DNA of 64,000 bases. It comes from Basidiobolus meristosporus CBS 931.73. Taxonomy: Eukaryota > Fungi > Basidiobolomycota. Positions within the stretch are counted from its first letter, which is position 1, and each line of letters begins with the position of its first letter. Under the pieces are notes generated by a model. The model made no database searches. It saw nothing but the letters and a program-made list of their open reading frames with translations, and had not been told where the DNA came from. Made by a program: the position numbers and the translations under genes. The stretch is taken from NCBI GenBank assembly GCA_002104905.1, contig MCFE01000080.1:62001-126000 (forward strand), read 5' to 3'. This document shows, in pieces, positions 1 to 64,000 of the stretch.

Positions 1-16
1 ATCACTATGGCCCCAC

Positions 17-258
17 AGTTGAAATATTGAACTCTTTGGCATCATTCTGTAGCTAAAATTTTACTTTACAATTCTGGACTAGTCTTGGTCACTGTGAGAC
101 TGATATACAGCTTAAACCTTGCCATTTTCTTCAGATCTATGATCTTATGATTATTCCCCTATAGTCAGGATCAAAATAGCATTGATACTAACTATTATGT
201 ACTAACCCTGAAACTTGTACAGAATGCTCCTGAATATTGAGAAGCCCTCCTTGCTTTG
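17..258 (+). repeat. Partial copy of the Copia-1 LTR, inverted relative to 5762-6130
   Basis: Reverse complement aligns by eye with ~5890-6130 (shared motifs ATTCTGGACTAGTCTTGGTCACTG and TCAGATCTATGATCTTATGATT). Confidence 0.8.
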
Positions 259-259
259 T

Positions 260-1400
260 GTTACAGTTGTATTACTTGGCTCACCTTTGTGAGTTTCCTA
301 TGGAGTAGATGTGTGGGTGGATAGGGAGTCAAGTCAAGTTACAAGTACTTCAATATCCCAAGCTCATCAGGGATTTCACCTTCACATCTGGTATGCATAT
401 GGTTTGTTGATAAATGGAGGGTTAGTAGGAGAGTTGGAAACTACAGTTAATGGACATGCATATTGACACCTATGTAATTGGCATTAAGAAGCTAAGCAGC
501 TCCAAAATGTGGGTAATTAGTCAAGTAACACAAAGCTGTGTTGGACACAAAGATCAACAAATTTCTATTTGAATGGCTCTACTAAAGTATGGCAGGTCTC
601 TGCTGGCTGCATGCCAGCTTCTGTATCATTCTATCTAGAGTTAGCACAAATAAGACCCAGAACAAATGCACAAGAGGGACTGTACTCTGCAGGAAGAAGG
701 AATGTATTGGCCAAAAACCAAAAGGTTCTTTGCAGATATTTGGGAGGTATTCATGGCAAAAGTGGCTACAACCAAACATTTGCTTGCTAGTTGTACATCA
801 TGCCAACAATACAAGGTATATGGCAACTTTTAAGTGGCAAACTAAACAGCTATAAAACTGAGGTGATAGAAGCATCAATTGCAGCAGGTGGGCATGTATA
901 GAAATAGGTAGGCAGGAGGCCATAGTTGTTTTTAATTTGAACTATACATGTTATACCTATGGTTGTAGTGGGTAAGCAAATAGATAATGATGATTCTGCA
1001 GTGGAACACATGTACAGCTCAAGAGAAGGCAAAAAGAAAATACCACTGGGTAAATCGGTACAGTAGTATTATAAGAAATAGCTGTAGGCTGCATTACTGG
1101 CACAAAAATGCCATCAGAGGTTCACAAAGTGGCCATCAAAACATCATCATGTTTTTATTACAAAAGGACACAGGGCGAGTTCTTCAGTTAGGTCTGCACA
1201 AATAAATGTGGACTGCAATGAGGCCATCAAAATAATATGCAACTCTTGGCAAAAGACTGTTCAAATACAGTCAGTTTCTTAACTTTATTGGTAGCAAACT
1301 TGGAAAATGCCGGCACATTACTGTTGTGCAATTATGTAGATGGTCAATAATTCCAAGCTGCTGGCACTATGATGGCCTCATTGCAGAGTTCTCACAGCTG
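260..1400 (+). pseudogene. Decayed 3' part of a CACTA/EnSpm transposase
   Basis: Colinear with 25830-26900 (TTTCCTATGGAGT..ATGTGTGG, GGCATTAAGAAG.TAAGCAG, ATATTTGGGAGGTATTCATGGC); many stops. Confidence 0.7.
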
Positions 1401-2248
1401 GTTCATATTGGATATACCCGTAGAACTAAACTATATCTCATAGCAGTTCACCATGCCACTTCCAATCCTGCACAGAATATTACAACACTGACAATATATA
1501 TGGCTGCATGTCTGGCGCTACAGCTTTACTTACAATGCTTATTATTGTGAGTTGTCATTTAAAGCTGCATTCATAATGGTGTAATGTTCCTAACAGGACT
1601 GTTTTATACTCCAGCTTTATAGTAAAAATGCCATATAATATTATTACATTATTCAATATTAAGCTTTTACCCACAGTTGAGACCACTTTGACTTTATGCC
1701 ATAATTAAAAGGAGCATATAGCCTGTAGCTATTAAGCAGGCTCCATTGGATTATATTACATTGTGTCTAGCAGCTTAGGGTCCCTGATGGACTGGGCACC
1801 AAAACCATAAACATGATGCTACTGGGAGTTTGTAAATGGGCATATATTTAGTAACTTGTATCTGGGTTACTCAGGTCGGTATTATTACTGCTTTATTCAC
1901 TCTTGACAGTGCTCTCAGCTGAGCTCTGCTGATGACAGCCTACTTCTAATGATGTGCCTGGTATCAAAGAGGATATTGTGACTTTCCTAGTTTACTGTTT
2001 TCTTCTGGTATGACTCTCCTCTGTACCTACCAAAATGCTGAGTTTTACAAGATTCCAAAGTGTACTCATTACTTTCACTCTGCGATTATTAGACTTACCA
2101 TTGCTGGGAGCGCCTAGTCACTACCTGGAGATAAAGATCTCCACAGATATATGTGTCCAGACTAATACCCTGAGATATTACCAATAAAGCTGGATGTTAC
2201 AGCCTGTAACTATACCTTCATATACTCCTAACTTGATCATGTAAATTA

Positions 2249-2617
2249 TGTTGCAATTTAAGAAGTGATTTGGATATATGGAACTTATCAAGAAATAGTG
2301 ATAATAGTTGAACTGTTGTTTATTAATAAAGAAGCTCAGTATTTATACTGTTGTAGAAGTAATACAGCTGTAACATTAAGTAAGGAGGGTTTCTGAATGT
2401 TCAGGAGCATTCTGTAATAGTTTCAGAGTCAGTACATAATGTTTAGTAACTGTGCTAATTTGATCATGACTATAAGGGAAAGATCATAAGATCATAGATC
2501 TTAAGAAAGTGGCAAAGTAAGAACTGTAAGTTAGTCCCTTAGTAACCAAGACTAATCCAGAATTGTTAAGTAAATATTTTGCTGCAGAATGATACCAAAT
2601 AGTCCAATTTTTCAACA
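2249..2617 (-). repeat. Copia-1 3' LTR
   Basis: Minus strand reads TGTTGAAA...TTGCAACA; direct repeat of 5762-6130 with many transitions. Confidence 0.9.
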
Positions 2618-2628
2618 CTCCCCTCAAC

Positions 2629-3747
2629 TCAATAATTTCTTAATCCTAATTTCTCCCTGAGATTCCCTACTTGTGGCCTAGCTAGTGGTTTTGTCAATAT
2701 ATCTGCCACCATCTTGTCAGTTGGGCAGTACACTAACTCCACTAAGTTACTTTCTACAGCTTCCCTCACAAGGTAATGCTGTATATCAATGTGTCCAGTT
2801 CTGACATGATTAGTAGGATTTCTAGCTAATGGAATACAACTTTGATTATCCTTGTGAATGCACATTGATTCATCTAAATCAAAACCTAAGTCTTTGAATG
2901 ATATGTGTAGCCATATAGCCTTGTTAATTGCTTGACATGCAGCCATATATTCAGCTTCAGTTGTAGATAGTGCCACAGTTGGTTGTTTCTTGCAATTCCA
3001 AGTAATAGCTGCACCAGCATAAAGAAATACATCTCCTGCAGTAGAGTGTCTGTCAATCAGATCCCTACCCCAATATGAGCCACTATTACCATCATCTCTT
3101 TGCCAATTAGCTACTCCAGAGTATTCCTGTACCAAATTTATGGAACCTTGAAGATATCTGACAGTCTGCTTAACTGCTACAATTTGATCTGATCCATAAT
3201 TCTGCATGAGTTGATTGACTATTCCTGCTGCCACTGCAATATCTGAATGTGTAGACACCATCAAGTACATTGGGCTACCAACCATTGATTGATAGGGAAA
3301 GTTTTGCTCCATATTTGAGGTGTTCTCATCTATAACTGGCTGAGATTTGCTTAATTTTAGGTATTGTCCATAGGGGTAGCTGCTGGTTTGCAATTTTTAC
3401 ATTTTGAAGCAACTAAGAATGTCCCTGATGTACTTAAGCTGATTCAGCATAATTTTCAGCATAGGTGTGTCAAATATGACTTCAGTTCCAAGAAAATAGC
3501 TCAATTTTCCAAGATCTTTCATCTCAAACTTGCTGAAGAGATCTGATTTTGTCTGTTTAAGTGCCTCTTGGTCACTTGTAGCTATAATTAGGTTGTCCAC
3601 ATAAAGAACTAGGGTGCTCAAACCCTTTTTGAGATGTTTCACATATATACTGTGATCTGTGGTGCTAAGAGAGAACCCAATTTCCTCTAGATATGTGCCA
3701 ATCATGTTGTACCATGCTCTAGGTGCCTGCTGAATCCCATACTGCAA
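2629..3747 (-). pseudogene. Copia-1 RT-RNase H remnant
   Basis: YGIQQAPRAWY, LVLYVDNLII, MKDLGKLSYFLG, YQSMVGSPMYL, KKQPTVALSTTEAEY, DNQSCI, HIDIQHYLVRE, MVADILTKPL motifs; split by stops and frameshifts. Confidence 0.92.
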
Positions 3748-3799
3748 TTTAGGCAGCTGGCCAATGACTTTGGTGGCTTTCTGATCTGAATGCTGCTAA

Positions 3800-5635
3800 A
3801 ACACAACATCCCTGCTCTTGATTAGCTTCTGAATTTTGCCATCATACACTCTATACCCTTTACTATCTTTGCAATATCCAAGAAAGATCCCTGTCCTACT
3901 CTTCGGTTCCAGCTTTGAGCTTTTTTTGTTAGGGATGTGATAAATAACATCACTATCAAAGATCTTGAGGTGCTGGATATCTGGTTCTTGCCTGTATATG
4001 CTTCAAAGATCTTCACATTGCTACTATTGTTTTATTTGCATATTCTGCTACTCTGTTTTGCTATGTAGTATGAAGAACTGTGGTCTTTTGAAGTATACCA
4101 GTAGATGAGCAGTAATTTGCAAACTCCTTTGAACAGTATTATCCTCCATTGTCATTTTGTAGTACCTTTGTTTTACACCCAATTCAAGCTTCTGCTATGT
4201 TCTTGAGGTGCTTAAACATCTCTAAAGATTCATTCTTTGTTTTGAGGAAGTACACTCATGTATATCTTGTTTTATCATCAATAAACGTCATAGAGTATCT
4301 CTTGGATCCAAAGGACAGTGTTCTCATGGGGCCACAAATATCTGAGTGTACAATAGCCAATATTTTGGTGTTAATAATGCCCTCTGAGCTCTGGAAATGT
4401 TGCCAGCTTGTTTGCCATTTAAACCTCACTTACAAACGTTCAAGAATTGAGTATTTTAGGCCTAAAACAAGCGAATTTTTACCAATTAGCTCATTATCTG
4501 CTCTCCAATGTGTCCTAGCCTCCTATGCCACATCTCCCAGTTTGTTTCATCAGTTTCAGCAATGTCAACATACTCAGGTACAATGATCTTGCATTGTAAC
4601 TTGTATATATTATGATCTCTGATTCCCAAAGCTAATTTTTGTCCCTGAGCAGTTGCTTTACTGACTGAGAGTAGACTCTTAGCTATTCCAGGTACATAGA
4701 GTACGTCAGTCAGTCTTTCTATGTTGCCCCTGAGCTATTGCTCATATTTAGTTGTATAGATCCACTAGTGGTAGCTTCCAGAGCAGAGTTATCACCCAGA
4801 TAAACCTTTCTTTTGGGAATAGTCTTTGAGTTGCTGAACCACTCCTTTATACCACAAATATGCTGAGATTCTCCAGATTTAGTATACCATTCATTACTTT
4901 GGTTACTTGCACTTTCTTGTATGGTTACAAATAACTGTTCATCAGTAGTTACATGCTTTGCCTGCTCTAGTTTCTGCTTTTCATCTGCTTGTTTCTTCTT
5001 GCATTCTCTTGCCCAGTGTCCGGGCTTTTTACACTAGTTGCAGCAACCAGGTTTTCATTGGTTTTGTTGCTTTCCCTTCTTTTCTGAGTGCCTTTGTGAA
5101 CTGAATAAGGCAATATTTTCAGTTTTTCTGCTTGATCATTACATCTGAGTTCTTCATGGAGAAGTCTTCCTTTGACATAGTCTAAATTCAAACCATCTTT
5201 TCTGCTTTCAAAAGATAGTATGAGTGGCTCATACTTGTCTGGTAGGCTACAAAGCAGACAGAGTATCTGTTCTTCATCATCTACACCAGCATTATTACTG
5301 CAAAGTTCTTGTGCAAGTATCTCCATTCTGGTAATAAGTTGTAGCATGTCATCATCTGGCTTCTTCCCCATGTTGAGGAACTTTTGTTTCAACTAAAGGT
5401 TGCTTGATACTGATTTTGCTCTAAAGATCTTCTCTAAGGACTCCCATGCCGCTTTAGCAGTATTTGAGGCATGGATTTGTCCAATGAAGGAATCTTGCAC
5501 AATGATACATATGGCATTAGAGGCCTTTATCTCCTTCTCTAGAAGCGTCTCCACTTCTTTGGCTGTTACTTTGGGCTCAACTTCTTTTCCTGTTACTATA
5601 TTCCAAAGCTTTCTTTCCTTAAGGTGGATCTGCAT
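3800..5635 (-). pseudogene. Copia-1 gag, protease and integrase remnants
   Basis: ORFs 5393-5635 (LKERKLWNIVTG, AKAAWESLEKIF) and 4967-5392 (LLCSLPDKYEPL) are copia Gag-like. Integrase-like remnant at ~3800-4600 (GATGATAAAACAAGATATACATG, AGAATGAATCTTTAGAGATG on the minus strand). Confidence 0.8.
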
Positions 5636-5761
5636 CTTGATTCTCCAAAGTCTTCAGTTCTTTTCATCAAACCTCTTCCTTACAGGGAATATGTTTGTGT
5701 TGCTCTGTTTGCTGGTAGAAGTCATCTTTAGATTAGATTAAGGCAATTGGGGCTTATAACC

Positions 5762-6130
5762 TGCTGCAATTTAAGAAGTGATTTGGATATAAAGAACTTA
5801 TCAAGAAATAGTAGTAATAGTTAAACTGTTGTTTCTGAATAGAGAAGCTCAGTATTTATACCTTTGTAGAAGTAATAGAGTTGCAACACTAAGTCAGGAG
5901 GGTTTCTCAATATTCAGGAGCATTCTGTAACAGTTTCAGGGTTAGTACATAATAGTTGATATCAGTGCTAATTTGATCCTGACTATAAGAGAATAATCAT
6001 AAGATCATAGATCTGAAGAAAGTGGCAAAGTTCAAGCTGTAAATTAGTCCCACAGTGACCAAGACTAGTCCAGAATTGTTAAGTAAATATTTAGCTGCAG
6101 AATAATACCAAATAGTCCAATATTTCAGCA
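5762..6130 (-). repeat. Copia-1 5' LTR
   Basis: Direct repeat of 2249-2617; followed on the minus strand by GGTTATAAGCCCCAA, a copia-type primer-binding site related to GGTTATGGGCCC. Confidence 0.9.
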
Positions 6131-6420
6131 CATTATTACCTACAAATCTTTCTACATACCAATCAGATTTCTTGTTGGGATTACTTGAAATGCTTATACA
6201 ATACATCAGGCACACAGGGTACAGTAGTTCTCAAATCTGCCCAAACTGGCCAAACCTTGCATACATATTTTAGGACCTTCTAGACGTATTTACTGTACCT
6301 GTTTTGCTAAGACTATGCAAAGGTACAGATGCTACTTTTGCACTCAGTATAGCAATAAATGCAAGCACATGATCTATTGCTCTCTAAGTCACCTTCAATC
6401 TTGCCCAATCACTTACAGCA
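6131..6420 (+). repeat. Old LTR-like remnant related to 56007-56355 and 58333-58680 (family E); probably the target of Copia-1
   Basis: Shares TAGGACCTTCT, CTAAGACTATG.AAAG, ATGCTACTTTT and CCCAATCACTT, and ends in TTACAGCA like the family E copies. Confidence 0.5.
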
Positions 6421-7189
6421 AGTGATGTGCCTAAGCAGTCACTTGCTGGAATGTCAACCACTGCTATAACAGTAATTTATTGCTTGGCTGAAAAGTTGGA
6501 TGGATCTGACCACCAAGTCTGCATGCTAAGGAGGAAGAGGCTGCTGTAGGAACAATGCCTCTGGAATATTGAAAAGGAAGCAGCATGCCCTCCCAAAAGT
6601 TCAAGAGAAGAAGCCTTAAAAGAGTAGGAGAAAGTAAAAGTGTCTTTAACTTTATTTGCCTAATGTTAAAAATTAACTGCTTATTTAATGTCCAAGAGAA
6701 AAACAGCAAGTATATACAAAAAGGTATTTAAAAAAGCCTACCAGGCAAGTTCAGCTGCCAAGAAAATATCTCTTAGACAAGAACTTTTTGCTAAAGGCTG
6801 CTGCCAGTAGCACAAATAAGCATTATAATTTACATATCACCATATTGATAAAGCATTGCAATATGAGCATGTACAAACTGTATAAGACATTTACCCCCTG
6901 AATAACTTGGCTTACTGGTCTCAGGGCATTGTATTAGCTTTAAAGTCTAGAACTGAAGACTTGATCCTAAATTACACAATGGATGGCTCCAGGAAGGAAA
7001 CTTGAGAAGAAATAAGCCCAAACAGCAAAGATGAAGAACAGGCCTTAACAAGCAATAACCAACAAAGGAAGTACTCAAAGCCTTTTAAAGGCAGCAGCTG
7101 CATTCCTTGCAGCTACTGCAAAAGGAAGTACACACATCTGACAGGTGCGCAAAAACAATCAATAACCGGCAGAAATGCCTGAATATAGC

Positions 7190-9050
7190 CTTATGAAAAC
7201 TAAGATGATCCCATCAAAAAGCAGTCATAAAGCTTAGGTCCCATGACTAAGCCAATTTATCCTGTCAAAACATGATGCATAGACTGTTGTTAAAGAATTG
7301 CACCCCAGAGCTCATAAATATTTGGTCAATGTAGTTGATTACAACAATACATTAGTGTCTTTTGATTAGTCCTCAGCCAGTTCTTGCATTCTCTGTTCCC
7401 AGACACTCAATTACCTCCTATATTTCTGTAAATAAGTGGGTTATTGCTTCTTACACAATATTTACTTCTTGATTCAACCCCTTCGCTTACTTTTTATACA
7501 TACAAGTGATTTACATTCAATAAAGCTTTAGTTTCATCTCAATAGCCAATTGTATTGGGGTAAACCAATCACTATACCCTGCACTAACATTAAGCCCAAA
7601 CCTACACTCAATAAGCAACTGCATTGAGATCCATCATTCAATGAGTATCTGTGCTGCGATCACTTATTTTATGACTTTGGTAGAAGCCCTGTGGCTTTAT
7701 GCCACTGTTCACTTAATATTTGTTGTATTTCCTGGTCTTCAGCTAGAACTGCAAGGTCTAGCACCTCATGTGCCAGTCTTTACAATAAATCCTTACAATA
7801 ATTAAGTGCCTCTTCTTCAACACCACTGTTGACAAAGTGCTGCAACTTCTTGGTGTGCCTATTGATCCCTCTGAGAAAAAATTGTGATGAATGAATCAAA
7901 AAGCTAATACTAAGTTACGGTCTTGTGACTAAAAGGTGTTGATTTCATCAGGACACTTTGTTAAAATAATTGAAAAGCAACTGCGGCCCAAATTTCACAA
8001 AAGCCCAGAGTAAAATACTGTGCCAAGACTATCAGAAAGTTACTGCATCCCAAGTTTCACCAAAAACTTGATCAAAATTTTTCAACACAATACTACATAA
8101 ACAGCTAAAGATTGGTCCTCTGCTGATTCTCTCACTTTCTGATCTTGGACACTCAAGCACCACCTGCATTGTATACATTGATTGGCTGTTTTTTCTTTTA
8201 ACATCTGTTGCTTCCTGACTCAACCCTTGCTCTTACTTTTTACTCATGTTAATTGATTTATTTGAGTTAGAACTTCAGTTGTACCTCAATTGCAATTGTA
8301 TTGGCCTATACAAGTCCCTTTACCCTACACTTGCATTTAGCCCAACCCCACACTTTACAAGCTGCTCCATAAAAGTCTATCATTCAATTGATATTTCTTC
8401 CATAAAACCTATTTCAAAGACATTGCTGGACACCATACAGCTTTATGCCACTGATCATTCACTGGTTGGCACACATCCTGTTCTTCAGCTGGCACTGCAA
8501 GGTCTAGCACCTCTTCTGCCAGTTCTTGTAGTAATTCAATGTCAAGTGTGTTTTCTTAGGCACTGCTCTCAGAGTAGTGCTGCAACCTCTTGGTGTGACT
8601 ATTAAGGTTACATATATACTCTGCGGCATTGTTACAATACATGGAGTTCTTGATGTTATAGCTTTGTCTGTTAGAGGCACTTACACTCTGACTGCAATGG
8701 AGTGCATGGAGGCAGTTGTAGATTAATTGCTTTTCTTAGCAAACTTATCTATCTCACTGAAGTGTAGCTCAACTGGCTAACTCTAAGCACTTGAAAGAAT
8801 AGTATTTTTCTTTTGGCTCATTCTACTTAGTTATGATGAGTTTCTGCATGCTCTGGGCTGACAGCACTAATTAGTGAGACTCTCAAGTCTTTAACTGCTA
8901 CCTTACTGCATGCTTCTTTCATTATACCCTACTTTCCCCTTAATATATGCTACACTGATATCTGCTTTTGTATGCTTGTCCTTACCAGCATTCTCCTGGC
9001 AACCAGATATATCTAGCTGCTAGCTTGGAACATCAAGCACTGCTTGTGAT
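7190..9050 (-). pseudogene. Two decayed fragments of the CACTA second ORF and its adjacent terminus
   Basis: Homologous to 21601-22650 and to the reverse complement of 49900-51400 (GCACTGCAAGGTCTAGC, TGTATTGGCCTATACAAGTCCCT); degraded terminus CCTTATGAAAA near 7189. Confidence 0.7.
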
Positions 9051-9209
9051 GGGACTCCTAAGAAAGCCATGCACTTTTATCATCAATTTGTCCCTCAGTG
9101 ATAATGAGACCAAGTGTTAGCAAGTTTTTGCTGTTATCAGAACTCTCCTGGTAGCCTGATGTTGCTTTGCTGCTGGTTTGGAACTTCTGACTATTCTGAT
9201 GATAGGCTC

Positions 9210-11750
9210 TGTTGCAATTCAACAAGTTTTTGGATATAAGGAACTTATCAGGATATAATAATAACAGTTGAGCCATTGTTTGTTTATTAAAAAGCTCAAT
9301 ATTTAGCCATTGTAGACGTAAGACAACTGTAACACTAAGTAAGGAGATTGTCTAAGCATCAAGCAGCATTCTGCAACAGTTTCAAGGTAGGCACATAATG
9401 CAAGGTAAAAGTGCTTATTTGACCTGGACTATAGGGGATTAAATACAGGATCATACCTCTGAACGGAAGTGGCAATGTTTAGGCTGTAAATTGGTACAAT
9501 AATGACTAGGATTAGTCCACAATTGCTTAGTAAATGTTCAGCTGCTGAAAATATCTAATAGTCCCATATCCTAGCACTCTCCCTCAACTAGCTGATTTCT
9601 TAATCCTAATTTTGCTTAGAGATTCTCAAAATGTGGCCTAGCTAGTAGCTTTGTCAGTTTATCTGCCATCATTCTCTTGGTTGAGCTGTTAACTAACTCT
9701 ATAAAGTTATTTTCTACAGCTTTGCTCACAAAGTGGTGTTGTATATCTATGAGCTTAGTTTTGGCAGGAATAGTAAGATTGCTAGTTAAAGAAAAATAAC
9801 TTTGATTATCCTTATAAATCATGTTGGTCAATCTGAATTAAAACTTGAGCCTTTAGTTACTCTTTTGACCATAGAACCTCCTGAGTTGCTTGACAAGCGG
9901 CTATATATTCAGTTTCAGCTGTAATAGGCCCACAGCTGGTTGTTTGATGCAGTTCCAAGTAATAGCTGCACCTGCATACAGAAGTAAATACCCAATAGTT
10001 TAGTGGCTGTCAATTAGATTCCATCTCCAGGTTGAATCACTGTAACCACTGCATTTTTGCCTATTTGTTGCAACAGAGTATTGAAGAACCATACTAATGG
10101 TGCCTTGCAGATACTAGATAATTATCTGGGCTGCAGAAATTTGGCCAGATTCAAAATTATATATGAATAGACAGACTACTTCAACTGCCACTGAAATATC
10201 TGGATATATTGACAACATCTAGTTCATTAGGCTACCAACCATTAAGTGATGGCTGAGGTTTAGTCTATATTTATGCTACTCTACTTAAAAGCCCAATCTC
10301 CTCTGGATATATGTCGATTTTGTTCTGCCATGCTCTAGATACCTATGTAAGCCCATGCAATAGTTTTCTACATATGCACATCTCATAGGGGCCTTTGGAC
10401 TGGCAGACCTTCTTATTGCTCCAATATCTTGCAGATCACCATATGGAAAGATTGTTTTGAAGTCCATTTGGCATAGATCTAGACTACATATATCAGTCAG
10501 TGCTAGAGCTGTCCTAATGGAGCTAAACTTGGCTAACAGAGAAAATGTTTCTGGAAAGCCTTGTCCCCAGATTTGGGAATAGCTTTTAGCCACCAATCTA
10601 GCTTTGTGCTTATCAACTGTACTATTGGAGGTTATCATGATCTGGTTAACCCATGCACATGCTGGTGGCTTCTTTGCATCTGATAAATTTACCAGTTTTA
10701 ATGCTTTACCTTTATCAGTGATTGGTACTCTCCCTCAATGGCTTTGTGCCACATTGTAGCACCTGTGCCTTGATTACTTGCTCCAAATTGTGAGGTTTGG
10801 AACATAATGCAAGATAAGCTTCTTTCTGATCATTGTATGTCCACAACCAGGGTTGTGGGGTATTTCTTATTCTGGTAAACCTGCCAACTGGGAAATCTGC
10901 TCTGATCTAGACTGGTAGAATTATCTTTGGTATCTGGCTGAATATATAATGCAAGATAAGCTTCTCAACTGCCATTGCCAACTGGGATCCAGGTGCACAT
11001 CTTGTTCTGCAGATCTCATAGCTGGCATATTCAGTTCTGAACATCAGCTGGTAGAGTTCTCTTTTGTATCTAACTCTATTTGGTAAATGCCTACCTTAAT
11101 AGTGGGGAGTGCATCATCAGGTAGCTGGCCAATGATCTTAGTGGCTTTCTGATCAAAAATCTTCTTAAATACAATGTCCCTGCTCTTGATGAACCTTTGA
11201 ATCTTGCCAGTGTACACTCTGTACTGCCTAGTATCTTCTTAATAGCCAAAAAATATTCTGTTCCTACTGATGGTAACAGCCATAAGCATCTTTTGTTAGG
11301 GATAAGATAGAAAATGTCACTTCCAAAGATCCTGAAGTACTGGAGGTCTCATTTACTGCTGGTATATGCTGCAAAGGGTGTTTAAATGACACATTACTGT
11401 TGATGAGCATCTATTTTTGATGAATACTGAGGTAGCAACAGGCACAGCCCTATACCTGTAGTTCATTTACTTCTCTTACTGCATAGATATTCCCATATCC
11501 ACTATTTTTGTAATTTCACATTCTGCTACTTCATTTTACTGCTGATATGTGGGCCAGTGTTGTGTTGAAGTATACCAGCAGTTGAGCAGTATCATGCAAA
11601 CTCATTAGTGTAGAATTCCCCACCAATTGCACTCTGGAGTACCTTCAATCTACACCAAGTTTGTGTAGCTGCCATGTTCTTGAAGTGCCTAGCATAACTA
11701 AAGCCTTACCCTTTGTTTTGAGGTAGTAAACATATGGATATTTTGACTTG
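9210..11750 (-). mobile_element. Copia-2: truncated Ty1/Copia element (3' LTR plus RH, RT and IN remnants)
   Basis: LTR 9210-9576 is related to the Copia-1 LTR and preceded by a purine tract; ORFs 9616-9831 (DNQS, IDIQHHFV, MADKLTK) and 10285-10638 (KHKARLVAKSYSQ..ETFS..AKFSSIR). Confidence 0.85.
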
Positions 11751-11779
11751 TCACCAATATATGGCATAAATTTTATCTG

Positions 11780-12560
11780 ATAGCACAGTTGAAAGAAAAA
11801 AAGCAAGACCAGAGGTCAAAAGATACTCTCAAATAAAAGGACTTGACAAAATTGAGACATTTACACCAGTAGCTAAGTTTAATTCCATCATATTAGTATT
11901 GGCTATTGCAGCACATATAAGTTTTTATACATCAAATGGATGTAAAATTGCATTTTTGAATGGAGAACTTGATGAAGATGCATATATGAATCAGCCTTAT
12001 GGTTTGCTGACCAAGATTTGTACATTTACACTGCACACTTAAAAATATCTATATGGACTCAAACAATCATTAGGAGCCTGGAATTGGAAGATACATTTGT
12101 ATTTGGAAGCTCTAAGCATCCAAAGGAATACTGGTGACTACAGCATATGCAGCAAGCCCAGTAGAGCAAATCTAGCTCTACTAACTCTACACATGTATGA
12201 TCCTATCATATTTGACTATAATCTAGAAAAATCACAAGAGACTAAATCTGGCCTATAATTTGGAAGGACTCAGTTACTACTAAGGGATAAAGCTCTCCAT
12301 ATACGGATATACCCCTGCTATCACCCTATACCAACCCAACTATATTCAAGATATACCCAACAAGTACCAATTGAGTGACTGTAAGCAAGCAGCTACACCA
12401 ATGGAGACAAACCTCAACTTGGTTTAAATTTAACCAAATCAAGAGAGCTTGGTGCCATCTGAAAGCCCTACCTTTCCTTATTAATCTATGGCTGACAGTC
12501 CAAAGTATATCACACATGGTACACATCCAGATATCCTATATTCAGTGGGAGATGCAGGCC
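11780..12560 (+). pseudogene. Copia reverse-transcriptase fragment in the opposite orientation
   Basis: Plus strand reads ..KKARPEVKRYSQIKGLDKIETFTPVAKFNSI.., QMDVKIAFLNGELDED, YGLKQS; downstream SPKYITHGTHPDILYSVG resembles the LMY..TRPDI..AVG motif. Confidence 0.8.
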
Positions 12561-12911
12561 AGTATAATCAGACTATGCCTAACTCTAGGGTTAACCCTAC
12601 CCTGCTCAATGCTCCACCATGCCATATGGTCAAATTTCAAAATTTTGATTTTTTTTGCTTTTTCACATATTATGCTGATTCCCTCTACTCTTGCACTATC
12701 CCTGACCCAAAAACATCCTCATCCCTTGAATTTGCCCATTTTTTGGTGTTTTCAGATTTTTCACTTTATGCTGTATGTCCTCCACAGGATCCAGCTTCAC
12801 TATGATAAATAATTGTGATGTTCCCATCAGCACACTATGCAAAGACTACTGAAAGAAAATTGCACACTGGATATCACAAAAAACCTGGTTGAGGTTTTTC
12901 ATCACAACAAT

Positions 12912-13637
12912 AGACTTGCTCCATTCAATGGTGTGGTATTGAGCCATGAGTGCAAATAATGTCATAATGTTCCAGGGAGGCCTCATAAGCCTTTACTTGA
13001 TTGCAGAGTGTGGAATATAGCTCTTCATCATCATGCAAAGCAGCCATTATGCTTCACCCATTGTACTGGAGAAAATCCTTGTTAAACCTTTTTTTTGGGT
13101 CAATGTTTGTGCAGGATGTGTAAGAGCACAAGAGGATTGAAGACTTGCATCTAGTATTCAATACCCATTGCCAACTGAGTCTAACTTCTGTGGCTTGTGT
13201 CATGCAAATATCTGCATGAAACTATCTTGATCCACTGGTACTATCTGCCACTTAAAGTGCTTTGTACAAGCTTTACTTTAGGGCTAATATTTAAATATAG
13301 TGCCAGATTGCATTGGTGGACCAAGATAGTTCCATGCATTTTTGTGACATGATACAAGTAACAGGAGCTAGGCTTGGAGTGCCATGGGTATTGAGTACCA
13401 GATTTGTTTCTTCAGTCCTTCTGTGCTCTACACTTCTGAAAAACATTGATCCAAAAAAAGGCTAAAAAATGGATATTTTCCTGCACAATGTGTAAAACAC
13501 AGGGGCTGCTTTGCAGGAAGATGCAGCGCTATGTTTTACACTCTGTCGCCAGGTTTTGGTCTGCTAAGCCTCTCTGGCACACAATGCCACTATTTGCACT
13601 CACGCTTCAATATGGCACTATCCAATGGAACAAGTCT
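12912..13637. mobile_element. Palindromic non-autonomous PHIS element (MITE-like), older copy
   Basis: Ends AGACTTGCTCC...GGAACAAGTCT; two ~330-bp inverted arms; homologous to 32723-33456 with the spacer reversed; flanks AAT/TAT inside a CACTA subterminal sequence whose empty site (CACAACAATGTATAAG) is at ~14316. Confidence 0.85.
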
Positions 13638-13699
13638 TATATATAAGTAGCTTTTGATCAGATGCTTTTCCACTCTTGTTTCATGTAAATTATTTCTTA

Positions 13700-14158
13700 C
13701 TAACAATTCCAATGTGGGGAATATTAAGTCTATCCTATCCTATTTGAAATCCCTCCTAGATAAAAAAACTCAAGTGTTTTCATTGCATTCATTCTATAAC
13801 TATTCTGGCAGTTACAACAATTCATATTTTATACTGTTGGGTCAACCCTGTTTATTTGTTTGCCCACTACAACCTTGGGTATTCCACATATATTTGAAAT
13901 CAAAAAATATTACAGCCTCCTGCTTACTAACCTTTACAAATGCTCAGACTGCCACAATTCACATACTTCTATCACCTCAACTTTACAGCTTTTTGGTTTG
14001 ATACTTGCAAAGTTACCATATACCTTGTATTGCAGGTAACATATAACATGGGCAAACATATGCTTGGTTGCTGCCACTTCAGCCATGTATTCCTTCATTG
14101 TATCTGCAAAAAACTTTTTGGTATTTAGCTAATATATTATCTCTCCCTGCTGAACTCA
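13700..14158 (-). pseudogene. Decayed CACTA transposase 3' fragment
   Basis: Colinear with 28250-28570 and 31200-31520. Confidence 0.7.
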
Positions 14159-14623
14159 CCCCATGTAATATTATGGAGATGATCCCATCAAAAGGCCATC
14201 ATAAAGTTAAAGTACCATGACAAAGAGGCACTGGTCCTGTCAGGTTACCATCCAGAGACCATTGAAAATAACTGCACCCCAGATATCACAAGAAACTTAG
14301 TCAAAATGTTTCATCACAACAATGTATAAGTGGCTCTTGATTGGTTCCCTGCCAATTTGCCCACTTTCTGATCCTGGACACTCTATTACCTCCTACATTT
14401 GTGTATATTGATTGGCTATTGCCTCATATTCACACTCCTTACTTCCTGACTCAGCCATTTCTTTAACTCTTCATGTGTACAAATTGATTTATTTCTGTTG
14501 AAACTTCAGTTGTACCTCAATTGCCAATTGTTTTGGCCTATACAAGTCCCTATACCCTACACCAACATGAAGCCCAACCCCACACTCAACAAGTAACTCC
14601 ATTAAAATCCATCACTCAATAAG

Positions 14624-15142
14624 TGTCATGATCACATGACAACCATGAATACCCATGCCAAGTTTCAGCTCCCTAGCTCAATTTCTAAGAGATTCCTTCT
14701 GGAACCTTCTACCACCTTCCAGAAAGTTCCTGACCATTCCAAATCATTGTTACACAATGGAACATTCCATAGAAGCTTTCCATTGTATTTTTCATAGTCC
14801 AATACCTTATATGGAGATACCAGGTCACATGACTTAGTCACATGATCAGGTGACCCAATCCATTTCCCCATCCTGTCTCAGTGCCGTGTCATCTATGTCA
14901 ATATCCCCAGCACCATTGCTGTGCCTCACCCCACAACCCTATTAGTATTAGCTAATATCTCTTGGCATCAGTATAGCCAAAAGTATATATAGTCCTATCA
15001 GCCCTTAAGTATTCCTCAGTCTGATAAACACAGGTCTTGAATAAACAGCCTTCCTTGAATCCTGCCTTGCCTTGATGGTCCACACCTAAGTCCTTTCCTG
15101 CTGTGCCTAGCTTTTCCTCCTGCCTTGTGTCTATTCATAACA
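14624..15142 (+). repeat. Gypsy-1 5' LTR (family A)
   Basis: TGTCATG...CATAACA; TATA-like TATATATA at 14984. Confidence 0.95.
14696..14730. promoter_or_regulatory. Two perfect three-unit heat-shock elements in the Gypsy-1 LTR
   Basis: cTTCt-gGAAc-cTTCt (14696-14710) and cTTCc-aGAAa-gTTCc (14716-14730) match the alternating nGAAn consensus bound by HSF. Confidence 0.6.
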
Positions 15143-15269
15143 GTTTTATCAGACTCTCATGACTTACCTGTGAATCCCTGCCTTCTGCCCAAAGTTTGAA
15201 GAAAACTTGTAAAAGGAATACTCACCATAAGTATCACCCATCATCTTTCCCTAGTCTTGTCCTATAAAG

Positions 15270-15520
15270 GCAAAGATACTTTATCTTTGTAAAACTATTG
15301 GTCAAAGCTGCATTCACTTTATTACCCTGCTGGTGGAGTTTACAGTTGTTACAGTATTGGAAGCTTTAGTACAATACTCTATCAAAGGACGTCAAAACCA
15401 GTACCTTCTGAAGTGACGCTAACTTATTTAAGTTGGGAATTGTGGCTCAATAGTTGTATTCTTGACATACTAGTGGCTTTACAAACCCACAATCTAGTTT
15501 AGTATATTCCAGTATTCCTT
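15270..15520 (+). ncRNA. Putative structured cis-acting RNA in the Gypsy-1 5' leader
   Basis: Homologous to 18030-18287; stems are kept through compensatory changes; lies directly upstream of gag. Confidence 0.55.
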
Positions 15521-15548
15521 GCAAGTTCATCCGCCTTCCTCTGCTACC

Positions 15549-16481
15549 ATGTCCAACCTAGAGCTGAACTTTGCCCAGCTCATGGCTGCCTTTACCCAAC
15601 TGCAGCAAGACCATGCAGACCTCAGAAACACTCTTGCTCAGTTCCAGAACCAAAGTGTCCAGCAAACTAGCCATGTCCCAGTCTACCAAGAACCCAAGTA
15701 TACTCCTGCTACCAAGTTCAATGGCTCTCAGAATGAATTCCGTGGCTTCATCAACATGGTGAAGAACAATCTTGCACTCCAGCCCAACTGGTACCCCACT
15801 GACCAGGCCAAAGTTGGTTTCATCTCCAACCTGCTTACTGGTACAGCTCTCAAGTGGTTCTCCCCATCAGTGGAGACCAACTCTCCCCTCCTCAGAGACT
15901 ACCAAGCTTTTCTCACTGAAATGGAGCTAACAGTTGGTAACCTTGACCAAGCCAGAACTGCTGCCAACAAGATCAAGACCCTCAAGCAAGGGAACAAACC
16001 AGCATCAGTCTACGCCTCAGAATTCCGACAACTCTTCAGTGACCTCAGCTCCTGGGGTCAAGCAGCCTTGATTAGCCAATTCCAAGATGGCCTCAATGAT
16101 GAAGTTTGTGATCTGCTACTCACACTCCCAGATCCAGATACATTGGTTGAAGCTATGCACCAAGTAATCCAGTGTGATAACAGACTATTCCAGAAGAAGC
16201 AAAAGAACCGTCAAAGACACATTCCTGTTGCAGTCCCAGCCCCTCCTGCTCCCCAAGTCACTCCAGAAGATCATATGCAGATTGATAGTGCCAAATACAA
16301 GAAACTATCAAAGAGTGAAAAGTCCAGACGTCAACAAGCCAACCTCTGTCTATACTGCAGCCAACCAGGTCACTTTGCCAAGTCCTGCCCCAACAAGAAG
16401 TCCAGCTTCAAGCTGATGCAGTCCTCCAGCAACCAACCTGATTCAGATCTGTTGGGAAACTCCAATGTCCAGTTGCACTGA
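15549..16481 (+). CDS. Gypsy-1 Gag (capsid plus CCHC zinc knuckle)
   Basis: Open frame 15519-16481 with first ATG at 15549; KFNGSQNEFRGF, LKQGNKPASVYASEF, QFQDGLNDEV and CLYCSQPGHFAKSC motifs. Confidence 0.9.
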   Translation: MSNLELNFAQLMAAFTQLQQDHADLRNTLAQFQNQSVQQTSHVPVYQEPKYTPATKFNGSQNEFRGFINMVKNNLALQPNWYPTDQAKVGFISNLLTGTALKWFSPSVETNSPLLRDYQAFLTEMELTVGNLDQARTAANKIKTLKQGNKPASVYASEFRQLFSDLSSWGQAALISQFQDGLNDEVCDLLLTLPDPDTLVEAMHQVIQCDNRLFQKKQKNRQRHIPVAVPAPPAPQVTPEDHMQIDSAKYKKLSKSEKSRRQQANLCLYCSQPGHFAKSCPNKKSSFKLMQSSSNQPDSDLLGNSNVQLH

Positions 16482-16498
16482 CAGGCTTGCAACTGGAC
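16454..16498 (+). other. -1 programmed ribosomal frameshift signal between gag and pol
   Basis: G GGA AAC is in X XXY YYZ phase with gag; 6-nt spacer; perfect 11-bp stem GTCCAGTTGCA/TGCAACTGGAC; the -1 frame is open into the protease. Confidence 0.85.
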
Positions 16499-19400
16499 CC
16501 ACCCATGAAAATCCAGCATATCCAAGAATCTTCCTTTGCCACAAAATCTATCCAGTCCTTGAGAATGCCTGTCAAAATCCAGATCCCTGACTCCAGTCCT
16601 GTCCCAGTCCTAGCCCTGATTGATTCCGGTGCTTCATCCTGTTTCATTGACCAAGCCTTTGTCCAGAAGCACTCTATTCCTGTTACCTTGAAATCCTGTC
16701 AGTCCAAGTAGAAGTTATTGATGGAAGATCACTCTCCTCTGGTGCCGTTACCCATGAAACATGCTTACTTCAGCTGTTCAGTACTTCTCACCAAGAAAGA
16801 ATTGCCTTCAACATCATCAACTCACCACACTATCCTATTGTGCTTGGAAGCTCATTGCTGAGCTACCACAATCCAAGTATTGATTGGAAATCCAAAATCC
16901 TGTCATTCACCAGAGCCCACCAAGTCAACTCCATGAAATCTCCAGACCCTGACAACCGTGAAAAGACTGTTGCCAACAGTTCAACAGCCCAAGATACCAT
17001 GCCAGCTGAAGGAGCCCCCTCAGCAAACATACCAGCCAAGTACCAAGAGTTTGCCCCTGTGTTTGACAAGAAGAAAGCAGAACTCCTCCCTGACCATTGG
17101 CCTTATGACTGCCCTATTGACCTTGAAGATGGAAAAGCCCCTCCATTTGGCCCAATATATAACCTCTCCCAGCCAGAGTTGAAAGAACTCCATGGTTATA
17201 TTGAAGAAAACCTCCAGAAGGGTTTTATTCAGCACTCCAAATCACCTGCTGGAGCCCCAATCCTCTTTGTCAAGTAGAAGGATGGCATACTCAGAATGTG
17301 TGTGGACTACCATTGTAGTGGGGTGACAGTGACACCCACTGACAGATGTGCTCATTCCCTTATTTTCTACTTCCCTATATCCCTACTACACTCATTTTAG
17401 TTTTATCCCATTTGTCTTACCCAATCAGTACTATCCCATAAGCCGGTTGACTATCACACCTGCTTACCTTATTGCATAAGTTACCCCTCACTTTATGTAA
17501 GATTACTAGCTACAAGTGCTTCTATATTAGGCAAGTACCCGTGTCAGTACCCGTGACACAGGATCAACCCATGTCACCATCCCTAACCTTTCCATACCAT
17601 ATATGGTATCCCCAAGTTACACAGGTTTCAGGATACTGATTCCTGATTGGTTGGATGTGCTGTGCCTCTTAGAACCTTCCGGCACCTACTTAGAACATTC
17701 TTAGGTCATTCTGATGTCATTAAGATTTCTATTGATATCCGGAACCTTCTGGAACACCATGATTAGTAATCACTTAGCCAGTAAGAAAAGTATATAAGGG
17801 AGGCTATCCCTCAACAATAAATCATCATCCCTTTTATCAATATACCAACTTGTTGATTAGTGTGATCACTGCTACCTGCTGCTACCTGAACTTCCAACCC
17901 TAGACCACAGGACACTCCCAGGAAACCACGCTGACAGCCAACTGACCTTGGAGGCACTACTTGTGAGGAATACTCAGAGTAGGTATCTTTTATTATATTT
18001 GATTCTTTCCCAAGTTTGTTCTTGTACAGGCAAAGATACTTTTCTGTCTTTGCAACTATTGACCACAGCTGCATTCTTATCAAGTCCCTACTGGTGGAGT
18101 TTACAGTTGTTTTGACTTTGGAAGCTTTAGTACATTGTCATCTCAAAGGACGCTGAACCCAGGACATACATTTGTTAAGACGCCAACTAAGTTGGGGATT
18201 GTAGCTCAATAGTTTTCCCTTGACAAGCTTGTGGCTTTATTCCCCTTCACATTAGATTAGAGACAGAACCCATGTATTCCTAGCAAGCTTTTGCCAGAGG
18301 TTATTGCACCCAGTGAACACCCCACACACAAAACACTTGAGAAGTGTTGGACGTATCTCTCCCTTGGACTTATACACCATCACACCGTGCTTTGAATAAG
18401 ATCACAGTCAAGAACCGCTACCCCCTGCCCCTGATCAACACACTGTTGGATCAGCTATCTGCTGCCCAAGTCTTCACCAAGATTGACTTGAGAGGAGCTT
18501 ACAATCTTGTCAGAATCAAGCCTGGTGATGAATGGAAAACTGCCTTTTGCACAAGATATGGTCACTTTGAGTACAAAGTAATGCCATTTGGCCTCACCAA
18601 TGCCCCTGCTGTGTTTCAACACCTCATGAATGACATATTCCGTGAATACCTTGACCAATTTGTGGTAATCTACCTTGATGATATTCTCATATACTCCAAG
18701 AGCCAAGATGAACATGATGAACATGTCAAGAAAGTATTGAGAAAACTAGACTCTGCTGGTCTCTATGCCAAGCTAGAGAAGTGTGAATTTGACCAGAGAG
18801 AAGTGGAGTTTCTTGGTTACCTCATCAGCCCTGAGGGAACAAGAATGAACCCAAAGAAAGTTGACTTAGTCCAATCCTGGAAACTCCAAGCTCAGTCAAG
18901 GAAGTACAATCCTTCCTGGGATTTGCCAACTTCTATTGCAGGTTCATAGCCAACTACTCCAAGATAGTCACCCCTCTGACAAAGCTTACCCAGAAGAACA
19001 CACCTTTTGCCTGGAATGAGGAGCAATCCAGTTCATTCAACCAACTCAAGAAATCTTTCCTGAAGGCCCCCCTGCTTACCCACCCTGACCTTGAGAAGCA
19101 ATTCATAGTGGAGACTGATGCTTCTGATTTTGCCCTTGGTGCCATACTCTCCCAGTATGATGAGGACAATGTGTTGCACCCCATTGCATTCTACTCTCGG
19201 AAGTTTTCCCCTGCAGAGATCAACTATGATATCTATGATAAGGAGTTACTTGCCATCATTGTAGCCTTTGAGCAATGGAGACACTACCTGGATGGTGCAA
19301 AACACAAAATCAAAGTCTTCTGCGACCATAAGAACCTTGAGTACTTTGCAACTTCCAAAGTACTAAACCGGAGACAAGCCAGATGGTTACTCTTCCTGTC

Positions 19401-21075
19401 CAGCTTTGACTTTACTATCATCTATAGACCTGGTGCAAAGCAAGGAAAGCCTGATGCACTGTCCAGAAAAAAGGAATACGCCCTGGAAGAGGGAGATGAT
19501 GCCTGTTGGCAAATGGAACACCCATTGCTGAGCAAGAAACATTTTGAGATTCTTGCCACCAAGTCCTCAAGTCTTGTCATCCCTTCATTCCTTGTAAGGA
19601 TATCAGAATCCCAAGCCTCTGATATGATTTCCAGCACTGTCAAGAAATATCTGGAATCCCCAGTTGGGTCCCCTCCCAAGTTCCCAAACATCCAGAACCT
19701 GCATTTGGTAAACAACCTCATCCACCACAAGCAGCAGCTTTATGTCCCAGACCTTGCCACCCAGCTAGACATCATTAAGTCTCGGCATGATTCTATGGCT
19801 GCAGGCCACTTTGGTACTGCCAAAACCTTGAATGCTATCAAAAGAGATTTCTGGTGGCCTAGAATGATAACTCTTATCAAAGAATACATTCTGACTTGTG
19901 ATATTTGCAACCGTGCAAAACCAGCCAGACACCAGCCCTATGGACTTCTTCAGCCCTTGCCTATCCCAGAACACCAATGGAGATCTATATCTATGGACTT
20001 CATTACTGACCTCCCTGAGTCATGTGGCTTCAATGCTATACTTGTAGTGGCTGACCGGCTGACCAAGATGGCTCACTTTATCCCTTGCTGTAAGAACACC
20101 AATGCAAAAGAAACTGCTGTTTTAGTCCTGAAGAATATTTTCCACCTTCATGGTATCCCCAGTGATATTGTGACAGATAGAGGCCCACAGTTTGTGTCCA
20201 AGTTTTGGAAACACTTCATGCAATACCTTGGTGTTCAAGTCAAGCTCTCTACTGCCTTCCATCCACAGTCTGATGGCCAGACTGAAAGAATCAACCAGAT
20301 TCTAGAGCAATACCTCCGGTGCTATATCAATTACCAGCAAGACAATTGGGTTGATCTACTCCCTGTTGCTGAGTTTGCCTACAACAACTCAAGCCATAGT
20401 GCAACCGGTATTACACCATTTTATGCAAACTATGGATTCCACCCTCAGTTTGATATCCAGATTCCAACAAACCCAATAAGCCCACATGCGGCTGAACATG
20501 CCCAAGCAATCCAGGACATCCAGAACACCCTCAAGGAAGAGCTATCCTTAGCTCAGGAAAGCTACAAGAGATTTGCCAATCTAAAACGGCATCCCAGCCC
20601 TGATCTTATTGAAGGAGATTCTGTATGGTTGCCCAGAAGAAACATCAGCACCAACTGCCCTTGTGACAAGTTGGATATCAAGAAACTTGGTCCCTTCAAG
20701 ATCAAGAAGAAGCTTAGCCCTATAGTATATCAGCTACAGTTACCAGCAAGTATGAAAATCCATGATACTTTCCATGTGTCCCTCCTGGAGCCGTATTGTA
20801 GGAACACATTGCCAAACCAGCAAGAAGCAAAGCCCCAAGCAATCCAGGTTGACCAACATCAAGAATTTGAAGTTAAACAGATTCTAGACTCCAAGTATAT
20901 CCGGTCAAAGCTGTACTACTTAGTAGACTGGATTGGTTATGATCCAAGTGACCAAACATGGGAACCAGCTACCCATCTCACTAATTGTCAAGATCTAGTT
21001 ACCCATTTCCACCAACAATATCCTGCAAAACCTGCCCCAAAGGGAAACAGAGCTTTGCCTGGCAGAGGAGAATAG
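16460..21075 (+). pseudogene. Gypsy-1 Pol (PR-RT-RH-IN-chromodomain), disrupted
   Basis: [52 protein letters not shown] and chromodomain FEVKQILD..YLVDWIGY..TWEP. Frameshifts near 16700 and 18890, a stop at 17275, and a solo-LTR insertion at 17314. Confidence 0.95.
17314..18384 (+). repeat. Solo LTR (family C, related to the Gypsy-3 LTR) inserted in the Gypsy-1 RT
   Basis: TGTAGT...CATCACA; splits the codons GAC TAC CGT GCT (DYRA); 4-bp TSD CCAT/CCGT; shares its U3 core and 3' end with 45189-45992. Confidence 0.9.
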
Positions 21076-21595
21076 TGTCATGATCACATGACAACCATGA
21101 ACACCCATGCCAAGTTTCAGCTCCCTAGCTCAATTTCTAAGAGATTCCTTCTGGAACCTTCTACCACCTTCCAGAAAGTTCCTGGCCATTCCAAATCATT
21201 GTTACACAATGGAACATTCCATAGAAGCTTTCCATTGTATTTTTCATAGTCCAATACCATATATGGAGATACCAGGTCACATGACTTAGTCACATGATCA
21301 GGTGACCCAATCCATTTCCCCATCCTGTCTCAGTGCCGTGTCATCTATGTCAATATCCCCAGCACCATTGCTGTGCCTCACCCCACAACCCCATTAGTAT
21401 TAGCTAATATCTCTTGGCATCAGAATAGCCAAAAGTATATATAGTCCCATCAGCCCTTAAGTATTCCTCAGTCTGATAAACACAGGTCTTGAATAAACAG
21501 CCTTGCCTTGAATCATGCCTTGCCTTGATGGTCCACACCTAAGTCCTTTCTTGCTGTGCCTAGCTTTTCCTCCTGCCTTGTGTCTATTCATAACA
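21076..21595 (+). repeat. Gypsy-1 3' LTR
   Basis: Direct repeat of 14624-15142, preceded by the purine tract GGCAGAGGAGAATAG. Confidence 0.95.
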
Positions 21596-21600
21596 ATAAG

Positions 21601-23498
21601 TATTTATGATGTAATGCTCTGGTTCCACAACTTTGGCAGGAACCCAATGGCTTTATCCCACTGTTCATTCACTGGTTCCCACACATCCTGGTCTTTAGCC
21701 AGCACTGCAAGGTCTAGCCCCTCATCTGCCAGTCTTTGCAATAGATCCTTGCAATATTCCAGTGCATTTTCTTGAGCATTGCTCTTGAAGAAGTGCTGCA
21801 ACCTCTTTGTGTACCTATTAAGGTTCCAATATTCCATTGAAGGCATTGTGATAGTCTTTTGAGCTCTTGACATTGTAGCCTTGTCTGTCAGTGGGATGTG
21901 CACTCTGTCAACAATTGAGGATGTGGAGGCTGTGGTAGACAAGTTGCCTTTTTCTGCAAACTCATCTACCTTGCTGGAGTGTAGCTCAACTGGCTGTGCT
22001 TCCAACTCATGTGAAAACAGCAATTTTCTTGTTGGTAATTCTTCTTGGCTATGATGCAATTCAGTCTGCTCCACACTTGTGGTATTATCTCACTACAACT
22101 GCAGTTTTTTTGCATGCCTTGCTGTCTCAGCCTTGGGTAGACATTTTTCCATTTACATTTTTCCTGTATTACTGCCAGGTCTCTTACTGCTAATTTGTCT
22201 GAGTGCTTCTTGTAAAGAACTACGTTTGCTCCTTGATAAATTCTGCTCTGATGCATCTGTTTTGGCCTGCTTGTCCCTTGCTGGCACTCTTCTGGCAACC
22301 TGATGTTTCTTTTCCGCTTGTCTTGCACTCTTAGCTGTAGATGTGATGGGCTCCCGTATAAGCAACTGGTTTTATCACTGATAAGTCCTTCACTGCTACT
22401 TTGACTGGGTGCTTCCTGAGTGGCACAGCGCTATTTCCTTGATAAATGTTGTGCTGGTGCATCTGTGTCTGCCTGCTTGTCCATAATAGGCACTCTTCCA
22501 GCTATCTGACATCTCTTTGATGCTTGTCTAGAGCTTTTGGCCCAGCTTGTAATGGGCTCTTGAGGAAGCTGTTGGTTTTTTGCCATGGCACCCTTATTCT
22601 TCTGCCTTTGATAATTACTGCTACTTTTAAGATACTTTCTTAGCTTACCAATGCTGGCCCAAAATTCATTTGCCCGTTTGAATCCAGATTAATACTCATG
22701 GAACAAGTCAAGTGCACTCTGCTTGGCCTTGAGTTCCTGATGGTCCCATGGTATGCTGGCCTTAAGGTGATGGCATGCTAAACTTCTGACAGCCTCTTGA
22801 ATATTAGCCCACTCTCCATCATTCACCCAACTGCTTCATGGATCTTCAATGTCTTTTGATTTTTGGGTTTTGTTATAAACACTCCATTTTCTCCCCCCCA
22901 TGCTGTGATGCGTCTTTCTGTAGGCTGTACAGTGTTCCTCTGCTGTTACATCAGGAAATGGCTCAATTCTTGGCTGTGACATTGAGCTACTTGAGTTCCT
23001 TCTTTGCAGCAAAGATACTGCTTTCTTTACTTGGGATATTGATTGCTCTACACATAGTATCCACTCATCCTGTTTCTGCACTATTTCCTGATTTCTCTGG
23101 GTCATTGCATCTACCCTATCAGCCACTGCACCTAATTACTTCATTAATGCTTTGGTATGAGTTGACAACATAGTTGCTAATATGAGTGGTGGTGGTGTTA
23201 TCATGGCCACTTGCTGGTCTTCACCTAAAGGTACTGTGTTTGCTACATTCTCATCTGCCTGAGCATAACAGTCAGCTTGTGGCTCCACAGAGGTTCTCAA
23301 TTATCTACTTGACAGAGAGCCTGAGGAGTCTGCATTATTACCTTCAATGGGCACACTGTCCACAGGGCCATTTTTGGATGTAGCCCTGCTTGTTGCACTG
23401 AGTGTCAAAGCTAGCTGTTGTCCAACCATTCTTCTGTTGCTGTCAGCTGTGGGGTTAGATTGGGAACCAGACAACTTTGCTTTATTTTTTGGCGGCAT
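21601..23498 (-). pseudogene. CACTA copy 1 ORF2 (function unknown), disrupted
   Basis: Starts MPPKNKAKLSGSQ at 23498; segments match the plus-strand copies at 34881, 42568, 50256 and 52215. Confidence 0.75.
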
Positions 23499-23718
23499 AT
23501 TTATGAAAGTGAGTCAAACCAAAGGAGAAATAGTGCTACATATACATGTGTATGTGGTACCACAACTTTATAATATGCTTACTCCGGTGGGTCATCATTG
23601 AATCTTACATTCATGTAGGTGCAATGTCTCAAATACAAGACTGTCTTAAGTTCACATCAGTATTTACTAAAAAGTGATATAATAGTGTTACATTGTTGAA
23701 GGTCAAACTGTTTGCCTC

Positions 23719-26650
23719 ATGGCCAAGACTACTTTGACTCAACACCATAAGAGAAGAGAAAAAAGACCATGTGGCTATTGTGGCAAGTCTCTTAGCCATA
23801 AAGCATACAGACAGCATAGGAAGTATTACAAGGATCATGGCCAGTGTTCTGCCACCAAAGTCATTTTTGGCCATTCATTGGTACTAATGTACCAACATTA
23901 TCTTACTGGCCAGTTAATGCTTCTTGATTGGCACCTGGCTATCTTTGTCACCTTGTGCAAGCTGAGTCAGATGAGTTTGTGACACCTTTAGGCTCACATC
24001 AGCCTTCTGAATATGGCATGCGGAGTGATAGCTCTGACAAAAAAGGTTCACTGATGGATTCTGAGCCTATCTCCCCTAATAATGGTACCAAATATGAGCC
24101 CAGTAAAATCCCTATATGCAATGAGACAACATTCAATGTAACAAATGCCAAGGATACATTTTAGAGCCACATGAGCCCAGTAATCCATCTACTGGTGAAT
24201 GATGTAATGTTGTGGCTAGAGAAGTGGCATGTTTCCACTAATATCAGTAATGGGTGCTTTGAGGATTTATTACTACTTCTTGCCAAAATCATACTGGGAT
24301 GCAACTTACCATGTGCATGATACAAGTGGACAACCTTCATGTGGCTGGCAACATATGATCCAGAGACTGTCCTGATTTCAGTATGTATCAATAGTGGCAT
24401 GGCATTCACATCCAAAAATGCTACCATTGCAACATATCCAAACTGTCAGGAATCCACCACATTTGAGGGAAAACATTAACCACACTCCAGATATATTCCA
24501 GTCATACCGTATCTGAGGAGGCTGTAGCAGTCCAACAAATATTGCAAAGCTATACAATACCACACTCAATATCAATCAAGTGCAAGAATATCCAATATAT
24601 TTAATGGCAAACATTACAAACAGCCAAGAAGCAAGGGCTACTTTGAGGGTAAGTGCAACCATGCCTTTGTGTAGGCACTTGATTAATTCTCATTGAATAA
24701 GTACTCTACCAGAAAATCCTGCTAACCACTGATTCTCATTAATCTGAAGCTGCCGCCCATCTTACGGTATCAGAGCAATAATCTGATGGTAGTCTCACTG
24801 GTATCTGGGCCTAAATCACCATCAAACCTGGATAGCTACCTCTATCCTTTGCTGGATGAGTTTTGTATGCTTTCCAGCAAGATAAAGGTAAATGGCTGTC
24901 ATGTAAAAGTGTATATTATTATCTGCATTGAAGATACCCCAGCCATTAGCAAGATAGCAGGTTTTTCTGGGCACAATGAATGGTATTGCTGTCAAAGGCG
25001 TGAGATCCAGGGGATTTACTCCACAACTCACACATATTATTTTTACCCAAACACCAGCATTACAAACATCATCTTTCCACAGAGAGAATGTACAGAAGTC
25101 AGCATGTAATTGCAGCAAAGTTGGCCAGCTATAAGCTATTGGCTAGAATATATAATCAATTGGAAACTGGAGATACTTAAGATAGAGGGTATCTGTTGGA
25201 GCAAAAGCTTTCCACTGGGGGCAATGCATTTGCTTTTCAACAATATCCCTATGCTGCTGACCAAATTGTCCATGGGACATTTCAAGCTAAATGCGCCCTT
25301 TGAGATACCTGAGAAACTTGAAAGAATTGGCAAGATATTACAGAGTATCTGCACCCTAAGTACTTCTGACAGGTGCCAATTATTATTCATATGGATATGC
25401 CACAATACAAATGCAAAGACTGGATGAACTGGATGTGTATTTACTCAAGTGGCATACTGAAGGCCTACCTAACAAGAGTACATTGGAAGCATTGGGAGTC
25501 ATATGTGGACATTGTAGGATTATATAGCCAGAAACAGATCACCAATGCCAACTTGACACATCTACAGCTGTTGTGTGAGGAGTTAGTGACAGGATTCCTA
25601 CTAAAGGTACATTGGAAGTATTGGGAATCATATGTGGACGTTGTAGGATCACATGTCCAGAAACAGATCACCAATGCAAACTTGACACATCTACAGCTGT
25701 TGTGTGAGGAGTTTGTGACAGGATTTGAGCAGCTTTACTACAAACATAAAGCTGAGCATGTATATCTCTGCCACTACTCTATCCATTTTTTACTTCATCT
25801 TGCCTAGTGTATAGAGAATATTGGGCCTTGCTTCACCTTTTGCAAATTTCCTATGGAGTGGATGTGTGGGGAGATAGGAAGACAAGTCAGGTTCAGGAAC
25901 TACCATGTACCAATTGCATCAAGAATATTACCTTCAAGCCCATTATGGATGTGATAAGTTGGCACATAAAGGACAGCCAGGAAGAGTTGGAAAATACTGA
26001 GGACAAATGTGCACATGGAGACACCTATACCTATGGCATTAAGAAGTTAAGCAGACCCAATGCATGGGTAATAGGTTAAGTAATGCAAAGTTGGGTTGGG
26101 TGCAACAAGCAACTAATTTTTATCAGGAAAACTCTACCAAGGTTTGCCAGATTTCTCATGGTCACAAGCCAACTTCTGCACCATTCAATACAGAATTCAC
26201 ATAAGTAAAAGCCAGAGCATACCTATAAGGGGGACTAGAATCTGGTAGGGAGAAGGAATATATTGGCCAAATGCCAAGGAGATCTTTGTGGATATTCAGG
26301 AGGTATTCATGGCAGAAGTGGCAACACCCAAGCATACTTCTTCAAGATGTATATGTCACCCGCAGTACAAGCTATATGGCAACTTTGCAAGTATTACACT
26401 GAAAAGCTGTAAAGTTGAGGTCATAGAAGTATGTCAATTGCGGCAGGTGTGTGCATTGATAGAGGTTAGTAAGCAGGAGGCCATAGTTTTTCTTGATTTG
26501 AACTACATGTGGAATACCCAAGGTAGTAGTTGGTATGCAAATAAAGAGGGGTATTCTACAGTGGAATATATAAATTTCACAAGGGAAGGTAGAAAAAGGA
26601 AATACAATTTGGTAAATTGGAAAAGTAGCATTATACAGAACCAGCTATAG
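23719..26650 (+). pseudogene. CACTA copy 1 transposase (Transposase_21/DUF4218-like), disrupted
   Basis: N-terminal CGYC..H; IFNGKHYK; PLILINLKLPP..RY; VSLVSGPKSPSNLDSYLYPLLDE; DTPAISKIAGF.GH; WMNWMC; YSIHFLLHL and GPCF motifs, all typical of EnSpm/CACTA Tnp2 proteins. Confidence 0.85.
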
Positions 26651-27012
26651 GCTGTCTTACTGCAATATATTGCCATCAGAGTCTTGCTGTGAGGCTGTTG
26701 CAATACCATTGCGTTTCTTGCCATATCGGTCAATTGGATGTCTTGGCCAATTGGATCCACTTAAAATAGTGATAGAGTGCTAAAAGACCGCTACAATACC
26801 ATGCAAATATTGTCACAGCACCTACTAAATATTGTCAGGTTTTATCCCTTTATTTAGTTGTAAAATTTGCAAAACACCATTGTGATCCTGACATAAGATT
26901 GTTAGGAGGGTCACTAATTTCAAGCTGCTGGTACTCTGATGGTCTCTAAATGGGATCCTGATGGCTGACCCGGATTGGATCCACCTGCGGGACCAAGCTA
27001 TTTTCCATAGGG

Positions 27013-28060
27013 TATCAGTTGGAGCAAAAGCTTTCCACTGGGAGCAATTCTTTGTGTTTAACAATATCCCTATACTGATAACCAAGTTGTAAGTGGGGCA
27101 TTTCAGCCTAAATGAGCCATTTGAGATATTAGAGAGACTTGAAACAATTGGCAAGATATTACAGAGTTTCTGCTACTTTCAGTACTTCTGAAGGGCTCCA
27201 ATCAATATTTATAGACATATGCAACTATATAAATGCAAGGACTAGATGAGCTGGATATTTATTTTTGCAAGTGACCTGCTAGAACCATTTCCACCACAAG
27301 TACATTGGATGCACAGGGAATCATATGATGATATTGTAAGAATATTTATCCACAAGTGGATCACCTATGCCAACTTGATGAGTATACAACTTATATGCAA
27401 GGAGCTTATAATGGGATTTAAGCAGCTATGCTATCTGCATGAAGCTGAAGATCCCTGCTACTAATATATCCACTCTCTACTCCATCTTTCATGGTGTGTG
27501 CAGAGTATTGGGCTTTGCTTCACCTTTTGGGAGTTTCCTATAGAGTAGTTGTGTGTAGAGATAGCTAGATAAGAAAAGTTGCTGATACCACCATATCCAA
27601 ATCTCATTAAGTATATAATCTTCAAGTTTATCATGGATGTGATGAGTTAGCCCATGAAGGACAGCTAGGAAGAGTTGGATAACACTGGGGTCAGATGTGT
27701 ACATGGAGACTCCTATGCCCTTGGCACTAAGAAGCTAAGCAGCCCCAATACATGGGTAATCAGCTAAGTAATGCAAAGCTGCATTGGCCAAAACAAGCAG
27801 CTAATATCTATTAGGATCACTTTAACAGGACATATAGAGTTTTTCTTGGTCACAAGCAGATTACTGCATTATCCAATACATACTTTACACAAACAAGAGC
27901 CAGCACACAGCTGTTAGGGGGACTGCAATCCAGCAGGGGGAAGGAATGTGTTAGCTATATGCCAAAAGACTTTTTGCAAATATTCAGGAGGTACTGATGG
28001 TCAAGGTGGTGGCTACCAAGCATATGAGTGCAAAATACACATGTTGTCAGCATTACAAGC
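27013..28060 (+). pseudogene. Partial, more decayed CACTA transposase 3' half
   Basis: Colinear with 25190-26330. Confidence 0.75.
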
Positions 28061-30435
28061 TCTATGAAAGATGATTTGCGTCTGCAGATAGACTTATATG
28101 GCAAAAAACGTGATGGTACTTTGACAGCCATATTGCAAGCCTCTGATTGCATTATCATGGCAGTATAGTGCCCTATAGTCAGTTCTGTATAATGCTACCA
28201 TACCAATTTACCAGCTCCATTTCTACTTCCCCTTGTGCAATTTGTATATTCCACTGTAGAATTGCCCCTCTTTATTTGCTTACTCACTACTACCTTGGGT
28301 ATTCCGCATATAGTTTGAATCTAAAAAACTATGGCCTCCTGCTTACTAACCTCTACAAACACATACACCTGCGACAGCGACATACCTCTATCACCTCAAC
28401 TTTACGGCTTTTTAGTGTGATACTTGCAAAGTTGCCTTATAACTTGTACTGCTGGTAGCATATACATCTTGCAAACATATGCCTGGTTGTTGCCACTTCT
28501 GCCATGAACACCTCCTGAATATCTGCAAAGAACCTCTTGGTATTTAGCCAATATGTTCTTTCTCCCTGCTGGATTCCAGGCCCCCCTTATAGGTGCACTC
28601 TAGCTCTTGCTTGTGCAAATTCTATATTGAATGGCGTAGAAGTTGGCTTGTGACCATGAGAAATCCGGCATTCCTTAGTAGAGTTTCCCAATAAAAACTA
28701 GCTGCTAGTTGCACCCAACCCAGCTTTGCATTACCTAACTGATTACCCATGCATTGGGGCTGCTTAGCTTCTTAATGCCATAGGCATAGGTGTCTCCATG
28801 TGCACATCTGTCCTCAGTATTTCCCAACTCTTTCTGGCTGTCCTCTATGTGCAAACTCATCACATCCATGATGGGCTTGAAGGTAATATTCTTGATGAGA
28901 TTGGGATATGGGTGTACATGCAACTTGACTTGTCTTCCTATCCCCCACACATCCACTCCATAGAAAACTCCCAAAAGGTGAAGCAAGGCCCAATATTATC
29001 CACACACTGTGCTAGATGGAGTAGAAAGTGGATAGAGTAGTGGCAGAGATCTATATGCTCAGCCTTAGGTTTGTAGTGTAGCCACTCAAATCCTGTCACA
29101 AACTCCTTGCACAACAGCTGTAGATGCATCAAGTTGGCATTGGTGATATGCCTCTGGACATGTAATCCTACAATGTCCACATATGATTCCCAATGCTTCC
29201 AATGTACCTTTGGTAGGAATGCCTTCAGTACGCAACTTGAATAAATACACATCCAGTTCATTCAGTCTTTGCATTTGTTTTGTTGCATATGCACATGAAT
29301 ATTGATTAGACCCTGTGTGAAGTACTCAGGGTTGTGGATACTTTGTAATATCTTGCCAATTCTTTCAAATTTCACAGGTATCTCAAAGGGGTCATTTAGC
29401 TTGAAATGTCCCATGTATAACTTGATTGTCAGTATGGAGATATTCTTGGAAAGCAGATGCATTGCTCCCAGTGGAAAGCTTTTGCTCCAACAGGTACCCT
29501 CCATCTTAAATATTGCTGGTTTCAAGTTAATTCCATATTCCAGCTAATGGCTTATAGTTTGCCAACTTTGCTGCAACTGTATGCTGACTTCTGTACATTC
29601 TCTTTGTAGGAAGGTGGTGTTCCTAGTACTGGTGTTTGAGTAATAATAATGTGTGTGAGTCATGGAGTGAATCCCCTGGATCACACTCATTTGACAGCAA
29701 TGTAGTCCCTTGTGCGCAGAAAAACCTGCTATCTTGCTGATGGCTGGGGTATCTCCAATGCAGATAAAAGTATGCACTTTTACATGATGGCCATTTACTG
29801 TTATCTGGCTGGAAAGCATAAAAGATACATCCAGCAATGGATGCAGGTAGCTATCCAGGTTGGATGATTATTTAGGCCCAGATACCAGTGAGACTACCTC
29901 CAGATTATTGCTCTGATACCATAAGATGAGTGGCAGCTTCAGATTGATGAGAATCAGTGGCCAGCAGGATTTGCTGGTAGAGTACTTGTTTAATGAGAAT
30001 CTATCAGGTTCTAAAGCAAAGGCATGGTCATACATACCTTCAAAGTAGCCCTTGCTTCTTAGCTGTTTGCAATGTTTGCCATCAAGTGTATTGGATATGT
30101 TTGTGCTTGATAAATACTCAGTGTGGTACTCTATGGCTTTGCAATAGTTGTCCAACTGCATTAGCTTCTTTAGATTGGGTATTACTGGTGTATATCAGCA
30201 GTGTGAACAATATTTTCCTCAATGGTGGTGGATTCCTGAAAATATGGACATGTTGCAATGGTAGTATTTTTGGATGTGTATGCCATGCAACTGTTAGCAC
30301 ATGCTGGAATCAGGACAGTCTCTGGATTGTATGTTGCCAGCCACATGACTGTTGTTCACTTGTATCATGTATATGGTAAGTTGCATCCTGTTAGGATCTT
30401 GGCAAGAAGTAGTAATAAATCCTCAAAGCCCCTGG

Positions 30436-31079
30436 TGTGGTAGGGTAAACATACCTCCCACAGACAAGTTTATTCATATAGCTATTAGGTTGTACTTATC
30501 TATATTTTATCTTATCAGTATTATCCCATCCTTCTTTTGCCCATGTTATTAGTATTATCCCCATGTGATGTTTACCCTGATTAGTTATTAGCATTAGTTA
30601 TCCCAGATGTTATTCAGCTTTGTGATCAGTATATGAATCTACATAAGCCAAGTACCTGCATCAGTACCCATGACACATGACCTAGATCTGTATTATCATC
30701 CCTACCATTTCAATACAATTTATGGTATCTCTATGTTGTGCAGGTTTCAGACCACTGATCCCTAATTGGTTGGATGTGCTGTGCCTTTTAGAACCTTCCA
30801 GGACATTCTTGCATATTTTGAGCTCATAGTGATGTCATCAAGAATTCCACTGATGCGTGGAATCTGCTAGAACCTTGTCATTAGTAATCACTTGGCAATC
30901 AGGAAAAGTGTTTAAGGGAAGGCAATCCCTCATCAATAGATGATCCCTTCTATCAGTAACACTTTCCCCTTATTGATTAGCAATTGATCTCTGCACCTAC
31001 CTTTGACAGTTATACCTCGGACTTGCCATCAAGGAGCTTTCAGAGTAGTGCATAAGACACACAGAGGCCTTTGAAGACA
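30436..31079 (+). repeat. Left part of a split family B LTR
   Basis: Starts TGTGGTAGGG and matches the reverse complement of 45992 downward; preceded by TSD CTGG (30432-30435). Confidence 0.88.
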
Positions 31080-31119
31080 GCAAGACTCTGATGGCTTTTC
31101 CTTGGCAGTATGACAGCCT

Positions 31120-34100
31120 GCTGCTGGCTCTGTATAATTCTACCATACCAATTTACCAAATGGTATTCCCTTTTTCTACCTCCCCTTGTGCAATTCATAT
31201 ATTCAACTGTGGAATCACCTTTCTTTATTTGCTTGCCCACTACTAACTTGGGTATTCCACATATAGTTTGAATCAAAAAGAACTATGGCCTTCTGCTTAC
31301 TAACCTCTACAAACTTGTACACCTGCCACAATTGACATACTACTATTACCTCAGCTTCACGGCTTTTTAGTGTGATACTTGTAAAGTTGCCATATACCTT
31401 GCACTTTGGTCGCATATACATCTTGCAAACATATGCTTGGTTGTTGCCACTTCTGCCATGAATACCTCCTGAATATTGGCAAAGAACTTCTTGGTATTTA
31501 GCCAATATATTCCTTCTTCCTGCTGGATTCTAGTCCCCCTTATAGGTGCACTGTGGCTTTTGTTTGTGTGAATTTTGTATTGAATGGTGTAGAAGTTGGC
31601 TTGTGACCACAAGAAATCTGGCATATCTTGGTGGAGTTTTCCTGATAAAAATTAGTTGCTTGTTGCACCCAACCCAACTTTGCATTACTTAACTGATTAC
31701 CCACGCATTGGGGCTGCTCAGCTTCTTGATGCCATAGGCATAGGTGTCTCCATGTGCACATTTGTCCTCAGTATTTTCCAAATCTTTCTGGTTGTCCTCC
31801 ATGTGCCAACTCACCACATCCATGATGGGCTTGAAGGTAACATTCTTGATGAGATTGGGATATGGTAGTAAATGCAACTTGACTTGTCTTCCTATCTCCC
31901 CACACATCCACCCCATAGGAAACTCCCAAAAGGTGAAGCAAGGCCCAATATTCTCCACACACCATGCAAGATGGAGTAGAGAATGGATACAGTAGCGGCA
32001 GAGATCTGTGTGTTCAGCTTTATGTTTGTAGTATAGCCATTCAAATCCTGTCACAAACTCCTCACACAGCAGCTGAAGATGTGTCAAGTTGGCACTGGTG
32101 ATCCGCTTCTGGATAAATATTCCTACAATATCCACATATGACTCCCAATGCTTCCAATGTACTCTTGGTAGGAATGGCTTCAGAACACCACTTGAATAAA
32201 TACATATCCAGTTCATCAAGTCTTTGCATTTGTATTGTTGCATATGCGTATGAATATTAATTGGAGCCCATGAGAAGTACTAGGGGTAGCGGATACTCTG
32301 TAATATCTTGCCAATCTTTTCAAATTTCTCTGGTATCTCAAAGGGCTCATTTAGCTTGAAATGCCTCATTTACAACTTGGTGATCAGTATAGGGATATTG
32401 TTGAAAAGCAAATGCATTGCTCCCAGTAGAAAGCTTTTGCTCCAATAGATTCCCTCTATCTTAAGTATCTCCGGTTTCCATTTGATTCTATATTCTGGCC
32501 AATGGCTTATAGCTGGCCAACTTTGCTGCAATTACATGCTTACTTCTGTACATTCTCTCTGTGGAAAGATGATGTGCTTAGTGCTGGTGTTTGGGTAATA
32601 ATAATGTGTGTGAGTTGTGGAGTAATCCCCTGGATCTCACACATTTAACGGCAACACCATCCATTGTGCCCGGAAAATCCTGCTATCTTGCTGATGGCTG
32701 GGGTATCTCCAATACAGATAATAGACTTGTTCCGTTGGATAGTGCCACATTGAGCCATGAGTGCCAAATGATGCCATAGTGTGCCAGAGAGGCCAAGTGA
32801 GCCTATACTTGGCCACAGAGTGTGAAAAATGGTTCTGCATCTCCATGCAAAGCAGCCCCTGTGTTTCACCTATGATGGAGGAGAAAACAAACTTTTAGAT
32901 GTTTTTTTGTGGATCAATGTTGTGCAGGATGTGTAAGAGCACAAAAGGATTGAAGTCATGCATCAGGTGCTCAATACCCATGGCACTCTGAATCTAGCTC
33001 CTGTGGCTTGTAACATGTCACAAAAATGCATGGCACTCTCTTGGTCCACTGGTACTATCTGGCACTATATTTAATTATTTGCCCTAAAGTAAGATCTATA
33101 CAAAGCATTTATAGTGCCGGATAGTACCAGTGGACCAAGAGAGTGCCATGCACTTTTGTGACATGTTACAAGCCACAGGAGCTAGATTCAGAGTGCCATG
33201 GGTATTGAGCACCTATTGCATGACTTCAATCCTTTTATGCTCTTACACATCTTGCACAAAACTGACCTAAAAAAAAAGGTCAAAAAATGGATTTTCTCCA
33301 ACACAATGGGTGAAATACAGGGGCAGCTTTGCATCAAGACGCAGAGCTATGTATTACACTCTGTGGCCAAGTATAGGCTCACTTGGTCTCTCTGGCACAC
33401 TAAGGCATTATTTGGCACTCATGGCTCAATGTGGCACTATCCAACGGAACAAGTCTAATAATATGTGCTTTTACATGACTGCCATTTACCGTTATCCTGC
33501 CAGAAAGCATACAAAATTCATTCAGCAATGGATACAGGAAGCTATCCAGGTTTGACGGTGATTTAGGCCCAGATACCAGTGAGACTACCATCAGATTATT
33601 GCTCTGATACTGTAAGATGGGCAGCAGATTCAGATTGATGAGAATCAGTGGCCAGCAGGATTTGCTGGTAGAATACTTGTTTAATGAGAATCCATCAAGT
33701 GCTAAAGCAAAGGCATGGTCATACTTACCCTAAAAGTAGCCCTTGCTTCTTAGCTGTTTGTAATATTTGCCATCAAATATATTGGATATGTTTGCGCTTG
33801 ATTGATATTGAGTGCGGTACTGTATAGCTTTGCAATATTTGTTGGACTGCATCAGCTTCCTCAGACGGGGTATGACTGTAATATATCTGGAGTGTGAACA
33901 ATGTTTTCCCTCAATGGTGGTGGATTCCTGACAACTTGGACACATTGCAATGATAGCATTTTTGGATGTGAATGCCATGCAACTGTTAACACATGCTGGA
34001 ATCAAAACAGTCTCTGGATCATATGTTGCCAGCCGCATGATGGTTGTCCACTTGTACCATGTACATGGTAAGTTGCATCCCAGTATGATTTTGGCAAGAA

Positions 34101-34658
34101 GTAGTAATAAATCCTCAAAGCCCCCATTACTGATATTAGTGGAAACATGCCACTTCTCTAGCCACAACATTTCTTCATTCACCAGTAGATGGATTACTGG
34201 GCTCACTTGGCTCCATAAAGTATCCTTGGCATTTGTTTCAACAAGTGTTATCTCATTGCACATAGGGATTTGACCAGGCTCATACATGGTACTGTTGTTA
34301 GGGGAGACAGGCTCAAAGTCCATCAGTGAGCCTTCTTTGTCATAGCTATCACTCTGCAAGCCATATTCAGAAGGCTGAGGTGAGCCTAAGGGCGTCACAA
34401 ACTCACCTGACTCAGTTTGCACAAGGTGACAAAGATGACCAGGTGCCAATATAGAAGTATCAACTGGCCGGCAAGATAATGTTTGTACAGTAGTGACTGA
34501 CAAATGTTCAAAATGACTTGGGTGGCAAAACACTGGCCGTGATCCTTGTAATACTTCCTATGCTGTCAGCATGCTTCATGGCTGAGAGGCTTGCCACAAT
34601 AGCCACATGGTCTTTTTTCTCTTCTCTTATGGAGTTGAGTCAAAGTAGTCTTGTCCAT
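31120..34658 (-). pseudogene. CACTA copy 3 transposase, interrupted by a PHIS MITE
   Basis: ORFs 33730-34533, 33400-33591 and 31689-32243 carry the same Tnp2 motifs as 23719-26650. Confidence 0.85.
32723..33456. mobile_element. Palindromic non-autonomous PHIS element (MITE-like), younger copy
   Basis: AGACTTGTTCCGTTGG...CCAACGGAACAAGTCT; ~345-bp inverted arms and ~43-bp spacer; 3-bp TSD AAT (empty site CAGATAATAATATGTG at ~57792). Confidence 0.92.
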
Positions 34659-36121
34659 GGGACAAACAGCTTGACCTTCAACAACGTAATGCTATTATAT
34701 CACTTTTTGGTCAATACTCATGTGAACTTAAGACAGTCTTGTATTTGAGACACTGCACCTACATGAATGTAAGATTCAATGGTGATTTGCCATAGTAAGC
34801 ATTATAAATAAAGTTGTGGCGCCACATACACACGTATATGTAACACTATTTCCCCTTTGGTTTGACTCACTTCTATATAGATGCCGCCAAAAAATAAAGC
34901 AAAGTTGTCTGGTTCTCAACCAAACCCCACCACTGACAGCAACGGAAGAACGGTTGGACAACAGCTTACTTTGCATTCAGTGCAACAAGCAGGGCTACAT
35001 CCAAAAAAGGCCCTGTTGACAGTGTGCCCATTGAAGGTAATTATGCAGACTCCTCAGGCTCTCAGTCAAATAGGCAATTGAGAACCTCTGCGGAGCCACA
35101 AGCTGACCATTATGCACAGGCAGACAAGAATGTAGCTAACACAGTACCCTCTGTTGAAGATCAGCAAGTGGCCATGATAACATCACCACCACCCATATTA
35201 GCAAGTATGTTTTCAGCTCATACCAAAGCATTAATGAAGCAATTAGGTGCAGTGGCTGATAGGATAGATGCAATGGCCCACAGAAATCAGGAAGTAGTCC
35301 AGAAATGGGATGAGTGGATAATACGTGTAGAGCAATCAATATCCCAGTTAGAGAAAGCAGTATCTTTGCTGCAAAGAAAAAACTCAAGTAGCTCAATGTC
35401 ACAGCCAAGAATTGAGCCATTTCCCAATGTAACAGCAGAGGAACTGTGATAATGGAAAGTATTCCATTACTACAATATCTCTAAACCAATATTGCACTCA
35501 TTTCCTTATTTTGCTTTTTGGTATTGTAACACACAAGTGAAGGATCAAGAATTTCCAAGTTTCAAGAACAAATGCTCCGGACCCTTACAAGCAATCCTCT
35601 CAAGAATATTATGTTGTACAGAACAGGTAGTAGCCAGCACATGTTTCAAATCACAGCTCATTTGAAGCAGCACTTAAGGAGCTATGACCAAAAGAGTCCT
35701 ATTATTATATATACTATGCCTTATTGCTAGGATTACTATGCTGACTTTGATTGCATGTAACTTTTGAACCAGCGGAATCAAATTGTGTGAAACTTTCACA
35801 GGTGCCACGTCTGTGTCCAATCTGTGCCACTGCAAAATTTTAGCTTCATATCATGTGTATTGCTTGCGCAATTGCCCAAAAACTTTGATCCTTCAGAATT
35901 TTCATATATATGACTTCCCCAGCTGAAAAATAAAGGGAAAGCCTCTCTTTCCAGAACATCCACACTACAATTACAAGTTTAAAGGTTATAAGACTTCCCC
36001 TTCATCACTTGCACTGTTGAGTATTCTGACTTTGATTGGTACTACATCAGTAAAGAGACTGCAAAGCTCACAAGAATCCAATCTAAGTTCTACAAGAAAC
36101 TACCACTTTTCTGTTGGAAAA

Positions 36122-36220
36122 GTCCCCTCTAAGAAACCCCTTTAGAGACCCCTTTAAGAAACTTCTTTACTCTAAAGAAGCCCCTTAAGGCACCCCTTTA
36201 GTGTAAAGTCCACTTTAGAA
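36122..36220. repeat. Imperfect tandem array of an (A)CCCCTTTA(G) motif, continued at 42152-42235
   Basis: About ten CCCCTTTA-like units in total across both sides of the Gypsy-2 insertion. Confidence 0.75.
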
Positions 36221-36227
36221 ACCACTA

Positions 36228-39200
36228 TGTAGTGCATCAACATTTAAAACTTAGCCAATTTTACTCCGTTTGAAAATCTAGTACCCTAACTGATTTTCCC
36301 TAATCCAAACATAACAAATCCCAGTTACAGTTTATTTTATCCCACCCCAGAATCTATTTTTAGCTATCACACCTGATCTATTTTCAAATGGTCATTACGT
36401 TATCAACCTAACTGCCAAGCCTTCCCAGGTGATTAGTCATCTGGGATCTATCCAACCACTGTGCAGTTGCCAAGACATCAGTTGATTGATGATGTAATTT
36501 TCATTTATCTTATGCACCTATGAATACCCAAATTGATTTCAATCAATCCAGTCCCTTGGTGCTTACTAATTCAACTTGATCAGAAAAGTATAAATAAAGT
36601 TTACTGAACCTTTTGGTTTAGGGTGTGTCTCAACAAAATTTAGATTCTGTCTCAGCAAAAATAAGAATCCAACAATTCCGTTCTAGTTTCTACCCAAGCC
36701 TAGTATATCCAGCACTCCAAAGAACACCAAGCCTAGCCTGCCTAGCAAACAAATATCATTGTCTTTATAGCCAACCCAGCTATATCCAAGACCAATATTA
36801 GATCAGAATCTTTCTGCTAATATTTCCGCCACTCTCTGACAATTCTAAGATTCTGCACTTAATTGTCCCTTTGGTTCAGTTAAGCCAATCATGAGTTTTA
36901 TTACACTTTCTCTTGGATACAACATTTTTTTTGTTGAATTCCATTACATTCAGCTGATTAGAAGATGTCCTCAGCAGCAAGCAATCCAAACCTTTCCATG
37001 TTGGAAGAAGCCAGAAGAAATCAGGAAGAACTTACTGAACAGCTTGAAAACATCATGCTTGAAAGAAACACCATGATGCTTGAGCACTCAAAGCTTGCTA
37101 AAACAGGATCTGATAATCACCATAGAGATGAACTCCTTGAAGTTATATCTGGTTACCAAGATGAAATTGGAATAATCAAGGAAGCACTGGAGAATATTGC
37201 CATAGTAATTGACAGCATTGAAAATCTGCCAAGCCTTGCTCTGCATCAGCCACCAAGAAGTCATGCCTTTGAATCCTCCAGATCTACTTCTCATTCTAGA
37301 CCTGCCCTGGTGGTTGTCCCAAGATCCTTGCCTGTTTATGCTGAAGGCACCAATGCCATCAAGAAACCAACTGAGTTTCTTTATAAGTTTAGTCACATCT
37401 TAGCTGCACACCAGCTAGACCCTGACATGAACTGGGCTAGACTTCTGCCTCTCAGTCTCACAATGCAAGATGCTGACTGGGTTGAAGTGAACATTCCTTC
37501 CAATAGTACGTGGAAAATTGCCCAAAACCTCTTTTGCAGCCATTTTGAAGATCCTCTCAAGAAAGCATATCTGAACTTCAACTTATGGATAACTAAAATG
37601 CAAAAAGGTGAATCTGTGCAACACTTCTGTGATAGATTCCAAAGACAAATGAGATTAGCTGGAGTTAGTGATGATAATCCATTGCTTACTGCTCATTTTC
37701 TTTCAAACTTTTCACACCAGCTACAGAGCAATATTGCTATTGTCAAAGCATGCAACCCTGCACGTACCTATGACCAGATCTCAGAGATATGTACACTGGC
37801 AATCACCTTGACTGCAGCTGTTAGCCCAACTTCAGGCAACTCAACCCAAGATCCCACAACAGCTGGAAAAGAGACCAGTCATGTGACCAAGAAGCAGTCA
37901 ACCGCTACTAAGCACTGTGAGCTTCATGGAAAATGCTATCATTCTACCAGTGAATGCAAAGGCATCACCAAGCAGTCAAACAAGTCAGGAAACACCTCAG
38001 AAAAGCAGTAAAACACCAAAACTGATAATCCATATGCTGATGACAAGTGCTTTAAATGTGGAAATATGGGACATAGATCACCTGCCTGTCCTGAGAAGAA
38101 CTCCACACCATCAGCCAAATTTACCCAGATCCTTGATGATCATTCAGCCAATGATACAATGGGGTATGAAGAAGCATATGAAGAACTAACAGTTCAAGAT
38201 TATCACAACCTCCTTGAGTTTCTGGCTAAAATTGCAACTGTTCAAGAAAAGAAGCAACCAATCACACAGCTCAAAGCCATAGAAGTGCCACTCACCCTCA
38301 ATGGCCAATCATACGTAGCACTACTAGATACTGGATCATCCAACTCTATTGTATCACCCAATGTAGTCAGAGAACTCAATTTGGAGATAGAAAAACAACC
38401 AGGAAAAATCATTCTTGCAGCTAAGGATCTCTCAGCCCCAAGAATTGGCATTACCAACCCAATCAACATACATAGTGGCTCAGTAACCATAATCCATCAG
38501 ATGGAAGTTATTGACATACCAGATGGACCTCAGGTAGTCATTGGTCTGGACACCTTCACCAAACTTGGCTTTCACATAGGCAGACTACCAGTTTCCTATC
38601 CAAGAATCACTAAATCTCAGCCGCTCATAATGGATCAAATCCCAGAGATTATCTCATCCCAACCGGAAGAAGAAGAGTTAACCCCAACTTTTCAAGAATA
38701 TTCTCAATCAGTCAAATTGGATATTCAGCTGGCCATAGAGAGAAATCAGGCCATTCCAAGGAACAGCTTCTACACCATCCCAGAATCCATTGTTACACTA
38801 GAGACCCCACCAGGTGAGTCAACATGGAGGAGGCAATACCCAATTCCGCATTCATGTCAACACTTAGTTGATGAGATAGTCCAAAAATGGGCTGACAATG
38901 GAATTATCACTCAAGCCCCTGTCAACACAACGTTCAACAGCCCTTTGATGCTTGCACCAAAGAAAGATGCTGATGGAAATCTAACCCTGAAGAGACCCTG
39001 TTTGGACCCCAGACCTCTGAACAAGCTTCTGCAAGATGACAAGTTTCCAATTCCAAGAATCCAAGATATCTTTTCCGCACTATCAGGAGCAAAAGTATTC
39101 TCCAAGTTGGACTTGGAGGATGCATATCACCGATTCCAGATCCATCCTGATCATCAGCATAAGACTGCCCTTACTTGGAATAATATGCAATGGATGTTTC

Positions 39201-42146
39201 AGGGAGCTCCCTTTGGCCTAAAGACACTTACCAGCAAGTTTCAGAGAGTCATGACTATAATACTCAAGAATGCACCATACGCATTGGTATTTGTTGATGA
39301 TGTCATCATATTTTCCACTAACCATGATGATCATGCAGCCCATGTCACTGATGTAATCAACAGACTGACAACTGCTGGACTGGTTTGCAATGCTGAAAAG
39401 TGCAGTTTTGCCCGCCTCAAAATCAATCTACTTGGATTTATAGTCACACCAGCTGGCCACCAATTAGATCCTTTCAAACTGGTCAATATCCCAGAATGGC
39501 CAAAATCCACTAGCGCCAAGCAACTTCAACATTATCTTGGAGTATTCAACTATTTCAGGGAACACATACCACTCACGTCCTCATTGAGTGCCCCTTTAGA
39601 TGCATTACGCCATAGACCTGATCTCACCTCAGCCTGGAGCAAGACTCATGACCAAGCCTTTGAGTCACTCTGCCAACTGCTTCCACAAGCACCCATCTTA
39701 TCCTACCCAGACTTTACTAAGCCCTTTATTGTTGCTATGGATGCATCTAATGTTGGGTTAGGGGCAGTCCTCTATCAAGATGTAGACCAAAATCCACCTC
39801 ACTGGATATCTTTCCAAGCCAGGTCCCTACAACCTGCTGAGAGAAACTACTCTGCTACTAAGAAGGAGCTACTTGCCATAGTCTTTGCCTTGAAGAAGCT
39901 TCATCAGTATCTATGGGGTAATCCTTTTACCTTGTACACTGACCACCATGTCCTTGTCTATATTCACACTCAGAAGACTCTTACTCCAATGCTTACCAAC
40001 TGGCTTGATACTCTACTTGATTATGAATATACAGTTATTCATTGCCCAGGAATTCTCAACATCCTTCCTGACTACCTGTCAAGACTTTTTTCAACTTCAC
40101 CTTGGGAGGGACATGTGATTACTGATGTAATCAGTAAACTCTCTACAACTTCCAAAATAATTCCTCAACCGGATTCAGCAACTTGGAAAATCCCACCTGA
40201 AGAACAAAGGAAAACATTGATACAGAGGAGTCAATTACTTGGCCACTTTGGAGCTGACACACTTATGAAGAAGCTACACCCTGATGGATATCACTGGCCA
40301 AATATCAAAGTTGACTGCTTAGAATTTGTCAAGTTGTGCAGAGAATGTCAACTTTACAATATCAGCCGCCATGGATTTCACCCTTTGAGCCCCATCCATG
40401 CAAGCCTTCCTATGGATCATATTGCAATTGATCTAGCTGGACCTTTCATCACTAGTGATGATGGTAATCACTACCTCTTTGTAATTGTGGATGTCTGCAC
40501 ATGTTTTGTCTTCCTCAAAGCTATCCCAGACAGGTATGCTGCCACTATTGCACAAGAACTATTCAAACTCTTCTGCCTTTTTGGATTCCCTAAGGTCATT
40601 CAATTGGATAATGGAACAGAATTTGTGAATCACATGATCAAAGCCCTTTGCCAGAATAGCACCATTGATCACTGTCTGATCACTCCATATCATCCCAAAG
40701 CTAATGGACTGGCTGAAAGACATTTTCAGACCTCAGTGAACATCATTAGGAAATCTATCAAAGGTATCAAGAAGAATTGGGACAAGTACATTCCAACTGT
40801 ACAGTATGCTATCAACACCAAAATTGCTGCTCTACATGGATCAACACTATTTTCCTTGATGTTTGGAAGAAGATAAAACCACTTTGGAGACTACCAGAAT
40901 ACAGAGTTAGCAAGTTTGAATACAGATAAGCTAAAGAACTGGCTTGAGTACCTTACCAACATTGTCTACCCTGCTATCAGTGCCAGAAGTAAGGCCTCTC
41001 AGCAAAAGATGACTTCAACATATGCCTCAAGACACAGGAACAGCAGCTTCCCAGATGGGTCATATGTCATGACACTAGATCCAATCCGGCAATCTAAGCT
41101 TGACCCCAAGTATGAAGGACCATTCAAGGTTGTCAGACGCACTACTGGAGGATCTTATGTACTTCAGGATAACACTGGAGCACTGCTACCCAAAAACTTT
41201 CCACCTTCCTCACTCAAACTTATTTCTCAAGACCCAGTAACTTTGGAATCCTATGAAGTTGAAGCTATTGTGGACCATGACAGAGAAGAACCAAATTGCC
41301 TTTATTTAGTCAAGTGGAAAGGCTATGATGCCAAACACAACACCTGGGAACCTTACACCAACTTTGATGATGTTGCCATTATTGATCAGTATTGGAGCTG
41401 CAGAGGAACCCAAAAGGTATCAAAAAACTCCTCTTCTGGAAGGAAGTGATGTTGTGCATCAACATTTAAAACTTAGCCAATTTTACTCCGTTTGAAAATC
41501 TAGTACCCTAATTGATTTTCCCTAACCCAAACATAACAAGTCCCAGTTACAGTTTATTTTATCCCATCTCAGAATCTATTTTTAGCTATCACACCTGATC
41601 TATTTTCAAATGGTCATTACATTATCTATCTATCTGCCAAGCCTTCCCAGGAGATTAGCCATTTGAGATCTTTCCAACCACTGTGCAGTTGCCAAGACAT
41701 CAGTTGATTGATGATGTAATTTTCATTTATCTTATGCACCTATGAATACCCAAATTGATTTCAATCAATCCAGTCCCTTGGCGCTTACTAATTCAACTTG
41801 ATCAGAAAAGTATAAATAACGTTTACTGAACCTTTTGGTTTAGGGTGTGTCTCAACAAAATTTAGATTCTGTCTCAGCAAAAATAAGAATCTAACAATTC
41901 CATTCTAGTTTCTATCCAAGCCTAGTATATCTAGCACTCCAAAGAACACCAAGCCTAGCCTGCCTAGCAAACAAATATCATTGTCTTTATAGCCAACCCA
42001 GCTATATCCAAGACCAATATTAAATCAGAATCTTTCTGCTAATATTTCCACCACTCTCTGACAATTCTAAGATTCTGCACTTAATTATCCCTTTGGTTCA
42101 GTTAAACCATTCAAGAGTTTTATTACACTTTCTCTTGGATACAACA
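36228..42146 (+). mobile_element. Gypsy-2: chromodomain Ty3/Gypsy element with a single gag-pol frame
   Basis: 697-bp LTRs 36228-36924 and 41450-42146; perfect 5-bp TSD CACTA (36223-36227, 42147-42151); purine tract GGAAGGAAGTGA. Confidence 0.96.
36965..41449 (+). pseudogene. Gypsy-2 Gag-Pol polyprotein with two in-frame TAA stops (38009, 40874)
   Basis: ORFs 36965, 38066 and 40916 share one frame; CFKCGNMGHRSPAC, LLDTGS, KLDLEDAYHR, FVDD, DASNVG, LDNGTEF, AER and chromodomain YEVEAIVDH..YLVKWKGY..TWEP. Confidence 0.93.
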
Positions 42147-43629
42147 CACTACAAGAAGCCCCTTTACTCTAAAGACACCCCTTTAGACACCCCTTTAGAG
42201 ACTTCTACAACACACCCCTTTAGGTTAAAGGGGAGTTCAGAATTTCCATATTAGAAAATATTTCCTCAGAAAGGAAAGTGACTTCCAAGTAAGGAAAAGT
42301 TACTAAAAGAGTAAATAAGCCCATTAGTCAACAGAAGGTCAGAACACTGCTGTAGAAGTGATAAACACTGCCTACAGTATATTTTGAGCCTAAGATTGAG
42401 GAAATTAGTGAAAGTTATATCTTCTATTGGTATATCAAACTCCCAATAAACTATTTCAGTATTAGCATACTGGAAGTTGTTGCATATTGTTGATTAGCCT
42501 CTACATTGTTGAACAAGCCCCAAACTAATCATAATAAAACACAACAGAACACCGTACAGTCCTTGAAGTGCAACAACAGTGCCCAACAATAGAGCCCACA
42601 GAAAAACCTATCACAGCATGGGAGGGAGATAATGTGGTGTTCATACCAAAGCCTAAAAATCAAAAGACATTGAAGATCCGTGAAGCCATTGAGTGCAATA
42701 ATAAAGAGTGGGCTAATATACAAGTGGCCATTGGAAGACTAGCATGCCATCACCTTAAGGCCAACATACCATGGGACCATCAGGAACTCAAGGTCAAGCA
42801 GAATGCACTTGACTTGTTCCATGCGTATTATCATGGATTCAAACGGGCAAACAGATTTTGGGCCAGCATTGGTATGCTAAGAAAGTAGACTTGTTCCATT
42901 GTACTGTGACAGGGCATGTGGCACAATCTGCGGTTGTAAAGAACAATTGGGCACAATATTATAGCTACCAGAAGGAAGGATTGTTCTTGGACAATTTCGC
43001 ACTATGCAGGACAATCTTGCACACTATGGCACAATCTGACACGATGAGGTTGGAACGGATGATTGCGCCAACTCGTAATGTTAGCATCACGTGCGCAATT
43101 GGATACCGCCATTATGGCAGGTAAAATCCGGTATTTGGATATGTTTCTTTAATGTAAATGGAAATAAATGTGTATCACACTATAAACTACACTGATACTT
43201 ACCATTTTGGTTACCCTCACTCCAATTGGACGGTATCTCAGTGGTTAATTGGTCCAAAAGTATCCTGAAGCTGGCAGCCCCCAATTGGCTCATTGACTAC
43301 TAAAAAAGCTACCTGATTTGCCATCAAATATCCCATTTTGCTCATTGAACAAGTAAATCCCTAATCCTAGTGATTGGACAAGGTGTCATAGCCAGCACAC
43401 AAGCGATTGTGTAGGTGCAAAACAGATCCAATAGCTGCACTGGTATTACAGATGACGTATATATATGCAGGGTGTTTATTTATAGGGGTTCTGTCTCAAA
43501 TGTGAGACAACCTTGATATTACTTATATCAAAAATTTAATGATCACTGATTTGCAATGGCTTGATTTGGATTGCAAAAAAAAAGGGTTGCCGGGATCATT
43601 ACAGATGTGAGCAATTCAAAGCAATCACA

Positions 43630-44877
43630 TCATCTTCTCCTGGGTTTTTTTCTCACAGGGATTACTACTGAAGCATTTGGTAGTGACTCACTTTGCACAC
43701 CTATACTACTTCCTGGCTGACTATCATCTTGGCTACTTGTGTATTTGTAGTCAGTATTTTGCCTCCTAGTTGATGAGTGCAATGCTACAGCTTGGCCGCG
43801 CTGAATTGCTCCAACTGAACCAACTGAACCGGCCTGTAGTGCCATGCGCTGACGTGTTCTTTTACTTGCCAAGGGCTCCGGTGGTTGAGGCACTTCATAT
43901 TGGTCATCATCAGTCAGTTCACCAGAAGTAACTCGCTGATGGTCAGGCAAAACGGCATGCGCAGGTGTGCCTTGACGCGTTGAGATGGCCCTTGGCTGAG
44001 TTTGATGTGATGCTGCAAGTTGACGCAATTTGGTCCGCTCCAATGGACTTGTGTCTAAATGAGCGGTTTGGCAAGTTCTCGTAGTTTTGCTCTGAAGCGC
44101 GCGCGTTGACCTGACGCACGTTGACTCAATGCGGGGCGTTCTGGTAAAGGGTGTTGGCGTACTCTGGACTGACGTGCGCCGGCGCGCTGTGGTTGCAAGA
44201 GATGGTAGGGAATCCAGCAAGGCGTGCGGGCGCAATCTGGATGATGCTGCCCGCGGTCTGTATTCTTCCTCCTGAAGCTCACCATCTGATTCCTCAAGGT
44301 ATTCACTTACCCTCTGTCTGATACTTTGGAGCTGTTGCCTGGATGAGTCCTGTGTATATTGCTCTTGGAAGCCACTTAGCTCTACTAATATATCACGTAG
44401 TATGTTAGTCATTTGAGGCAAAAACTCATTCAAAATCTCTTTGGTTCCCAAAGTTGAGGCACAAATGGACGCGTCCGGCCCGTACTCTGCAAATTGCACG
44501 CAAAATTGTTCCCGCACGGCTTCTTTGTCAAATCCCCTCACTCTCAGCTCATTCTTGATTTCAATACTTGTCTTGTTATATATCTTTTTACATACATTGG
44601 CTGGCATCTTGATGTAGAACTCATGCCACAGCTTTCTACTCAAATTCTTCCATCTTTGTTGACTCTCTGAGGTATCTAGTTCCGCTAGATTAATCAGTAG
44701 TGCCCAAATATCTCTATGAAGGCTCATCATAGACACTTGGGCCATACTAAAATCATTTGGCAAGAATGCAAACGGATCCAACATCAACTTTTCCAGTCCG
44801 GACCGTGCTTGTGAGCTGGGGGATGGGTTTTGTCTGGGTTGTACTAAAGATGAGTTGAGGCTTGGTATGGGGACCAT
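43630..44877 (-). CDS. PHIS element second ORF (415 aa): helical N-terminal half, Arg/Ser/Thr-rich disordered C-terminal half, basic RKKPRR end
   Basis: Long uninterrupted ORF inside the TIRs, divergent from the transposase. PHIS elements often carry a second DNA-binding ORF, but no domain was recognised here. Confidence 0.65.
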   Translation of the reverse strand: MVPIPSLNSSLVQPRQNPSPSSQARSGLEKLMLDPFAFLPNDFSMAQVSMMSLHRDIWALLINLAELDTSESQQRWKNLSRKLWHEFYIKMPANVCKKIYNKTSIEIKNELRVRGFDKEAVREQFCVQFAEYGPDASICASTLGTKEILNEFLPQMTNILRDILVELSGFQEQYTQDSSRQQLQSIRQRVSEYLEESDGELQEEEYRPRAASSRLRPHALLDSLPSLATTARRRTSVQSTPTPFTRTPRIESTCVRSTRALQSKTTRTCQTAHLDTSPLERTKLRQLAASHQTQPRAISTRQGTPAHAVLPDHQRVTSGELTDDDQYEVPQPPEPLASKRTRQRMALQAGSVGSVGAIQRGQAVALHSSTRRQNTDYKYTSSQDDSQPGSSIGVQSESLPNASVVIPVRKKPRRR

Positions 44878-46070
44878 AGCAACGGATTTGGATACTTATA
44901 CAGCAGTATATTGGCATCAACCTGGTCTTATATGAAGTATATATGAAAACTAATGTGATTGTTGAATTTTCCATATATTATGCATGATGCATCTTGGATC
45001 GCATTGACACAGATCAGATCACATCAATTGCAGATTTCCTATTTGATTATAGACCTATGATTAAAGCATCAATAAAAGTACCAAGGCATTGTTTGCGGAT
45101 GATTTTTGCAACATAATGATGGGATACATGGCAATTGATGGAGATTTAACCATAATGTATTAAAAATCAGATAAATAAGGCGGATCGGTGTGGTGGTGTA
45201 GAGGTACTCCTGGGAGAAGCTACACAACTCAAGGTGTGTGAGGTGTCTGATGGGTGCAATAACCTCTGTGTCTAAACTGCTGGTGTCTATGTCAATATGT
45301 CACTATGGTAAAAGCTCCTGCTTCTTTAGCTTCCTAGGTGCTCCAAGTGTCTCCAAAGGCCTCTGTGTGTCTTGTGCACTACCCTGAAAAGCTCCTTGAT
45401 GGCAGGTCTTAGATGTACTGTTGAAGGCAGGTGCAGTGATCAACTGCTAATCAATAAGGTAGAAGTGTTACTGATAGAAGGGATGATTTATTGATGAGGG
45501 ATTGCTTTCCCTTAAATACTTTTCCTGATTGCCAAGTGATTACTAATGACAAGGTTCTAGAAGATTCTAGGTATCAGTGGAATTCTTGATGACATCACTA
45601 TGAGCTAAAAATATGCCAAGAATGTCCTGGAAGATTCTAAAAGGCACAGCACTCTCAACCAATCAGGAATCAGTAGTCTGAAACCTGTGCAACATAGAAA
45701 TACCATATATGGTATTGAAATGGTAGAGATGGTAACACAGACCTAGGTCATGTGTCACGGGTACTGACGTGAGTACTTGCCTTATATAGATACATCTACT
45801 GATCACAAAGCCGAATAACATCTGGGATAACTAATGCTAATAACTAATCAGGGTAAACATCATATGGGGATAATACTGATAATATGGGCAAAAGAAGAAT
45901 GGGATAATACTGATAAGATAAAATATGGATAAGTATATCATAATGACTATATGAATAAACTTGTCTGTGGGAGGTATGTTTACCCTACCACATCCACCCC
46001 CCACTTGAGCTAAAAAGTTTCAGGGAACTTTTTAGCTAACCACTGTAAGTTTGGAGAACAAAGTGCTCTC

Positions 46071-47927
46071 TCAGTCTTCCTCAATGAAGCCACCTGTCCT
46101 TTCTTGAGATAGAAATCTATATGATGTCATTGATCGGATATTGTTTGAGTCCACACCACAGAAGGTTGCTGTTAGTCCTGGGCTCTCTGAGTATATAGTA
46201 TACCATGCTGAACCATCTGGGTAGTTCACTGCAGTTGCTCTTGCTTTTACTTCCCATGGTCTTCCAAGAAGTAATTCAAAGTTAGCCTTTGCACAAATGA
46301 ATACTGGGATCTCATGGGGTATTCCTTCAATGATGAGAGGGAAGCTGTGAATAATTCCTAAAAGCTTTGATTGCCCTGAGTTGGCATCCTTCATGCTCCA
46401 ATTGATATTGGTGTCTATGAGCAATAGGTCTTTGCATGGTAGTTGTTTCCAAGCCTCCAAAGGCATTACACATATCTCAGATCCACTGTCTATATGACAT
46501 AGGATTTCTTGATTATGCACAGTTCCTGTAGTTGTTGCAGTTGCCACTGAGTAGTAGTGTTTCTGGCTTTGATGCAGCTTACTGATATCTTGGCTTCCTT
46601 GAACTGTCCTGACCTGGTTGCCTTGAGTTGCTTCAATTGGATGCTTTCTTATTCTGATATGCTCATCCAGAGTCTTTCTTACAGATGGTGATACACTGAG
46701 TAGCTCTCCAACCTTGATTGATATGTTGCTTCCTAGTATATGACTTGTCAGAGCCTCTGGGGTACCATTTTGCTTGACTCTAGGCTGCATGTGGTAGTTG
46801 TTGGCCTTGGCAGACTCTTGTAAAATTAATGGGGGTGATGCTTTCTTCTCAATCACAACTTCTGGCTCACATCTTGGTACTTTTGTTGCTGGGCCTGGAT
46901 TAGCCATTTTTTCAGGATGGTGTCTCTTTGAAGCATAAATTGAAGCTATATGATCTTGGGCCTCTCTGGGGTCCTCATAGTCAAAGTTCAGAACTTCAGC
47001 TGGATCAAAGTAGTCAGGATCTTCTTCTTCATGGAGGTGAACCTTTCTTGTATGAGAGGTGACTTGCTTGTAGTGAACTCTCATTCCTCCTTGTCCAAAT
47101 GCTGTGGATAATTTGTCACCATGCTTACTGACTATGTATCCCTGAGGACTATATAGGACATCACCTGTGGATAGTAATGACTGAAGCTCTTGGCAATTTC
47201 TCTTGGAATGGTTGGCAGAGTCACACCACATGCATGTATATTTGACTTCTTTCTCTACTGGCTTCTGACCATATGCTTTGCTGGCAAGTAGCAAAGAGAG
47301 TTTCTCTAGTTGCTGTGTCAGCTCCTGAATTTGAGTGCTTTGATTGCTGGGATTAAGTATGTCTTGGCTATCTTGGTTTTGTTCTGGGCTTGAAAGAAGC
47401 TTTCTGATTGGTGAAGTTTCTTCAGGGGCAAGTAGAATCTGCTTAGCTAACTGAAATGCAGGCAGTGAACTCATAGCTTTCATAGTAGGATTGTTTTCAA
47501 TCCTTCTCACCAGGCCTTCTGGTAGTGCTCTGAGCAGATAGGCAGATAAAGTCAGATCAGTGATAATGCCTTGGGCTTTCAGTGACTCTCCAATTTGCTC
47601 AAGGCCACTCAAGTATTCTTTCAATGGTAGCAGCTTAAACTTGCTATAAGCAAAGTTCTCCAAGTCTTGAAGTGTGTAGTCAACTTGTCTCTCTCCATAT
47701 TCATCAATCAAGTAGCTCTTCAAGAGGGTCCAATTTGTCAGCAGATCATTTCTTTCATATAATGAGAGCATGATCTCATCAGTGCTGTAGGGGGGCATCT
47801 CTTCAGCCATAATGGTCTCAGGTATTTTGTGGGCTCTGCAGAAAAGCTCCCACCTCTTGATGAAAGCTGTAACTTTAGTTCCATCAAAGAAAGGGGTTCC
47901 TTGCATTCCTGGTAAAGGTAGATCCAT
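46071..47927 (-). CDS. Gag (CCHC knuckle) fused to an aspartic protease, 618 aa, intact
   Basis: PFFDGTKVTAFIKRWE capsid-like start; CMWCDSANHSKRNC; IDSGSEICVM and FELLLGRPW retropepsin motifs. Confidence 0.88.
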   Translation of the reverse strand: MDLPLPGMQGTPFFDGTKVTAFIKRWELFCRAHKIPETIMAEEMPPYSTDEIMLSLYERNDLLTNWTLLKSYLIDEYGERQVDYTLQDLENFAYSKFKLLPLKEYLSGLEQIGESLKAQGIITDLTLSAYLLRALPEGLVRRIENNPTMKAMSSLPAFQLAKQILLAPEETSPIRKLLSSPEQNQDSQDILNPSNQSTQIQELTQQLEKLSLLLASKAYGQKPVEKEVKYTCMWCDSANHSKRNCQELQSLLSTGDVLYSPQGYIVSKHGDKLSTAFGQGGMRVHYKQVTSHTRKVHLHEEEDPDYFDPAEVLNFDYEDPREAQDHIASIYASKRHHPEKMANPGPATKVPRCEPEVVIEKKASPPLILQESAKANNYHMQPRVKQNGTPEALTSHILGSNISIKVGELLSVSPSVRKTLDEHIRIRKHPIEATQGNQVRTVQGSQDISKLHQSQKHYYSVATATTTGTVHNQEILCHIDSGSEICVMPLEAWKQLPCKDLLLIDTNINWSMKDANSGQSKLLGIIHSFPLIIEGIPHEIPVFICAKANFELLLGRPWEVKARATAVNYPDGSAWYTIYSESPGLTATFCGVDSNNIRSMTSYRFLSQERTGGFIEED

Positions 47928-47980
47928 GGTCTTGATAATTTGTTCTTTCTTAAGTCTTCTAGAGGCAGTTCAGTCAAACC

Positions 47981-47997
47981 CCCCACGTTGGGTGCCA
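47981..47997 (-). other. tRNA-Lys-type primer-binding site
   Basis: Minus strand TGGCACCCAACGTGGGG differs from the tRNA-Lys(CUU) PBS TGGCGCCCAACGTGGGG only by a CpG-to-CpA change. Confidence 0.8.
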
Positions 47998-48857
47998 AAT
48001 ATGTGGTGGTGTAGAGGTACTCCTGGGAGAAGCTACACAACTCAAGGTGTGTGAGGTGTCTGATGGGTGCAATAACCTCTGTGTCTAAACTGCTGGTGTC
48101 TATGTCAATATGTCACTATGGTAAAAGCTCCTGCTTCTTTAGCTTCTTAGGTGCTCCAAGTGTCTCCAAAGGCCTCTGTGTGTCTTGTGCACTACCCTGA
48201 AAAGCTCCTTGATGGCAGGTCTTAGATGTACTGTTGAAGGCAGGTGCAGTGATCAACTGCTAATCAATAAGGTAGAAGTGTTACTGATAGAAGGGATGAT
48301 TTATTGATGAGGGATTGCTTTCCCTTAAATACTTTTCCTGATTGCCAAGTGATTACTAATGACAAGGTTCTAGAAGATTCTAGGTATCAGTGGAATTCTT
48401 GATGACATCACTATGAGCTAAAAATATGCCAAGAATGTCCTGGAAGATTCTAAAAGGCACAGCACTCTCAACCAATCAGGAATCAGTAGTCTGAAACCTG
48501 TGCAACATAGAAATACCATATATGGTATTGAAATGGTAGAGATGGTAACACAGACCTAGGTCATGTGTCACGGGTACTGACGTGAGTACTTGCCTTATAT
48601 AGATACATCTACTGATCACAAAGCCGAATAACATCTGGGATAACTAATGCTAATAACTAATCAGGGTAAACATCATATGGGGATAATACTGATAATATGG
48701 GCAAAAGAAGAATGGGATAATACTGATAAGATAAAATATGGATAAGTATATCATAATGACTATATGAATAAACTTGTCTGTGGGAGGTATGTTTACCCTA
48801 CCACATCGGGCCAAATTGATTCAAACCGCCTTAATACAATCATCCACCAATTTTAAT

Positions 48858-49742
48858 ATGACTTACTCATCTGAATGGTCTTTTCTCATCAATCCCATCA
48901 CTACCACTGGATTTCCTTTTGACACACTAGAGGAGATCTATTCCAAGTACTGTGGACCATCAACCCCAATCTACTCAAGGAGATCCCTTGTCAAGCTTCT
49001 CTACTATTACAATTACTATTGCCCTACCAGGTTTCATCCCACCATCCATGGCAACAAAAGTCCTAGAAGCTTTCATTCCCAGCTGACAGCAATGGAGAAT
49101 CACCTTGCAGAGGGTATGAATGACTTAGAGCAAGCTTGGAATACTAGGTTCAGAAGCTCCAATAGACTTCCATATCCCAGAGTGTTCAGCAACAGGTTCC
49201 ATATCAGGAGTATTTTAGATACCTTCCCAGTGAGGATAAACAGACCTTCTAGAGGGCAGAGGCACTTTTATTCTGGCAGGTACAAGGCACACTGTGTGAA
49301 GTTTCAAGCACTGTCTGACATTGAGGGTAACATCATCTGGTTTAGTGGGCCATTTGCTGGAAGTAGGCATGACAAAGTACTCTGGGTAGAGAATCATCCT
49401 GAATTCAGCAGAGGGGAGAAATGTATGGCAGACTTAGCTTATATAGGAGAGGATTGTCAGAGATTAGGATGTATTACAGCTTATAGGAATCCAAGGAATG
49501 GTGTACTTAGCAGGAATCAGAAGCTCTACAATGAGATATTTAATCATTTCAGAGTAAGGGTAGAGCACACATTTGGATATCTGAAGAGATTCAGCATATT
49601 GGCAGGTAAATACAGAGGAAAGTCATATATAGGAGAAAACAGCAGAATAGGTAAAATAGTTAAGATACTTATTAATGCACAGTATGTTCATACAAGAAGA
49701 CATCCACTGAGAGAAATGTGTCTGGAGCATTATGAAGAGTAA
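48858..49742 (+). CDS. PHIS/IS5-like DDE transposase (DDE_Tnp_4 type), intact
   Basis: ILDTFPVRINRP, YSGRYKAHCVKFQ, GSRHD, MADLAYIG, RVRVEHTFGYLKRF; first ATG outside the LTR is at 48858. Confidence 0.9.
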   Translation: MTYSSEWSFLINPITTTGFPFDTLEEIYSKYCGPSTPIYSRRSLVKLLYYYNYYCPTRFHPTIHGNKSPRSFHSQLTAMENHLAEGMNDLEQAWNTRFRSSNRLPYPRVFSNRFHIRSILDTFPVRINRPSRGQRHFYSGRYKAHCVKFQALSDIEGNIIWFSGPFAGSRHDKVLWVENHPEFSRGEKCMADLAYIGEDCQRLGCITAYRNPRNGVLSRNQKLYNEIFNHFRVRVEHTFGYLKRFSILAGKYRGKSYIGENSRIGKIVKILINAQYVHTRRHPLREMCLEHYEE

Positions 49743-49908
49743 ATAAAGCAAGGAAAGCACTATTCTGAGCAACATAAGTAAGATTGAGTAAAATTACCAG
49801 TAGTTGTGTCATACCACAGGCATCATGGTAGAAATTATAGTGCCAGATTGATCTGGCACCATAAACAGGCTGGCACTATGTGGCACTATCCAACGGAACA
49901 AGTCTAAT

Positions 49909-51077
49909 ATCTTAAGAATAGCAGAAACTACCAAAGGCAGAAGAACAAGGGTGCCATGGCTAAAAACCAGCAGCTTCCTCAAGAGCCTGTTACAAGCAGG
50001 GCCAAAAGCTCCAGACAAGCGTCAAAGAGACATCAGGCAGCTGGAAGAGTGCCAATTAAGGACAAGCAGGCAGACATGGATGCACCATCACAACATTTAT
50101 CAAGGAAAAAGTGTAGTACCACTCAAGAAGTACACAGTTAAAGTAGCAGTGAAGGACCTGGCAGTGATAAAAACCAGCCGCTTTTACAGGAGCCTGTCAC
50201 AACTACAGTTGAGAGCTCAAAACAAGCTGAAAAGAAATGTCAGGTTGCCAGAAGAGTGCCAGCAAGGGACAAGCAGGCCAAAACAGATGCGTCAGAGCAG
50301 AATTTATCCAGGAGAAAATGTAGATCTTTACAAGAAGCACTCAGACAAAGTAGCAGTGCAAGACCTGGCAGCAATAAAGGAAAAGGTAAAGGGAAAAGTG
50401 TCTACCTAAGCCTGAGACAGGGAGGCATGCAAAAAAAACTGCAGTTCTTGCCAATTAATGCCGCAAGCCAGGAACAGACTGAATTGCATCATAGCCAAGA
50501 AGAATTACCAACCAGAAAACAGCTGTTTTCACAAGAGTTGGAAGTGCAACCAGTTGAGCTACACTCCAGCAAGGTAGATGAGTTTGCAGAAAAAGGCAAT
50601 TTGTCTACCATAGCCTCCAAATCCTCCATTGTTGGCAGAGTGGAGATCCCACTGACAGACAAGGCTACAATGTCAAGAGCTCAAAAGACTATCACAATGC
50701 CTTCAGTGTGGTTTTGGAACATTAATAGGCACACCAAGAGGCTGCAGCACTTCTTCAAGAGCAGTGCTCAAGAAAATGCACTGGAATATTGCAAAAATTT
50801 ATTGCAAAGACTGGCAGTTGAGGAGCTAGACCTTGCAGTGCTGGCTGAAGACCAGGACATGTGGGAACCAGTGAATGAACAGTGGCATAAAGCCGTTGGG
50901 TTCCCTCCAAAGTTGTGGAACCAGAGCGTTACAGCAGAAATACTTATTGAGTGGTGGATTTTAATGAAGTTACTTGTTGAGTGTGGGGTTGAGCTTAATG
51001 TTAGTGTAAGGTATAGAGAATTGTATAGGTCAATACAATTGGCAATTGAGGTACAACTGAAGTTTCAACGGAAATAA
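49909..51077 (+). pseudogene. C-terminal part of CACTA copy 3 ORF2, containing a 207-bp tandem duplication
   Basis: Resumes the frame broken by the PHIS insertion (..LRK|YLKNSRNYQRQ..); ORF 50256-51077 is open for 273 aa. Confidence 0.75.
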
Positions 51078-51409
51078 ATCAATTCATATGCATCAAAAGT
51101 AAGAGAAACGGTTGAGTCAGGAAGTAAGGAGTGTGAAAAAGAGGCAATAGCCAATCAATTCACACAAATGTAGGAGGCAATAGAGTGTCTGGGATCAGGA
51201 AGTGAGCAAATTGGCAGGGAACAAATTAAAAGCCACTTATACATTGTTGTGATGAAAAATTTTGACAAAGTTTTTTGTGAAATCTGGGGTGCAATTATTT
51301 TTCAACGGTCTCTGGATGGTGTCCTGACAAGATCAGTACCTCTCAGTCATGGGACATTAACTTTGGCAACAGCCTTTTGATGTGATTATCTCAATAATTT
51401 TTCATAGGG

Positions 51410-51454
51410 CTTGAGTTGTGTAGCTTCTCCCAGGAGTACCTCTACACCACCACA
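51410..51454 (+). repeat. Right end of the split family B LTR
   Basis: CTTGAGTTGTGTAGCTTCTCCCAGGAGTACCTCTACACCACCACA equals the family B 3' end; followed by TSD CTGG. Confidence 0.9.
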
Positions 51455-52214
51455 CTGGTACTGATATTAGTGGAAATGTACCACTTCTCTAGCCACATCA
51501 TTTTATCATTCAACAGTAGATGGATTACTGGGCTCACTTGGCTCCATAATGTATCCTTGGCATTTGTTTCAACATGGTTTGTCTCATTGCATATTTGGAT
51601 TTGACCAGGTGCATGAGTGGTACTGATGTTAGGGGAGATAGGCTTGCAATCCATCAGTGAGCCTTCTTTGTCAGAGCTTTCACTCTGTGTGCCATATTCA
51701 GAAGGCTGAGGTCAGCCTAAAGGCATCACAAACTCACCTGACTCAGCTTGCGCAAGGTGACAAAGACAGCCAGGTGCTAATATAGAAGTATCAACTGGCC
51801 AGCAAGATAATGTTAGTATAGTAGTGACTATGAATGGTCGAATATGACTTGTGTGGCAAAGCACTAGCTGTGATCTTTGTAATACTTCCTATGCTGTCTG
51901 CATGCTTCATGGCTGAGAGGCTTGCTAAAATAGCCATATTGTCTTTTTTCTTTTCTCTTGTAGCATTTAAATATAAAGTAGTCTTGTCCATGGGGCAAAG
52001 AGTTTGACCTTCAACAACATAATGCTATTGTATCACTTTTTGGTCAAAACTCATGTGAACTTAAGACAGTATTGTATTTGCAACATTGCACCTATATGAA
52101 TGTAAGAATCAATGACAACTCACCATAGTAAGCATTATGAATAAAAATTGTGGCCCCACATATGCATGTGTACATAACACTATTTCCCCTTTGGTTTGAC
52201 TCACTTCCATATAT

Positions 52215-54790
52215 ATGCCGCCAAAAAATAAAGCAAAGTCATCTGGTTCCTAACCAAACCCCACCACTGGTGGCAGCAGAAGTAAGGATGGACAACAGCT
52301 TGCTTTGACATTCAGTGCAACAAGCAATGCTACATCCAAAAAAGGCCATGTTAACAGTGTGCCCATTGAAGGTGATAATGAGGACTCCTCACACTCTCTG
52401 TCAAGTAGGCATTTGGGAAGCTCTGCAAAGCCACAAGCTGACTGTTATGCTTAGGCAGATGAGAATATAGCACATACAGTACCCTCAGTTGAAGACCAGC
52501 TAGTAGACATCATAACATCACCACAACCCATATTAGCAGGTATGTAGTCAGCTCATACCAATGCATTAATGAAGCAACTAAGTGCAGTGGCTGATAGCAT
52601 AGATGCAATGACCCAGAGAAATCAGAAAACAGTCCAGAAAGAAGATGAGCAGATAATACATGTAGAGCAATGAATATCCCCGGTAGAGAAAGCAGTATCT
52701 TTGCTGCAAAGAAGGAACTCAAGTGGCTCAATATCACAGCCAAGAATTGAGCCATTTCCCAATGTAACAGCTGAGGAACACCATACAGTCTTTGAATCAC
52801 AACAACAGTGCCCAAAGATAAAGCCCAGATATTAACCTATCACAGTGTTTGAGGGAGACAATGTGGTGTTTATACTAAAATCTAAAAATCAAAACACATT
52901 GAAGATCTGTGAAGTTGTTGAGTGCAAAGATGAAGAGTGGGCTAATATTCAAGAGGCTGTCAGAAGTTTAGCATGCCATCACCTTAAGGCCAGCATACCA
53001 TGGGACCATCAGGAACTCAAGGCCAAGTGGAATACACTTGACTTGTGCCATGAGCAGTATGCTGGGCTTTAACAGGCAAATGAATTTTGGGCCAGCATTG
53101 GTAAGCTAAGAAAGTATCTTAAAAATAGCAGAAACTATCTGTTATGAATAGACACAAGGCAGGAGAGTAGGGCTAGGCAAGGCAGGACCAGGAAAGGACT
53201 TAGGTGTGGATTAACAAGGCAAGGCGGATTTCCAAGGCAAGGCTGTTTATTCAAGACCTGTGTTTATCAGACTGAGGAATACTTAAGGGGGGATAGGACT
53301 ATATATACTTTTTGCCTATACTGATGCCAAGAGATATTAGCTAATACTAATGGGGTTGTGGGATGAGGCACAGCAATGGTGCTGGGGATATTGACATAGA
53401 TGACACGGCACTGAGACAGGATGGGGAAATGGATTGGGTCACCTGATCATGTGACTAAGGCATGTGACCTGTTATTTCCATATATGGTACTGGACTATGA
53501 AAAATACACTGGAAAGCTTCCATGGAATGTTCCATTGTGTAACAATGGTTTGGATGGTCAGGAACTTTCTGGAAGGTGGTAGAAGGTTCCAGAAGGAATC
53601 TCTTAGAAATTGAGCTAGGAAGCTGAAACTTGGCATGGGTGTTCATGGTTGTCATGTGATCATGACACTATCAAAGGCAGAAGAACAAGGGTGCCATGGC
53701 TAAAAACCAATGGCTTCCTCAAGAGCCTGTTACAATCAGGGCCAAAAGCTCCAGACAAGCATCAACAAGACATCAGGTAGCTGGAAGAGTGCTAATTAGG
53801 GTCAAGCAGGCTGACACAGATGCACCAGCACTACTTTTATCAAGGAAAAAGCCTAGTACCACTCAAGAAGCACTTAGTCAAAGTAGCAGTGAAGGACCTG
53901 GCAGTGATAAAAACTAGTGGCTTTGACAGGAGCCGGTCACAACTATGGTTGAGAGCTTGAAACAAGCTGAAAAAAAATCAGGTTGCCATGAGAGTGCCAC
54001 CAAGGGACAAGCAGGCCAAAACTGATGCGTCAGAGCAAAATTTATCAAGGAGAAAACATAGTTCATCACAAGAAGCACTCAGACAAAGTAGTAGTCAAAG
54101 ACCTGGCAGTGATACAGGAAAAGGTAAAGGTAAGAATGTCTAACCAAGCCTGAGACAGGGAGGCATGCAAACAAAACTGCAGTTAATGCTGCAAGCCTGG
54201 AGCAGACTGAATCCCATCATAGCCAAGAAGAATTGCCAACAAGAAAACAGCTGATTTTGCAGGAGTTGGAAGCTCAGGCAGCTGAGCTACACTCCAGCAA
54301 GGTAGATGAGTTTGCAGAAAAAGGCAACTTGCCTACCACAGCCTCCAAATCCTCCATTGTTGACAAAGTGGACATCCCACTGACAGACAAGGCTACAATG
54401 TCAAGAACTTGAAAGACTATCACGATGCCATTGGTGGGATTTTGGAACATTAATAGGCACACCAAGAGGTTGCAGCACTTCTTCAAGAGTAGTGCTCAAG
54501 AATACGTACTTGAATATTGCAAGGATTTATTGCAAAGACTGGCAGATGAGGTGCTAGACCTTGCAGTGCTGGCTGAAGACCAGGATGTGTGGGAACCAGT
54601 GAATGAACAGTGGCATAAGGATGCTAGGTTCCTGCCAAAGTTGTGAAACCAGCACATTACAGCAGAAACACTTATCAAGTGGTGGATTTTACTGGTGTTA
54701 CTTATCAAGTGTGGGGTTGGGTTTAATGTCAGTGTAGGGTATTGGGACTTGTATAGGTCAATACAATTGGCAATTGAGTTACAACTGAAG
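52215..54790 (+). pseudogene. CACTA copy 2 ORF2, disrupted by stops and a solo LTR
   Basis: ATGCCGCCAAAAAATAAAGC start; colinear with the other ORF2 copies. Confidence 0.75.
53140..53667 (-). repeat. Solo LTR of the Gypsy-1 family (A)
   Basis: Reverse complement of 14624-15142; perfect 5-bp TSD CTATC (53135-53139, 53668-53672). Confidence 0.95.
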
Positions 54791-55136
54791 TTTCAACAGA
54801 AATAAGTCAACTTGTACACATGAAAAATAAGAGAAATGGTTGAGTCAGGAAGTAAGGAGTGTGAGAAAGAGGCAATAGCCAATCAATGCACACAAGGGTA
54901 GGAGGTGATACAGTGTCTGGGATCAAAAAGTGAGCAAATTGACTGGGAAGCAATCAAAAGTCATTTATATATTGTTGTGATGAAAACTTTTGACTAAGTT
55001 TTTTGTGAAATCTGGGGTGCAATTATTTTTCAATGGCCTGTGGAAAGTGTCCTGACAAGATCAGTACCTCTTAGTCACAGGACTTTAACTTTGCAATGGC
55101 CTTTTGGCAGGATCATTTCAATAATTTTTGATAGGG

Positions 55137-55778
55137 AAGGTATCTGGCAACTTTGCAAGTATTGCACTGAAAAGCTCAAAGCCAAGGTGATAGAAGTATG
55201 TCAATTGTAGCAGGTGTGCATGTATGTAGAGGTTAGTAAGGAGGAGGCCATAGTTTTTTTTGATTCAAACTATATGTGCAATACCCAAAGAAGTAGTGGG
55301 CAAGCAAATAAGGAGGGGTGATTCAAAGGCAGTGATTTGAATGGTGCAAGGGGAGGTAGGAAAAGGATATACTATTTGGTAAGCTTGTATAGTAGCATTG
55401 TATAAAACCAGCTGTGAGCTGATACACTACCATTGTAATGCTGGCAGAGGTCTGCAATGCGGCTGTCAGAGCACTGTCAAGTTTCTTGCCATTCAAGGCA
55501 ATTGGATGTATTGGCTAGTTGGGTCCACTCAATCAAATGTAGAGTGCACTAAGACTGTCAGGATACCATGCAATTCTTACCAAAAGACTGCCAAAGCACT
55601 TTCAAGTTTTTAATCTTATTTGGCAGTAAAGTCAGCAAAATACCATCATAATCCCATCAAAAGATGGTGTAGAGGATCAATAATTCTAAGGTACCAGCAT
55701 TGTGATGGCCTCATTGCAGGATCCTGATGATCAATCTGGGTTGGATTTACCTCCAAGACCAAATTATTTTTCATAGGG
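55137..55778 (+). mobile_element. CACTA fragment carrying the transposase-side terminus
   Basis: Colinear with 26370-27012; ends TTATTTTTCATAGGG. Confidence 0.75.
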
Positions 55779-55799
55779 TGACAGTATTTTAACAGTATT

Positions 55800-58330
55800 G
55801 ATGCAGACATTTATAGGCATTTAAATGGCAGTATAGTGACCTACAGCTGGTACTCTATAAGGCAACAGTATCAATTTACCAAATAGTATTTCCTTTTGCT
55901 ACCCTCCCCCTTGCCCCATTTATATAAATGCATTGTAAAGTCTCCCCAATTTATTTGCTTACCCACTCTCACTGTGGGTATTTCACATATAGTTTGAATT
56001 CAGAAATGCTGTAAGAGTCTTCAAGATATTGGAAGTGATTGGGAGGACAAGTAGATTACGTGGTCTTCACTTAATAATTTATTGAATGTAAAAGTAGTAT
56101 TTATACTTTTACATGGTCTTGGCATAGCAAACACATGGAATAGACTAAGGAAGGTCCCAAGAACATGTGTGCAAAGTTTGGGGCTGTTTTGACTACTTTG
56201 AGAATTTTCATGTTCTGGGTACCTGGTATTTTGGTGAAAATATTCCAAGTAAATCCCAACAATGAATTTGGTCAGTACTCTCTAGGATTTGAAGGTAACA
56301 ATCTAAGTGACTAAGCTAGGTGAATATTTAGGTGGAATTACAAATCTTTACAACAAGAAAAACTATGGCCTCCTGTTTACTAACCTCTGCATATGTGCAT
56401 ACCCACTGCAATTGACACATTTCTATCACTACAACTTTACAGCTTTTCAGTATGATACTTGCAAGGCTTCCTTATACCTTGCATTGCTTGTAGCATATAC
56501 ATCTAGCAAACATATGCTAGGTTGTTGCTACTTTTACCATGAATACCTTTAAAATATCTTCAAAGAACCTTTTGGTACTTGGCCAATATATTCCTTTTCC
56601 CTGCTGAAAACTAGTCTGCCTTATAGGTATTGTCTAGTTCTTGTTTTTATGAATGTTGTAATGAAAGGTGTAGAAATTGGCTTGTACCTAGGAGAAACCT
56701 GACATACTTTGGTAATGTTGTCCTACTATGAAAATTACTTGTTGCATCAAGCCTATTGCATTACTTAAGTGATTACCTATGCATTGGGGCTACTTTGCTA
56801 CTTGACACCAAAGGCATAGGTGTCTTCATGTGCACATCTGTCCTCAGTATTTTCCTACTTTTCCTGGCTGTCCCTCATATGCCAACTCATCACATCCATG
56901 ATGGACTTGAAAGTACTACTCTTGATGAGATTAGGATATGAAAATACTTTCAACTTGACTTGTCTTCCTATCTCCCCTCACATCAGCTCCATAGGAAATT
57001 CCCAAAAGGTGAGCACAGTCTAATATTCTCCACACACCAGCAAGATGAGGCAGCAAATGGATGCATTAGAGCCAGAGATCTATGCATTCAGCTTTATGCT
57101 TGCATTATTACCACTTAAATCCCATTACAAACTCCTTACATTCAAGCTGTAAATGCAACAGATTGGTATTGGTGATCCACATTTGTATGAATATTCCTAC
57201 AATGTCAACATGTGACTCCCAATGATTCCAATGTACTCTTGGCAGAAATGGCTTCAGAAGGCTGCTTGAATAAATACATATTTAGCTCATCCAGTCCTTG
57301 CACTTGTGTTGTTGCATATGGGTACAAATATTGATTGGAGCCTGTGAGAAGTACTTCTGCTAACAGATACTCTGTAATATCTTGCTAATTCTTCCAAACA
57401 TCTCTGGTGTCTTGAAGGGCTCAGTAAGGTTGAAATGACCCATGTACAACTTGGTCCTTAGCATAGGAATATTGTTGAAAAGCAAATTCATTGCTGCCAG
57501 TGGAAAGCTTTTGCTCCAACAGAAACCCTCTAGTATAACTATCTCCAGCTTACAACTAATTGCATATTGTGGTCAATGGTTAATAGCTTACCACCTTTCC
57601 GGCTATTGCATGCTGACTTCTGCACATTTACTCTTTATGAAAACTATGATCTTAGTGTTGGTGTTTGAATAATATCAATATATGTGAGTTATAGTATAAA
57701 TGCCCTGTATCTCACAAACTTGACAGTAATACTGTACATTGAATCCAGAAAAACTGGCTATGTTGCCAATGGCTGTGGTATCTCCAATGCAGATAATAAT
57801 ATGTGCTTTGACATAATGGTTATTTGCTATTATCTTACTTAATAGCATACAAAACTCATCCAGCAACAGATATAGCTATCTATCCAGGTTGGATGGTGAC
57901 TTAGGCTCAGATAACAGTGAAACCACCATCAGATTTCTGCCCTGATACCATAAGATTGATGACAGATTCAGGTTGATGAAAATTGAAGGCCATCAGGATT
58001 TACTGGCAGCATACTTGTTGTGTGAGAATCCATCAATTACCAAGGGAAAGGCATGGCTATTTATACCTTCCAAGTAGCCCTTATATCTTAGTTGTTTGCA
58101 ATGTTTGCCAGCAAGTATAATGGAGATGTTGCACCTGATTGAAACTGAGTGTGGTAATTTTTAACCACATTGTCTTTTTTCTCTGCTCTTATGGCATTGA
58201 ATCAAAGTAGTCCTGCCCATGGGGCAAGCTGCTTGACACTCAGCAATGTAATTGTATTATATCACTCTTCTGTCAATAATCATGTGTATTCAGGACAGTG
58301 TTGTATTTAAGACATTGCACCTACATGAAT
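55800..58330 (-). pseudogene. Heavily decayed CACTA transposase copy
   Basis: Colinear with 31100-33800; internal deletion near 58150. Confidence 0.75.
56007..56355 (-). repeat. Solo LTR, family E (Copia-like end motif)
   Basis: TG..CA ends; perfect 5-bp TSD AGAAA (56002-56006, 56356-56360); the flanks rejoin the CACTA consensus. Confidence 0.88.
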
Positions 58331-58332
58331 AT

Positions 58333-58680
58333 TGATGTAAAAATTTGTATTTCCACCTACAAACTCATCTAATTTAGTCACTTGGATCATTACCTACCAG
58401 TCTTAGAGAAAACTGACCAAATTCCTTGTTGGAATTTGCTTGTAATATTTTCACCAATACATCAGGTACCCAGAACATGAGAATTCTCAGAGTTGTCCAA
58501 ACAGCCACAAAGCTTACACACATGCTCTTAGGACCTTCCTGAGCCTACTTCACATGTTTGTTATGCCAAGACTATGTAAAAGTGTAAATGCTACTTTTAC
58601 ATTGATAAATCATCAAGTGAAAACTGCATAGTCTACTTATTCTCCCAATCACTTCTAACATCTCCTGGACTCTTGCAACA
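58333..58680 (+). repeat. Second family E LTR copy
   Basis: Diverged inverted homolog of 56007-56355 (TGATGTAAA...CTTGCAACA); no TSD found. Confidence 0.8.
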
Positions 58681-60199
58681 GCTCCAGAATATACAATAGT
58701 AGTTACCCTAAATTCTCCACTTACTTGGACATCATGATTACATTGTACAAATTAGAGTCTTGACTGAAAATTATGTTGGGATTTATATGGAATATTATAT
58801 TGAGGTAGCATGCACCCAAGCAATGAAGTGTCCCAACATCCTAGCCTTGACAAAGGAGAAACTATTCTCCAGACATTTGGACTAAATTTTCTTCAATATA
58901 TGTTCTCATTTGAACATTTGGTTTGTTTACCATTTTGACTCCTCATGCCAATCAGCATTATTTACATAATCAACAAGTCATTTATTGTTATTCCGGTGCT
59001 AGTTGACCCATTTGCAAAAACTCCACCAAAACTAAAGTAAAATCCATATGTACCTCCACAACTTCCGCATCTGTAAGTATACAAGGCATATTCCAGGTTT
59101 TGTGAGGATTGTATATAATAACCATACAATATTACCAACATATACCTTAAAACCAGTCCATAGCTACCAAACACCACTTTTAAATACAATAAATCATTGA
59201 GTAGAAGCCATATAATCTGCTTGTTTTCCCAAGTACTTGCAATATCTCCAAACTCTTACAACAGATCTTAGTAGTGTTTGTTCATGCCACCAAATAGCTA
59301 ATTGCCTTGGCTGTGACCATTACCAGTTAGCACGAGGTTGTCAGTTTTATCTATCATGAGATTTGGATGGGATTTGGATGCCCTGTGGAGATCCAGTTAC
59401 ATATGGACACTAGGGACATCGACATGAATTGGTCAACCAGCCAAAGATTCCCCTCTCTGGACAAATTCTATGGTCTGGATGGTAGTGAACAAAGATTTGG
59501 ATTTGTTGGTCTGTGGTTCTGTTGGTTGAGTACACCTTTGGCAGTATTTAGCTACTTCAATTCCTCCAATGGATTCATTGGGTCATCCAATGGCACTCGG
59601 ATTGGATCCCCAGCTGTCAAATATATGTCCTTAATCCCTTGATGGATATTTGGAGATGTATGACGGATTTTGTAGGGAGACGGGCCTTAGGGATGTACCC
59701 CATACCGGAGATGGTTGGATAACGTATAACCTGGCTGGCTAATATCATCACTGCTAGGCCAAATATGTGTCGGATACCACCCAGATACTTGCAACCGTAC
59801 CTCCTCCCGATTTGTCAAGGGCAACGTGTCGGTTGGTAGGCACGATACAGAGGTGTGTGGATTAACTGAATGTTAGGGATCTTTTCGAGTAGAAGGATAC
59901 GACTTGGTTGAAACACTGGAAATTCTCTACCACAATCACAACTTGCATTGGTGGCTAGGCTTGGATAAATCATTTGCTTGGTCGCCCAGCGCATACCCGC
60001 CCGTCACGTGGACAGTCGAAGAACGATCCGTGTTTCAAGATATCTTCGTACGCTAGGAAGTTCGCGAAGGCAACCTCACCTTAGTCCACTTGTTGCAACC
60101 AAGTTCTCCATGCTAGGCAACCTCGCCATTCCAAAGACTACGTGGTGCGCATGAGGCATGGTTATTTATAACTAGTACCGGACTCCCATTTCATTTGGC

Positions 60200-61000
60200 A
60201 CCGGTATCCACCACACCTGAAGCGATGCGCCGACTTGAAGACACGACGAGGCTATACATATTTTTAGCCACTCCAATCTGGCTCGGTATCCGATCGCCAT
60301 GGTGCAAGTTCAGTGCCTGGCACAGAATTATTTCGAGACACACTAGGAATGCTAAATTTGAGGAAATAATGCACTATGCCTATCCGAGATTGGCCATTGG
60401 CTACATGACCGCCTTTTCCGCCAGTTAGTCACCAATCTAGCTATAATGGGTGCAACCATGGTTACACGTCTGGCTCGGATCCATGTCACGAATTCGCTAG
60501 CTTTAATAACTGTGCAATGGTGAGGTGGCACACAAGCGATGGATAATCACCTCACCACATGGTAGAGCAGATCACCACCCCCAAGCTTTTTTTTCAAGGA
60601 TTCTGGAATTCGAGAGCAGGTCCTTGTGGCGAAGTGCGCCCCTTCGAGGCTCGGAACAAAGAGAAGCCCTTATGCGCAGTTCAGACCCCGATGTTGCTCA
60701 CCGCCCCATCTATGTGGTCGGGATGAATATGAAATCTTACGAATGATAAGAGCATACGGTCTCTAGCATCAGCCCCAAGTCCGGGATGATATCCTTAGAT
60801 ACGCTGGCTTTGAATCAAACGTATACACACCAATCATATATTCGGCCAGCCAATCAGCCTTTGGAATCAGGTGCTGCTCATTGGTTGCTGCTATAAATTG
60901 CTCATTCCATTTCGGTGACTGAATTGGATCAACATATATTTGCACACGATACGAGGATCGCTCAGCTGGTAATTGAAAACAAGCAATGATCCACAGCACG
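60200..61000 (-). pseudogene. Possible decayed AMP-binding (4CL/acyl-CoA ligase-like) gene
   Basis: Motif-like remnants in the expected order across frames: PAYLRISSRTWG (~YxSSGTTG), LLYHVV (~PFYH), FVTWIRARRVTMVAPII (~I..xKVT..VPPI). Weak, by eye only. Confidence 0.25.
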
Positions 61001-61570
61001 TTTGGCAGCGAGGTCTTTCATTCAGTCCGGAAAGCCATTCAGTGCGAGCACACCACTACTGTACCACCCACCTTATCATCCCAAGTACAGCTACTCGAAC
61101 TTCAACTAACGCTGGGGCATCTCTATCCCGCTGGTGATAATTGAGTGGCCATGGGTAAATTCGTGCATTGCCAATGTTTACATCATTTTAACTTCGACCA
61201 GGTCACCTCTTGAAATGCGCATACTGGTTACGTTTTCCATCACCGCTATTAATACATTTTCCGACGGGCCGTCGTGTTGACATGACGCATCCTAAGCCCA
61301 TATAGCAATAAAGGAACATGGCACCAAACCATATATTTCCGACCAGATGGTATTAAAAGCTAATCCATCGTGATAGCCCTGGATCAATATATATGAATTG
61401 GATCCTTAAGCCCTCGGAGGATAAACCTTAACTGAGCGTGACAAATAGGTTCTCAAGGAAAAACTCGACCGTTGTGGACGCCGTGGTTCCATCAACCTCG
61501 GCCAGCATATAAAGCACCCTGGATTTCGTGGAGTATCCGCAACTATACCATTTCCACCGTTCTTTCTGAT

Positions 61571-63016
61571 ATGGGACTCAACTCAAACATAGACCTGGAG
61601 AAAAGGGGTCGAGCTTCATTTTTCCGCAGACACAAGTGGAAGTTGGCCGGCTCGGCCGTGGTACTAATCGTTGCTATCGTGCTGATGGCAGTGCTAATTC
61701 CTAAGAAAAAGTCTGGTTCTAGTCATGGTATAGATCCTAAGGATTTCGATGACTCCGCCAGACCGAACGCAAGGGTCCCTCCTTTGAGCCAGCCCTTCCC
61801 CTATGGCCAGACTCCAGTTCGTGGAGTGAACGCCGGCGGATGGTTGGTGCTCGAGCCATTCATTGCGCCATCCCTATTTGAAGGCTTCAAACCGGAAGAT
61901 GGAGTAATCGACGAATGGACTTTATGCCAAAAGCTCGGCAAAGAAGAGTGTAAAAAGAGGATTACCAAGCATTACGAGACTTTCTACACCGAAGAGGACT
62001 TCAAGCAAATGGCTGAGGCTGGTCTCGATCATGTCAGAATCCCAGTCGGATACTGGGCGTTGGATATCCAGGATGGAGAGCCATTCATCGATGGCTCCTG
62101 GGATTTCTTGTTGAAAGGAGTCAACTGGGCTCGCAAGTACGGTATTCGGGTTATGGTTGAGCTTCACGGTGCGCCTGGGTCGCAGAATGGTTGGAACCAT
62201 AGTGGTAGATCAGGTATGGTTAGGTTCCTGAATGGAACCGAGGGGCATTCCAATGCGGATCGTACGATGAACGTGCTAGTAAAAATGGCCAGCTTCTTCT
62301 CTAAACCCGAATGGAAGAATGCTGCTCCTCTTTTCGGCGTGCTAAACGAACCCATTATCTTCAAACTCGACAAGAATACCGTGGAGCAGTGGTATTATCA
62401 GGCATACCAAAAACTCCGCAACGCGACATACCCCGAGACACCCATTCTTATTTACCACGAAGGATTCATCGGGCTCGACAAGTGGTCGAACTCCTTCCCA
62501 AAGTCTACCTACCAAAAGGTCTGCATGGATGTACATAACTACATGATCTTCGATGTCAACCTGGTCGCCATGCCACAGGAGCAAAAGCTGGACTTCGTCT
62601 GTAATACTTGGAAAAAGGATGTGAGCGTAAGCAATCAGAACTTCGGCTGGACCATGGTTGGCGAGTTCTCAGTTGCCACCAACGACTGTGCCAAATGGTT
62701 GAACGGAATTGGCCTGGGATCGCGGTGGGACGGCAGCTTCCCCGACACAATTGGTAATCCATTATGCCCTACCAAACCTAACTGTACTTGTGAGGGGGTG
62801 GACGACTGGACCAAGTTCACACCCGAATATAAGAGCTTCTTGGCGAAGTTCGGACAGTACCAGATGGAGTCCTTCGAGTCAAGCTTCGGCTGGTTCTTCT
62901 GGACTTGGAAGACCGAGAACCACGTAAACCCCCATTGGGACTACAAGCTTGGTCTCGAACAAGGATGGATGCCAAAGGATGCAGGAAACCGACAAATCAC
63001 TTGTCCTACCAAATAG
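61571..63016 (+). CDS. Glycoside hydrolase family 5 exo-beta-1,3-glucanase-like protein with an N-terminal membrane anchor
   Basis: RGVNAGGWLVLEPFI, DHVRIPVGYW, LHGAPGSQNGWNHSG, LNEP (acid/base), DVHNY, VGEFS (nucleophile), GWFFWTWK; hydrophobic LAGSAVVLIVAIVLMAVLIP segment followed by KKK; intronless; first ATG at 61571. Confidence 0.95.
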   Translation: MGLNSNIDLEKRGRASFFRRHKWKLAGSAVVLIVAIVLMAVLIPKKKSGSSHGIDPKDFDDSARPNARVPPLSQPFPYGQTPVRGVNAGGWLVLEPFIAPSLFEGFKPEDGVIDEWTLCQKLGKEECKKRITKHYETFYTEEDFKQMAEAGLDHVRIPVGYWALDIQDGEPFIDGSWDFLLKGVNWARKYGIRVMVELHGAPGSQNGWNHSGRSGMVRFLNGTEGHSNADRTMNVLVKMASFFSKPEWKNAAPLFGVLNEPIIFKLDKNTVEQWYYQAYQKLRNATYPETPILIYHEGFIGLDKWSNSFPKSTYQKVCMDVHNYMIFDVNLVAMPQEQKLDFVCNTWKKDVSVSNQNFGWTMVGEFSVATNDCAKWLNGIGLGSRWDGSFPDTIGNPLCPTKPNCTCEGVDDWTKFTPEYKSFLAKFGQYQMESFESSFGWFFWTWKTENHVNPHWDYKLGLEQGWMPKDAGNRQITCPTK

Positions 63017-63208
63017 GGTGCCTGGGGTTCAGATCGCATACAATCTTAAATTTAATCACTCAGTTACCTCCAATAATAATGAATATATATAGTGTGAATG
63101 ATGTAAGATATGATCAGGTTTATTAAAAAGATGTTATTATGATATGGGACGCTATTTCCGTCAATTAGATAAAGAATAATAGGCGATTCCTCTGGGTGCA
63201 TCACAACA

Positions 63209-63463
63209 TTAAACCCAGTCGATGTTCATCCGGAAATCCTTGGCGGTGTCTTCCTGGGGGCCACCACTCCCTATGGCAGACGTGTAGCTCTTCATCGCGC
63301 TCCGGTCGAGATACTTTCGGGTCTGCGCAGCGTTGTATTCGAAGCTGGCGTGAGCTTGTTTCGCCACGCCCTCGGCACGCATCTGTTGGTACCCCAGAAT
63401 ACTTCCGGTAAGCTCTTGAACGTATCCAGCAGCGTACTTGAGATTGGCATTGATTCTCTCCAT
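63209..63463 (-). CDS. Small CsbD/Hmp1-like stress protein (84 aa; start uncertain)
   Basis: RINANLKYAAGYVQELTGSILG..MRAEGVAKQAHASFEYNAAQ fits the fungal CsbD-like pattern; TATA-like TATATAA near 63560. Confidence 0.6.
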   Translation of the reverse strand: MERINANLKYAAGYVQELTGSILGYQQMRAEGVAKQAHASFEYNAAQTRKYLDRSAMKSYTSAIGSGGPQEDTAKDFRMNIDWV

Positions 63464-64000
63464 GTTGGGAAGGCACGCGCAGATAGTAGCTGATTTATAG
63501 GTGATGGCTCTTCAACTGCAATGGGTACAAATCAAGCGATCGCTACGACATGCAGTAGTTATATAAATGGGCTTGCAGGCCATCTGAAAGCACAATACAA
63601 ATGAGGACCAATTTGTCGAGATGAAAAATAAATGATTGCAACGGCGTAGGTTACATGGCGTAATATCGGATATTGAACGACAGACACCAACACCAGATTT
63701 TAATAATCATGCCAACTTCGATCAGCATCCCTACCCAATTGCAGTGTGATCGCCTAGCAGTATATGATTTTGGTCACTCTGCCGCTGGTCCACGGATGCA
63801 GCATCACCGAGTCGGCCGCAGTTGGCAGCCTGACGAAGGATGATTGCTCGAGATCCCACATCGAGCCTCACACTATTTGTTGACATTGAGGCATTATGCC
63901 AATGCTCGCATGAGGATGTTCTTACCTCCACCAAACACAGCTAATCAAGTCGATCTGGCACAGACTTGTGGAAAGTCAGCTGCCCCAGGCTACGTCACAG

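Follow-up and report, generated by a model that had tools for sequence, protein, structure and literature searches.

Cis-acting RNAs located in transcript leaders determine which transcripts retroelements package and copy. In retroviruses, the Psi signal lies between the PBS (primer-binding site) and gag, while the priming structure of Tf1 is contained in R-U5-PBS. To our knowledge, very few such leader RNAs have been defined beyond retroviruses and the Ty elements of yeast, and none is known to us in early-diverging fungi. As to exchange between elements, Du et al. are said to have described LTR swapping in soybean in 2010. Co-packaging and template switching form the accepted route to chimeric LTR retrotransposons (reviewed in PMC6894440).

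Here we describe a leader module found twice in a 64,000-nt stretch of Basidiobolus meristosporus CBS 931.73 DNA (hereafter the window, from whose first letter positions are counted): once in the leader of a retrotransposon, Gypsy-1, and once inside an LTR of another family, LTR C. Like the Psi/DIS leader signals of MLV, HIV-1 and BARE, it is a conserved, structured domain of several hundred nucleotides located between PBS and gag, and further likenesses are invariant unpaired motifs, which would be presented to a zinc-knuckle Gag, and a leader practically without upstream AUGs.

Two copies of one leader domain

A first-pass annotation had claimed that about 250 nt of the Gypsy-1 leader are homologous to part of LTR C, the two LTRs being otherwise unrelated. 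BLASTN, MAFFT and nhmmer agree on the homology. Within the window, BLASTN aligned 15244-15481 with 18004-18239 (75% identity over 249 nt, E 2.6e-21; E 2e-33 with more sensitive settings) and detected no further similarity between the two LTR families, as the annotation had it. MAFFT and nhmmer widened the homology to 15188-15526 and 17947-18288. Both copies close on a common inverted repeat, ACTTG..AGGAATAC / GTATTCCT..CAAG, and because they end in this same repeat we delimit the unit as 15205-15526 and 17959-18287. The end coordinate 18287 given earlier was exact, but the true unit is longer than proposed, at about 320 nt, with about 75% identity between copies.

Copy 1 (15205-15526, forward strand) lies in the Gypsy-1 leader, between PBS and gag, and is delimited by closing helix P1, which joins 15205-15222 with 15511-15526; its core (15269-15482, forward) scores 229.8 bits with our covariance model R1. 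Copy 2 (17959-18287, forward) is located in LTR C, in what is presumed to be its U5, and stops about 97 nt short of the LTR end; it has a core at 18029-18240 (R1, 217.6 bits) and a P1 formed by 17959-17974 and 18274-18287. No further copy is present in the window. Three outside elements recovered from public metagenome and sequencing-run assemblies (L001, L002 and L030) also carry the module, upstream of gag. A tRNA-like reading of the GTAGCTCAATAGTT stretch was discarded: ARAGORN identified no tRNA-like part in the module, and neither L002 nor L030 conserves the stretch.

Host elements

Gypsy-1 is bounded by LTRs at 14618-15142 (5', forward) and 21071-21595 (3') that are 98% identical. The 5' LTR has a TATA motif near 14983 and an AATAAA at 15043-15048. 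It is adjoined by the PBS (15143-15155, forward), which is not of the tRNA type because it lacks a TGG start. About 30 nt past the TATA, the stretch AGTCTGATAAA (15018-15028, forward) is the exact reverse complement of PBS positions 15145-15155; read from the sequence, it would be the self-primer, nucleotides 1-11 of a transcript with a presumed start at this point. In the MFE fold of the leader, 15018-15028 indeed pairs with the PBS. L001 has the same self-primer/PBS pair, and another relative, L031, has an equivalent pair made of different sequences. Gypsy-1 is, by these predicted features, a Tf1-type self-priming element, with putative primer release by RNase H. Its gag gene (15549-16481, forward) encodes 310 amino acids with Retrotrans_gag and Ty3_capsid domains and a CCHC knuckle; an exact look-up of this protein returned no identical record. 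Its pol domains (RT_RNaseH, Integrase_H2C2, rve, SH3_Tf2-1 and Chromo) all exceed Pfam cut-offs, and on this domain content the element is a Ty3/Gypsy chromovirus with a predicted chromodomain integrase.

LTR C (17314-18384, forward) sits in the Gypsy-1 RT gene and has TG...CA ends, a TATA near 17793 and an AATAAA at 17817-17822. A target duplication of 4 bp, with one mismatch, lies on its two sides (CCAT, 17310-17313; CCGT, 18385-18388), and the empty site is shown by the uninterrupted homolog L001, which is continuous across this position. From its ends, target duplication and homology to LTR B, LTR C is classified as a solo LTR. Its termini are unlike those of the Gypsy-1 LTRs, and because of this dissimilarity a helper relationship between the two is unsupported.

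The relative without the module, LTR B, is found on the minus strand at 45189-45994 and, in a second copy, at 48002-48807; the latter is followed by a tRNA-type primer site beginning TGGCACCC. LTR B is homologous to LTR C on either flank of the module, in whose place stand 78 unrelated nucleotides, in keeping with the earlier statement that family B lacks the segment. These 78 nt share no significant similarity with the 337 nt of LTR C at this position (116 of 500 shuffles score just as well), and we rejected a derivation of LTR B from LTR C by deletion on this ground. The B element has a Gag-protease-like ORF, unrelated to Gypsy-1 Gag, and is devoid of RT and IN; this relative of LTR C encodes only Gag and protease. 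The annotation spoke of two Gypsy lineages, a description that is supported for the chromovirus Gypsy-1 and putative for LTR C.

Predicted fold and covariation

Inside P1, copy 1 is predicted to form helices H1 (15271-77/15283-89), P2 (15293-15301/15447-55), P3 (15307-12/15441-46), P4 (15314-18/15412-16), P5 (15330-34/15397-15401), P7 (15353-59/15372-78, with loop 15360-71) and P8 (15419-23/15432-36). Several of these had been noticed at first reading. The strands of the long-range helix were placed correctly, AACTATTG at 15293 and 18054 and CAATAGTT at 15448 and 18206, and so was the 12-nt loop GAAGCTTTAGTA (15360-15371), whose closing stem is AGTATTG/CAATACT in one copy and in the other reads TGAC..TG/CA..GTCA. 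A hairpin is present where CAACT/AGTTG had been proposed, but is better read as CCAAC/GTTGG with a 3-nt loop.

The view that pairing is kept despite sequence change holds, and more strongly so with the three outside homologs added. In a plain MAFFT alignment, 85% of cells pair and 14 pairs changed on both sides, versus 1-4 in slid controls; after realignment to the model, 88% pair, with both-sided change in 17/44 pairs versus 0-6. None of 500 shuffles reached 17/44, in a control that ignores kinship. H1 is out of register in both alignments behind these counts. The set comprises only five sequences (LTR C and two deep groups), so that few independent events underlie the compensatory changes. 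Covarying pairs occur in the apical hairpin (7/7), P4 (4/5) and P2 (4/9), and pairing of a strand is better within its own element than with the partner strand from another (P7, 0.94 vs 0.44; P4, 0.92 vs 0.62). Besides the helices, several unpaired blocks and one apical loop (CTTTAGTA) are invariant. The thermodynamic signal is weak: z is -2.4 for one copy, -1.5 for the other and -0.3 when the whole leader is taken. Comparative evidence indicates that the predicted seven-helix fold is retained through compensatory substitutions.

We considered and abandoned a pseudoknot in which the P7 loop would pair with the nucleotides preceding GGCTTT: 5-6 bp can be drawn everywhere, in a register that differs for each copy, at the estimated chance level. 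No covariance model of Rfam 15 matched the module at E up to 1, whether in L001, L002 and L030 or at 14000-19000 of the window, which agrees with the earlier impression that this is not a described RNA family.

Conservation and distribution

Identity to Gypsy-1 Gag is 78% for one of the Gag proteins of L001, L002 and L030 and about 50% for the other two, and the four module-linked Gags form one clade (UFboot 92 / SH-aLRT 92). Outside this clade, L029, L031, L028 and the P0011 and P0014 families lack the module; relatives beyond the clade share the priming signature and have leaders of just 40-50 nt. The module was not found by nhmmer in the loci of seven more distant Gag or Pol families (L003-L029), nor, in a subset of these, by the covariance model. 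All copies in the window and in the 34 loci examined belong to retroelements.

Pattern scans of wider collections gave chance hits. A 22-base two-motif pattern had one match among JGI metagenome contigs (L018), with no further similarity. A 23-base pattern had three matches in GTDB contigs, all in a single Pseudomonadales MAG, that are copies of a bacterial intergenic repeat; we ascribe them to chance because only the pattern is in common and about 0.5 matches are expected. Viral contigs gave no match in the pattern scan.

Core identity surpasses that of fourfold-degenerate gag sites in three pairs of elements (0.88 vs 0.62, 0.65 vs 0.35 and 0.85 vs 0.27). With helices kept by compensatory changes, this upholds the initial proposal of a conserved cis-acting RNA: the module is very probably a selected, structured cis-RNA domain under purifying selection. 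The LTR C copy differs at 6/109 columns that are invariant in the other four sequences, the same as genuine leaders, and is by this measure intact.

Possible functions

Our best guess, which we infer and put forward tentatively, is a putative packaging or dimerisation signal for genomic RNA. A Psi-like domain would select the genomic RNA, and might also promote its dimerisation, by offering the zinc-knuckle Gag invariant single-stranded motifs, for instance the apical loop and a junction that contains GGAG, while ribosomes would still scan through it. The four gag-linked elements have the domain between PBS and gag; in LTR C, the domain lies inside the LTR, in U5 and upstream of the PBS, which is not the classical Psi position. 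There is no conserved palindromic apical loop: AAGCTT occurs in the P7 loop of Gypsy-1, L001 and LTR C only, and that of L002 and L030 has no palindrome, so that a kissing-loop dimer site is unsupported. Nor is the domain essential to such elements, because relatives replicate without it.

Translation control is unlikely, yet several observations speak for it. An IRES, shunt structure or scanning modulator could set the amount of Gag made from full-length RNA: the domain is directly 5' of the gag AUG in four elements, its long closing helix could permit shunting, and AUG depletion (0-1 AUG per 249-410 nt of leader, where 4-6 are expected) shows a leader constrained by translation. This depletion is, however, the look of a scanned leader and needless for an IRES, so the IRES-like role suggested at first is disfavoured; no Rfam IRES family matched either. 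In LTR C, moreover, the remaining U5 and the primer site separate the domain from any gag.

We hold it quite unlikely that the domain acts in RNA stability, nuclear export or anti-silencing, protecting the transcript or recruiting a host factor, whichever particle packages the RNA. Any retroelement transcript could carry such an element, in line with its occurrence in an unrelated LTR, and the invariant unpaired motifs suggest a protein-binding site; this support is not specific to stability or export, however, and known retroelement export elements are usually located near the 3' end.

The confinement of the domain to a clade of self-priming elements could instead point to a regulator of self-primed reverse transcription or RNA fate that acts on the 5' end/PBS duplex and settles the choice between translation and priming. 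An invariant AGTTTACAG block is in part similar to the PBS and might act as its competitor for the self-primer; its complementarity to the 5' end is nevertheless limited to 3+4 bp with a bulge, self-priming relatives manage without the domain, and its capture would bring no gain to LTR C, whose relative B is tRNA-primed. This reading is highly doubtful.

Still less credible is the independent arrival, in both contexts, of a spliceosomal intron or of a small TIR-bounded mobile element (MITE- or introner-like). The inverted repeat does bound the unit in each of them, the gap relative to the module-less L029 falls at this repeat, and GTAAGT-like and TAG motifs lie near the unit ends. Yet no target-site duplication surrounds the module at either copy, no tRNA-like part was detected, copies outside retroelements are missing from the window and the loci surveyed, and covarying internal helices would not be needed; vertical transmission along with the element agrees with both the Gag tree and the conservation. 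As for an intron, GT...AG is not conserved (the candidate donor reads ATAAGT in Gypsy-1, GTAAGT in L001, GTAGGT in LTR C and GTTAAG in L002), and the candidate acceptor region, in the 3' part, is absent from L002 and L030. A self-cleaving ribozyme, another early suggestion, is barely conceivable: nothing favours it beyond the conserved structure, no Rfam ribozyme family matched at E up to 1 (window, L001, L002 and L030), and cleavage of the leader would split the cap and primer site from gag.

Probable origin and capture

Since the module is present in two unrelated LTR lineages, one of them acquired it from the other. We consider a single gain, with later capture by the second LTR family via recombination, to be the probable history. 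The first-pass annotation had described exchange between lineages; its occurrence in both is correct, but the transfer appears one-way, from leader into LTR, and not a free exchange. The gain would have taken place in the ancestor of the four-Gag clade, given the short leaders of those relatives that share the priming signature but fall outside the clade. The donor may have been an unsampled member of this clade whose whole domain entered the U5 of an unrelated LTR family, likely by template switching between co-packaged RNAs, or by other illegitimate recombination. Its present residence in a solo LTR with a target-site duplication would imply at least one cycle of replication for the donated copy. 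The microhomology present at the module junctions of LTR C (ACTTG left, AGCA right) is too short to count as evidence. The LTR C copy is nearest to L001 (0.81, vs 0.75 for the adjacent Gypsy-1 copy) and keeps states common to L002 and L030, and conversion from the neighbouring Gypsy-1 leader was rejected on these grounds.

It is rather unlikely that the domain works as a transferable packaging handle, the LTR C family having taken a chromovirus RNA-selection domain into its own U5. If it did, C-family transcripts would enter chromovirus particles carrying RT and integrase, and one LTR lineage would be a molecular parasite of an unrelated one by virtue of a single stolen RNA domain.

Comparison with known systems

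No new principle is involved, structured leaders and inter-element recombination being already known. The module has clear boundaries, a fold backed by covariation, natural relatives with and without it, and a natural transplant in an unrelated LTR; it is a ready system for testing the role of a leader domain and its trading between lineages, and such tests are feasible as Basidiobolus can be cultured.

Compared with Psi/DIS signals, the module lacks a conserved palindromic kissing loop, and neither its sequence nor Rfam shows any similarity; it is absent from close relatives, and a second lineage has it in the LTR, upstream of the primer site. With the Tf1/sushi group (Tf1, Tj1; PMC4600332 and the work of Levin cited therein), Gypsy-1 shares a PBS that adjoins the LTR and has its complement in nucleotides 1-11 of the presumed transcript, as well as an integrase with a chromodomain and a Tf2-1-type SH3 domain. 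The module, located downstream of the PBS, comes in addition to the Tf1-type priming structure; we found no description of such a domain in the literature on Tf1. As in chimeric LTR retrotransposons and VL30/MLV-type hitch-hiking, a segment of one lineage is found inside another, and the recipient's relative B, without RT and IN, would rely on the proteins of others, through a putative helper link. Here, however, the moved piece is a single helix-closed leader domain and not a whole LTR or coding block, and it moved into U5, between lineages that are otherwise dissimilar and differ in their mode of priming.

Two lineages in the window

The window is eukaryotic DNA, rich in repeats. Gypsy-1, whose leader holds the first copy of the module, has LTRs at 14618-15142 and 21071-21595 that are 98% identical to each other, and a gag gene at 15549-16481; as its pol encodes RNase H, integrase, a Tf2-1-type SH3 domain and a chromodomain, it is a chromovirus. 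No TGG-type primer site lies directly 3' of the 5' LTR. The stretch that follows this LTR, 15145-15155, is the exact reverse complement of 15018-15028, about 30 nt past the TATA box, and the two are paired in the minimum free energy (MFE) fold of the presumed Gypsy-1 leader. This complementarity is the signature of Tf1-type self-priming (background in PMC4600332). Two outside relatives show it too: L001, and L031 with a pair of sequences of its own. The window's Gypsy-1 copy is defective; its RT carries an in-frame TAG at 17275 (17275-17277). A third Gypsy-1 LTR (53139-53669, minus strand, 93.6% identical to the 5' LTR) has no leader module beside it and is either a solo LTR or a 3' LTR. Upstream of the Gypsy-1 LTR, a weak Rfam match to Ocean-VII (14324-14384, minus strand, E 0.003) scored 22 bits where 53.5 is the gathering score, and was taken for chance.

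LTR C, which holds the second copy, interrupts the Gypsy-1 RT gene within the conserved CVDY..ALN motif. Set against the uninterrupted L001 and the related LTR B, its ends fall at 17314 (TG) and 18384 (CA). They are flanked by a 4-bp target duplication, CCAT (17310-17313) and CCGT (18385-18388), whose left copy has one G-to-A difference at a CpG; LTR C is therefore a true solo LTR. LTR B occurs twice on the minus strand (45189-45994 and 48002-48807) and belongs to a short element, whose ORF combines a CCHC knuckle with a weak match to aspartic proteases. This ORF shows no similarity to Gypsy-1 Gag, and the primer site of the element is of tRNA type, so that the B/C lineage is distinct from that of Gypsy-1. 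The first-pass annotation had proposed two different Gypsy lineages: their distinctness holds, Gypsy status being supported for one of them, Gypsy-1.

The shared segment and its limits

The proposed homology between the Gypsy-1 leader and LTR C is real: BLASTN aligns them at 75% identity (E 2.6e-21, or 2e-33 at sensitive settings), and finds no other similarity between the two families. Alignment and nhmmer widen the segment to about 320-330 nt. In both copies it starts and ends with inverted-repeat arms, which the MFE folds, whether of either copy alone or of the whole leader, pair into a closing helix, and we therefore delimit the module at 15205-15526 (copy 1) and 17959-18287 (copy 2). LTR B lacks the segment, as had been noted, aligning with LTR C on either side and having 78 unrelated nt at that position. 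The module of LTR C lies 3' of the TATA box and AATAAA, about 97 nt ahead of the LTR end, a position that would correspond to U5; it would therefore be part of the genomic-RNA 5' leader in both contexts.

Relatives outside the window

Word searches with Gag and contig look-ups in public metagenome and sequencing-run assemblies yielded three further elements with the module upstream of gag: L001, whose Gag is 78% identical to that of Gypsy-1, and L002 and L030, both at about 50%, the L030 contig beginning within the module. L001 and L002 have a primer site of the Gypsy-1 kind. Two relatives, L029 and L031, have the self-priming-type LTR end and primer site, after which gag follows at only 40-50 nt; by eye, the extra DNA of L002 relative to L029 is bounded at both ends by the inverted repeat of the module. 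The loci of seven more distant families contain no module. The four elements with the module group as one clade in a tree of Gag proteins (92/92 support), with module-less ones outside, and the simplest history would be one gain followed by vertical descent.

Related metagenome chromovirus families have a conserved 116-117 aa ORF between the end of pol and gag (L003 1915-2268, with the equivalent place in L004-L010 and L020-L027), which has no Pfam match and probably lies inside the LTR. The called Gag of the module-less L031 (243-1628, 461 aa) has its capsid-type Pfam domains listed twice and may contain an internal duplication. An intergenic repeat, roughly 150-250 nt long and present at least three times in a Pseudomonadales MAG (L032 3386-3433; L033 5418-5465; L034 4340-4387), was rejected as a module relative: two of the module's motifs occur in it by chance, and it is otherwise unrelated.

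Fold and compensatory change

A model derived from the Gypsy-1 copy comprises seven helices: a hairpin H1, long-range P2 and P3, P4, P5, an apical hairpin P7 and a hairpin P8. In a hand-made segment alignment of the five copies, the linkers between helix strands vary by at most 1-3 nt, the P8 loop excepted, and the strands therefore occupy homologous places. With a plain MAFFT alignment, pairing holds in 85% of cells and drops to 32-49% with slid partners; both positions are changed in 14 pairs, and in 1-4 with slid partners. Once the copies are realigned to covariance model R1, the values are 88% and 17 of 44 pairs (0-6 when slid), which none of 500 shuffles attains. They are drawn from five sequences, one of which supplied the helix model, and represent few independent events. 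The earlier claim that pairing is kept as sequence changes is thus borne out.

P7, P4 and P2 show this most clearly. P7 covaries at 7/7 pairs, its stem existing in four distinct sequence versions (one common to Gypsy-1 and L001) that all pair and present CTTTAGTA in every copy; in L002 and L030 its 3' side is slipped by one position. Three pairs of P4 flip between the close relatives Gypsy-1 and L001, and four pairs of P2 are exchanged between two deep groups, with a bulged A in L002 and none in L030. H1 is out of register in the alignments, although inspection shows 7/7 pairs in all copies. A strand's own partner gives much better pairing than the partner strand of another element. Folding energies are only weakly better than those of shuffles. 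Both strands of P4 (15314-15324 and 15406-15416) are rewritten in the window's Gypsy-1 relative to L001 (358-370 and 455-465) and LTR C, the rest of the surrounding leader being about 90% identical; such a cluster of paired changes may have arisen through a small conversion tract and not by stepwise substitution.

Selection on the module

Conservation of the module core, the inner part fitted by R1, far exceeds that of silent sites in the neighbouring gag: identities in the core and at fourfold-degenerate sites are 0.88 and 0.62 for Gypsy-1/L001, 0.65 and 0.35 for Gypsy-1/L002, and 0.85 and 0.27 for L002/L030. For the last pair, the module even exceeds first and second codon positions. All five copies share invariant blocks that reach 15 nt, and another block, of 21 nt, would be invariant too except for one change in L030.

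Origin of the copy in LTR C

The LTR C copy is closest to L001 (identity 0.81), followed by the Gypsy-1 neighbour (0.75), L002 (0.71) and L030 (0.68), and it keeps states common to L002 and L030 that were lost in Gypsy-1 and L001; the donor was therefore an unsampled member of the clade. The same comparison rejects the Gypsy-1 copy 2.7 kb away as donor. At columns invariant in the other four, this copy differs at 6 of 109, genuine leaders at 6-10, and it keeps the helices, with a P7 stem of its own; it has thus spent nearly all of its history under leader constraint. Its intactness reflects either selection continuing inside the C family or recent capture. Its place in a solo LTR flanked by a target duplication implies that an element whose U5 carried the module went through replication at least once. 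Short microhomologies at both module junctions would fit template switching and are too short as proof; that retroelement RNAs recombine when co-packaged is well documented (PMC6894440).

Possible functions

Position between primer site and gag, helix-closed architecture, invariant unpaired motifs and a zinc-knuckle Gag point to a Psi-like RNA-selection domain, a tentative reading that we place somewhat short of probable. This reading would match the packaging part of the signal first suggested; a kissing-loop dimer site is unsupported, as no palindromic loop is conserved across the copies. A translation modulator, a switch acting on self-priming, and a stability or export element are each possible. 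The ribozyme and IRES-like readings fare worse: neither window nor outside loci gave an Rfam family match to the module, leaving a ribozyme or known IRES without support, and the leaders are strikingly depleted in AUG, with 0-1 in 249-410 nt against 4-6 expected. This depletion indicates that ribosomes must pass through to the gag AUG; it fits scanning and argues against an IRES. A mobile element or intron, which the sharp inverted-repeat boundaries would fit, fails on target duplications, conserved splice sites and internal covariation.

Comparison with known systems

Structured leaders and chimeric retroelements are both known kinds. The module is an undescribed family, and what is unusual is its natural transplantation into the LTR of a lineage with no other detectable similarity.
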